Assembly: GCA_026023565.1 (NCBI GenBank)
Contig: JAPETS010000035.1
Location: 248,001-312,000 of the forward strand
DNA: 64,000 bases
Origin: Cirrosporium novae-zelandiae
Lineage: Eukaryota
Direction of reading: 5' to 3'
Below, one piece after another: positions 1-64,000 of this stretch (position 1 is its first letter; every line of letters starts with the position of its first letter). The notes under the pieces are model-generated. The model made no database searches. It saw nothing but the letters and a program-made list of their open reading frames with translations, and was not told the origin of the DNA. The translations under genes were made by a program, and so were the position numbers.

Positions 1-3000
1 GACATTCAAGGTATTCGTAGATAGGGTGTGAAAGAAGATCAGAGGGTGAAGAGGTGATTCCTGGGCTTGGATAGTAGAGGTGAGGTTTGATGGTATGGTA
101 TGGCATAGTATGGAAACGGGATAAAGGGTTTCATAAACCTGGCTGTTCGCCCTTGTGTTGATTATCGACCATTAATTTCCTAGCTTGCAGTTGCTGTGCT
201 TGAAGATGGTGAGATAGGCTTTTTTCTTATGTTTTTTTCTCGATTTAAAAATTTCTCCCTTTTTCCTTTCACATGACAATAGGTTATGCCGCGTGGATCT
301 CAGCCCCTCAAAAGCTATGCGGGAAGTTAAAGACTGATTGCATGTAACTTTGGAGCATGGGCTACCCCAATACTTTTTTTATTTGTGGCTTGAATCTTCT
401 TTTAATGTTATGTAATGCGATTTTTGATTGACTGGGTTAAAGGTAGTACTCTGGAATAAGATATTTGTTGTATTTGTGGGGAAATGTGGTCATGCTCATC
501 CCTAGGGTTGACATTGACATCAAGCTTGCCAGAAAGCCAGATGACACAACGGAGTAGAGAAGGAAGGGTTCAATAATAAAGCGCGTACAGAATTCCTGCT
601 GAAGGACAGGGTAAATAAAATGAATATTGACAATTAACCCTAGGAGAGTTTGTCGCGGCCAGACATTCATACAGTTCCAGGTACCTAGTGGTTAATCAAT
701 TTACGATGAACAATGATTTGGCATTTGATATGTCAAGGAAGTCATCAAATAAAATTGGTGATTGATCGATCCGTGTGAGACTTAAATATTAATAGCCTGG
801 GCCTGTAGTAACGAAGGCGTCTGCGAAGAAAGAAGTAGAGGATACCTGAGGGAAAGCGTTGACAGATAGAACACTGGTTTGGGTGTAATAAGCTGAGGAC
901 TACCTTCTGAATGCACATCTTGTAGCTTCATCAATTCTGAGGCAAGGCTATCTGAACCTTTTGTTTTTCTTGAAATGAATGGTTCCTCTAGAAAACCACA
1001 CTTGTCTTGAGCCATTTCCCTCAAATATCTACCTAGGTACCTAGGTAGTTAGTGCAGTGGTTGCCCTCTGGGTAAATGTCCGACCTATTAATGACTGAAA
1101 ATGTCGGTTTGAATCCAACCTTGATCACCTCAGTTTCCTGCTGGGAGGAAAACACCTCTTGTAGGTGATTTTTCATAGGATATGCTCTATTAAAGTGCAT
1201 ATGTAATTCATCTGTGATGTTAGTGAGTATTTCATATTGAAAAAATAGGTCATGTCATCGATACGAGGGGCATATCTTGTATCTATTCTCTATTCTCCAG
1301 CGGGGATCTAGGATGGGATTTAAAGCGTAGAATTAACCATCAACCGCTCTGAAAGCTCGCCAAGACCCTGAACTCGACGTGGTTTAAACCCTTTTAAATT
1401 GATCGCTCATGTGGATCTTCTTTTCAGGGTCTGAACAGGTTTTCGGGCGCTTGACATGAAATATCCACTCTTGAAACCCTGGCACTAATGTATATTCATT
1501 GGATTATAGGGCGAGATCAGGAACCATCATTCGGCAATTCCTTGGATGAGCGGACAGGGAAATAGACGGTATTTAACCGACAGCCAAGTCGCAGTCAAGT
1601 CACGAGGGAAATGCGGAGGAGATAGTCTTTGAACGAAGGATATATAGTGTCTATATCGAAATGCGGAGTGCGGAGTAAGACGTTCAGTTGTGGAGTCTGG
1701 AGTAGGTCAGGTGGAAGGCTGTGTGGAGTTGTCTACTCGAGTAGATGTAAGCAGGGCTGAAGAGCAACACCAAAATCATTCAGCATATTCGTGCGAGGAT
1801 GACTGTCATCTTGTGTGTAGGGTTGGAGAGTCACAACTGACTCAGTTAATTAGTATTAGGATTTTAAGGTCAGGACCTGAAGACCAAATCCATCTTATTT
1901 ATTTATGTATTGGAGGCAGCTGAAATTAAAGTAATAATGTAAATTATGTCGTGTACCCCTCCAAGATTATCGTTATTTCGGAGCTATTTGTGGGCGGTGT
2001 TGGCTTAGGATTAATTAGGAAATCAGACCATAAGTGATGATGTACGAGTACGACGAGTACCAGTACGGGACCTGTAATTATGAGTTACCCAGGGGCTGAG
2101 AGGAAAAGGAAAACCATATTCTATCAACCATATCTACTAAAATCACCCAATTCACTGACATCAAAAATATTTCCCCCCTGTTCAAGGTTCATTCAAGTTC
2201 CAACTTCAATTCAGCAGTTTATTCATCAATTTATTTGATAGCTAAATCTCAACCAAAGAAACAGGTTCTCAACCTGGTACTTTCAGACATCAAGTATCCC
2301 GAGTATCCAAGTATTTCTTATCGTCCACCTTTCCTTTTTCCATCAAGCTCTTGATCATCCCTCCCCCAATCATTTAGTCCAAAAGCCACTTCAGACCTTG
2401 GGATTAAACCAAAACTCTCGTGCCCTTGGTCAAGCTACTTACCACTTACTTCCCTCCCGTTGAAGCCAGGGAAACCAGCACACCAGAGTGCCGAAGATTC
2501 AAAGACTCAAGCGAAACAAGACCAGACTCAGCAACAGTCCGAATCATTACCGTCCTTTTGTACCCATCAAGTGTTACTAATTAATTTGCCATCATTCTTC
2601 GATACCTTGCAGGTTTCAATCAGATGCAACTCGGTTGTGCATGCGTGATCCACCAGTTCTTCTGGAATTTCCAAGACCAGAGGTGCCCCAGGTGCTCAAG
2701 TGCTCGCTCGACCCTTCCCCCGTTACGCTGAGGCTTATTCTCCACAATCCCTGTCCCGTCCGACTGGACAGCAGGACCACGACCATCGCTTCCCTTCGAC
2801 CCAACAAACATCATAAAATTCCTTAGGCCGACTTCACCGTCGGCCCTTTTCCGCAGTCACAATTCCTTTCCAAAATCCCCTCCGTCCACCTTCCATTCCA
2901 CTCCGAAACCTTTCTAGATCATCCTCTCAATCAGATACACTCCTTGATTCTGACGACGAGAAACGAGGACGCCCGAGGTCCTCTCAATCCTCGGATTCGG

Positions 3001-3275
3001 CTGGTTCGGACTTCTCTCTCTGGAGTAATACTGGAGATCTAGGAGATCGACTCGCTGAAGAGGAGGATCCTCTTCGGATCAAACTCAGGGAATCTTTAGA
3101 AGAAGGGCATTCATCCCGAGGTCGCCGAAAGAAGTCCAAACGCGTTCGATATCAACTTTCAGACGACCCTGACCGCCAAGTCAGCGAAGCTGGATTCGAT
3201 AAAGAGGCTATTGAGATTCCGAACCCGGCGCCGCGGCAGATTAGCAAACTTGAAAGATATATTGCTTCTATCATC

Positions 3276-5204
3276 ATGAGTGACCATCGAAGTTCAGGCC
3301 AGATGCATGGCCTGGTGGGGAAGCCGTTGCTGTAAGAGCTGACATCGAATATACCTGATTATCAACATACTAATCAACTGCAGTTACTTCACAAGTGTAT
3401 TTGTATCATTAGGCGTTTTTCTTTTTGGATATGATCAAGGTGTTATGTCGGGCATCATCACGTATATTCCCCCCCATCTCTGTATTCCATATTGAGATGC
3501 TGACGATAAACTTGTAACAGTGGCCCTTATTTTAAAGATTATTTCAATCAACCCAAACCAGCTCAGATAGGGACCATGGTAGCTATTCTTGAAGTTGGAG
3601 CTTTCATATCATCCTTATCTGTTGGCCGAATCGGAGACATGATCGGCCGACGGCGAACAATCCTTTACGGTTCTATCGTGTTCTTCGTCGGAGGAGCTTG
3701 TCAGACCTTTGCTACAGGAATGAAAATGATGCTTTTGGGCCGTATAATCGCTGGTCTTGGCGTGGGTGCTCTCTCAACCATCGTTCCAGTTTATCAATCG
3801 GAGATTTCCCCGCCACATAACCGAGGAAAGCTGGCGTGCATAGAATTCTCCGGGAATGTAGCTGGATATTGTGCTAGTGTTTGGGTTGACTACGGCTGCA
3901 GCTTTATTGAGAGTGACTACTCATGGCGTGTACCACTTCTCTTGCAGTGCTTCATGGGAGCACTGTTGGGATTTGGCAGTATAATCATCTGTGAATCCCC
4001 TAGGTTAGTCTACTATATGATTTTATCTAAACCTGTGGTTACTAACCATCCATAGATGGCTGTTAGACAATGACCATGACGAGGAAGGCATTGTTGTCAT
4101 TGCCAATCTTTACGGAAAAGGAGACATCCACAACGATAAAGCACGACAAGAATACCGAGATATTAAGATGGATGTTCTTCTTCAGAGACAAGAAGGTGAA
4201 AAGTCTTATCATGATATGTTTAAGCGGTTTTACAAACGCGTCTTCATTGCCATGTCTGCTCAGGCTTTGGCCCAGCTCAATGGTATCAATGTCATCAGCT
4301 ACTATGCCCCACTGGTGTTTGAGCAAGCAGGATGGGCTGGTCGAAACGCTATTCTTATGACAGGCATTAACGGTATCACCTATCTATTATCCACAGTTCC
4401 GCCATGGTATTTAGTCGATCAATGGGGTCGTCGGGTTATTCTTCTTTCCGGAGCAGTGGCTATGATTATCTCGCTTTCTTCTATTTCCTATTTTATTTAT
4501 ATTGACATCCACTATACCCCCACACTGGTTGTGATTTTTGTCATGTTGTACAATGCGGCTTTTGGGGCGTCATGGGGTCCAATTCCTTGGCTCTACCCCC
4601 CTGAAATTCTTCCCTTGAGTATTCGCGCCAAAGGTGCTAGCTTGAGTACTGCATCAAACTGGGCGTTCAACTTTTTGGTTGGAGAAATTACTCCTGTCCT
4701 TCAACAATGGATTAAATGGCGTCTATACCTTGTTCATGCATTCTTCTGCGCAGTTAGTTTTGTTGTTGGTAAGTCTACGGCCCCAAAATTCTCTATTTTA
4801 TTCATTATCAATGCTAATTTTTTTGAAATTTAGTTTGGTTCCTTTACCCTGAAACAAGTGGTGTTCGGCTGGAGGACATGAATGCTCTGTTCGGAGATGC
4901 TTCAACTGCGATGCCTACGCCTGCTACCCAAGCCGAACGTGCATCTCTCATGGGCGTGGGTTCCCCTGTGCCGTCTTTGGACATCCGTAACCAGACGCAA
5001 TTCGGACCTGATAGCGCCATTCCTGGACTGGATATTGATCCTCCACATGTCGCGATAGAGAATGGCAAGCCGCAACTCAGAGATATCAGCGCTAGAGGAT
5101 CTCCAAGCGTTAGCTCTTTTATTGGAAGAGTATTCAACCGCGGGGGCGGATCATCAAAGGATGAGGAAGGTGCATATAGACCGTTAGGACAGGACGAGGA
5201 ATAG
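3276..5204 (+). CDS. MFS sugar porter (monosaccharide transporter), 5 exons; possibly N-terminally extended from a non-AUG start near 2862
   Basis: Spliced motifs FGYDQG, DMIGRRR, PVYQSEISP..RG, CESPRWL, QLNGINVISYY, PEILP..RAKG, YPETSG. First intron GTAAGA at 3332; further introns near 3462, 4003 and 4769. First in-frame ATG at 3276; stop TAG ends at 5204. Confidence 0.93.
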
Positions 5205-5938
5205 AGGATAATTTGGAATATGAGTGTTGATGGAAGTTATTCGCATGAGCGGTTCGAATATGGGATTCTAAGATTGCGAGGCTTGGAAGCCTATCATGGT
5301 CAATCTCTTTTAGGGCATAGAAGGGCGTTTACCGGTATTGTATTAAATGCTAGGGCTGGCATGGGAGCCGAGGGCCAGCTGCTGTTCTTAGTGTAGCTAG
5401 GTACTATTTATACTGTTAGCTAGATCAGAGATCACTGGGTGAACAAATATGCGATAACAAGCTCCGAAATAACTATCTACATGTAAGTTTTAACCACCGT
5501 CATAAAACTCTGAGCTTGAGTGATTAGACGTTTCCAAACGTACAAAAGAGCCTGAGTGACGAGTCTTATTAAGAAGCTGCGTAGAGGAAACGGTGTTCAT
5601 TCGCTTCTTGGCATAAACTCCCTTGCGAGCTACGAATCCTCACCCTGGACATGCTAAAACAGTTTCCAAGTGGGAGATTCACAACCAAAAACATTTTCTT
5701 TACTTCTTTGCTTCTCAACTTTCTCAACTCAACGCGATCCCAACTTTGGTTCGGATTGAATCGGTCCTACCGAGAATCATGAACTGAACCCCTTTCTCGA
5801 ATCTTCTTCTCGACATTCGTTTCAGTCATCGGTTGCAGCCGTTCCTCGGATTGAACCACATATATTATATCTTCCACCCGGTTTCACAAATATCTCTTCT
5901 ATAATTCATTTGGGTCGTTTGATCCCAGAAAAGCGGCC

Positions 5939-8422
5939 ATGGCTGGTCCCAAAGAAAGCTACACTACTGGGGCGGACCAAAATGGAGCCGACCTCAGACG
6001 CAGAAATATCCCCGGGCATGATGGAAGTAATGGAGCTGTTGCAAAAGGATCGCAACATATTAACGATGACAAGAAATCAAAAAGCGTTCGTGTTCAAGCT
6101 GATACCCCAAGTTATTACCCTAGCTTGGTTGTGCTGACAGATTTTCGTCTTGCAGCCTCGTAGCCCCGTCGTGACCTTCCTCAATGAAAACGAATATATT
6201 ATTGCACCTCTGATCTTCACGTTACTCTCCTTTTTCACAAGGATGTGGAAAATAGGGTTATCCCCAATCGTGACATGGGATGAAGCTCAGTATGGTTCAC
6301 ACCACGGGAGCTATGATTTGTAGTATAGTGGCTAACAATGTTCCGTCGCAGTTTTGGCAAATTTGGTTCTCATTACCTGAAACGCGAGTTCTATTTCGAT
6401 GTGCATCCTCCTCTTGGGAAAATGCTGGTTGGGCTTTCTGGCTATCTGGCTGGTTACAACGGCTCCTTTGAGTTCAAATCGGGGGAGGCCTACCCTGAGG
6501 AGCTCAATTACACCTTCATGCGAGTGTTCAATGCCTGCTTCGGTGCTCTCTGTGTCCCGCTCGCCTACTACACTGCAAAAGAACTTAGGTTCCGCCGTCT
6601 AACTGTTTGGCTGGTGGCCCTGATGGTTCTCTGCGAGAATTCCTATGCGACAATTTCAAGATTCATCCTCCTTGACTCTATGCTCTTGTTCTTTACATTC
6701 ACCACGACCTTTTGCTGGGCCAAATTTCATCAGTTGCAAAAGAAGAGCTTTGAGCCTGAATGGTGGGTTTGGCTTTTCCTAACTGGAATCAGCATCGGAT
6801 GTGTTTGCAGCATTAAATGGGTTGGGCTGTTTGTTACAACAATGGTTGGAATTTACACTGCTGAAGACTTGTGGAACAAATTTGGTGACCTTAAAATGCC
6901 AAAGGTATATATCCCATCTCAAGCGGCCATGAACAACGAGTACTAAGATTCTGTAGATTGAGCTTGCTTCCCATGTTGCCGCACGAGTTTTCGGTCTGAT
7001 GGCAATCCCTGCTGTGGTGTACATGTTCAACTTTTATATCCATTTTCTCATCCTCCAGAACTCTGGACCAGGCGATGCTCAAATGAGTTCTCTTTTCCAG
7101 GCTAACCTCAAAGGAACCGAAGTTGGCAAAGATAGTCCCCTAGAAGTTGCTTATGGTTCAAGAGCAACTTTGAAAAACATGGGTTATGGTGGAGGTCTTC
7201 TTCATTCTCATATCCAAACTTACCCCGAAGGCTCCGGACAACAGCAAATTACATGTTACCACCACAAGGATGCCAATAACGATTGGTTTTTCTACCCCAA
7301 TCGTCAAGCCGGAGAATTTAGCTTCGACGATCCTGTGAAATTTTTGCGGAACAACGACGTTATTCGACTTATTCACGCGCAGACTGGCCGAAATTTACAC
7401 TCTCATCAAGTATCAGCTCCCATCACAAAGGCCGACAATGAAGTTTCTTGTTATGGTAATATTACAATTGGAGATGACAAGGACCATTGGACCGTCGAGG
7501 TTGTCGATGATGCTGTTAACAGAGACCATTCTCTTGTCCGCACTTTGACCACTGCATTCCGTTTGAAACATTCTTCCCTAGGATGTTATCTCCGCGCAGG
7601 GACTGTCAATCTTCCACAATGGGGGTTTAAACAGATTGAAACAACATGTGTCAAGGAAAACAGGCCAAGCGACGTTTATACATACTGGAACGTTGAAAGC
7701 CATTGGAATGACAAATGTAGGATTACGAAACCCCTATCCCAATCTTCATACTAATCGTATCACTAGTACCACCCGGTAACCCTCGTGCCTACAAATCCCC
7801 GTTCTTGAAAGATTTTATCCATCTGAATGTTGCCATGATGACTTCGAACAACGCCTTAGTTCCTGATCCAGATAAACAAGATGACCTTGCCTCCAAGTTT
7901 TGGCAATGGCCTATCCTCCACGTCGGTCTCCGAATGTGCAGTTGGGATGATAATACCGTCAAATACTACCTGCTCGGAAACCCCATGGTCTACTGGGGAT
8001 CGGCCGCTTCTCTTGGTTTCTTTGGACTTCTCGTTTTCTGGTATTTGATTAGGTGGCAACGCGGTTACAATGAGCTCTCGCAGGCGGATATAGATCATAT
8101 CCACTATTCTGGAATATACCCTGTTATTGGCTGGTTCTTGCATTACCTACCGTTTGCAATCATGGGACGTGTGACCTATGTCCATCACTACTATCCCGCT
8201 CTCTATTATGCAATATTGACATACGGGTTTTGCGTTGACTGGGTGACGCAAAAACTTGACCGCAAGATCCAATGGGGTATTTATGGCGTGTTATACACTA
8301 TTGTTGCATTCCTATTTTGGCTCTTCCGTGACATTGTATTTGGAATGGAGGGAGATAATCGTAAGTGGGATCACTTGAAGTGGTTCGATACCTGGAAGAT
8401 TACCAACAAACGATCGGATTGA
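5939..8422 (+). CDS. pmt2: Dolichyl-phosphate-mannose:protein O-mannosyltransferase, PMT2 subfamily (5 exons)
   Basis: V(T)[13 protein letters not shown] and [16 protein letters not shown] motifs, MIR-domain LHSH repeats, C-terminal [13 protein letters not shown]. Canonical introns join ORFs 5939, 6338, 6999 and 7805. Confidence 0.93.
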
Positions 8423-8948
8423 AAATGGGTGGAGGAGCGGAGTCGAGTCTTTCCTCATGGCTAGAAAATATGATGGTTTGATTATTTTTGTTATCCCTGA
8501 TGGCGCTGGGAAGGTTCTAGGTTGGGGAGGTTCTGGTGGATTGGTAGGTAGGTAATGGATGGCGGCAGGGTTGGAGGTTTCTTCATCTCCTATTTCCCAT
8601 CTGAGGTGTGCCATGCAGCGGAGAAGCAAAAAAAAAACAGAAAAGGAAAGCGCATGCTTTCCATATTATTTATCATATATTAAGTGGGCTTCCCTGCCTG
8701 AAGTAGAGAAAGCATTAGAAGGGAAAAACGGGACTTAATGTACATCCAGTGTCTTATTATTATTTATCCTTGAATAATATCCCTGTTCATGAATGCATTA
8801 TGTGTGACGAGCGCCTTAAAACGCCTCGCCCTGCTGTCGTCTTGTATAATGTTGAGAATGCTTCCCTCCAAACTAGGTATAATGTCAAATTCTCATATAG
8901 CCGCCCTAGAAAATAGCAATGTCTGGTTCTTCCTCGCCTAGAGTCATG

Positions 8949-9853
8949 TTAACAGCATCCACCCATCCATCCCCTACTGCTGGTAACATCCCCCATACCC
9001 AACGTCACGGTCTTAGCCCCCGCGCCCCCACCACTTCCGCCTGTGGCTCCCGGGGCTTTGACCCCGCTCCTCCGGTCATTTAGATCATATTTACCAGCCT
9101 CAATGTTCTGAAATATTCGCTCTGCCACCTCTAAGAACGCGCGCTCTACACCCTCTCCAGATTTCGCCGACGTCTCCACATACTTGAGCACATTATTTGC
9201 ACTACACCATTCTTCTGCTTCCTCATGTGTTACGGCCCTCCTATTCAGCTCGCCTCTTCCGTCACCAGCATTTGAATTTGTACCAGATGCGAGAGATGAT
9301 TGTGCGAGATCGAGTTTGTTTCCTACCAGCACAACGACGATATCTTCTTCGGCGATAAGCCGCAGATCGCGCAACCACTGGGTCACGGATTCAAAAGTGG
9401 AACGGCGGGTGAGGTCGAAGACGAGGAGGGCGGCAGAGGCGCCGCGGAAGTAGGAGCGGGTTATAGACTTGTAGGTTTCTTGGCCGGCAGTGTCCCAGAG
9501 GGAGAGCTTCATTTTCTTTTGGATCTGTTGGGGGGAAGTGGGGATCTTGGACGAGCCATTTGCGGTGGAGGTGGAGGGGCTTTGGGGGTCATTGATACCG
9601 AGGGCAAGTGAAGCCGGGGGTCCGACGGGGACGATTCGAGAACCGAACTCGACTCCGATAGTTACATCATGGTGAGGGGAGAACCGACCTTCGCAGAGGC
9701 GGATTGTAAGCTGGGTTTAGTTGTCAGTAAATTGAAAAAAAGCATTATTTAAGGCTGTGTCTCGGAGCGGAGAAGTGGACATACGCTACTTTTGCCGGTT
9801 CCAGAGTCGCCGATGCAGACGAGCTTTGCTATGTAATCCCATGGCTGGGACAT
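8949..9853 (-). CDS. Rab GTPase, Rab2-like (Rab2/4/14 group), 2 exons
   Basis: Exon 1 MSQPWDYIAKLVCIGDSGTGKSS (P-loop), intron ~9712-9784, then HDVTIGVEFG, WDTAGQE, GNKLD, ETSAK and C-terminal GGCC prenylation motif. Confidence 0.92.
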
Positions 9854-10814
9854 GAGGGTGGTGGATATGGGGGGGGAAGGGTGGGATTGTGAGCGTAAGA
9901 CTATTTAGGAGCTTCGCATGAGCTATGGGGGCGACGTCACTTGATTGTTTTGAGTGGGTTCTGTAGGAATGGATGGGATGATGATAAGTATGACAGGTCT
10001 TTCTTTGACTTTTGAGTAAAGAGAACACTATCATGCAGATTGTAGAAAATATATATATGTTGAAATATTGATAATAGGAGTTTGTTGTATTGTTTATTGT
10101 TTTGTATTTGTTTCTTTCTCTTTTTTTTCCTTTTTGTTTTTTTAATCTGGGATGGTTATGTTAGTAGTATAGATACTGTGTACGTTGGTACTTTATACGT
10201 AGTGTAAGATGGATGGAATTGTGAGCTGGACATTAAGGGACCTTGAACGGAATATGCCGTGTTGAGTTAAACATTCGGTTAGACTAATTTGTTGTTATCA
10301 TTTGCTGCCTTGAAGAACATGGCACGGGCCAGAATTAAGGCCTCACTTTCACGTTCATGGATTCCAACAAACTTTCAACAGTCATAGAGGCAGTCACAAG
10401 CAGTCACAGGCAGTCACAGGCATCAGCCCCCAATATCCAGCACCTAGCACCTAGAACCTAGCACCTAGCAATCCAACCCACCCCCCAAAGAGAAACCACC
10501 GATGACCACCACCATGACCGCCATGACCGACGGAACCTAACTTAACTCACCTTAACTCATCGTCTTGACCCAACCTCATCCTTCCTCTAATCTTCGCGTG
10601 ATCAATAGATATCTGCAACCACTCGCGATCCACTTTGGGATATTTTCATACAATTATTCACTTATACAGCTTCTGATCCATCTTCCCATTCTCTATTCTA
10701 CGCACTGGAATTCTGTCGCCTCTGGAAGCCGTCGGTAATCAGCCATCGGGGCTTCCTGTTGTCTTTGTCAGCGACATGCGAAGCTGTTGATGCAAAGAAT
10801 AGTAGGCAGTCAAC

Positions 10815-13188
10815 ATGTTCTCAGAATGTAAGTTGCCATAGTGTTGATCTCTTTGTGTCTAGACGTTGGAAATGAAATGGGTCCCTTCTAATTAACCACC
10901 TCCTAGACGCATCTCGCTTTTTGGCCCAGTCACAATCTCGAATTTCCTTCCGGCAAGAGGACCAGAATAGATCTCCAGGAGACCGACATCGCAGACAAAA
11001 CCCGGGGAACTCAAGATATCAAAATTCTAAATCTTACTTAAATCGACCGAGCCTAGGAAATCCGTACCATGGAGCTGCTTCACAGATATCTCGTTTTCCT
11101 TTCGCGTCGAGAACCTCTACAGCTGCACCTTTATTTTACAGCGCCACGGACGAATTCCGAGAAGAAGATGACGAGGAAGAACATGAAAGAGAGGTAGCCG
11201 ATTTTTACGCGCTGCAGAAGTCGAGAAGACAATTTGGCGGTAGCCGGTTAGAGGAATCTTCGGAAGCTGAAGACGAAGGAAGCAGAGGATCGGGTGAGCT
11301 AGATGAGAGTGCAGAGGGAGATTCAAGAAACTTCGACGGCCGAGGTCGTGGTATGGGTATCCGAAGCTCGTGGAGAGGTGGGAAGCTTAGTGTACGCGGT
11401 AGAACTAAAAACACCGAACCTTTGCATCCAGCTATACTAGAAACACATGATAGCAACAAGAGTGATGGAGATAGCAGTAAGGGGAAAGAAAGACTTGTCG
11501 ATGTTGAGTTGGAGAGTGCTGCTCGAAGCTCTGAGGATCTACTAGAAAGAGATGAACCGCCGGACGACTTAGTTGTTGATATCCCTCCAGATGACCATCC
11601 GCCCCCGTTCCAACAATTTCGAAAACAACCCCAAGAGTCGAAACCTTCATTTGATATGAATTCTGGGTTTATTCCTCATGAAACTGAAAGGGAGGCTTTA
11701 CTAGAAAACCCTCCACCGCCGAGCTCGGATGGAGACTCCGCTTTAGCACATGTTACGTTTCCTGGTTCCGAACCTCCTCACCATGATGCATTCTGGGGAA
11801 ATCTTTATATTATTTCGCTAATCTCAGTGTTCGCGAGTTTCTTCTTGGTCTGGCTTCATACGTCGGCACCAGGAAAGAAGAACCCCCTGGGGGATACTAT
11901 CTATAGCACTCTTCATCAATCCTTCTTCCTACTTGCCATCGATACGTTTGTCGCCATTCTGGTCTCCCTGCTATGGTTGGCTCTACTACGATCATACGTT
12001 CGGCCTCTAGTATATCTTATTCTAGTGGCCGTTCCCGTCATTCTTTTCTCCTTCTTCTTATATTCATTTATCTCGAGCTTCAAAGGATCATGGAAAGGTG
12101 CAAGCCTTCAGGACAAAGCCATGCGATGGTTCTCAATTGTCCCATTCATATTAACCCTTCTTTGGACCTACAGTGTCTATCGAGGAAGACGTTCACTTGG
12201 CAAGGCAATCGAGATTCTCGAGTTCGCATGCCGGATACTTGCCGCAAATCCAGCCTTAATCCTCCTGGGCTTTGCTACAATTGGAGGCGTCGTGGGATGG
12301 ACCTGGCTTTGGATGGGTATGTTTACCCGTGTATTCCTTGGTGGACATCTTTCAAACAGCGAGAAGCCTTCATTCATCATTAACGCTGGGACCTGGTGGC
12401 TCGGAGCTTTTTTCATTCTTGTCTACCTCTGGACTCTTGGTGTCGGCTCGGGAATTCAACGCGCTACCACAGCTGCCACGGTTAGTCAATGGTACTTTCA
12501 TCGAACAGCTGTAACAACGCCAAGTTCACGCCAAGTCGTTCATGCTGCCTTGCATCATTCAACCTCTACACTTTTCGGGACCATATGTCTATCATCGCTG
12601 CTGGCTCTATTAATACGCCTCCCTCTTCTGATTCTACCGCGGCGACTAGTCTCAATTATCAGTCTCATCACTTATTCTATTATCCCAACTCCCATCGTGG
12701 CGCTAACCAATCCTCTGACCCTGACTTATGCCTCTATCCATTCGCAGCCCCTCGCAATGGCTGCGAGGAGCCTATCGGAATTGGCCTTTCTCCCGGTGAC
12801 ATCTCCAACCACCGCTCTTCATCCACGAACATTCGCGCGTCGATCTGATGCAAGAAATCTTCTATCATATCGCCTGGCTAAGCTGCTACTTGTTGCTACT
12901 CGCTTCATCATGTCACTGGCCCTTGGGTTCGGAGGTTGGATCTCTACAGCGCGGCTGCTTGAAATTGCTCCGGGATATAGAGGAAGTCTATATGCCTATA
13001 TTGTCGGTCTTATTGCGGGTGCAATTGGATGGGGAATTTTAGGCGCAATGGAGGGCATATTGGGTGGAATCGTTGACTCGGTCATTGTCTGCTGGGGCAG
13101 CGAGATGCAAACGTCCGGTGGAGGGGAAGCGATATACTGTCGTGAAGCAGGAGTGTTGTTTGGCCGTGGTGAGCACATGCGAGTATAA
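10815..13188 (+). CDS. Choline transporter-like (CTL/Pns1 family) multi-pass membrane protein
   Basis: Micro-exon ATG TTC TCA GAA T followed by GTAAGT intron joins the 755-aa ORF. Long disordered N-terminus, then ~10 hydrophobic segments with ATTAATVSQWYF and STLFGTICLSSLL motifs. Confidence 0.8.
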
Positions 13189-14345
13189 CGGCCCTAACAC
13201 ACACACAATCATATGAAAGGGGAACACGACAACGACAACACCTGGCGTAATTTTATATCTTTTCGGGGTTAGTATCCCCTCCACGGTTTCAACGGAACGA
13301 ATTGAGTGAGAGAGAAGCCCTCTAAGAGGGGGAGCTGCTGGAGTCACATGCTTTTTTCGTTTTTTTTTTAATCCGCAATACTTTTTGATAAATTTGGACT
13401 AAAGCGTCGGGGTTCTGGATTTTTTAGGGATCAGGGATTAGGGAATGGGAATGGAGAGGGAAGGAGGGGGGAGGGGGATGGGGGATGGGGGATGGAGAGG
13501 AATGGGGGATTACTTGTCAATACTTTTAGCTGTAGCTGTAAGCTGCTGAAGGCAAGCATACCTACCAACCTACCTACCAAACAAGCAGGCATGCAGGCAA
13601 GCATTAATACAAAAAATTATATTATAGATTTTATGGAGTTTTGGGAGGTTGGGTGGGTAAGGGTAAGATGGATTTGAGGTAGTTAGTGGTTGTTGTTGTA
13701 ACGTGCACTGCCATACCTAATTATCCTCTACCACAGTTAGACCCCAGACCCAGCCAGACCCACTTCTCACACGACCACGACCCATCATCACCACCATCAT
13801 CATCAAAGTGATAGTACCTACAGTAGGTACCTCATTAGTTCCTAATTCCTAGTGTCTGATCGCCCCCCCACCCCACAGAGTAGAGCTTCCTTGTTGTGCA
13901 TGTGCAAGTAAAGCTCTTGCTTTGGTTAAAAAAAAAAAAAAAAGGAAATGTTTATGTGGGTGTGGATGGTATTATTTTTCTACGAGTTTGATATGTGATA
14001 TGGAATGGAGTAAGCAAGTAGGGTTCTAAACTATGAGTATAACTAATTAGGTAACTTGAATACAGGATTTTTTCTGGCTGTGTGGATCGTTGATTTTATA
14101 TACGTGTGAATTTAATTTGTTTTTGTTAAGCTCTGTTTTAATATCTACTATAACCTGAAGGCAACATGCAGATAATCCTAAAATGAATTATCATCATTAT
14201 CATCATCGTTACTAAGCTCTCTGTATTTTTGAATTGTTTTGTTGTTAATAGATGGGTGAATGGATGGATGGATGGATCTGTGTTCTATAGTACAGTACCC
14301 TTTGCGCTTTGTGTGTGATCTTTGGGGCCTTTGAATTTGTGGAAG

Positions 14346-14658
14346 TTCGAACATGTGAGTGAGCTTGTTAAGGATCTTTAAGGTCTTCTTTCTTGGTGGA
14401 TGAATAGATAGGTCCTTGGGATAGTTATTTTCTAGATAAGGTGTTATTTTGGATGTTTGAAGATTTCCATGGGTAGATAGGTCTGGGAGGGAGGGGGTTA
14501 GCGGGGGTTGTCTTGTTTCTTCTTCTCTGTTGAATTTCGAACATGTGAGTGAGCAATGCTGAGGATCTTTAGGATCTTCTTCCTAGCGGATTAGATAGGC
14601 CTTTGGAATCGTTATTTCTAAATAGGTATTATTTTGGATGTTGAAGACTTCTATGGGG
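14346..14658. repeat. Diverged tandem duplication of ~125-bp unit (period 190 bp)
   Basis: TTCGAACATGTGAGTGAGC...GGATCTTTA...TTATTTTGGATGTT...GAAGA occurs at 14346 and at 14536. Confidence 0.85.
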
Positions 14659-16466
14659 TGGTGGGGTTTGGCTTTTTTCTTCTTTGTTGGGTGAGTTATC
14701 AAAAGTTGACTTGATTTGGGTTGCCCAAGCATAGCACAGACAGTGCAGTGCAGTGCGTAGCTTAACACTTATCTAACCTCGGACGCGAACTCGATTTTCT
14801 GGTAGTCTGTTATGTAAAAGAATGGATCTGATCCAGCTTTGAGAACCCACAATAAAGGTTCCCATCGATGTGTTTTTCCGGTTTGGGCTTTGAATGTTCT
14901 TTGTCATGGTATTTCCTCAGCAGAACACGTGGTTATTGTGGAAGAGCACTGATACCAGTGTGACCAATCACTAGCGCTCTTAGGAATCGAACTCAACCTA
15001 GTATTAATGGCATCGGACAATTGTGAGGTAAAGCCCAGCGTCAGCTGCTGTAAGCTATGGATCCTATGTATTGAGAGATGGCCAAGCCTCTGTGCTTGTA
15101 TTGGAATTGTCTCCTTTGGCTGGTACATCTTTATCAGATGGGATCTCGTTTTTAGATTGACGGATTGATGGATTGGCGGTCCAAGGTAGGGAAGGCCATT
15201 CCAAACCCAAACCTCTGTGCTGCTCTCAACCTACTTCCAGGAGGCGACGGTGTGGCTTGAATACGAGGCACAAGTTTAGCCAGTCCGTGACGCCAGAGAT
15301 GATCGTAAGATATCGTCTGTGCTGTTAGACCTACCAGCATATCCCAAAATCCTTCAATTATTGAATGAACTTCTTCATTCTCCTTGGGATTTTAACATAG
15401 AAGATGGCTCATTGGTGCCACAAACTGCTCCGTGATAGATCGTGTAGATTGGCCAAGGTTGGAATCATCTCTGGAATAATGCTCGAGGAGTCGCAAGTCC
15501 GTTTAGAATAAGAGGGAGGTGACTCGTCATGCCAACGCTTGGGGAGACGTAATTGCAATTCTCTAGCAGACGTTATTTCTGGAAATGCTGGTGATGATAA
15601 ACACCGATAGCGATTCTGCGACCACATATAATTAAAAATGATTGAAAATAGAGGATAAACTAGCAGAACTAGCCAGCAAAAAAAATTCCCTAGGGCGACA
15701 AAATTTGCAGGGAATGAGAAAGAGAGCTCGAGATATTAGGCTGGAAAAGCGGCAGCAACATGCTCTAAATCTGGAGGTTATTACCTTTGAAATCCACATT
15801 CATTTGTCAAGTAGCTCTGAATAGGTCCGTATTAGGAGAGGAACAAGCCGGTGTGTAAACTATTGGAAGAGGATTTATATGAGGTAGTATCCGGAAAAAT
15901 GAGTAAGAGGGATTTGCGAATCTAGAGGGTGAGGGGCAAGGTCTAAAAGGCGGAGATCAGATAAGATTGCAGTAGATGAGAAGGTTTCTGGGGGGAGTTT
16001 TATGATGCTAAAGGATCCTAGTTGAACATCAGTTGAACATCCAACCTTTAACCAGCAAACGGGCCGAGCTTTAGGCTATGTTTTAGCTGTTTACGGCCTT
16101 CTTGGCAGGCACTCAGGTACTGAATCCAAACTGATTTCCACCCGGTCCACTGAGCCCACTTTCCTTAACCTCCCCCGACCCAACATCCAGGCGCGCGTTT
16201 CGTATCTTCTACAGTAAACTTCGCAATTTGTATTAGGATGGGAAATGCCTTTCCGCTCAGCGTGAGATGTCTTCCTGTCGTCCCACTGTTGAAACAATGC
16301 TTCCGCTATCAGTTTCTTGGGGTTCTTCCCCACCTGTAACATTTAACATTGTCCTCTCCTCAGTCCAATCTGTGCTTCTGGTTTTTCTTTCTCTAGAGCA
16401 ATATCTCCCCCCCACCAAACTTGCTTCTCACACATCAGTTGGACAAGTGGGAAATAGTCATCAAAT

Positions 16467-18369
16467 ATGCGCACTTTCACAACAGCCAGATCGGCTGCTC
16501 TGGTAGTCTCTGCAATTGCCTCCCGTGCAGCCGCCATTAGTCTGGATGTAGACTCTACCTGTATGTTTCCCTTCCTCGTTCGCTCTCCAGTGACATGAGC
16601 TTACCTTGCCTGTTATAGCTTCAATCAAGTCTGCTGCGAGCACAATTGCCTCTGGCTTGTACTCCTACTATGACTCTTCCACCGAAGGGGGTCTCCCTTC
16701 ACCATATTACTGGTGGGAAGCGGGAGCAATGTGGGGTGGTTTTCTCCATTATTGGCACTACACTGGAGATACGACCTACAATGATGTATTAAAGTCCACT
16801 CTCGTATCTCAGTTCAACGAAACCACCAATGACTTTATGCCATGGGCCGAGAGATATAGTGAGGTATGTTACTTGAGCTTCTCCATGCAGCGACACCAAC
16901 TAAAGCTGATGGTCGATTAGGGCAATGATGATCAAGCTTTCTGGGGCTTTGATTCAATGGCCGCAGCTGAATTTGGCTTCTCAGAATCTTCACCATCTTG
17001 GATCACGGTAACTGAGAACCTCTTCAACTCTCAAGCTCGTAGATGGGATACTACCACCTGCGGCGGAGGTCTAAAATGGCAGATCTATACCTGGAACAAT
17101 GGTTATGACTACAAGAACTCGGTTTCAAATGGTGCCTTCTTCAACATCGCTGCTCGTCTTGCTGCTTACACAGGAAACGATACCTATGTCGAATGGGCCG
17201 AGAAGGTTTGGACATGGATGAACGATGTTGGGCTCATGGACTCCAGCTATAACGTCTTCGATGGTACCGACGACACTGATGATTGTTCGACTATCAATAA
17301 ATATCAGTGGACCTATAACGTTGCTATGATGCTGCACGGTAGTGCTGTGCTAGAAAACTATCTTTCATCTTCTACCTGGAAGACTCGCGCAGCAGGCCTT
17401 CTGGATGCCTTTGAAGTCTTTGTTGGACCGTATGATAATTCCACAAACATCATGTATGAAGCTCAGTGTGAGAAGTCGGCCAATTGCAGCCAGGATGAAC
17501 AAAGCTTCAAGGCGTTTGCTGCGCGTTGGTTGGCTAAGACTATCCAATTATCATCATGGACGAAGAGTACCATCATGCCCTGGCTCAAGGCCTCTGCTAA
17601 AGGCGCTGCTGCATCTTGCTCTGGCGGAGACGATGGCGTGACTTGCGGTTCGAAATGGTACATTGGTGGCTGGGATGGCAAGTCCGGTGTTGGCCAGCAA
17701 CTCGCCGCTCTGGAGGTCATTCAGAGCTTGCTCGTCGGATCCTCAAGCTCTCCTAGCAGCGAGGTCGATTCGGACTCTTCATCCAGTTCCAGTACCTCTT
17801 CATCCACCAAAAGTTCATCCACAGCCAAGGCTGCAACTACAACCAAATCATCCTCTACAAGCAAATCTACTAAGGAATCTACTCTAGAATCTTCATCTGC
17901 CAGTGAATCATCCTCAAGCGATTCCTCGTCTGATTCCGATTCCTCATCGTCCGATAGCTCGTCTTCTGAATCCTCGTCTCAATCTACAACAATCGCTGAA
18001 AATACATCTTCCACTGCTGATGCGGACAGCACTTCAGCTTCCTCAGTTTCCTCGGTTTCCGATGATGCGAGCAGCACTGTCGCTGTTGCTGCTGCTGAAA
18101 GTGCATATTCTACCCTATCAACTGTCATTGCTGCTTCTGTTTCATCTTCGACTGGAAGAACATATTCAACTGCAACAGCATCCTACGGATATGGAAGTTC
18201 CAACACTACGGGCACTCTCGGAACTGGCACGACATCTGCATCTGCATCTGCATCGCTTGCAACCTTCGCTGGAGCCGGTAGTACTATCAGTCCAGCTTCT
18301 AAGTCCACGCTACTTGGTGGTCTTTTCATGATGTTGATTGCCATGGCTTCTGCTGGGATGATATTGTGA
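16467..18369 (+). CDS. GH76 alpha-1,6-mannanase/transglycosidase (Dfg5/Dcw1-like) with Ser/Thr-rich stalk and probable GPI signal
   Basis: Signal peptide MRTFTTARSAALVVSAIASRAAA; YYWWEAGAMW; catalytic E-GNDDQAFW across an intron; CGGGLKWQI; YKNSVSNG; WTYN; Ser-rich tail and hydrophobic C-terminus. Confidence 0.92.
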
Positions 18370-19422
18370 ATATGACAGGCGAGAAATCTTGCTTTCTTAT
18401 CTGGAGTCTTCCAGTCTAAACAGCGTGTGCTTTGGCCGTAAGGAAAATTCTGGGTAGGGAGAAATTTGCTATTACGAGATACACCCAATGCTGAAATGTT
18501 ATTTATGCTACTCACAGAAAAAATAAAATGATATGACTTCTTAAAATCTGGTAATGCTGTTTCACCGTCGCATATTTTTCACTGTATAATAGGATGAGGA
18601 GCAGCATAAGTCACGGGACGTAAGGTTTGCTGTCGGGTAATGTTCTCCGTAATCGGGACTAATGTTTGATATCTAGCAAAAGTATGAAGGGATACACTCC
18701 AGAGCCATCTTAATTCTACCTATTATTATTAAGGGGAGACAGCAAAATAAAGAACTTGATATCGAGATTTCCTTCATAAGACATTATAAATGCCAAATTC
18801 CTCCCAAAGTTAATTATACTCCACGGTCGCTAAGGCCTTTTAAAAGATAGCTTATATAGAGATTGAAAGTATGTATCTATAAATTACGACGAGCATTTTG
18901 TGCTTGGGGGAGGCTTCTAGGAACAATGAGATTTCGAGGAAGGCTACATTTTGTCTAAAGTACGTATTTCTACTTGATATCAGAAAACAACGCCAAGAGC
19001 AAGTCTTGGTGATGGCTATTACGGCTCACGGCTGATGTGTGAATTCGCCCAGCTGGACGATCCGATGGCTAATAGATAGAACCAACCTGCCGGTAATCAT
19101 TCTTATTTTCATTTCTTCTTCCTTTGTCGAAGCACCATGAAAGGTTGAGAGGATTGTTATTGCCCAGCCTTAACAATTTTACCTCTGGCTGCCTTGAATT
19201 TGCCGCAACACCGCCTTTGCCAAATCTATATAGTTTTACTATATGGGCGCCAACTCGACTCACCTCACTTCACCTTGCTTGTTTCCTTAGTTGACCCCTT
19301 GCACTTCTTCCATCCACCTAGCTCTCCTTGAGTTCTTGCAACTTCTTTTCTCCTCGTCGCGGCGGGAGACTTGCTGTGGAGGATCATATGAGTTCCCCAC
19401 TTCATTAATAGTTACCCTAATA

Positions 19423-21011
19423 ATGCAGCTACCAGTGACACCTCGGAATGAATTGGAGATGCAAGAACCAGGCGACCGATCATTGCCATCGTCCTCGCGG
19501 CCTTCGCCCTCAAACTCAGGTAAGGAAAGCCCCTCATGGTTATATCATCTATGTCAACCTATTCTTATATCAGCCTAGGAGCCATAATCAATTCCCCTCC
19601 AGCTGGGGGCGTTTCCCTTGCCTATAATCCAAGAAACTCATATGGTAGACGATCTCTTATCCGAATCCCAAACAATGTCGAAGCATACCTTAAAACACAG
19701 CCACCACGTACATATCCAATAGCAACAAGCCTTCACGAGCTTCACAATCTCTGGGATGTCGAGCTGATCCTGCTAGGCTTCCCGTCTGATGTTTCATCGG
19801 ACTCCTCCAGGATCAGGATACGGGTTTCGTCAAAGCATCTGATTCTTGCTTCCCCCGTCTTCAGATCGATGCTTGAAGGAGAATTTAAGGAGAGCAAAAT
19901 ATTGGAATCTGACAAATCGGTTCAGATTCCTCTCCCCGATGAGGATCCTAATACTTTCTTACTGATAATGCTCATTCTTCATGGCCTTAATCGAGAGGTT
20001 CCACGAAAAATTAGTGTGACCATGCTTGCAAAGGTTGCGACCATAGTTGACAAATATGAGCTGTATGAGGCAGTCGACACCTTTCTGGAAATATGGCTCT
20101 CGAAGTTGAAGACCGTGCGACCCACCATGCTTTCACGCGCCGCCCTCTACAACTTGGGTTTTACTGACAATATTATTCCTTGGCTTTGGATTTCGTCAGT
20201 ATTTAAGCTTGACAAGGATTTCCAGTTCATCAAAAAGCTTGCTGCAGAAATGAGTGCGGGCAAATTTGAGGAGGAGAACATCGTTGAGTTTCCGATTCGA
20301 GACTCAGTCATTGGTAAGTGGCGATTCATATTGCTAAATGCAACTGTTAATAGTTGCTAACTTGAGGGAGATGGTATCAATGAAGCTCGTCAACGTTTCT
20401 GTAAGCAATTCTACGAAATTGTTCGATCCTTGCTTCTTAACCACAAGCATCGTGTCACTATTTGCTCTCTGGAGTGCGATACAGTGATACTCGACATCCT
20501 TTTGAGGTTTATGCGTGAACTCAGGCTGTCTGAATATTTAGGCTACTTCGGTCATCATCATCCTAGCTTCTGCTATTGGAAACTCGTCTCTTGGATTGAA
20601 GAAACCACCAATCTCCCGAGTAGATGTCTGATGATCGAAAAGGCGTTGAAAAGGGCACACATAAAAATGATAGTTCGGAAACTTACATTCAGACCCTGGA
20701 AGGAAAGCTACATAACAGCTCTTGCTGCATGTCAGTGCAGAGGCCCTAGAAAGGAGCTCCTCGAGCTCGCTCGCATTTGCAATAGGGATTTTCGGAATGC
20801 ACGATCCAACCTAGCCGCGGCCATTTGTGTTGGACCTATGATGGCATCAGCCCTCCTTGGAGACTTGAGAGCTTGTGATGAAACAAACCTCAAGCGAAAA
20901 ACCGTGGAGCATCTTTTGTATCTCAATCAGCCACTGAAGTATGGATTATGTATTGGCCCAATTGTGCCGTTGAGGGCTGCGAAGAAGAAAATGTTTGGAA
21001 TGTTTATTTGA
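19423..21011 (+). CDS. BTB/POZ domain protein (fungal type), probably 3 exons
   Basis: RVSSKHLILASPVFRSML..FKES...LPDEDP..F..IMLILHG...LAKVATIVDKY is a fungal BTB signature. Donors GTAAGG (~19520) and GTAAGT (~20314). Start and C-terminal exon are less certain. Confidence 0.75.
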
Positions 21012-21917
21012 GCATTGTCTGTTGGTGCTTACATCAAGGAATCTTCACGGAATGAAAGGATGTAATGTCAGTTGGAAAGAGTGCATGATTCTGGACCTGA
21101 AGTATGATGCTACAATTTTGATAGGATTTTTTCAATGGCAATTGTGAGAAAGTTAGAAAATTAGGATCAGTGGGATGGATCAGCACAGTAGCCTCGATTG
21201 TAGATACAAAGGGACCAGTGATAATGGAGTGGTACCTGACATAAATGTCGTTGTGGGGGGGCCGGTGACCCTCGGCCTCTCAAATCTTTCTCAATCTCGG
21301 CTATGATGTGTGACCTGCAGAAAATCAACTTTCATGTCTCAACGGCCTCCCTTGGCCTTTCCCTTCTTAGCTATCTGCTGTAATTACTGACTACCCCTGA
21401 CATAACAATCATGGCGTTCCCCTCAAAAGTTGTCGTGGAGAAATTTTGCCTGGTGATGTGTGCACGCTCCTTATCAAGGTCTAATTGTCTATAATGTCTA
21501 ACTATAATCTATCAATTCTATCGATTCGATTAATTTATTACCCATTTATTACCTATATTTGCCATATTAAGGATAACTTTGGTCGCTAAGTGTGGCGTGT
21601 GACGGCCAGCTATCTCTTTCTGGAAACAAACCAAGGTTACCTGACGGAGGACACGACCTCTTAGGAGTCTAGGCAACCCCCTCCAGACTCCAGAGATATT
21701 GAAAAATACGTGGTGCTATATCAACTTGCTCATTCGGTCAATGATCCTCCGCACCTGGCCACTGCTTTTCATCGTCGTATATAATATCCACCATCCTGCA
21801 ACTATGGCACCATGGATGCTGCTTCACTGTTGCTGCGCTTTATTGAAATTTAGAACCTCTGGTTCTATTCCTTCCTTGAGGTCCGACGCCTCTTGATTTT
21901 TCTACCCTCTTTTCAAC

Positions 21918-24876
21918 ATGCGTTCGCGCATCGGCGTCATTGCGCTTTCGTTGATTTCTACTCTCCTTCCTCCCACCTTCGCTGCTGTCAATGACACAGA
22001 TACATTGGAATATGTTCTCCAGAAGCTAAATTGGACCACCGAGGAGTACCTAGAAAAAATAGGGAGACTCAATCTCGACCAGTATTCACAAGCCGCTGCA
22101 AAACTGAATGCATCAAATTTGACCACTGAAAAACGGTGGACTTTATGGGGTTCAGTACCAGATGAATATACCGCTGACCCATGTATGATTGATATACCGG
22201 TATTTGATGTGTAAGAATTTACACTAATCGACTTTTAGATTATCCCACCCCTCCAGGTGGATGGATATCAGAATGGGAGGAGAGTTATGCCAAGGCAGAA
22301 AAGATAGTCAGTCAGATGACGCTTGCCGAAAAGGTTAACCTGACAAGCGGTACGGGACTATATATGGTGAGTTATGATAGAAAATACAACAGGAGGAGAC
22401 TCATGAAATGCGTTCAATATATAGGGACCATGTGTTGGAAATACCGGGACCGCTAGTCGACTTGGCATTCGAGGTTTCTGTTTGGAGGATTCCGCCCTTG
22501 GTGTCGCACTCACACATAATCAAACAGCTTTCCCTGCCGGAATTACAGTTGGGGCAACCTGGAATAAGGATTTGATGTACGAGCGTGGTGCTGCCCTAGG
22601 TATTGAGGCTCGTGGAAAAGGCGTCAATATCCAGCTTGGTCCAACCATCGGACCAATTGGTAGAAAGCCTCGCGGCGGCCGTAACTGGGAGGGGTTTGGT
22701 GTCGACCCAGTTCTTCAAGCTTGGGGCGGGGCGCAAACAATTAAAGGAATGCAAGATCAAGGTGTGATAGCGTGTGCTAAACATCTTATTGGTAATGAAC
22801 AAGAAGAATACCGAATGGATATTGGTATTATGACAGCCCTTTCAGCCAATATTGAGGATAGGCCAATGCACGAGCTCTATCTCTGGCCATTTGCTGAAGC
22901 CGTTCGTGCTGGCGTTGGATCAGTTATGACGAGCTATAACGACGTAAGAACCCGCTTTTACGAATTTTTCTTTTTGCCATTTACTAATCCCAGTAGGTCA
23001 ACGGCTCTAAAGCTAGCCAGAACAGCATGCTCATCAACGGTTTGCTCAAAGATGAGCTGGGGTTCCAAGGATTCGTCATGTCCGACTGGCTTGCGCAAAG
23101 GGGAGGCGTTTCATCCGCCCTTGCAGGCCTTGACATGGCAATGCCTGGAGATGCTTGGCTTCCGCTGTTAGGAAATGCTTATTGGGCCTATGAACTTTCG
23201 GAATCCATTCTCAACGGTACAATTCCGCTCACTCGCCTTAATGATATGGTCACGCGTATTGTCGCAGCCTGGTACCAGCTAGGTCAGGATGATGATTATC
23301 CCGATATCAATTTTTCATCAAACACGTATGATGAAACCGGTGAATTATCTCCCGGCGCTTTGATATCGCCAACTGGACAGGTAAATTGGTTCGTCAATGT
23401 ACAAGGAAATCATTCTATTATAGCAAGGCAAGTCGCTCGCGAGGGCATTACCATGTTAAAGAATGATGATAGCACACTTCCTCTCAGCACCTCTACTCCT
23501 TTGCACGTTTTTGGCGATGATGCCCAGAATAACGAAGACGGCATCAATTCTTGCTCTTTCCGTTCCTGTAATGAAGGAGTTCTGGGTATGGGATGGGGAA
23601 GCGGTACAGCGGAGTACCCATATCTTATTTCGCCTATCGATGCGATAAACAATCGGTCAACCGATGTCACGGAGCATCTCTCGAACAGCTTTCCCTCTAG
23701 TATCACAGTTACCGACGATGATGTTGCTATAGTTTTTATCAATTCTGACTCTGGTGAAAATTCTTTTACAGTGAATTGGAATTACGGTGATCGCAGCAAT
23801 GATGGACTTTACGCTTGGAATAGCGGAGACACATTAGTGAAAAAGGCCGCTGCTAAATTTTCTACGGTCATTGTTGTCATTCATAGCGTTGGGCCTATTC
23901 TCCTTGAGAACTGGATTGAGCTTGACTCCGTGAAGGCTGTTCTTCTTGCGCATCTTCCCGGGCAAGAAGCAGGCAGTTCCCTTGCTGATATCCTTTATGG
24001 CGACTACTCTCCTTCTGGTCATCTTCCTTATAGCATCCCCGAATCGGAGGATGATTACCCTGACAGTCTCGACCTTGATGGATTCTGCTTTGGCCAGGTT
24101 CAAGACACATTCAGTGAAGGTAAGTTTCCAATGTTATATGCATATCGACCTTTCTGATTTTGCTAGGATTGTACATTGATTATCGCTACCTCAACGAGCA
24201 AGGCACTACACCTCGTTATGCCTTTGGTCACGGGTTAAGCTACACCAATTTCACTTATACCGCCACCTTAACTACTGTTGGGACTCTTACATCCACGCCA
24301 GCAAGCCGGACTACGAAGGGCTCTACTCCATCATACGATACCAGTATCCCAGATGCTTCTGAAGTTGCCTATCCAGATGATATAGATGTTATTTGGCGAT
24401 ATCTTTACCCATATCTTGATGATCCTGAGAGCATTACTGCCTCGGATGACTATGATTATCCTGATGGATATTCGGAGACTGCTCATGCTATTCCTGTTGC
24501 CGGCGGTGCGCAGGGTGGCAATCCCGCGCTCTGGGACATAATGTTTAATGTCACAGTCAAGGTGACAAACACAGGAAGCTACACGGGCAAGGCCGTTGTT
24601 CAACTTTACGTACAGGCCAAGGATACCGATGTCGAATTCCCTATCATACAATTGAGGGCATTTGAGAAAACCCAGGAGCTGAAGGCGGGTGCTAGTGAAT
24701 CAGTTGTTTTATCTCTGACGAGGAAAGACTTGAGTTATTGGAATATCGAGCAACAAAACTGGATTATCCCCACTGATAGTTGGGCGTTTTGGATTGGAGA
24801 CAGCTCAGACAGTTTGACCTTGGCGTGCACTACCTCGGATTCCACTTGCTCATCGGGCCAGACATCGCCAGTTTGA
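21918..24876 (+). CDS. Secreted GH3 beta-glucosidase with C-terminal FnIII-like domain (5 exons)
   Basis: Signal peptide; [39 protein letters not shown] (nucleophile Asp); [30 protein letters not shown]. Confidence 0.95.
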
Positions 24877-25386
24877 AGGCAATGGAAGTGAATGATATGG
24901 TAGACATGATATAATTGACAAAAATTACGAGAATTAAGATGTATCAATATTGACCTCCCACGACTACGTATTCTTATACCAAAAGTAGACTGGTGTGGGA
25001 AATAGAGTTTACAAAAAGTATGGGGTAAATAGCTTAAATCCGAAGTGGCTTTGAATGCCGCGGTTACTGTCGGCTTCCCCAACATTCAGTCAGCCCTTAC
25101 TCCATCTCCAACGCAATCCTTTAGGCGATATGACTGTCATTGCTTTGAACATCAGCATTCTGTCTTTTGCTGGTCTTTACCAGCTGACAGTCTGCTTTGA
25201 TGCCAACTATTTTAGTCCCTCAATAAGAGTATTTTAGCCATTATTCATTCCTAAGGAGAAAGGAATTACGGGATTCAAGTCCAGCTTTTCTCGCCATCTT
25301 TTCTTCCAGTCTTCCGCCTGCTTCGTTACCATCCCTTCCGGCCCCACCCAAGTCAATTGAAGTACAAACTCGACGGCAGTAGCAAA

Positions 25387-27174
25387 ATGGTATTTAGCCT
25401 CCACTTACTCCGGGCATCTCGCTCAATGCGACGATCATACACACTGGCGCTTCCTCAGCAGAGAACTTTTATGAACTCGAGCAGAAGATTGGTTATAAAG
25501 CCCTTTATTTTGGCTGACATCGGTGAAGGTGAGCTTCATGCCGAGTAGTGTCCCCGGCGGTGACTAAGGAGCTTCATTACTAGGCATCAAAGAAGTTCAA
25601 ATCATCCAATGGTTTGTTGAACCCGAAGCCCGAGTCGAACAATTCCAGAAGATATGTGAAGTTCAATCGGACAAGGCTGCAGTCGAGGTCAGAAAACTCC
25701 TGTGATTGTCGGTCTGTTTAGATCAGTGTTTGCAACAACCCAATTCTGCATAAAAATCAAAAGTGCAAGCTACAGAGCCAATAATGTCATAATCAGAACG
25801 CTCCAAAGTAGCATCAAAGGGGAGCATTGTGAAAAATGTGGACTTGTTTATGAGATCCTGAGGGGGCCAAAGATAGTGATTTAATCTTAGTCTAATAGAC
25901 TTGTTGCAAACACTGATTTGAAAGGCCAGAGAACGAAGGAGCTGACAATGCTGGTCATGATAGATAACTTCGCGGTTCGATGGAGTCATTAAGAAGCTTT
26001 ATTACGAAGCGGATGATACGGCACAAGTTGGAAAAGTGAGATTATGTTACAGATGGGCACCCATCGCGTCTTTTGCTGACCGATTTGTTGCTAGCCTCTG
26101 TGCGACATCGATATCCAAAGTGAGATTACCCCTGGAGATGAAGTCTTGACAACACCTCAACCTCAGTCCCAGCAGACTGCAGAGTCAACGAATTCTCAGT
26201 TCTCGCAAGAACCTGCGGAAACGCCGAGCAAAAATAAAAATGAAAGTCCTCCATTACTCAACGAAAAAGCGCCTAAACCACCCTCCCGGCATGCGAGTCT
26301 CGCTACCCCCGCAATTCGAGGTCTTCTGAAAGAACATAATCTCCGAATTGAAGATATAACAGGTACTGGGAAAGATGGTAGGGTTCTCAAAGAGGATGTA
26401 CATGGATATCTGGCTGGCCGATCCGCCGCAACAGAGACCCCTTCTAGTACCAAACCAGAAGTTCTGCCTGATATTCCTATCCCTCTTACAACAATACAAC
26501 AGCAAATGTTCAAAACCATGACTCAGTCACTCAGCATTCCTCATTTTCTCTACGCTGATGAAGTCGACACAACGTCTCTCTCCACTCTCCGTCGTACCCT
26601 CCTGGCTGATCCATCAATTCCCAAACTAACCCACCTACCTATAATAATCAAAGCAGCGTCTCTAGCTCTGTCATCTTTCCCTATACTGAATTCACGCCTT
26701 GACACCACTACTGACACTTCAAAACCTCACGTCGTATATCGTGCTAGCCATAACATTTCATTTGCCACGGCAACCTCCCATGGGCTCGTTGTTCCAGTTA
26801 TCAAGAATGTTTCGTCTCTCACAATTCCAGAGATTGCGGTGGAAATAACCCGGCTTCAGAGTCTTGCTTTATCAAATAAACTAACTCCACCCGACCTATC
26901 TGGCGGCACCTTCACGGTCTCTAATATCGGCAGCATTGGTGGAACAGTGGTTGCGCCTATCATTGTACCTAACCAAGTGGGGATCTTAGGGTTAGGAAGG
27001 GCAAGACAAAAGGTCGCTTTGAGCGAAGGCGGGAGGGTAGAGGCCAGAGAGATTATGACATTGAGTTGGAGTGCAGATCACAGGATTGTGGATGGGGCTA
27101 CGTTGGCCGGGATGGCTGAACGAGTGAGACAGCTATTAGAGGAACCAGGGAAAATGCTGGGATTAATGAAATGA
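25387..27174 (+). CDS. Branched-chain alpha-keto acid dehydrogenase E2 (dihydrolipoamide branched-chain transacylase), mitochondrial, 4 exons
   Basis: Arg/Ser-rich presequence; lipoyl domain FILADIGEGI...EVQSDKAAVEITSRFDG; E3-binding GTGKDGRVLKED; catalytic SWSADHRIVDG. Introns near 25530, 25688-25963 and 26036. Confidence 0.93.
25722..25917. repeat. Perfect 17-bp inverted repeat inside intron 2 of the E2 gene (MITE-like or hairpin intron)
   Basis: ATCAGTGTTTGCAACAA at 25722-25738 is the exact reverse complement of TTGTTGCAAACACTGAT at 25901-25917. Confidence 0.85.
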
Positions 27175-27545
27175 GTGTTGCCGAAAACTATGAAAATTTG
27201 GAGACTGCAGAGGCATGACATTGGTCATTAGACGACTGGAGCCATCCAATGGATTACTAGGTTTGATAGACAAAGTTGTATAGTAACCCTTACAAATTAA
27301 TTATCCATCGCAATCGGAGCCCTTATTGAATGTCTCATGACACCAACCTTGCCAAAATTCAGAATCCTACATCCCATGGAGGGTGCCAAGGGCGCATTCG
27401 CCCTCTCAATGCTGGTTATCTAGTGAGAGGTTATAGGTGGGCCCCCAACAGAAATATCCTAATCTCAACAAACAAAGACCTTAAAAGCGCCTTGCTGTAG
27501 GCATGGAATCAATTTAAATTATACTCTGCAGTATAACCCGAAAAG

Positions 27546-29375
27546 ATGTTCCATCCGGATAGAACAAGGTCTCCTTTAATTAGTGAAGCTGATGTCGATG
27601 TCGAAGATCCTCTACTCCAAGATGTTCACAATGAGGCCGACACTTCCTCGCTAAGCCGAGGCCAGGCTTGGAATTTATATACCTCACATTTCCTATCGAC
27701 ATGGAATGCAAGAACCTATGAGTTTGCAGCTGTTAGTTGATCGGAACTATAATTGTTTTGCTTTGCTGTTTTTTACTTATTCATTATAGATATTATTTAC
27801 AGCTTCTGCATACCCAGACACACTGCTTGCCTCCTCCATACGGTAATCCCATTTAAACATCCCAACTAGAAGCAACTGAATTAGGAGCTGAATCCGAATA
27901 GCGGAATCATTATAACATTATCCTCTCTCTGCTTCTCTCCCGTTATTGGAAAATGGATTGATGATTCTCCGTCGCGCCTAAAGACACTTCTATCCACAAT
28001 ATCCGTGAATCGTTGCTCTGTTATTATCGCATGCCTTTTCTGGAGTTTCATCGTTGGCGAATTTGGTGGTTCAAATCCGCAGCTCAGGAGTCTCCAGGAT
28101 AGCAGCAATGTCCTTGACAAAGCCACCACAACCCCGAGTAGGACTATAAAAAATTTAATTTTCATGGGAGCAGTCTCTTCTGGCATCTTTGAGAAGCTTA
28201 GTGGAACTGGTAATATGCTTTCTATGGAACGCGACTGGGTTCCACAACTCGCGTCTCCATCTTCCGTCGAGGATCAGAATTCGTATTCTTTTCTGCACTT
28301 GAATGCCATTATGAAAAGGATCGATCTCACTTGCAAACTCGTTGCTCCGATTGTAATATCTTTTGTCATCAGTCTTAGTAGCTCTACACGTATAGGTGTC
28401 TTCACCGTTGCGGGTATGAGCGGACTTAGCTGGGGATTGGAGATTTTTTGTGCGGGGAGAGTTTGGGCCAGGAACCTCAGGTTGCATCTACCGAAGCAAG
28501 TTCACAGGGAGTCGAGACAAGAACAGACAGCTGCTCAAAATGATAACTTAACGCGCAATGTCGGAACTACGTTTCGTAATCGCATCCGCGCCGTCTTCTC
28601 TGCACAAGTCAGACCAGTCCGTCAATATCTGTCTACGGGCGTATGCATTCCATCTCTCACCCTTGCGGTCCTCTATCTTTCGGTGCTCTCTTACTCCGCT
28701 ACGTTCATGACGTTCCTCCTGGACTCAGGATTTTCTCTCATCCTCATTACTATAGCTCGCACTATTGGGGGTATTGTCGAAGTGAGTTCTACGTTTTTGA
28801 CACCTTGGGGCATTAAATATCTTTCACGAACAAGTAAAATCGGGAGGTTTTCGCACCACAACGATCTAGTGGCAGAAGCTAGGTTACTAGATGGAGATGC
28901 AGACGACTTAGACCAACAGAAGCTTAAATCTGGTATCGAAAGGTTAGGTCTTTGGGCCGTCAATAGCCAAGTCATATTACTCCTTGCTTCCCTGCCGTCG
29001 ATCTTCCACCTCACAACTTCCACTTCCAATCCGATCTTAACATCCTTCGCCCTCTTTGTTCCCTTGACCTTCTCCCGTCTCTCGACCTGGACGTTCGACC
29101 TAAGTACTCAAATCCTTACTCCCCTTCTCCTTTCCTCCAACCAGTCTCTTGCTTCTTTTGCAAGTGTTGAACGCTCATTCAAATCCTTCTTTGAGCTGCT
29201 GCAATGGATCATCACGGCCATTTGGCCACGACCAGAGCAGTTTCCATGGTTGGCCGTGGGAACGAGCGCTACGATTGCGGGAGCTGCGGCGATGTATGCA
29301 GGATGGGTTGGGGGGAGAGAACAAAGGGGTCATTTAGTGCATTGGGAGAAGGTTTGTAGGGGGATTAAAGGATAA
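27546..29375 (+). CDS. Ferroportin-like (FPN1/SLC40/IREG) iron exporter, 3 exons
   Basis: LYTSHFLSTWNARTYEFAA, SMERDWVP, LNAIMKRIDLTCKLVAP and LYLSVLSY motifs; multiple transmembrane segments. Confidence 0.88.
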
Positions 29376-29768
29376 AGTTGATGGGAGAAGTGAACCACTT
29401 ATCTTTCATGAAACAAAGAGAATGTCTATAACCCGAGTAAGATAAGGAAGCCCAACTTCGCATAAGAGATGGTGGAAACGCTAGAAGCCATCAAGATATC
29501 ATGCCCAAAGTGAAATATAGATAGGGCTATATACTTGCTCTGTTATTCATTAATTCGATATGTCCTATCCGATAGATTATAATGCATCCATGTTCTAAAT
29601 ACTCACCCCCCCCATAATAACTAGGGGTTCTTCAACCCTGTCTTAGATGTCCCTCAAAACCTTTATAGTGTCCACAGCACAAAACATGCCGCGGCGTAAA
29701 AAAAAGAAAGGTCACCCACCCATTAGAGGGTGCTAGCTAATCTTGCAAAAGATTAATCTTCTAATTTG

Positions 29769-29853
29769 AGGTCTATCGCGGACTCGAACCGCGGTCTCGG
29801 GAAACTTCACTTGGTATCAAAATCCCGCGTGCTAACCTCTACACTAATAGACC
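29769..29853 (-). tRNA. tRNA-Gln(UUG) with short intron
   Basis: Minus strand: acceptor GGTCTAT/ATAGACC, anticodon stem CGGGA/TCCCG with loop TT-TTG-A, ~13-nt intron, T-arm CGCGG-TTCGAGT-CCGCG. Confidence 0.92.
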
Positions 29854-30123
29854 GGCTTGAATGCTGATTTGTTGAAAGATTCGCTCCTGAATCACTTTAT
29901 CATTCAAACTTTCCACAGTGTTTGAATGTGGGGCCAAAGAAAACTGGCCTACGTCACTCCTCGCTTAAGTCATGTGATATCCCGCTGAGTAGGGCAAGTT
30001 TTCCAAATCCCTGATTTCAATATCCCAACGCCGCAATGCGCAACATCTCCGGCGCAAAAAATAGAACATCACCAGATCATAAACACAACACGAACACACT
30101 TTGATATCAATCAACCAATCAGC

Positions 30124-30239
30124 GGTCGGATGGCCGAGTGGTCTAAGGCGCCGAGCTCAAGTTCAAATGACTTATCTACTTCATAAGTGGTCGCATCTCG
30201 GTGGAGCAATCCGCGTGGGTTCGAATCCCACTCCTACCA
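30124..30239 (+). tRNA. tRNA-Leu(CAA) with ~34-nt intron and long variable arm
   Basis: A box TGGCCGAGTGG; anticodon stem CCGAG/CTCGG with CAA at 30158-30160; variable arm GGA-GCAA-TCC; T-arm GTGGG-TTCGAAT-CCCAC; discriminator A. Confidence 0.9.
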
Positions 30240-30491
30240 GCGATTCTATTGTTTTTGATGTTCCTTGCTGTAGATATTGAAGTAGGAAAGCATTTTTTGC
30301 TTTGAGGGACAGTGTGGTGGCTAGTGGTGGCTGTAAGTTACAGTTGTTTGATACTGACTCGGGTCGCGTTTGACGCGCTTCGCTTTTTTTGCCCATCAAA
30401 CTTCCGTTGCTTGGCAACCTACTTGATCCTTCTAGCATCCTTGTCTACGATCGTTGTGAGAACCTTTTAACAACTCCGAAACTCAGGCAAG

Positions 30492-31451
30492 ATGTCCGAA
30501 TACTGGAAATCAACTGTGAGCAACTTCCTTTATGGTCTTTGACTGCACCCCTGTCTTACTAACAGTCTTGTTTTATAGCCTAAATACTGGTGCAAACACT
30601 GCAAAACCTACGTCCGTGACACCAAGCTCGAGCGCCAACAGCATGACTCTACTCCCCGACATCAAGGAAATCTCAAGCGATTTGTACGAGACCTTCACCG
30701 CAACAATGACCGGGAAGAAAGAGAAAAGCAAAGGGCGAAGAATGAAGTTGAACGACTGAATGGAATAGTCTCTAGGTCATCATCGAACAGTGCCGAGCCA
30801 CCATGGAAGCATACGGCCACCGCCTCCTCGTCTTCGACAGCTTCGATACAGACAACACCTGCTGATAGAAAAGCGCAACTGATACAACTGGCTTCTATGG
30901 GAGTGGCGATACCAGATGAATACCGAGGAGAGATGGCCATGGCCGGCGATTGGAAGACACTTTCTTCGAGGGTGATCCAAGAAAGAATTAAGGGGGAAGA
31001 GGATGGGGATATCAAGCTAGACGGGTCCGGCCTTAGTACTGGAGTCCGTAAGAGGAAATGTGAGGAGGATGAGGAAGAAGAAGCTGAGGTGAAAGTAGTC
31101 CGAAAGGGCTGGGGATCCGCAATGAAGACATATCCGGCAGACGGAGACGGAGAAGACTTGGATGCCTTGTTGGCAAAGACGATAGCTAAAAAGGTAGTCA
31201 AGCAGGAAAGCGATGTTGTGGAAGGAACAAGGTCTAATAACGAAGTGGATAAGGCCATCAATGATGAGAAAGATCCCGAGCCTACTTTAAAACAAGAAGG
31301 GAGCGAGAAAGACGTTAGCGCTATTCCACCAACGATACCTGAAGCATCTGCCATCAAAACCGAATCGTCGATTAAGACGGAGGAAGATGCTCCAGCAGAA
31401 ACAATTGTGTTTAAAAAACGCAAGTCGAGGAGCACACGGCACAAAGCCTGA
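30492..31451 (+). CDS. U1-type (matrin) zinc-finger protein, WBP4/FBP21-like splicing-associated protein
   Basis: Spliced N-terminus MSEYWKST|PKYWCKHCKTYVRDTKLERQQHDSTPRHQG; C-terminal IVFKKRK. Confidence 0.85.
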
Positions 31452-32327
31452 TGGATCTTGTATACATGTCGACTGTACCTTAAGCAAGCTTGCGCTCTAA
31501 CGGATACGGATACGGGTTCTTCTCGAGTCCTTCAACAGCAATTACATTTTAGGAATATTGATCCTGGCTACGGTCTATCTAATACCTTTTGTATTTGGGA
31601 GTTCCCTGTATCATTGCTCGTGCTTGCGCATATAAATCAGTGAAAGCACTAACTCCTATCAAGACATAGGTACTTCTATGCAACGCTTGCACACTAGCAA
31701 AGTATCACCAAGTGATGGCCACACTATTTTCCTCTTTCAGGATCCTACAAGAAGATTAAGGTTCCCGGCTGCCGATTTCCGGCAAAAAACGCCCCGAACA
31801 TAGCGGCAATGGATTTGTCATACGGCGCGTTAATTTCAACAGCAATTATATTGCATCCATTGCATTGAAGTGGGAAGTATGATGACGCATTGATTGTAGA
31901 ATATCTACATTCCATGTCGTTCACATGTCACACCATGTTAGGCCAATTAATAACAACCCTCATGCCAAGCAGGCTGTGAAATGATAAATATGATGATCGA
32001 ATTCATGTTCGGAAACATTACCAATTGAGTGCATATGTGTATCGTGAATTTCAAAGCAAATACAATTTGGGACATAGCATTGACTTGATGTAGCAGTAGC
32101 CCCACCTACTGTGATGAAAACGTACATGATTATAGAACACCTCAGGTACAAAGTACACAACTTGTACCTTTCTATCATCTTCTAACTGCCTCTTTCCTAT
32201 TATTATAAATACTGCTCTCTTCCCACCTATCTTTTATGACAGCCACGCCTTAACAATTAACCATTCTATTCCACCATCTCTAGCTCTTATCCATCAACCA
32301 ATTGACGACAAAAAACAACTATTGAAA

Positions 32328-33501
32328 ATGAAGGAAGCAATCGTCCAAACCGACCTCTACGTAAAGGTTCACGACGCCCCTATCCCAACTCCGGGCCCCT
32401 CTCAACTTGTCATCAAAGTCATTGTGTCAGGTCAAAACCCCAAAGACTGGAAAATACCCATCCTATTTAAGGAAGACCACAATCCCGGCGACGACATCGC
32501 GGGCATTGTGCACGCAGTCGGGGATGAGGTGACAGAGTTCAGGGTCGGCGATAGGGTCGCCGCATTTCACGAGATGTTCAAAGACCATGGGAGCTATGCC
32601 GAGTATGCGGTCGCGTGGGATCACACAACATTTCATATTCCTACAAAGACTTCTTTTGAAGGCGAGTCTATCCCACCATTCCCACCTTTTCTGTGCAGCA
32701 TTCTAGCCCCCGCAGTTTTTTAGTGCCTCCTCCTTCCTCGATACCAGACCATAGTACTCATAACTCTTTACAGAAGCCGCCACAATTCCTCTCGCAGCCA
32801 TGACTGCAGCCATAGGCCTCTACCAACGGCTATCCCTCCCCCTCCCTTGGCAACCAACCACAGAACCAATCCCCCTCCTAATCTACGGCGGCGCCACGGC
32901 CGTCGGGGCCTTTGCGCTGAAACTCGCCTCCCTCTCCAATATCCACCCCCTCATAACCGTCGCAGGCAGGGGCATCCCATTCGTAGAATCCCTCCTAGAC
33001 AAATCCAAAGGCGACATGGTAATCGACTACCGCAAGGGTGACGAAAGCGTCGTATCAGAAATCAAAACCGCCCTCGGCGGCCGCAAATTAAAACACGCCT
33101 ACGATGGAGTCTCCGAAGGCTCCTCGGCGCGGAATATTGGAAAGGTCCTCGACCCTACCGCCGGCTCCCTCCTAACCTACGTCCTCACACTCGAAAAAGG
33201 CGTCTTCCCCCCTGCGGTGAAAACAAATCTCACCATGGTCGGCGACGCCCACAACCCGGCCCCCGCGGACTCGGAGGCCGCCAAGCAAGGGTGCAAGATC
33301 GGTACCCCGGAGTTTGCGTATGTGATGTTTCGGTTTTTTGGAAGGGGGTTGGCGAAGGGGTGGTTTGAGGGTCACCCTTTTGAGATTAGGAAGGGGGGGT
33401 TGGGTGGGCTGGAGGGTGGGTTGAAGGATTTGAAGGCTGGGAAGGTTAGTGCCAAGAAGTTTGTTTATAGGATTGGGGAGACAGAGGGGGTGGAGCTTTG
33501 A
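32328..33501 (+). CDS. MDR-superfamily NAD(P)-dependent enoyl-reductase-like oxidoreductase (ToxD/LovC-like), 2 exons
   Basis: NPKDWK, GDDIAG.V..VG..V.EF.VGDRV, GSYAEY, SFE|EAATIPLA and LIYGGATAVG motifs; C-terminal KVSAKK.V. Confidence 0.88.
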
Positions 33502-33539
33502 GGGTTAAGGGTTGGGTTTGAGGGTGAAGTTTGTTAGGA

Positions 33540-35880
33540 TTAATATTTCTTCCTTTTTCTCTTCCTTTTTCTCTTCCTTTTTCTCTTCCTTTTTCTTTCT
33601 TTTTTTCTCACATTTTTCTTTCTTTCTTATATATCTATTTTTTAAAAAAAAAAATGTTACGAGGCCTCTCCACTAATAAGGGTATAACCAGGTATAATAT
33701 TGTCAACTGGAGATCTAAAACCTAAGGTGAAAACCCTCAGCATAAGGAAAGGTGACGCTAGGACATGTGCCCTAAGTGGTTTTAGCCTAACCAGAACATA
33801 ATTAGTACCAAGGAGCCATAACAAAGAAAGAAAAGAAAGACAATTAATTAGACTTCAATCGATTAACAAATAGGTCTAATTATTCTATCCACTAGATATT
33901 CATTTTTAAAATTCCATTTCATTTCATAACATCAAATATCCCTTTCCTCCCCTCCCCCCCCCAAAAAAGACTCAGTTGTCAGTCCCTTTTTTTTTTTTTT
34001 CCTATTCCTAGAGGAAGGTATTGGAAAGATAGGCTAAACTAATAATTAATAATTCTTACCTTTTTTCTTGGGTTCTTATCTAAGCTAAGCTGAGCTAAAA
34101 GGGGGACCTGGGATTGATTTATATTTGCTATTTAAGTGGTCGTTTATCTAGTGATGGTGATGGTGATGGGATATATATACTGTGACCTGGTTGCGCTGTA
34201 ACGGGAGGGGAGGGGAGGGGGGGTTATAAGGATCGTAAGGGATTATAAAGATTGTAGATTTATTATTTACGTGTTATTTATGTGGTTATGGACCTAGACT
34301 TTTACCTACAGACTTTATCTGTACTATATATATTATTATACATCTCCTTTTTTTTTTCTACTACTACTACCATAGATATATAACATATCTTTTACATTAG
34401 AAAATAAATACTAATTATTACTATACCAGTGTGACTGGTGTGACCAATCACTCACTTAATTGGCGCGCTCTTGAGGAATTGGATTTGGCTTAGTTTAGCT
34501 TAGCCTAGTCCCTAGTACTTCTGTGTATTCGATACCTTATATATATATATATGTGTGTATATGTGTGCGTGTGTGTATGTGTGTGTTTTCCCCCTCTATC
34601 CTTTAGGGTTTTTTAATGTCTTGGTTCCGATGGGGGTTGTGGTTAGGGTTGGGGTTGGGTTAGTTGGTTGATTGATTGGTTTTGTCTGTTGGGGAGGTTT
34701 TTTTTATTACTTTGGGTTTGTGTATCTATGGATGGATAATAAAGAAGGAAAGAAGGAAGAGAGAGGAAATGGATGGATGGATGAAAGCGGGGGGGATAAC
34801 TATACTAGAGATAATGGATAATGGATAATGCAAAGAAGGAGAAAGAGAGAGAGAGAGAAAAGGGGGGTGGAGTAGTTAGTTGGTTGATGTGAGATTCCAC
34901 CCCCCCTCTTTCTTTCTCTCCCTCCCTGCTCTCTGCTCACCACCTTAGAAGGGAAAGCAAAGAACTTATATTTTGTGAATAAAGCTTTTAGGAGAAAAAA
35001 AAAACACTGATATATATTTTAAGAAGTGCCTTTGCTGACTGTAATAGTCACTGCAAGTTACTTACTAAGTACATGTTGGTTATGTTAGTTATAAGTTATA
35101 GATTTACCTATACTATTATACTATATATATATATATATTTTATATATTAGCCCGATGGAGTTTGGTTGGCTGGTTAGGTTTTTTAATTTTGCTTTACTTA
35201 TCTATAGATTACAAACGAAAGTGAAAGAAAGAAAATGGATGAATGAATGCATGAATGAATGCATGAAAGCGGGGGATAACTACATGTAGATGTACTGTAC
35301 AATAAATAGCAACACAAAGAGACAGAGAGAGAGAGAAAGAAAAAGAAGAGGGGGAAGGGAAGACTTACCTACTATAAGAGAAGAGATGCTTACATTTGGT
35401 TTTTAAATTTTTTTAAATTTTTTTTATTTGTTTGTTTGTTGCTTGCTTGCTTAGTTAAAGTCATTCAAGTCAAATGATGAACAAAACTTTGAAGAAAAAG
35501 AAGCTGCAATGGTTAGATAGCTATAGATGAGATGAGATGAATGTGAACAGAAAAAAAAGACGAAAAATTCCCAATCCCAAGTAAGGAGATATTTGCAAGG
35601 AAAAAAGGGAAATAGAATACTTTACCGTCCCTATTTTTTTGATGGTTTTCATCGACTGATTATAGTAGCCATTAGTAGTGGTTGCCTAGATGGTTAGATC
35701 ATGAGGAAGAGAGAAAATCCAATCCCAAAGACTTTTTTTCGAAAATGCCAATCTAAGAATGGCGTATAAGACAAAAGAAATGGAAAAAAACTTACCAGTC
35801 CATCCATCCTTTTAAAACTTTTTTCCCTTGTCAAGCAATATTTCTATCATCATCAGGTCATCAAAGTCATTATTCTCGTT
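33540..35880. repeat. AT-rich, microsatellite-rich tract with nested diverged direct duplications
   Basis: Homopolymer and (AT)n/(GA)n/(GGAT)n runs with no ORFs. Paired motifs at 34628/35152, 34781/35263, 35509/35690 and 35571/35719. Confidence 0.75.
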
Positions 35881-35891
35881 ATTTCTCAAGT

Positions 35892-37043
35892 TCATGCTCG
35901 TCGAAGTCGGCGACGATCCGAGGGTTCGTGGCGGAAACCGCTGAATGATCTTTCGTTTTCTCTTTCGCGGGTGGAGGGCCGGTAGCTGGGGCTGGGGCTG
36001 TATTCCGTGGGTGGTGGTTGAACGTCCGGCCTGGCTCTTGGGCGGTTTGGTGCCCCGCGCTGCAGACTTGCGAACGATCGTTCGCTTTCTCTTGTTGGGG
36101 GCCTGTTGTAGTCCGCTTGGGTGTTTTCCGGGCGAGGGCGTGAGTGATTGAGGGCTCCCCGTTGAAGGGAGGTGAAGGATCTTTCGCTTTCTCGAGTAGC
36201 GGGTCTGTACTCCGCCGTGGGCTGTTGGATGTCCGGCCGTGGCCTTCTCTGGTTGGGTGTGCCTCTTTGGAGGCTGGCGAGGGATCTCTCGCTTTCTCGG
36301 GTGGGGGGTCTATAGCTGTAATCCCGTGGTGGTTGGACGTCTGGCCGAGGGCGTGGGAGATTGAGGGCTCCGCGTTGGAGTGGAGGATTTGCGAAAGAGC
36401 TTGCATTTGAACTTGAGCGGGTGGGTGGTTGGATATCGAGCCGTGCTCTCTGCCTGTTTGGAGCACCGCGTTGGATGTTAGCAAGGGATCTTTCGCTTTC
36501 TCGGGTGGCCGGCCTATATTCCGTGGGTGGTGGCTGGACCGGGGAGCGGGATCTTGAAGTGTTTGGAGCACCTCGTTGTAGACCAAACTGAGTGGGTGGT
36601 TGATATAGTGCCGGCTTCATGTGTGGTCTGAGATTCTTTCGTTCCGAGGTGCCTCTTTGAAAAGCAGGGGTTGGCATCATAATGCCTGCTTCCTCGGGGT
36701 ACCTAGGATCCACTCTTTCGCGGAAAGAATTTCCAGGGCCCATGGGGGTTCTGCTTGTGTATGTTTGATCTGGTCTTCGGACACTCTTAGATCTTTCTGG
36801 AGCGTATCTAATAGGACTAGGCTCGTTGGTATAGTGAACGGCGCGGGCGCTGCGTCTAGCGCGCGGATCCGGACCGTAAATCTGGGGGCGTTGTGCTTGG
36901 ACCTGTTTGGTGGGAGGAATCCCGCCCCCTGTGATGGGGGATACTGAACTGCTTCTTGTGGTGATTGAGCTGAAGCTTTCAGACAAGTCGTCCACGTCGT
37001 GGCGTGTGAGTAGCACCCTCAGTTTAGTAGTAAGCCACGTCAT
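35892..37043 (-). CDS. Orphan Pro/Arg-rich protein with ~6 tandem ~35-aa repeats
   Basis: 383-aa ATG-initiated ORF with recurring YRP(A/P)TRESERS...QRG(A/T)(P/L)N..R.RPD(V/I)QPP. GC-rich relative to its flanks. Confidence 0.7.
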   Translation of the reverse strand: MTWLTTKLRVLLTRHDVDDLSESFSSITTRSSSVSPITGGGIPPTKQVQAQRPQIYGPDPRARRSARAVHYTNEPSPIRYAPERSKSVRRPDQTYTSRTPMGPGNSFRERVDPRYPEEAGIMMPTPAFQRGTSERKNLRPHMKPALYQPPTQFGLQRGAPNTSRSRSPVQPPPTEYRPATRESERSLANIQRGAPNRQRARLDIQPPTRSSSNASSFANPPLQRGALNLPRPRPDVQPPRDYSYRPPTRESERSLASLQRGTPNQRRPRPDIQQPTAEYRPATRESERSFTSLQRGALNHSRPRPENTQADYNRPPTRESERSFASLQRGAPNRPRARPDVQPPPTEYSPSPSYRPSTRERENERSFSGFRHEPSDRRRLRRA

Positions 37044-37971
37044 CTCGCTGTCAAAGTGAGTTGTGATGGATTAGATACCGTTGATTAGATGATGAGCATT
37101 TCCATCAGTTATGGACCTAATATTTATAATTATCTCGTAACAATTCCATTGTATTAACGAATATGATCATCTTTGTTTAAACATTTATTAAAAACACTGA
37201 CATGGAGAAAGGTAATGAAACGTTGAAAGAAACTTTCTTTCTGAAAGCCAAGTACAATGGCATTGTTAGGGAATTCTGGATAGCTACAGTTTTCTTTATC
37301 ATCTTTGTTCAAAGTGTGGGAACTGGCTATATATGCACGGACCGAACACCTAACCCTACCCTAACTCTTTTCGGGAATTCTTTAGGGCTACGGTTAGATT
37401 GTAGTTGAAAAAATATCAAGATAGCCAGACCTTGAAATATTTGATTTACAGGTTACGAGAGTATATATTTTCTCTACTCCTGATAGAAATAGTCAACGCT
37501 TGTCATTGAGGTAGTAAAACGGTCATATGATACCCACTATTTAGCTAACGATTTCCACACAAAGAATCTACAAGTTTATCGTATCTATCTGCTCCATCAT
37601 GTCATAGCTATGTAAGTAAGTTAGCTCTGTTAAAAGAAATGAAAAGTGGGTAAAATAACCTAATCCAAGGTACTTCGACTGCCAGTGGTGGTAAAGCAAT
37701 ATAAGCCAATACACCTTTGGGTACTTGATTTTCAGTTACTTGGTATTAAATACAAGTAGTGGCCATAAGCCCAAACATATGTTATATATGTAATACATAG
37801 TAGAAATCCAATCCTAGCACCAATTTCAACTAATCATCCAAGGTAATAATATACATAGCCATTGGTGCATAAATAAGCCCAGGAGCCTGCTCCTGAACGT
37901 CGAGTCAGTCAGTCCTGACTCCCGTCCATACCTTCCTTGTTCGTTGGGCGCTCAATTCATCACACTAAGAC

Positions 37972-39498
37972 TCAGGAGGTCCTACTCATAGACCTTTCAG
38001 ACTTTGGCTTCCCTATACCCCCAACAACACTTGTTTTAATCCCACCCGTGACACTTCCCTCCCACGCATTATCTAGATCCTCTATTTCATTCCCACTCTG
38101 GAGGCTCCCACTATCTTCGGCTTCTTCGCGCCTGTATTCTGTTGTGACCTGGATACGAAGGTTTCTGCTATGTCCCAGTTCTGGGTCTTCGTCTTTCCCA
38201 ATAATGCATTCCTCGCTGCCGTTTTTAGAGATTCGGTCTGCAGTTTTGACATTGCGGAGTTCATAGGCGGCGCCGGAGCTGGCACCTTCACGGTGATCGC
38301 TATGCAAAACAGAACGAGGCCGGAAGAAACCTTTGAAGCGAGGTTGGTTTGAGCCGTCGGCACTGCTGAACCAGACAGATTTGTTGAAAAGGGGTTTGAT
38401 AGCGGGGGCAGAGACGGCGAGGACAGACACGAAAGTTTCACGGATAGCCCAGATGGCGGAAAAGCCGGCATGTTCAACACTGGCGAGGCTTAGGATGCAG
38501 CGGAGCAAAGCAGCTATTATGACGAAGATACCAGAACAGATTAGGAGGGCGAGGATAATTTTACGGTAGAAGCGGATTCTGACTTGGAAGAGGATGGGGA
38601 TGGGAATTGCGAGGATTCCAATGTCGGTACTAAAATTATAATTACTATCAAAGACTTCTAGAGGTGAGGAGGGGGTTACTGACATGATGTTTAGTGTTGC
38701 AACACCTACATAATTTGAAACCTTGAGTGTGCAGCGATCTAAAATTTATTAGCTTCCTTGGATATTTCTTGTATTAGGAGCTTCGCGATGGGCCGTACCT
38801 CCTGCATATGGTTTGATTTGCCAATTCTTCTGAATAGGAATGCAATTACACGTGTTGATAAGAATAGAAGTCACGTAGGTAATACCACAAATGTAAGCCA
38901 TAACTTTGACTAATTGCTCTTGCCAAAGACCCATTCTGCTCGGATTAAAGTCAACTCGGCAATTGCGAAAACATCAGATGAGGATATTGTAACGGGGGAC
39001 ATACGTTAATCTCGAATAAAGGAACAGAAGTACCCCTTTAAGACACCAGATAAGGCTAATATAGGTAAACCAAGAAACAAACAGTGCCTTTGAGCCAATC
39101 GTGTATCGACGAACTTGCTCATCTGTCAATTCCTCGGCCGTTTTCTCATTGAGGCCTACGGAAGACCCGTATATAACTTGTTGATAGATCAGCCAAGAAT
39201 AAGGACAAGCCTAGATTTAAGACGCTCACCGATTAAATACATGATAACCGAGTCAAGCGTCCATAGTATCTAGTCATTTATGTTAGCCAGTAAGATCAGA
39301 ACCACCGAGGTCAGTTGCCCCTCGTACTGTGGCGAGGAGTGACATCCAGTCATCTCCTTTAAAATTCCGAAGCCCGACGACCTTCCACCTAGCTAAAAAT
39401 CGAAGTATGAATGCTGCCATCCCGATCCCATACTCGGGCCACATCTCTCGCTCGAAAGCCGCCACGATTCCAGGTGGAGTGAACATGAATCTATGCAT
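37972..39498 (-). CDS. PTH11-like (fungal rhodopsin-domain) integral membrane protein without CFEM domain, multi-exon
   Basis: LRFLARW...DDW, Y.SLIWCLKG.LLF.Y.RL, C.PIQKNWQ, TD..IL.IP.P.L, F.IIAALLRC and WAIRE..V...AV..P.IKPL motifs; several short canonical introns. Confidence 0.8.
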
Positions 39499-41747
39499 AG
39501 TAGAGGTAAATAAAGGAGCTTGTTGAAATACTATTTTAGATCAAAGAGAGTTGGAACGGGAGAGAGAATGAAAAACAGTACTTAAACGTGCCTTGGAGAT
39601 TAATGATATCGAAAGATTTGCTGGAAAATGGGTCAAGACGTGAAAACACATGGAATATAAATGTATCCTTCCAAAAGGCATAATCAGGAACCAATGCTAA
39701 AGGAGGGCCAGAACGTCCCAATCTATGGCAACGTTTTACGTGTGACTTTCTGCTACATTATAGAGCCTATTTTCCGGATTATAGAGACAAAACTAGGGAA
39801 ATGCCTGTCATAGTCTCCTAGATCCAGAGATAGCGTTTCTAGAAATGTGATTGTTATTGTTATTGCTGATTACCTCAATCGTTCTCGGAAAGAAAAAGTT
39901 TAACGAAAAAAAAAACGTATTTAGAGATCCATGATCGTGGCATGGATGATCAATGACTAGGCGTGAACTCTTGATTAAGTGGCGAACGCTGGCGCGTGTT
40001 TTTCTACCGTTCCTCCCAGACTTATACTGCGGGAATCGCTTCCGAATCAACAAGAATTCAGAAAATTCAGAACCCTGGAATTTCCACAAGGCTCGGTGCT
40101 TTTCAAAACAAGAGTTCCGCCGGATAGGATGCAGCCAAAGCCAAAACGGTGCAGGTTTCAGGCTCAAGTTGGTATGAATAGTCGCTCGACAATGAGGCCC
40201 ATATCTAAGGATCTGGAAGTTAGAGGTCCAAAAGCCAAACAACCCCTTTTAGTTGTACCGCTTTCGCAGCGTATATAGGTATACTTGTCTATGATATATG
40301 TGGTAGAATGTTCTAATCTAGACTCGTTCTAGAGTAGACCCTGCTAGTATAATGCCCTCCCTGTGGCATGTTGATGATAGCCGGGAAAGTTTTCCAGGTC
40401 TGAATAGTTGATTTGATCATTTCAACGTTGTTCTATTAGAAAATCCATGAGGCCTCAAAAGTTACTGAAAAGGGGTAGAAATAGATGTGAGTGAGTCGTT
40501 CTTGGGGGCCATGAACTCGTGATCAAGTGCCAGAGAGAACGAGATGAGGGGATAGAGTTCAATTGCACACGAATAACCTGTTTTTCAAGGATCCAGCCAG
40601 TTGATTTCATACCCAAAAATTGGTTCCAATCTCAGGTATTAGATCCAGACAATAAGAAGAGAAGCATTGGATAGGCACCGAAGATAGCATAATGCCTTCA
40701 AATTAACGACAGGGATGAAGGTTGAAGGGTAGGAATATCTAGAAATGGAAGTAATAGAAGTTGGGGGCTAGGGTAAATGATCCTGTCCTGTGTTACTACA
40801 CCAGATAGAGTGTGGGGAGAGTTTTGACTGGTGGATGCTAAGGAACCTTATATCATCATCGTCCAAGACATTTTCAGCTGACAAGTTGAATTAACCCCTT
40901 CCAGATTAATCGGGTTCACCTGTTAATTACCTGTTTGTTAATCAATTCAACAATCTCAAAGAGAGCAGGCTTCCCCGCACATCTGAAGTTACGTCTGCCA
41001 TCTCCAGGGAGACTGAACTCCTACCTAGGTTCTCCACATCATTGAACGAAAAGCCACTTTCATCAGGGATCATTCAATGTTTGCTTGCTTCATTAGACGA
41101 CCGGTGGTGGCGAGGACTCGGTAGAATGCAGAGCATAGTGACTACTTTGACCTTATTCCAATACTTTCCTTAACTATGCAAGGTTAGGATCGTTAAAACG
41201 ACATCATAATTCAAAGGGGCACCCGCCATCTTGGCAGGGGATGCAAAATCAAATATCCAATAGATAATGATATATATATGTCCACTACATGGTATACCCC
41301 CTTTGGGGGGTTTCTGTGGCATATGTACAACCGCTTATTCGCCTCCATCCATCCATCCTCGTCATATAGCATAGCAGAGGCATCGATAGTTGCATAAAGA
41401 AACAATTAGAAATAGAAGGGGTAAGTAAGTAGCGTAAGCCGCACAACACCTGTAGACAGGTATCCACGCTCGCTCCCTTGCTCGGAAATGTAGCTAACCA
41501 CTCTTCTTTCATCAGGTCCACCCATATCTCTAAGTTGTAACAAGGTAGTAGGAATATCACGTGAAAATCTTCACTAGCGCAATAGCGTCCTCAACACCCT
41601 AGGCTTGGACAATCTATCTATCCGTATCTCTTCAGGTGCAACAGTTCTTTTTTGATTCAATTGCAAAAGACTAAAGACCTTCGGTTTTTCAACTTCTCGG
41701 CTTTGGGAAAAAATATACGGCACATAGGAAAAAATGTCGATTGGCGG

Positions 41748-42234
41748 TTACTCGCTCTTCTTCTCCGGGTCCTCCAAGATCCCTTCGCTCTCCAATCGCC
41801 TTCTGGCCTCTTCGAGTGCCCATGTTTGAATCCTGCCAGCAAAAAATAAGTGTTAGCCAATCATGTCTCTATTGAACCACCCATCACTGTAGTCTCCCAG
41901 GTAGGCGAACAATCCGAATCTCCTAGCCCTTTACTACAAAGAAAAACACTTACGACGTATCAGGCTTAAATATGTATCCAACAACCCCGAATAGCATGCT
42001 ACCGCCAAAGCCCCACAGCATCAGGCCCTCCCATCCTTCTTTCTCGTATTTCTTGCCTGGTGGAATTCCCCACAACCAGCCGGTGGGGGGGTCATACTGG
42101 GATTCATGTTCACCATGGGCAGATCGGAGGGAACGGGTGGTGGAGAGCTGGCGGGATGGGGTTGATACTGGAGAGTGGAGGCGGAGGATGGCACGCGTTG
42201 AAGCGGTGGCCGTGGTTGGGAGACGGGATGGCAT
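41748..42234 (-). CDS. Complex I ESSS subunit (NDUFB11-like), 2 exons
   Basis: Mitochondrial presequence, YDPPTGWLWG, KEGWE, single TM, KPDTS|IQTWALEEARRRLE; stop at 41748-41750. Confidence 0.9.
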
Positions 42235-42984
42235 TGTATGATAATGTTGGGCAGGGATGATGCTGGATTGGATTAATTAACGATTGAAATTCGAGAGTCC
42301 TCCCAAGTCAATTGCTCGTAGCGTAGGAATGTCGCAAAATGTTTTCAACCGTAAGGTACCGTCTACCAGATCAATTCCTTCGTATTCCTTTGGTTCAAGG
42401 TCCGTCCTATCTTATCCTTTCGAAGAGGGGAGATTTCCGTTTAATGTCGTCAAGCAAGTTGACGAACCTGGTTCAATGATACCACTTCTAGGTGAATAAA
42501 AGGAAGAATAGATATAAGGACGAAGTTAGAAGAAGGTACTCCGTAGTGGAGATGAGAAGCGGCTTAACGGATTGATGGAGGTGAGATGTGACTGGTGAGC
42601 GGATCTGTTCTGGGTTGGATTTGCGGTTTCGGGAATGGTTGGTTCCGGCTTACTGTACCAAGGCGTTTGGGCGCTTATGTGCCTTGTTTTTGAAATGTGA
42701 CGCGGCTCATGGGAGGAAAAGTGGGGTTTAGGTTTATGGGTGTGCGGCTGGGCGGATTATGCTATCGACCATCAAATAATCATAGATAGTATTATCCTCA
42801 GAAAAAAATATTCAATTATTATCTATATATTTATTTAATATTTAACGAGGTTTCCTATTAACACCATAGCCATCTCATCCGATCCTTGCTGACAACATCG
42901 CTGAGCTTCCCTAGTCATACATAATGGGTATCTATCATCATGAGCTCATGAAATCGGAAGCTCTCACAGAAGCGAAACGTCATT

Positions 42985-45488
42985 TTACATAACAATACAG
43001 TCTTTCTCCCGCCTCTCTTCGCTCAAGTTAACTGAAGATTTTCTCTGCCCATTTCCATGAGTCATTGGGGAGCCGCCTCCTCTCAGTGTGCTTCTTCTGC
43101 GACCGCTGTAATTCGAGTTGAAGGAGGGAGTCGAGGTACTGGCGCCCGAATTTTCATAGTACGCGCTGTTACCTCCTCCGATACCTGGCGGTACTGCTGA
43201 AGGATGGGCGGGATGATTCGGTCCTGGGATAAAAACCTTGCTTGCGGTAGCCTGCTCGTACGAAGGCGGTGGAGCCTCGGCGCCAGGACTTGGAGGACGA
43301 TTGACAGCAGGATTTGTTCTCCGAGGTCTCTGATTTCGTGGTGGTACCAGTGGCCGGACCCGAGGCTGTTGCTGTGGCCTGGGTGTAGTTGTCACACGAA
43401 CATTGTTATTGGACTGTCTATTGCCGGCATATTCGTTAAGTCTGCTGTCTCGCTGTTGACGTGCAGCCCTTTCACTCCGCTCGCGTTCCTCCTCATCCTC
43501 TTGTAGTTGAAGCGCAAGAGCAAAGTCATGATCTTCTTGCTCACGGCTAGGGCTTTTTGCAGAAGAGAGAGGAACGTCTAAGGAATTACTACCTGTATGA
43601 TGCGGGTTGATCGTTAGCTGTTGTCTCTGGCTAGACCTTTTCCCGCGGCTAACTGTCGTCCAGTCCTCATCAGATGCATTGCGGACTTCTCCAACCTCTC
43701 TAGTTGGGCTATTTGGAGCATTGCCCACCGGTCTAAAATCCCCCGAGAAGAATTCAGAACCTTCTCCATTTACATCCACTAAGCTCTGCCACACAATCTC
43801 GTCATGGCCTGCATAACCAGCGTCCGTCACCAGCGTAAGGAGCTGGCCCTTACTAGGGTGTTTGCAAATAGTACTGAAGTGGTCATTCCGGAAGAGTATA
43901 GCAAAGGTTCCCGGGGCCAATGTATCCGTGAGAAGGTCTAATCCAAACCCTGTCAACTGGGTGGCTGTGGTGCTCAGAAATTGCTTGATGTTTTTGATAT
44001 CTTGCAGCATCTCTAGTTCTTCTTCGCTTAATCTTTCTTGGTCTAATTTATCCTCTAGCTCTTCTTCATGAAACAGTATATTTTGGGCATCTTCATAAGT
44101 CTTTGCTAATCGTTCCAAGGCTTGATAAACTGGATGGGAATGTGGAGGAAGCCAGCCATGCACCAACGGAATCCCAAATAAGCTGTAGAGGCCCATCTCC
44201 TTGGTATTTTCGAACCCTCCAGGCACACGATTGGTATTATCCTCTGACGGTAGAGCAATTAAGCTGTCTGGCTCAGGAGCTACGAATGCTGGGTTAACGT
44301 TCATGCCAGTGTGAAGCGCTACAAGGAACGCATTAAGTTCATCAGGATCTGGAACGGTACTTTGACATCGATCATATAGCTCATTAAAGACGGCCTCCAA
44401 CAACAAGCCCAAGGTCACATGTTCCCGTACTCTCAAGGTCTCAACCAGCGGAGTGCTTGCAGTCATATGCGTAGAAAGTAGAAGAGCGTTAACCAAGGCT
44501 AATAAAGGGCAAGGTCCATTTGCATTTTGGACTAGTATGGGCGACTCTCGCATTTTTCGTACGAACATATCATACCAATTAATATGCCTGATCTGATATG
44601 TTTCTCCTCTGTCTACCTGCGGAACTCTAGTCATGATTTGGGGGCGAGGCAGTTGTTCAGGAGTTTTCTCATGATCTGGTTCATCTGTTGGTGTTCTGGG
44701 AGGAAGTTCTGGTGGTGTGTTCTCAAAGGGTCGCTCTAGCGCTGGTGTACCGTTCGAGGAAGAAACTGATTGTGAGTATGATGGGATGTCATGGTCTGGG
44801 TTGGGGGTTAGCAACGACGGGTTGCCTTTGGCGGTTTCGTTGCTCTGTGCTTGCGTTTGAGGTTCAGTCCCTTCCCAAGCAACAGCATTTGATTGTAATT
44901 CGAATGGGTCCTGTAGATTCGAAGGATGCGAGGGTAGAGCAACCGTCGGTCCCAAACCAACTTCTTGCTGGCTGGTGCTGTTTTGTCCCCTCAAGTCCGT
45001 CTGAAAAGGGCTATGAGATGTGACATGGGATACTGAATTTTCCTCAAGGGATAGGTTCGCAATTGTATGGACCAGGGTTTCTTAACGATATAGATTAGTC
45101 AATGTATTTAATAGCTGGATACCAGTAGAATAATATCGAACGTACCATCTTGTTTTAGCTCGGGTTCGGGGGAAGTGGTTGGCACAGCAGCACGGAACGG
45201 ATTGTTGGATTGAAATGTATGAACCGGCTGCTGTGGACTTGTAGGGACTCCCAAATCCTCGGGTGTTGTGCTCAATGGTGTCATTTCAGCTCCCGGCTTC
45301 AGGGCGGGTGGAAGTGTGCCCTCTCTTTGAAAGTCTCCGGTTTGATCTTGCTTAACACCGGGGAGCAAAGGCTCGGGAAGTTCATTATTATGGGTTCCAT
45401 CTTCCCAGGGATTTTGTTCTAGTGGTGTTGAAGGATACGGTAAATTGTTCACCACCGAGTCTGGCGGTAGAGGCTTCCGAACAACCAT
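42985..45488 (-). CDS. MINDY-family (DUF544) deubiquitinase with MIU-like ubiquitin-binding motif
   Basis: QNANGPCPLLALVN (catalytic Cys), IPLVHGW, FRNDHFS (catalytic His), LVTDAGY, DHDFALALQLQE; C-terminal CIVM CaaX-like end; intron ~45082-45143. Confidence 0.9.
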
Positions 45489-46069
45489 GATAGGTGCGGC
45501 GCGACGGCGCAATGAAAAGACTATTTGTGTTTCAAGAAACTCATATAAACTAAAATCGTGGATATAGTATAAATATCCCAGAGGAAAGCTAAGCCAGGAG
45601 AGTGATTCTAAGTTAGAATCATATAATAAGTATAGGAATTGAAGGTCATTTCACCTGCAGTAAGAGCGTTTGTTGAAGGAAGTGCCTATTAGCTTGCGTG
45701 TCTCTCTCGTAACACTTCCCTGTGCCTCTACGCTATAGCTGTGCCTTGGCGAGCATACCCCCGACCCAGCGAAGCTTTGCTTGCTACCAACGCGGGAAAT
45801 TATGCAGGGGAATTTCTACTTATTTTTTACAACATCATTTAACATGTTGGACTCCCTAATTCGAATATTATATTTTACATTTCTTTGAATCAAAATATAG
45901 ATTTTCTGCGAGGTTCCTTTGTCTTAAGTACCCAGGTATGGTACCTACAGTAAGGTTACATAATTACAGGGGCATGGAGGTAATTTATCAGATACCTGAT
46001 ATCCTGAGAGCCTGATAGCCTGATAGCCGAGAATGACGTTTTCCTTGGGGGGCTATACGCCTCATGTGG

Positions 46070-46111
46070 CAGTGCCAGTGCCAGTGCCAGTGCCAGTGCC
46101 AGCGCCAGTGC
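46070..46111. repeat. (CAGTGC)n hexamer tandem repeat, ~7 units
   Basis: cagtgccagtgccagtgccagtgccagtgccagcgccagtgc read directly. Confidence 0.85.
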
Positions 46112-46878
46112 GATAGACTAATTACCAAACATGTTAGGCAACCGTTTTTCATTCATTACTGTAGTCTTTCCGTGTCATTCAATTTCAAATTAATTACAAA
46201 ATACCCGTTAGGAATATTACGTTTCGGTAATTAGTTAAAGCTTCCCCAGATGATCGAAATATTTCCGTCCTTGGGAAATGTCTCATCTCGGGGTAGACCA
46301 GTCTAAGTCATATTTGGCTTTCGGGTACCCTCCATGCCTTCCCATCACTCCTCCACCAAAGCAACTTGATCCTTCATGACATTTGAACAGTGAAAGGATA
46401 TAGGAAATATCCTTTCTAACCCTAATCATTGAGAGCATATTATTATCAATGTCTTTTTCTTTTCCAGCTTATTGTATATTTCTAACTTCAGTAAAAAAAC
46501 ATCGAGGTAGCAAGTCTGTCAAGTTGATAGGTAGTATTCAACCAATTCCAGCTGCTTTTTATCGCGCCACTACCCTTCCCAGATGCCGTATCTCTCCACC
46601 AACATTCATTCCGCTATCCAAAGGTTTAGTGGCTTCCTTATAGGTCATGTATTTCAATTCTGACATTATTTAACTCAATCTTCCCCACAAAGGCAATGTT
46701 GTGCCTTGGTTCTCTTGCTGTTTTTCATCATCGTAACAGCCTGGCATATCTCACCCTTCTCCTCCTTCTTTTCATCATCTCCGTTGGATAAGTTTGCCCA
46801 AAGCCACTTTCTTGAATATCTCGTACCAGGCTTTATTAAGTCAACTTGAGAGCCAGGACACAACCAAGTCTCAAGACG

Positions 46879-47820
46879 ATGGCACGTCCTTCAAATAGTG
46901 CGTACTGCAACAGTTTCAATAGCAGAGCCTTCTTTCCTCACGGTATCCCCCCCGACGAACCAATCCGCCACTACAACAGTGCTGTATCTACCAACCTATC
47001 CAGCAATAGCAGCAGACAGATTCCCAACTGTGGTACCAACAGGTCCTCAAGTTCCATGCCTTCTCGGCCTTCTCGCGAGCCAAGGGCCATCCACCTGCTT
47101 TCATACATAGGGGACAAGGTGGTCCGTAGTGTTGGTACTTTCCGTGGACTTAATATCACAAGGATGAGGTCATTTCAAAAGAGACGGGCCAAGATCAATG
47201 ATGACAGTGACGATGATTATGATAGCAGCGATTATAGCGGTTGGAGTAGTTTGAGTGGTTTGAGCTATCGCAGCCGTCATAGGATTCGCCCACTCTGCAC
47301 TTATTCCAGAGACATTCCTGAATCGAGTCATCGTCGGGCGGTCAACTTAGCCGGACGGGGTGTACAGGACGATGAAAGATGGCTGCAATCCGATAATTCT
47401 TATTCTGACGCTCATAATCCATATCACCGCGAAAATGAACCTGATGGGTATGGGGGGCATAGTGGCTATGGTTGGAACGACGAAGATCGCCCTCCGCGAA
47501 CCCCTTCCTTTGAGGAACCGCCACCTCGCTACGACCATATATTTCCTTCGGGCGAACCTATGGGTGGTTATGGTGCCAGGTCGTCGTCACAGGGCCAATG
47601 CCGAAATAACGAGGATCGGGGTCCTTTCACCGAAAGCTCCCAGCGAGAAGAGCGGCCGGTGCTCGTAAATAATGGCATACGCACAACAAATTCGGACGAG
47701 TCTCGTCGCAGAGAAGCTGAATTTGCAGCACGCGAAGCCGAGCTTAATAGAAGAGAGGAGGCAATCAGGCTTAGAGAGACAATTCATAGCCGGAGATTAA
47801 ACAGCGATGGGTTGAGTTGA
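46879..47820 (+). CDS. Hypothetical disordered protein with PPxY-like motif and charged C-terminal helix
   Basis: Long open frame; first ATG at 46879; EEPPPRY; RREAEFAAREAELNRREEAIRLRE. No family recognised. Confidence 0.5.
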   Translation: MARPSNSAYCNSFNSRAFFPHGIPPDEPIRHYNSAVSTNLSSNSSRQIPNCGTNRSSSSMPSRPSREPRAIHLLSYIGDKVVRSVGTFRGLNITRMRSFQKRRAKINDDSDDDYDSSDYSGWSSLSGLSYRSRHRIRPLCTYSRDIPESSHRRAVNLAGRGVQDDERWLQSDNSYSDAHNPYHRENEPDGYGGHSGYGWNDEDRPPRTPSFEEPPPRYDHIFPSGEPMGGYGARSSSQGQCRNNEDRGPFTESSQREERPVLVNNGIRTTNSDESRRREAEFAAREAELNRREEAIRLRETIHSRRLNSDGLS

Positions 47821-48491
47821 CGTGAAGCTTTTTGAGGGGGGTTAGAAAAACTATTTTCGTTTGGCTTTATTTCATACCACTTCAGCAATCCATCCGCCTT
47901 TCATCAGAATTTCTATACAGGACACACACGCCATTCAGGTTAGTTAGGGGGAAATAAAAGTTAGAAAAAAAGTACTAGGATATATTTTCCCATTATTTAG
48001 CAGGCGTCTTGTCTAGTGAAATGAAAGATCAACTTTTCTCCATTATAAATATGCAAAATTAGCATTTCACGGAGTAGAAAAACATCGAGGTAATTACTTT
48101 TAATGAAATATATCTGGATAAGGGATGTAGATTTGGTTCAAAATCTTCGCCAGAACTTATAACGTGAAAACGGTAGGGTTCTGTCACGATGACTGGCGAT
48201 GTACCTTTTCTTTTGCTGTATTAACTTTAGTTCCGATCGGAGAGTTTTTTGTGTTTATTTGGAGGAGTTGGGAAGTTGAAATACAAGAATTAAGGTTCCA
48301 TCCACGTTCGCATAATTCCGACGCGCTAGACTCCCGATTGTTTAAGAATTGATAATAAGTACCTATATTAGAGTGTATTAATGACTTAGAGACTTAAGAG
48401 ATATAGCTGATGAACATACCATTTGTCAAGTTAATTTAAACCGCTATTTATTTGTTATATACTATCCCTCTATCATTTCCTTTGATCTTTC

Positions 48492-49697
48492 ATGATGGAT
48501 CTAATCGAGGCCTTCGAGAAGAACTCCAAGATGGAGCCTATCAAATGCATTGAAATGCACACAACAGGTGAACCTACAAGAGTTGTCTGCTCGGGCTTTC
48601 CACCCTTGCAGGGTACGCTGCTTGAACAGCGAGCTCAAGCCAAAGAAAAATATGACCATATACGTTCTCGCATCATCCTGGAGCCACGCGGACACTGGGA
48701 CATGTATGGGGCTATTCTACGACAGGAGACGGAGCTGGTTTCCTCGGGGGAGGCTCACATTGGCGTACTCTTCATGCATAATCATGGGTTTTCGACAATG
48801 TGCGGGCATGCTACCATCGCCCTCGGACGGTTTCTTGTAGATACTCATGATCTGAACCTATTCCCGCGCCGCAATGAGTTGCAATTTGATCCGGTCTCGA
48901 AGACGACTGAGGTTAGGCTTCATGCGCCGTGTGGCTTGATCCGTATATCAGTCCCAACGACGCCGGACGGAAAGTCGACTGACACGTTACGGTTAACTTC
49001 CTTCGTTTCTACTCCTGCGTTCGCAACCGCGATTGGGATGACTGTCTCTATCCCTCAAGCTGTTCGATGGCCAGAACTAGGCCAGCGAACACATATCACG
49101 TTGGATTTGTCATTCGGGGGTACCTTTTACATGCTTGTCTCTGCACAAGAACTCGGCTTCCCTAACGGTCTCAAGGATGTGAATCTTGATGCCATGGGCA
49201 ACTGTATCAGATATTTGTTAGATTATCTCCGCAGTGCTCCTGAGGTTGCTGCTGCAATCACCTATCCCTCCCAGAAAGATCTTTCTTTCCTATATTCTGT
49301 CATGGTCGTTGACGCTGATCTGGGCGTTCCTGCATCAGATGCAGCTGGTGCGGAGTCAGGATTATGCTATTTTGCTGATCAGCAAATTGACCGGTCCCCG
49401 ACGGGAGGATGTGTGGTAGCGCGAATGGCTCTCGCACACGCAAAAGGGGTGCGGCCGGTTGGGCAAAGATGGACCTATCATTCAGTAGTCTCGAATGCAT
49501 TTGGCGGTGTGGGGGCTTTTACCGGAGAGGTTGTTGAAGAGTTGAAGATCGAAGGGGTGAAGGGCATCGCTGAGAACGGTGTTCGTGTCAAGGTTGAAGG
49601 ACAGGCCTATTATACGGGATCTCAGACATTCATTGTTGAAGAAGCGGATTCAATCTCTGCGAAAGGATTTTCGATGAAGAGTGTGGCATCTCAGTAA
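48492..49697 (+). CDS. Proline racemase superfamily enzyme, Cys/Thr type (probable trans-3-hydroxy-L-proline dehydratase), intronless
   Basis: MHTTGEPTR, EPRGH.DMYGA, STMCGH (Cys), FGG.FY and DRSPTG (Thr at the second catalytic site). Confidence 0.9.
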   Translation: MMDLIEAFEKNSKMEPIKCIEMHTTGEPTRVVCSGFPPLQGTLLEQRAQAKEKYDHIRSRIILEPRGHWDMYGAILRQETELVSSGEAHIGVLFMHNHGFSTMCGHATIALGRFLVDTHDLNLFPRRNELQFDPVSKTTEVRLHAPCGLIRISVPTTPDGKSTDTLRLTSFVSTPAFATAIGMTVSIPQAVRWPELGQRTHITLDLSFGGTFYMLVSAQELGFPNGLKDVNLDAMGNCIRYLLDYLRSAPEVAAAITYPSQKDLSFLYSVMVVDADLGVPASDAAGAESGLCYFADQQIDRSPTGGCVVARMALAHAKGVRPVGQRWTYHSVVSNAFGGVGAFTGEVVEELKIEGVKGIAENGVRVKVEGQAYYTGSQTFIVEEADSISAKGFSMKSVASQ

Positions 49698-50229
49698 CTA
49701 GAAAGGGGAATATGGAAAGAGAAGATGTAAAATTCCCTAGATGACTAAATCGTTTGGTCTAAGATTCTCCATACCTTTAGACCCGGAAGTCTTGCGATCC
49801 AGTAAGTGGAATTATCATATTTACACGAGGAAATAACTTTATCATTAGAAGACCAATCCAGCCAAGGCTTTTTGAAGAAAGATTGAGCATATACAAGCGG
49901 TATTGATTCGTGAAAGAAATACGTCTGGTGTCTTACAACAAAGTACCGTAAACTTCTGATCGGTCTACAATCAAAAATTCCTATAGCAGATGTTAACACT
50001 TATTTCTTCCGATGACCCCTTGATAACACATCCACGCAGGGGAGCATTATGGAGTACCATTAGCGTATCGGTTTCTTTCATGGAGAACGTCAATTCCAAA
50101 TTGTTCATTGCGCCAAAGTAAACCTGAAAATAGGTTCCTTTTACAACAAGATTGATTGCTATATGAACCCAATACTTCCCGATAGCATCCAAGAGTTTAC
50201 TTGAAGCCCATGGTCCGTCCGTCCAGATC

Positions 50230-51600
50230 CTATTCGATTACCGTAACGGGATTGGAGACATGATCTTCCTGTAGCTTAGACCAACGACTTACATGGACAC
50301 GGCCCTCCTTAATAACGCCTAGTAGATGAGCATCCGGATTATCTAAAACAAGAATATCCTCCAAGGGATTCTTGTTCAGGATCAAAAGATCCGCAGAAAA
50401 GCCAGATTTTATCTGTCCAAGGAACTCGCTCTGCCTTAGCATTCGGGCAGGGTTGATCGTAGCGCACTGTAAGATCGTCGTGGGATCGAGGACTTGCGCT
50501 CTCAGTGCAAATTCATGGGTTTGAGCGATTCCTAACGGCCCCAACAGATCGCTTCCGTAGCACATTGTTACACCGGCCTTGTGTGCAATTCCCAGGGCGT
50601 TGAACCCCGCGCGGAGGACTTGGTTGTTCTTGACTACTGATTCTAGGGGAAGAAATCCAGGGAAGTCTAGGGATGCCATTGCTGAATATGCTATCAGCGT
50701 AGGCGTGAGGTAGATGCCATTTTTAGCCATGTATCGAGCGCACTCTGGAGTGATCATGTTCCCGTGCTCGATACCCTTGACACCATTCTCGATGTGAAAT
50801 TGGATTGCTTTAGTTGTGTAGGCATGAGCAGTAACAAACGTGCCACTATTTTCGGCGACTGTCGTTATTGCTCGGACCTCCTCCGCAGTAAACTGAATAT
50901 TTTCAAGCCGATCTGTTGGACTTGCCACGCCGCCACCTCCCATAATCTTGATGAAATCTGCGCCCGTCCTCAATTCTTCACGGGCTGCCTTGATGCACTC
51001 GGGAACCCCGTCACAAAGCCGTCCAAGTCCTGTTACGGCTCCTCCACAACAGTCAGTGTGATCGTAGGGACCACGAAGATCCGCATGGCCTCCGGTTTGC
51101 GTAAGACCATGACCAGCAATAAATAGTCGTGGCCCTTGTATAACACCTTCATTAATCGCTTCTTTCAAGGCAAGGGATGCTCCCCCACAATCTCTTACAC
51201 TCGTAAAACCCCGGCGAAGAATTTGTTGGCAAACGAAGGGCTGTCGCATCATAGAAACCTCAGGGCTGAGGCCAAAAACTCCACCAAGATCGTTTTCTCC
51301 AGGGACTGCGGTGACATGGACATGAGCATCAATCAAGCCAGGACATAGATATTTCCCTTCAAGGTCTATTGTGATAGCGCCATCATTTGTAGTTATAATG
51401 GCCATTTCTGTATCTGTAACACTTTTCACTAGCCCTGCTGATATTTTGACAGCGACATTCTGTCGGATAGAACCATTGACGGGGTCAACGATATTGGCAT
51501 GGTAAAAGATATATGTTTTCTGCGCCCGCGGTTTCCAAGGTTTGATTAAATGTTCAAAGGTCATGTTGGTCATGTTAATCAAGGATAGGCGCTTTGTCAT
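50230..51600 (-). CDS. Binuclear amidohydrolase, Xaa-Pro dipeptidase/ochratoxinase-like subgroup, intronless
   Basis: PGLIDAHVH, GFTSVRDCGG, TGGHAD, FIKIMGGGGV (carbamylated Lys position), AHAY, IEHG, GSD, ATINPA, ADLLIL. Confidence 0.88.
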   Translation of the reverse strand: MTKRLSLINMTNMTFEHLIKPWKPRAQKTYIFYHANIVDPVNGSIRQNVAVKISAGLVKSVTDTEMAIITTNDGAITIDLEGKYLCPGLIDAHVHVTAVPGENDLGGVFGLSPEVSMMRQPFVCQQILRRGFTSVRDCGGASLALKEAINEGVIQGPRLFIAGHGLTQTGGHADLRGPYDHTDCCGGAVTGLGRLCDGVPECIKAAREELRTGADFIKIMGGGGVASPTDRLENIQFTAEEVRAITTVAENSGTFVTAHAYTTKAIQFHIENGVKGIEHGNMITPECARYMAKNGIYLTPTLIAYSAMASLDFPGFLPLESVVKNNQVLRAGFNALGIAHKAGVTMCYGSDLLGPLGIAQTHEFALRAQVLDPTTILQCATINPARMLRQSEFLGQIKSGFSADLLILNKNPLEDILVLDNPDAHLLGVIKEGRVHVSRWSKLQEDHVSNPVTVIE

Positions 51601-52793
51601 AATCTAAGCTATAATCAGCCTTTAAGAATATAAACAGAGAGTTTGGGGCATCCTACAAAATCCCCTGGTTTATCAATGAATATGCTGCTCCATGATTAGG
51701 TCTCTGGATTGGTTGTAGATATTGCCCTCCCCCATCGTAGGTGGGGGATGACCATCAATTGCTATGACGACGAAGGGATTGAAGGGGTGTTGGGCACAAG
51801 TATCCCTTCCGTTTCTCCTCAACAATTCGCTTATCTATGTGACTCCCGTTACCCGACCTGAACCACATGAAGTATTATCTATTGTTTTATATTTGCCATT
51901 TTTTTTGCCGAATGGATATCAGCGGATGGGGCATAATATCTCTACAATCGACGTCCAATGACAGTTCGGAATAGACCCTGATAGCACTCATTAGCTTGCA
52001 TATTCCAAGGAAACAGCATGGATATGAGCCATAGAGTTTCCATATATCCACAGAATATCGGGTTCTCCTCTTTCTTGCCTATGATACAGATCAAAAATAT
52101 GTCTATCTTCCTTTAACTCCTGGTTGAGAATGCGGCGGGCAGTGAAGAATGATCTATAACAAGGCATTTTTGTTGCTGAGTAGTTGAGTAGGTAGATAGG
52201 CGTCTGTGCGTAGTTTGGTTACTATTTGGAAGCTTTTATGAAGATTTTTCTTTTTTTTTTCTCGGTGGTGATGGGTATGGGTCCGGAACTAGAGTGTTTG
52301 AGGAGATAGATTACAGTCCCAGGGGGTAGAGGAGAAGATATGAAAGGGAGTTAAATAAATTGAATTATACAAAAGAAATCTCAAAGGCTTATTGACTCAT
52401 TGGTATAATACAAACATTTTGATTGCCGGTAAGAAAAAGTTATATACTAGTTGCAACCTTCATAATTACAAACCAAAGCATCCCATTGCTCCACCCACCC
52501 CATAAACTATCCCGTTGTATCTCCACCACGATGGTTCCCGGAATTGTGTATCGACGTAGAGCATTCTTCCATTGCCATACTTTTCGCTTGGATCCCTTCC
52601 TTTGGACTGAAAACACCGTTCCCATGCTCTAATCACAAAGCTCGCTACCATGCTTCGTTGGACCTCATGACGAAAGTATTACTGAAATATTTTACAGAGG
52701 GAAAGAGATTCCGAGTGTTTGCTATTGTGAATCGAATGCATCAAGCATTATGGCTGCTGCTTGTTGATAGTAATGCGCCGTGTAAGCATCAAA

Positions 52794-55700
52794 TTACCTC
52801 CTCTCATCATACTCATACCTCCCCGGCGGAGGAGGATATCCATGATATCCGGTCGGTGGCGTATAAGTCCTTCTGGTTTGCTCCTGCCTCATCAAATCCT
52901 GCCTTATTTGTTCATTCCGGATAGCTTCTTGTCTATCTCTGTCCCTTTGTATTTCTTGCCGATATCTATCATCCGGTCTCATTGGCTCCTCTCGTTGGAA
53001 TGGATAAGAAATATGTTGTTGCCGAAGGGCATCTTGGCGGATCACATCATGCCGAATTGGTTCTGGTCTGAGACGCTCTTGCCTGAGTTGACCCTGCCTA
53101 AGTTGGTTCTGTTCGTGCCGAATCTGCTCCTGCCTAAGTTGATCCTGCCTAAACTGGTTTTGCTCCTGCCGAATCTGCTCTTGCCGAAGCTGATCCTGAT
53201 GAAGCTGGTCCTGTCGAAGCTGGTCCTGTCGAAGCTGGTCCTGGCGAAGCTGGTCCTGTCGAAGCTGATCTTGCCGGAGCTGATCTTGCCGGAGCTGATC
53301 TTGTCGGAGTTGATCTTGTCGAAGCTGATCTTGTCGAAGCTGATCCGGCCGAATCTGGCCCTGTCGAAGATGATCACGCACTGGATCTGGACGTATGTGG
53401 TCTGTCCGTAGTGGATCGGAGCGGTATTGGTCCTGGAGTTGGCCATATGAAGGTATGCTTTGACGCATGCTTGACGGGGGAGGTTGAGGCTGCGACATGT
53501 ATGCAGAACGGCTAAGAGTTGACTGTGGTGGTGGTGCGGGCGGCATTCCATAAGGTTCTCTTGTGATTGGATTCAAAAGAGATGGCGTTTGAGGGGCCGT
53601 CGGAGTCATGGGTCGTTGTTGCTGCATTGGAGGTGGCTGTCGTATTGGTTGGCCATATGAAGACGTTCTAGAGTGACTATAATGTGACTGTGGGGCCGGT
53701 GAGGTGGCTCGAGGTGTCGGTTGCAATGGTTGGAATGGTTGTCTTGGCTGTGGTGCAAAAGCTGGCTTAAGCTGAGGAGATGAGGTTGTTACATTCTGCT
53801 GATACGCAAGACGAGGCTCATTCCACTGTCGGCTTGGGTTGACCGGCCATCCACCAACTTCAGATAGCGGGCGGCCTGACGATGTAGGAGGAGCTTGAGT
53901 TTGTTGGATAGGTGTAGTGTAAGGAGACCTCGGTTGATGTGGGACGTTCGACACCAACTCTTCGCGACGTGGAATACTCTGAGCTTGTAGGGGAGGGGCA
54001 GGCGATGGTTGTGTTATCCGAGACGGTAGAGCAGGAGATGGCGCACTGAATTTCGGCCTGGGCGAAGATTCTTTAGGAGCATCATCTGTCAATATGGAAA
54101 AAATGTTGGAACGTTTTGGAGGGGCCGCTGGACGAGGAGCAGGAGGAGGTGCTGTTGACACTGGAGGAATAGTAGGCATGCTTGGCCGGGGATCTTCTTG
54201 ATGTGTTTCTACCGTTGGTGAATGAACCACTGAAGGCGCAGGAGATTGACCTTGAGAAAATGCATATGCCTTCGGAGTAGGTCGTGGTGGCTGTTGAGAC
54301 TCTGGGCGGATAGTAGGATGAACCCTCATTTCCGCTGAAGGTGGCTCTGTGATAGAGGGCCTAGGTTGAAGAACAACAGGGGGAGTAATTTGACCAGGGG
54401 ATGGTTGATTGAAATGCGCTCTTTGCTGGACAACTTGCGGCGGTATTTGTGAATAATATGGGGTAGGCTGCTGTGGATTTGATTGATGATGATGGTGATG
54501 ATGTTGCTGATGTTGTTGCTGTTGCGGAGGTTGTTGCTGCTGCGGAGGTTGTTGCTGTTGCGGAGGTTGTTGCTGTTGCGGAGGTTGCTGTTGTGGAGGT
54601 TGCTGTTGTGGAGGTTGCTGCTGGTGCTGCTGCGGAGGTTGCTGCTGCTCTGCTAGGTGCATATCTGCTGCATGCGTATGTAGATGTGGGCTTTGCGGAT
54701 GCTGGGGATGCTGTTGTAGCTGTGGATTCTTTGGGTTCTGTAAAGGTAGCTGGGTATTTCGTGTACACTGTGGGTGCCCTGGAACCTGTTGATGCTGTGG
54801 ATGCTGCGGCTGTGGTTGATGTGGGGATTGATGCTGAAGATGATTTTGAGGTTGAGCCTGAACTTGAGCCTGAACCTGAACCTGGGCCTGAGCTTGAGGC
54901 GGTGGTTGAGACTGTTGAGGTTTTACCTCCTGCGGCTGGAGTTGCGTTAACAGGTGCTGTGGTTGTCTAGGAGTCTGTTCCTTTGGAGCGAGTTCAGGTG
55001 GCTGCGGTTGACGTGGTCCTTCCGATAGAGGTGCCCCGGAAGGAACCGGTTTGATAGTCTGAACAGGTCGAACTTGCTGGAGAGGGCGAGAATCTCTGTG
55101 GGCATCTTGAGGGAAGAAGCCCAATTTAGGACCAGAAAGGGTACGCTGGGATTGAATTTCAACTTGCTGGGGCAAAGGAGGTTGTTGAGATTTCGGCTGG
55201 GATGCTGGTTGTTCAGATCTAGTGCTGGCTTGGGCGATAGGAGGAAATCGATGGGCCATTTGGTTAGGTGTTGACGGAACCTGAGAAGGTTGGGAAATGG
55301 GTGTCCGAGGTGTAGCTTCATCGAACGTTAGAGGCTCTACACTTGGCGCAAGTGGTCGATGTACATTCGATTGAGGTGTTGTTTCATATCGACGCTTGAC
55401 AGTAACCGTTGGCGCAGGCGGAGGACCCAGTTGCTCTCCCCGCTGTTTTCGAGCTTCAGCCTCTCTAACAATATCATCTAGAGTGCTTGGATCAAAGGTC
55501 TTAATGAGCCGGTCCTCTTTGCCCTCTTTGAGTCGATTAAAGTAATTTTTGACCTGGCATGAGCCGTTAGCAACATATAATCCAACTTTTAGTAACATAC
55601 CATTGTCTGAGTTTTAGATGGCATATGATTGGCAATGCTGATAAAATCCTTGCCAAAATGACGTAGAAGGTTCAAGAAATCATGCTGCTCTGATACAGAC

Positions 55701-58700
55701 CAATAACTAGAAGGCTGTGCAGATTTAGATGCTTCATCTGGTGGCTTATACGTATCCCTTTGTGGGGTTGACACCTGTGCTACCCATTCTTCAGCAAAGG
55801 CTGAAGGTTTCTCGGGGCTAGGCATAGCTGCTCCAGCTTGAAAGGCAGCTAAGATATTAGCGCCCTCCAGATCTTTTGCCTTTTGATCTTCTTCAAATTT
55901 TGGCTCCTTGCTTTTATCTCTTTGTACATCACGCTCAGGCTTTTGCGTGGATGGTGTGGGGGCGGCAGCAAGAGTATGCTGGGTTTTGTTTCTTGTAGTT
56001 CCTTTTCCGCGACCAGCACCGCCTCTTCCACGCCTCGGGCCGGTCCGTTCATTCCGCTCACTTCGTTCACCCGTAGGTTCACCATTATCGTTCCTAGACG
56101 AAGTCGCTGGCTTTTTACTGGTCACTTGACCGTTCGAGTTACCTTCCGACTCCGCTTGTGTCTCGCCAAAGGTAGGTGCAGCAGCACGTCGAGGTCGCCC
56201 GGAGTCTGTAACCCTGGACTCTGTTTCTCTTCCATCTCCAAGGTCTGGTTTGACAATACCAAGATCCGCCATAAGAGCACTGGACTTCGGCTTGCCTCTT
56301 CTTCTTCGTCCCTTTCCTCTCCCTCTATGAAGCAGATTTTTATACTTGGCTGTTAACTTGGTGAGATAGTAGTGTTGTATACAATCTTGAAAAGTCCGAC
56401 CTGGTATTCCCTCTGCAATCTTACCCCATTTCTTTGGGTAACTAGCAAAGTTATCCTCAAATAGTTTCTGCTCCTCTGTAGAGAAATCATCTGGGGCGGG
56501 AATAAAAGCAAATACTGACAAGGCATCTTTGTGATCAATCCGGTTATTGATATCCTTGAAGAACCGCGATTTCATTTCGAACTCGTCCAGCATATCAGGA
56601 ATGTTCGCTTCTTTATCAGGGTCGGCCTGGGACGATTCTTCTAATTTCCTTTTATCTGCTTCCAGTTTGGCCGTTAATTCTGACTCTTTTAATATCTTCT
56701 GGTAATCAAGTTCGGTGCTAAACTTACCTGCTCTCCGTCCCTCATGATGAGGCGCAGGGGCGGCGGCAGGTGAGATAGCCCGAACCGGTGACAACACTGG
56801 CGAAGATGACTTTCCATCACGATGCTTAGCTTCCCATTCCAACTCTTCAACCTCGAGTCTCCACGGTTTATATAGATTCCGATATTCGTCTCTCAGCTCG
56901 TTGTTTGTTTGCGTAATTGTCTGCCGCTGGTGTGAAAGTTCCTCAATAATAGCACCTTTGATATTTTCATGTTCGTCGAAAACTTCCTGTACAGCGTACG
57001 TCTCGGATATCGGTGTCGGTGGGCCAGACTTGAGGAAAGGAAGACTATTAACCGGAGGGGTTGGGATTACGCCCCTATGTGTTTCTTGTACATCATCTCT
57101 AGGCCTAAACTGTACACCTTCGTCGGCTTCTTCAACTTTAGGGGATGGAAGGCCTAGTGATGGCACGGGAAGTGCATCATGAGTTTCAATCGACGGTCGA
57201 GCTTCTACCGCAGTCATTTCCTCGTCTGCTATTGTCATTTGCTCTTCTAGTCTCTCTTCCTGTTCTTGTTCTTCTGGTTCTGCTTCTACTTCGTGAATGC
57301 ACAATTCTATAGCATGCAATTCTTGGAGGAGAGAAAGAACAGGGGTGAACATTCCACCCTTCCGTGAAATGTAAAAGCGCATCTCTTTAGCAAACTTTTC
57401 CTCGCTTTCTCTAAAGTCTTCTTCGTTAAGATAGAGCTCATCTTCGTCCTCCTCCATTTCCTCGTGGTCAGCTCCTTCTGCCGAGTCTGTGGCAGGTTCT
57501 TCCACGGCGGGTGGGGCTTCATGACAAGTCTTTGTTGGGGTACTCAAATCTTTTGAAACGCTCGGGTTTTGACTGGGATCGGAAGGCTGAGGGGGTGCAT
57601 AATTGCCTTGATTTATCGGCTGGGGAGTAGGGTGACCTTCCGTATTCTCCATTCCATCAATTATGGAAGTGCCAGTTACCAGGGGTTTCTCGTCTCCCCG
57701 GGCATTTCCCTGAGCAGACCTTCCTGAATTGTCGAGATGTGCGATCTCTGTCGAGGGATGGATTCCGGATTGGTCTTTGTACGTCGACGGCTCCCTGTCT
57801 GCTCCTGGATATTCACGCTTGGCAGGGATGACACTACGAACCTGATGTTGTGTTACTCCGGGTCTGATCCATTGTAAGTTTGGATGCCTTCCTGGGTGTC
57901 GTAATCGGGGTCCGGTTGGAATACCAACAGGAGAAACTTGCGCAGTTCCAGTCGACGCATGAGATTTGGGAGGAAGAGTAGGGTTTGGGGCCACATGCGA
58001 TAATGCATTAATGGAAAGGCCGGAAGAGCTTTGAGGAGAGGATTGGAGGTCTGATTTTAAGCCTACCATGGGACCCGAGGGAGGATTGGCCCGGGGTCCA
58101 AGATCCGGATTGACGTGAGCCTCCGATGAATGACTTGAAGCGTGGGGCATCCATGGATTAGACTCCGGGCCTAATTTAGCTGAGTATAGAGGGACCGGTT
58201 GTCCTTTTGGCTTTACAGGTAGAGCATCTTTTCTAAATTCATCTGGCTTGAGTGTTTCCATATAGGATCCAAACAGGTTATTAGGCCTCTCAGGACGTTG
58301 GACCTTGGAAGCAAGAGCAGGATGAATAGAAGTTTGTTGTGCCTTCGGTCCCGTTGGAGGAGGTCTTGGCATTTGATCAAACGCTGCATGGGTTGGAGGT
58401 TGCTGGCGTGAAGGTTCGCTTGGGATTACCTCCGGTTTTGGTTCAGACTTTGAGGGTTGAGGCTCCGATATAGGAACAGGACGTGATGTAAGAGACCCAA
58501 AGGCAGGAACCTGTGGTGCTGACGGGGGAGGAGACAAAGCCCGATCAACTTTTGATATATCAATTCGGCTGCCAGAATACTCTGGACGGTCGGCATGCCA
58601 GCCATCCTTGCTGGCTGCTGAAATTATTGACTGTTTTCTGCTTGAAATGGGCTCATACGGAGCCTCTTTTGATATGCTCTTCTCCAGACCTGAAGGATAT

Positions 58701-59410
58701 GACGACGGCAAAGGTTGCGAGCCTGAAAGATCGCCCGCGACACTGCTAGTATTTCTAGGTTCGGTTCGACTCCCAAGACGGTCACGTTTCCAGCGCTCTA
58801 CATCTCGCTCGCGATCTTCCCTATCTCTTTCCAGCCTCCTCTCATCATCGCGACGGTCAAAACGTCTATCATCCCTCCTGTCTGGCTCCCGGTCTCGATC
58901 TCGATCATCTCTAGGAGAGCGCTCTCGGTCCCATCGCCGAGGGGCAGACCGACTACGAGGACGGAATGAGTCTCTTTCGTCGGAAAATGGAGGCCGGTCT
59001 CGTCCCCAGTCGACCCTTCCACGACCTCTTCCATGAAAATCCCTTGCATCTACATGGTCTCTAAGTATGGGAGATCGTGGAGATCGTGATCGACGGCGAG
59101 GAAAGTGTGGTGGTCGTATATCTCTGGGGTCATAGTCCCGATCTCTGCGAGGCCAGTCTCGATCTCGATCCCTATGGAAGTCTCCACGACCACCAAAGCC
59201 TCTACCTCTTGATGCACCAGATATAAACCCACGTGGCCCTTCGGTTAAGGCTCTCGGTGCTCTCGGTGGTTCTCGGGGTCCATTGTCTTCAGGTCTTCCG
59301 GACAAATTACCGTAATGCGAGGTTCGTCGGTCGGTAGAATAACGAGGCGGAGGAGGAGTCCGATCTCCTCTTGGATAGCGATCTGATGTTGAGGGATGGC
59401 GGGCAGACAT
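52794..59410 (-). CDS. Large two-SANT/Myb domain protein, Snt1/N-CoR-like (Set3C HDAC complex), 2 exons
   Basis: SANT1 FSTEEQKLFEDNFASYPKKWGKIA...CIQHYYLTK; SANT2 SSYWSVSEQHDF..LLRHFGKDF..IANHMPSKTQTM|VKNYF split by intron ~55555-55600; RD-rich N-terminus and Q/P-rich C-terminus. Confidence 0.88.
53190..53350 (-). repeat. 15-nt coding tandem repeat encoding (RQDQL)n in the Snt1-like protein
   Basis: About 9 perfect RQDQL units plus degenerate flanking units. Confidence 0.9.
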
Positions 59411-61194
59411 GAACCATAATCCAATTATGTTGATTTAATGGCTATCTGAGGTTCTTTCCACCCTTCAGAGTGTGCGACTCTGGCGATTCAGGGCAGTAAT
59501 TAAGGTTTGATTTCAACTTGACCCGATTCGGCTAAGCGGATTTAGGGGCGCTGTTGCCCAATCAAAAGTCTTTGAAGATTCGTCCTATTTGGGGTTTAGC
59601 GTGGGGTCGATTTCATTGTGGCTTAGCCTTTAACGAACAGGATGATTTTTGGTTATCCAAAGTTGAACAATTTTGATGATTTGACCTTTTCCTCACAAGA
59701 CGTCGTGTTCGTTTCGGATATTTTGTTGATTAAATGATGACAGTTCACCCTTAAGATTCGCTTCGTTTTCAACTTCTCGTCTTGATCGTTTCAAAGGTCG
59801 AGTGCTGCAAGGATCCTAAGCCGACCGCTCTTGTCGAAGCAACAGGGGATGTACAATCTTTTGAACCTTGGAGACGACCTTTCAGTGGAAGTACTGGGAG
59901 AATGAGGGGACTTTGAGACTATATATACAAGACCTTGTGGTTATTATCTATTCCCTCTTCGTGATGAATTGTGGCGGAACAATGGTGTCAACAAGTCGTG
60001 AAGATGGTCCTTGGATGCCCATAAGTTCAATAGTAAGCTAGAGGAGTCAGATTGGCTGATAAATAGTGGTGGAAGCCTGATATGTGTAATGGATGTTTGG
60101 GGGGTGAAGGATGGGCAAAAGGTCGAGATGGAAAGTTGTTGAAGAAAGTTAAGTCAAAGCTCGTCGGGTACCAGAGAAACGAATGTAATGGAGAATTGGA
60201 CTGCGATGCGCTGTGCCGAGGGAATGGGTGAGGAAGAAGGAAATGAAAATTGGAGTTGAAGGAAAGAGGAATGGAAGGAATGCACCAACCAAGCAAAGCA
60301 GGGCCTTTGACCGGATTGGACTTTTGCTGTGATCCTGTGGCTGTATCCGAGAAGTTGTAGGTTTGACTTGGGTCTTGGAGTGCAGTACGAAATGCTAATC
60401 TGTTAGAGGCATTGAGACGATGCAGATTGTCGCAACAAGTTCAAGGACACATGCAGGCCACGGCTGGCCGCCATGCACAAGACAGCGTAAGACAAAGATT
60501 CCATTGGTTGGACATTTCAAGATCGGCTGTCATACCGGCTAAGGAAGAAGTCTAAGGCTGAAAAGACAAAGTATCCGGGTAGGAATTGGCTGCATAAGGA
60601 CCATCCATGAATTCCATGATGTGAGATAAGCTGGTTTAGCTGGGTATTAGTTACCTAGGGAAGGAATAGCATGGAATAGTTAGTTGGAGGCACTATGTCC
60701 GACTCACACCATTGTTTCTGCTTACCGCTCCGTCAAAACCATGGTTTATTAAAAAACTACACTATTAGTGCCAAGTAACTAAAGTAAGGAAAGTCAGGCC
60801 CAAAAAGTCTCCGCAGTATCCTTGGAATTGGACCATCCATTGGAGTGGAGAGAGATTTGAGACACAAACCCCTTTGTCAACCAATCATTAATTCAACATG
60901 TTGGATGCCTTGAAATTCTGCATTCGGGGGAACCTCTGCCTCGGTGCCTTGATGCCTGAGCCTATCGGCTTATCGTAAATCCCCCTCCCTAGAAAAAATA
61001 TGGCGTCCATAATTGAACTGTGGGATGATTTATCACACACATTTGAAAATTTCATCTTAGCAATAAATATTATCCCATCACCCAGGATTTAAATATTCAT
61101 CCTCGTACAAAAATTTTCTTCTTGTTGCATTGTCCTTGATAAAAAAAAGGTACTGACCACTTACGAATAATCTGACCACTATACCCCACCACGT

Positions 61195-62450
61195 ATGATC
61201 ATGACCTCTTCTGAGTCTCAGCAGAAGCCTGCTGCGCCGGCAACCAATGGCAAGAGTAGTGACTTGGCTGTCAATGCTCCCAACAGAGCTACCGATGCTG
61301 TTCTTGTCAAGTCGGAACCTATGCCGGCGGACACTCCGGTGGTAAAAGGTGTGGATTTCAATAAATATGCTGGGAGGAACATCACAGCAGCAGAGTTGGT
61401 TGAGGGAATGGCGACAATGGGCTTTCAGGCTACATCTGTTGGTGAAGCTGCTCGGATAATAAACAATATGGTTCGCACCTAAAGGGAAAATAAGCCTTTG
61501 ATTTTTTGATATACTGATGAAAGATTTATAGCGGGCCTGGAGAGACCCTGAAACAGGGGATAAAACGACCATTTTCCTTGGATATACTTCAAATCTGATT
61601 TCGTCTGGTCTTCGAGAAACCCTTCGCTATCTCGTCGAGCATAAATGCATCTCCGCCGTTGTCACCACCGCTGGTGGAATCGAGGAGGATTTAATTAAAT
61701 GTCTTGGAAACACATACCTTGGCAAATTCTCCACGCCAGGAGCGAGTTTGAGAGAAAAAGGTCTCAACCGAATTGGCAATCTAGTGGTCCCCAACAACAA
61801 TTACTGTTCATTTGAGGACTGGTTGATTCCAATTCTAGATAAAATGCTAGAAGAGCAAGAGGCGACCAAGAACTCCGAAAACCCAGTGCATTGGTCACCA
61901 AGTAGGGTGATCAACCGCCTCGGCAAGGAAATTAACAATGAATCCTCAGTCTGCTACTGGGCATGGAAGAATGACATTCCTATTTTCTGTCCTGCCCTCA
62001 CTGACGGAAGCTTGGGAGATATGCTTTACTTCCATAGCTACAAGGCATCCCCGCTACAATTATATGTAGACATTGTGCAAGACATCAAGAAGATCAACGA
62101 CATGTCTGTCAAGGCCAAACATGCCGGAATGATCATTCTAGGTGGCGGCGTGATCAAGCATCATATTGCAAACGCCTGCCTCATGCGCAACGGTGCAGAC
62201 CATGCTGTATACGTCAATACGGCCAACGAATTTGACGGTAGTGATGCAGGTGCCAGACCAGATGAAGCAGTCAGCTGGGGCAAAATCACTATTGATGGAG
62301 AAAGCGTTAAAGTTAGTTTATCTCCCTATCAAAAAAATATTGCCTAAATCCCTTAACCTAACCCACTCACACACAATATAGGTCTACGGAGAAGCGACTG
62401 TAATCTTCCCAATGCTAGTCGCGGCCACATTTGCCAAAATAGACAAATAG
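61195..62450 (+). CDS. DYS1: Deoxyhypusine synthase, 3 exons
   Basis: [71 protein letters not shown]; final exon [19 protein letters not shown]; stop ends at 62450. Alternative start at 61201. Confidence 0.95.
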
Positions 62451-64000
62451 CCGTCCTGGTAACCAGCATTACCACAAGAGCACTCTATCTTCAACATCAC
62501 CAGCAAGATAAAGCGCGAAGAATCTGCTCCATTCAAGACCTCAACTCAACAACAACAACGAGATCCCATAGCGCCCACACCTTAACCTTTTACCTTGCTT
62601 ACCTATGGCATAAGGATCCCTCTCTCAATTTGAGGCAGAAAAATCAATAACAGCAGCTATTCATCCATCCATCCATTCAATCCTCCCCATATCCTCCTTA
62701 TTTACTCGATAGCTACTATTTTTGATTCTTAACGAACAGGTTTGGATATGATATTAAATCAGGTTGACTTCACTCTCGATATACAAAAAAGGGGGTAACG
62801 AGAAAATGAAAAATGATATGTAGAGAAGAGAAAGATAGAATGAAAGAGGGAGAGGGATAGATAGAAAGATTTATAAACACCCAAGCCGGGTAAATGGAAA
62901 AGGAGACAAAAACGAAGGGGTTGAGGATAACATACACACATATACACACAAACAAGCAAAAACCAAACTAAAAAAAATCAAGACATAGTCTATATGAAGC
63001 AAGAAGCGTGCACAAGCAAAAAAAAAAATGAATACAGAATCTATTTGCTCTCAACAGCCAACAATGCTAGCCAGTCGGTCCAGGTGATGATTAAAAAACT
63101 AACTAGAACCAACTGGACACTTGCATCACGTAGATATATAAGTATAGATATAGTTTTACTTTCTTCCCTCCTTCCTTAGAAGCTCGAGAGAGACAGAAAG
63201 AAGAGACTTGTATATATAAGCTCTCAAGCCATATGAAAAAAAAAAAAGGGAAGCTAGATATAGATATATAGCCAGCAGGCAGGTAGGCCTTATCACCACC
63301 ACCACCCCTCCCTCCTCCCCATATCCTCTCAAACACCAAAAGAACAGAAGAACAAATAATCCACAGAAAAACCAAAAACCAAAAACCAAAATTATATACA
63401 AAACAAACAACACAATTCAAAACAACACCCTCAACCATCCAGCCAGCCAGTTAGCTAAAAAAAAACTCTCATATAGATAGATGGATGGATAAATAGATAC
63501 ATACATACATATATCCCTGCAGTTCGGTCGGTTTCCATGGCTCCTCCTATTCTTGCTCCCTTCCATCTTCGTTTTCGTTTTTCGTTTCTTTCGTTTCCCC
63601 CTTCTCCGCTCCGCCTTTTTCGGGGGGGGTAGGTCGGGGAAGTCAGGTCATTTATTTTATTTTCATTTGGGATTAGATTGGAGGAGAAGAATCTAGCAGA
63701 AGCGAGGACTAGGAGGGAGGCCTCAGTTTAGCTAAGGCTAAGGCTAGAATTGATGGTGGGGATATATTACTTGCTGGATAAGAATTGCAATGGTGGTGGG
63801 GATATTCAAGATATTCAAGATATTCAAGGTAGGTGAATGGATGGGTAGGAAGGAGAGTGAGTGTTGCTTTCTTATTTCTTAATGCGGTTGGTCTCCCCAT
63901 GATGATAGTGGTGGTGGTGGTTGTGGTTTCTATCAAGTTAAGGGGAGAGTGGGAGAGGGATAGAGGAAGTGGTAGTGATAGAACGAGGGCGGGAAAAATG

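Follow-up and report, generated by a model that had tools for sequence, protein, structure and literature searches.

Initiation at a non-AUG codon, the AUU at position 2862, followed by leaky scanning to the AUG at 3276, appears to give a fungal sugar transporter two isoforms, predicted to be 704 aa and 566 aa long. The gene was analysed in a window consisting of the whole stretch of 64,000 nucleotides of Cirrosporium novae-zelandiae DNA, and all features described here lie on its + strand. We give this reading a probability of roughly 0.7. The original prediction had proposed such an AUU start, with a form longer by about 138 aa beside the plain transporter, and the comparison of related loci supports it through an invariant ATT context, an ATG-free interval and stop codons upstream of the ATT.

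An open frame upstream of the transporter that lacks ATG

The downstream gene is an MFS transporter, as the translations of two exons match Sugar_tr (PF00083) with 126.4 and 166.5 bits (Pfam cut-off 22.3). When the exons at 2862-3331, 3384-3461, 3521-4003, 4056-4768 and 4834-5204 are joined, the translation gives NCBI's P0002 protein from residue 50 through the C-terminus. Exon 1 includes the extension, and the transporter body (3276..5204) comprises the remainder of exon 1 to 3331 and the other four exons, ending with a TAG stop codon at 5202-5204. The four introns between these exons are clear, with donors GTAAGA, GTATAT, GTTAGT and GTAAGT and branch motifs CTAAT, CTGAC, CTAAC and CTAAT. The last exon also encodes a C-terminal tail of 123 residues, for which no Pfam match was found.

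As originally described, the frame of the transporter is open from directly after the TAA at 2814-2816 (stop to stop 2817..3335, 172 codons) and its first ATG is at 3276. The 153 codons that precede this ATG include no ATG, GTG, TTG, CTG or ACG, the only in-frame near-cognates being ATT (2862, 2895, 3210, 3216, 3240 and 3261), ATC, AGG and AAG. An open ATG-less stretch of this length is beyond chance. Among the ATG-free gaps on the + strand of the window (n=1,199), the longest are those from 2641 to 3276 (635 nt) and from 2080 to 2624 (544 nt), and the next is 389 nt.

For comparison, the best 80 of 186 confirmed loci were taken. They contain 56 distinct exon-1 frames, 57 with that of the window, and one frame (L040) ends at its contig end. 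The comparison set is made up of the window and 55 metagenome contigs, i.e. 56 distinct loci from many assemblies. The 56 sequences form 21 clusters at 70 % and 34 clusters at 80 % amino acid identity and, because the loci are akin to one another, counts over loci are not counts of independent events. The first in-frame Met is the conserved downstream one in all 57 exon-1 frames, 75-93 residues past a W[ST]DTGD block, and an in-frame ATG before the conserved downstream ATG was found in none of the 56 loci. An in-frame AUG may occur in some species, as the protein sequences of P0003 (MREGLL...), P0008 (MQDGLL...) and P0198 (MTKSL...) begin with "M".

The N-terminal extension (2862..3275, 138 codons) contains no ATG in any frame in the window. 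It had been described as protein-like and, as judged from its relatives and its pattern of variation, it is real coding sequence. A search of 1.84 billion representative proteins with its translation retrieved 163 relatives at E<=1e-3, of which 110 lie at E<=1e-10, and the ATT-to-ATG frame is open for 124-162 codons, without a stop, in 56/56 loci. Mean pairwise differences at codon positions 1, 2 and 3 are 0.373, 0.307 and 0.601 (138 of 177 aligned codon columns, 56 sequences), third positions thus being about twice as variable as second ones, and 58,286 of the 157,604 differing codon pairs are synonymous. Ser, Arg, Pro, Asp and Glu are abundant in the extension, which matches no Pfam family. 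Its amino acid blocks are 39-57 % identical to those of the window, and the conserved ones are IPLR, DEK, SAGSDFSLWS.TGDL..L.EEEDPLRI (which includes the SDFSLWS.TGDL block singled out beforehand), KRVRY and DKEAIEIP.

Depletion of ATG extends to all three frames. Between the ATT and the downstream ATG there is no ATG in any frame in 47/56 loci, one in seven and two in two. When these stretches are pooled (23.8 kb), 11 ATG are observed where 191 are expected from the dinucleotides, and ATG is the most depleted trinucleotide. Out-of-frame ATG, at 11, compare with 86.8 ± 6.7 in 200 synonymous-codon shuffles (minimum 63), and not one of 7,876 extension residues is Met. Between -100 and +399, ATG occurs at 0-1.4 per kb, and at +400 its density reaches 30 per kb. 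The first AUG (3276..3278, in the context ATC-ATG) encodes a conserved Met and is the proposed start of the 566-aa short isoform. Over the loci, the downstream ATG has A at -3 in 51/56 and C at -1 in 52/56. Hence, the aligned loci carry the signature of leaky scanning, namely an ATG-free interval and a second start in good context.

The ATT codon, the leader and a proposed mechanism

The Ile codon aligned to position 2862 of the window is ATT in 56/56 loci, and C(-4), A(-3) and C(+5) are each found in 56/56 also. In the window, the proposed initiation site (2858..2866) has C at 2858, A at 2859, ATT at 2862-2864 and C at 2866, and reads GTCACA-ATT-CCT, in agreement with the context first reported. 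The residues around the invariant bases vary, codon -1 encoding T, I, K or N and codon -2 encoding V, G, F, A or L. By comparison, the Ile conserved in IPL[RHQ], taken as a control, is encoded by ATC in 24, ATA in 14 and ATT in 11 cases, and among the other Ile codons in the extensions there are 206 ATC, 110 ATT and 100 ATA. From this alignment, we conclude that ATT 2862 is under selection as nucleotides. A near-cognate codon at the aligned start of the orthologues, proposed earlier as a check, is therefore what was found, and a sequencing error masking an ATG at 2862 is excluded because the ATT architecture is conserved across loci. Position +4 is C in 47/56 loci, against the favoured G.

By the same comparison, the sequence upstream of the ATT is non-coding. 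In-frame stops precede the ATT by 3 codons in L073, 7 in L070, 8 in L033, 11 in L042, 12 in L004, L006, L030 and L032, and 15 in the window, and the three codons between the TAA and the ATT of L073 include neither an AG nor a near-cognate codon. The leader includes an RNA hairpin at 2826..2845, with arms GGCCGAC (2826-2832) and GTCGGCC (2839-2845) and the loop TTCACC, that ends 16 nt before the ATT. In the window its stability is -14 kcal/mol (z -3.91), and 0/200 shuffles were equally stable. A homologous hairpin is present in 55/56 loci, and in 54/56 a hairpin with covarying arms is placed 9-16 nt upstream of the ATT. The 5' end of the hairpin falls 19, 18 and 18 times in the three frames across loci, and a one-base difference in the hairpin loop between L070 and L079 alters the upstream frame. 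A search of positions 2000-3400 with Rfam 15 gave no match at the gathering score, the sole match being sR38 at 15.5 bits versus 50 (E 0.92).

The upstream ATGs at 2624 and 2641, both noted in the original prediction, are out of the transporter frame. Upstream ORF 1 (2624..2731) has 35 codons and ends with TGA at 2729-2731, and upstream ORF 2 (2641..2826) has 61 codons and ends with TAG at 2824-2826, adjoining the hairpin. ATG 2641 sits within a conserved motif, ATGCGTGATCCAC (2641-2653), which a regular expression finds in 21/56 loci, 119-226 nt 5' of the ATT. The form ATG(C)GTGAYCC of this motif holds a GT, and one clade reads ATG-TGA, a start followed immediately by a stop. In L030, L032 and L042, the ATT is overlapped by an out-of-frame ORF whose ATG lies 37-40 nt upstream of it.

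The proposed mechanism begins with an mRNA whose long leader would contain no AUG able to open the conserved extension. Part of the scanning 43S complexes would initiate at AUU 2862, presumably with Met-tRNAi, in a context of the fungal Kozak type, with C at -4 and A at -3, and this start would produce the 704-aa protein with a cytosolic N-terminal tail of 138 residues. Other complexes would traverse 414 nt that selection appears to keep AUG-free in three frames, and those reaching AUG 3276 (AUC-AUG) would produce the 566-aa transporter without the tail. From the sequence we infer both the initiation at the AUU and the two isoforms, as well as any role of the hairpin, which would be an untranslated-leader element that probably modulates the choice of start. 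The points that count against an AUU start are that it is a weak start codon, that +4 is mostly C, that no stabilising structure follows the ATT, and that the leader includes upstream ATGs and a conserved motif with a GT at which gene predictors start their models.

The 9-16 nt between hairpin and ATT correspond approximately to the spacing of the P site and the mRNA exit channel in the ribosome. A more speculative proposal, which we regard as possible though doubtful, is that the hairpin is a dedicated cis-element which, by folding again once the scanning 40S has passed or by binding to that subunit, keeps the 40S positioned on the weak AUU, as an upstream counterpart of the known downstream-hairpin effect, and that, together with the conserved weak-context upstream AUG, it might set the ratio of tailed to tail-less protein by initiation-factor or nutrient state across Pezizomycotina.

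Other explanations and the published gene models

The extension could be translated but reached by some other route, such as reinitiation after the ORF that ends at 2826, hairpin-guided placement of the 40S, or a nearby near-cognate, e.g. the second Ile codon at 2895. Though upstream ORF 2 of the window ends on the base that begins the hairpin and the spacing of hairpin and ATT is conserved, upstream ORFs in other loci end anywhere from -568 to +113, with no conserved distance. The Ile of IPLR is always AUH, and all three of these codons are near-cognate. However, RRPAN, which lies between the two Ile codons, is conserved with synonymous changes and translation would therefore begin before it, and the first Ile codon alone is invariably ATT in an invariant context. 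Hence, we consider another route unlikely.

An AUG start at ATG 2641 (the ATGCGTGATCC motif) on a small upstream exon was also considered, with an intron at 2753-2826 or one from the donor GTGATC at 2645 to TAG 2826 or CAG 2856, the latter being the YAG at 2854-2856 that had been pointed out as a potential acceptor. The NCBI model P0002 takes ATG 2641 as its start and an intron at 2753..2826 (donor GTCCCG, acceptor TAG), and in at least five species, including that of the window, gene predictors begin their models at the conserved upstream motif; those of Lepraria finkii, Cladonia borealis and Stereocaulon virgatum begin MRDP.... Where the motif occurs, a GT comes next, and the GT at 2645 or 2753 is in phase with the acceptors 2826 and 2856. 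However, as originally remarked, no consensus donor in the right phase follows the upstream ATGs: GTCCCG and GTGATC lack G at +5 and there is no CTRAY branch motif, unlike in the four clear introns of the gene. Furthermore, the annotated junctions upstream of the extension vary between species, the motif is a start and stop in one clade, L073 has no AG between its TAA and the ATT, and L046 has none within 73 nt upstream. The scarcity of ATG over roughly the last 100 nt before the ATT also suits a scanned leader and not an intron, and an intron leaves the invariant ATT, C(-4) and A(-3) unexplained.

Transcript-derived sequences point the same way. P0198 and P0199 are full-length intron-free ORFs of 784 and 782 aa on contigs of 2.7-2.9 kb and are collinear with the genomic exon-1 ORF P0192 from 77 codons 5' of the Ile codon (233 of 236 positions identical, without gaps), and for P0012 and P0029 such collinearity begins 33 codons upstream. 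Spliced transcripts thus retain the leader in two lichen lineages. Splicing of an upstream ATG exon to 2857, a danger foreseen for the AUU start, is disfavoured by the weak donors, L073 and these spliced ORFs. An AUG on an upstream exon is thus improbable, and the first intron of the NCBI model is probably spurious.

Exclusive use of AUG 3276, with the open upstream frame kept as an untranslated leader for RNA-level reasons, has very little likelihood. The reference models of N. crassa OR74A, Podospora and Xanthoria begin at this AUG (565-567 aa) and its context is good and conserved, but the frame open in every locus, the variable third positions, the conserved amino acid blocks and the synonymous codon pairs described above all speak against it. 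An assembly error in this metagenome-assembled genome, either a masked ATG or a one-base indel splitting off the ORF from ATG 2641 (the last 10 nt of this ORF, close to an AAAA run at 2815-2818, also belong to the transporter frame), can practically be dismissed, as the identical ATG-less layout and the ATT recur in 55 further distinct loci from many assemblies and the peptide upstream of the overlap is unconserved.

Initiation at the AUU also has consequences for annotation. Models of close relatives span 565 to 816 aa; some are cut at the second start, and others carry unrelated invented first exons or introns. Many published models of this transporter family are probably wrong at the front end, judging from the aligned loci, and the problem would be a systematic one.

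Significance and comparison with known systems

The invariant AUU spans at least four classes of Pezizomycotina, Xylobotryomycetes, to which Cirrosporium is assigned, and those we take the relatives to belong to, Lecanoromycetes, Dothideomycetes and Sordariomycetes. It would be an unusually clean natural instance of obligatory non-AUG initiation, in which an ATG desert and a covarying hairpin upstream come with the gene, and is amenable to direct testing in Neurospora. The prediction of two forms of a widespread fungal sugar porter, with and without a conserved acidic Ser-rich cytosolic tail, offers transporter biologists a concrete regulatory hypothesis. No earlier account of an AUU-started transporter extension was found in full-text searches of the openly accessible literature.

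Sensors of the Snf3/Rgt2/RCO-3 type have a long C-terminal cytosolic tail with a sensor-specific repeat motif, and signal without transport. In this transporter, the long conserved tail is N-terminal. In the effect described by Kozak, a hairpin 3' of a weak start codon, with structure from about 14 nt or more 3', enhances initiation.

Enhancement of weak start codons by a downstream hairpin has also been described as "START" (PMC11165317). As in these cases, the transporter has an RNA structure at a set distance from its proposed non-AUG start, but theirs is 3' of the start and the transporter hairpin is 5' of the ATT. Membership of the Kozak/START class was rejected because the hairpin is upstream and no stabilising structure was detectable 3' of the ATT (+7..+56; mean z -0.18, z<-2 in 4/56 sequences).

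The Cryptococcus ArgRS has an AUU-initiated mitochondrial isoform and exemplifies dual isoforms produced by leaky scanning in fungi (Wallace et al. 2020, PMC7049704). The transporter resembles it in having an AUU in strong context before the AUG of the short isoform and, as predicted, two proteins per mRNA. However, the ArgRS extension is a short organelle-targeting signal, whereas here a conserved acidic Ser-rich tail of 138 residues with no Pfam family would precede a plasma-membrane-type transporter. Fungal 6-phosphogluconate dehydrogenase has non-AUG peroxisomal isoforms, and there too an annotated 5' UTR encodes a conserved N-terminal extension with a non-AUG start, though it bears a cryptic targeting signal (PMC7214817).

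Near-cognate-initiated N-terminal extensions are known from N. crassa cpc-1 and its Pezizomycotina homologues, with NCC7 being an AUU-initiated extension in fungi and in vivo reporter activity from the N. crassa near-cognates amounting to <1 % of that of AUG (Ivanov et al. 2017, PMC5487733). The word "transporter" does not occur in that paper. The two systems share a conserved in-frame extension, near-cognates including AUU with A at -3, upstream ORFs and the fungal subphylum. They differ in that cpc-1 has several near-cognates (in 64-98 of 100 species) and the transporter a single AUU throughout, and in that cpc-1 is a transcription factor, whereas here a membrane transporter has a covarying hairpin just upstream and about 420 nt free of ATG between its two proposed starts. 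With these differences, the transporter would add to the established class of non-AUG-initiated N-terminal extensions in fungi.

The transporter gene and its open 5' frame

As the original prediction had stated, the exon-1 frame of the transporter (forward strand) is open from directly after the TAA at 2814-2816 (2817-3335) and its first ATG is at 3276, and the ATT at 2862-2864 does lie in the context GTCACA-ATT-CCT. The 153 codons that precede the ATG include no ATG, GTG, TTG, CTG or ACG, and the ATT is the earliest near-cognate codon in the frame. Forward-strand exons at 2862-3331, 3384-3461, 3521-4003, 4056-4768 and 4834-5204 rebuild P0002, the NCBI model of this gene, from residue 50 to the end; model and window translation are 100 % identical, and the downstream exons match Pfam Sugar_tr. 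The source lists P0002 as a hypothetical protein from a Cirrosporium novae-zelandiae metagenome-assembled genome, lineage Xylobotryomycetes. A C-terminal tail of 123 residues, with blocks shared across the family (AIPGLDI.PP, GGWISR and an acidic terminus), is encoded by the last exon (4834-5204).

Only two ATGs, at 2624 and 2641, fall between 2083 and 3275, each out of frame and opening forward-strand ORFs of 35 and 61 codons, respectively. Among the 1,199 ATG-free gaps on the forward strand of the window, none is longer than those from 2641 to 3276 (635 nt) and from 2080 to 2624 (544 nt). No protein-like open frame of at least 90 codons was found on either strand of positions 1-2600, where the only ORFs listed are of 91 and 97 codons, and hence the leader and promoter lie in an intergenic region of >2.5 kb. 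On the minus strand, the longest ATG-free stretch (approximately 34397-35074 in forward coordinates, a gap of 677 nt) could mark another long leader.

Conservation of the extension as protein, a question raised by the original prediction, was borne out when the translation of 2817-3331 was scanned, without a profile, against 1.84 billion representative proteins: 163 relatives passed E<=1e-3, of which 110 also passed E<=1e-10. Among the named sources of relatives are lichen-forming fungi, Patellaria, Hortaea, Aureobasidium, Phaeomoniella, Chaetomium, Neurospora, Podospora, Fusarium, Colletotrichum, Trichoderma and Metarhizium. Conserved blocks are IPLR, DEK, SAGSDFSLWSDTGDLAEQLA.EEDPLRI, KRVRY, DKEAIEIP and IM...HGLTGKPL. 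A search of metagenome contigs matched 215 stretches and confirmed 186 of them; the 80 best of these 186 gave 56 distinct exon-1 frames, 57 with that of the window. One locus, L040, ends at a contig edge and DNA tallies were made on the remaining 56 sequences (window included); counts across loci come from related sequences, which form 47, 34, 21 and 10 clusters at 90, 80, 70 and 60 % amino acid identity, the window sharing 39-57 % with the other 55. Pairwise differences 3' of the ATT are 0.373, 0.307 and 0.601 at codon positions 1, 2 and 3 (138 of 177 columns), and there is synonymous variation in blocks such as RRPAN. Neither the extension nor the C-terminal tail matched any Pfam family at E<=0.01, and an AlphaFold2 model of P0002 (20-row alignment) was uninformative (mean pLDDT 40.8, pTM 0.35, N-terminal tail <50 throughout).

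The ATT codon and the scarcity of ATG

At the Ile position that aligns with 2862, every one of the 56 sequences has ATT, and C(-4), A(-3) and C(+5) are each also found in 56/56. In the MAFFT alignment of DNA around this codon (A2), these and the ATT are the only invariant columns; position +4 is C in 47, G in six and T in three, and +6 is T in 50. Though the site search demanded CA..ATT followed by P, A or S, its sole failure was the incomplete L040, and in A2, which was cut by position only, the ATT sites are homologous. The next conserved Ile (IPL[RHQ]), used as a control, is ATC in 24, ATA in 14 and ATT in 11, and the remaining Ile codons of the extensions comprise 206 ATC, 110 ATT and 100 ATA. 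The residues before the ATT vary (T, I, K or N at codon -1; V, G, F, A or L at codon -2), and at codon -2 bases 1 and 2 are variable and base 3 is fixed, the reverse of a coding pattern.

In none of the 57 frames does a Met occur between the upstream stop and the conserved Met aligned with 3276, which follows the W[ST]DTGD block by 75-93 residues. In the comparison that the original prediction had called for, the orthologues carry ATT at the aligned start and no in-frame ATG upstream of the conserved one. The open frame extends up to 182 codons 5' of the Ile codon, still with no Met before the conserved one. The upstream stop can also be very close, namely 3 codons before the ATT in L073 (TAA), 7 in L070, 8 in L033, 11 in L042, 12 in L004, L006, L030 and L032, and 15 in the window. 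A near-cognate codon between this stop and the ATT is absent in 4/56 (L066, L072, L073 and the window). L073 also includes no AG in this interval and therefore no acceptor is possible there, and L046 includes no AG in the 73 nt 5' of the ATT. The close relatives L070 and L079 differ by one base in the loop of the hairpin described below, which brings a TAA into frame in L070 only.

In the 372-486 nt that separate the ATT from the conserved ATG, 47 of the 56 sequences contain no ATG in any frame, seven contain one and two contain two. Pooled, this amounts to 11 ATGs in 23.8 kb (0.46 per kb), whereas the 1.5 kb downstream hold 22.7 per kb. Dinucleotide content would predict 191, and no other of the 64 trinucleotides has so low a ratio of observed to expected. 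None of the 7,876 residues of the extensions is Met. Shuffling synonymous codons 200 times gave 86.8 +/- 6.7 out-of-frame ATGs, never fewer than 63, against the 11 observed. Counted in bins of 50 nt relative to the ATT, ATGs are scarce between -100 and +399 (0-1.4 per kb) and leap to 30 per kb at +400; on the 5' side their density climbs to 14-20 per kb farther out than -350, and there is a local maximum at -200 to -151. The conserved downstream ATG is preceded by A(-3) in 51/56 and C(-1) in 52/56.

The hairpin and motifs of the leader

A stem-loop, typically GGGCTG-N6-9-CAGCCC, was found in 55/56 sequences (absent in L053) and ends 9-16 nt 5' of the ATT in 54 of the 55, its 5' end being distributed over the three frames 19, 18 and 18. 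Its mean energy is -10.3 kcal/mol vs -4.2 for shuffled sequences, and 71 % vs 7 % reach -9 kcal/mol. In the window, the hairpin (GGCCGAC/GTCGGCC, 2826-2845, forward strand) has an energy of -14 kcal/mol (z -3.91), and 0/200 shuffles were as stable. Arm variants include GGACTG/CAGTCC, GGGTTC/GAACCC and GAGCTG/CAGCTC, and RNAalifold on A2 recovered the four inner pairs, all of which show one or more double-sided changes. In an alignment centred on the hairpin (A3; 44 of the 55 hairpin sequences, leaving out near-duplicates, L037 and L047), the seven-pair helix is 90.6 % paired, with double-sided changes in six pairs, though folding was used to choose the A3 segments, a bias toward pairing. With both helices as given, none of 500 shuffles equalled the alignment itself in either pairing or covariation score, and sliding the partners left 32-45 % paired. 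No structure was evident 3' of the ATT in the 56 sequences.

The second of these helices, between upstream sequence and the hairpin loop, is only 46 % paired in A3 because its columns are shifted. A direct count found this pairing in 26/44 loci vs 8.0 expected from shuffled upstream segments. The four bases just 5' of the hairpin pair with the first four loop bases as GGAG:CTCC in one clade and GCAG:CTGC in another, members of the two including L038-L049, L026, L029, L045, L054-L062 and L071-L076, and L073 has GCGG:CTGC, with a G-U pair retained. The pairing, which is missing in the window (2815-2838) and the lichen clade, is compatible with either an H-type pseudoknot or an alternative hairpin.

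An Rfam search of 2000-3400 gave a chance-level match only and no family. A covariance model of hairpin plus ATT (R1), run over the whole window, returned the locus itself (25.3 bits) and a weak match at 32763-32796 (15.1 bits, E 0.12) with the CCACAATTCC context and no hairpin; the window therefore holds no second copy, and the weak match is probably due to chance. Its sequence is GCCGCCACAATTCCTCTCGCAGCC-ATG, with an ATT in CCACA context four codons before the in-frame ATG.

Further upstream, a motif ATG(C/T G)TGAYCC(AC) was found by simple regex in 21/56 loci, 119-226 nt 5' of the ATT (the window, at 2641-2653, and L001, L004, L006, L011, L016, L019, L021, L026, L028, L029, L037, L039, L045, L054, L057, L062, L071, L072, L076 and L078). 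The ORF it opens is AUG-stop (ATG TGA) in one clade, 7-8 codons in lichen-type loci (MRDPHPS*, MRDPLPSS*) and 61 codons in the window, and the -3 base is a pyrimidine in those inspected. A regulatory upstream ORF is one possible role for the motif and a promoter element another. Ten loci (L026, L035, L037, L042, L045, L054, L057, L062, L072 and L076) share, by eye and uncounted, (C)TGTGACGT(G) approximately 60-100 nt 5' of the ATT and TGATCACGAAGC farther upstream. The former resembles a bZIP/CRE half-site, and both could be promoter elements, in which case transcription would start nearer the hairpin in that clade. A further motif, GGCTGCTGATCCATTCCA, approximately 100 nt 5' of the ATT in L014, L016, L019 and L021 (partial in L070), repeats the GGCTGCT of the hairpin and an ATTCC like that of the start site.

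Annotated starts and proposed dual initiation

The gene models available for this family disagree. P0002 starts at the ATG at 2641 and reaches the extension via an intron at 2753-2826, whose donor is GTCCCG and which lacks a CTRAY branch motif. Among the window's own introns, the only ones used in this comparison, the four clear ones of the gene have donors GTAAGA, GTATAT, GTTAGT and GTAAGT and branch motifs CTAAT, CTGAC, CTAAC and CTAAT. Several other models also begin at the conserved upstream motif (MRDP...), entering the extension at differing points. Models of 721-816 aa from other Neurospora, Letharia, Lepraria, Cladonia and Stereocaulon have unrelated N-termini, and those of 565-567 aa (N. 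crassa OR74A XP_956491.3, several Podospora species and Xanthoria) begin at the conserved ATG. Several orthologues (P0009, P0186, P0188, P0189, P0216, P0222, P0235, P0256, P0279, P0340, P0342 and P0343) carry Sugar_tr/MFS domains and yet bear the source name 'Ribulose bisphosphate carboxylase large chain', apparently a misnaming that has propagated.

A number of database ORFs, 736-784 aa long and located on contigs of 2.5-2.9 kb, are open through all intron positions, and we infer that they derive from spliced RNA. Two of these (P0198 and P0199) are collinear with the genomic exon-1 ORF P0192, which runs on into intron 1, from 77 codons 5' of the Ile codon (233/236 identical, gapless), and P0012 and P0029 are likewise collinear from 33 codons 5' of it. 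Therefore, no intron is removed just 5' of the ATT in those lichens. The CAG of the hairpin 3' arm was rejected as a conserved acceptor, as it is absent there in L046, L053, L063, L073 and the window, and as this arm covaries with its partner. The 'M' that heads database ORFs was not accepted as proof of an ATG, that of P0018 being most likely a GTG, inside ATGC-GTG-ATC by comparison with L001.

The simplest account of all of these features, judged from sequence, would be dual initiation. Some scanning ribosomes would initiate at the AUU at 2862 to give a tailed form of 704 aa, and the remainder would reach the AUG at 3276 to give a 566 aa form that lacks the tail. The longer isoform beside a plain transporter, as originally predicted, is favoured by the invariance of the ATT and its context, the depletion of ATG and the non-coding character of the upstream sequence. 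What the sequences demonstrate is conservation; initiation itself, the proportion of the two forms and any part played by upstream ORFs or hairpin are inferred from it. The weak points of initiation at AUU are that it is an inefficient start, that +4 is mostly C and that upstream AUGs are present.

The full-text literature covered, to which most subscription journals do not belong, included no description of an AUU-started extension on this transporter. In a study of N. crassa cpc-1, the near-cognate starts had <1 % of AUG activity in vivo (PMC5487733), and the Figs S1-S9 that supplement it concern cpc-1. The mechanism proposed here is the established one of near-cognate N-terminal extensions, as reported for cpc-1 (PMC5487733) and for the AUU-initiated ArgRS of Cryptococcus (PMC7049704).
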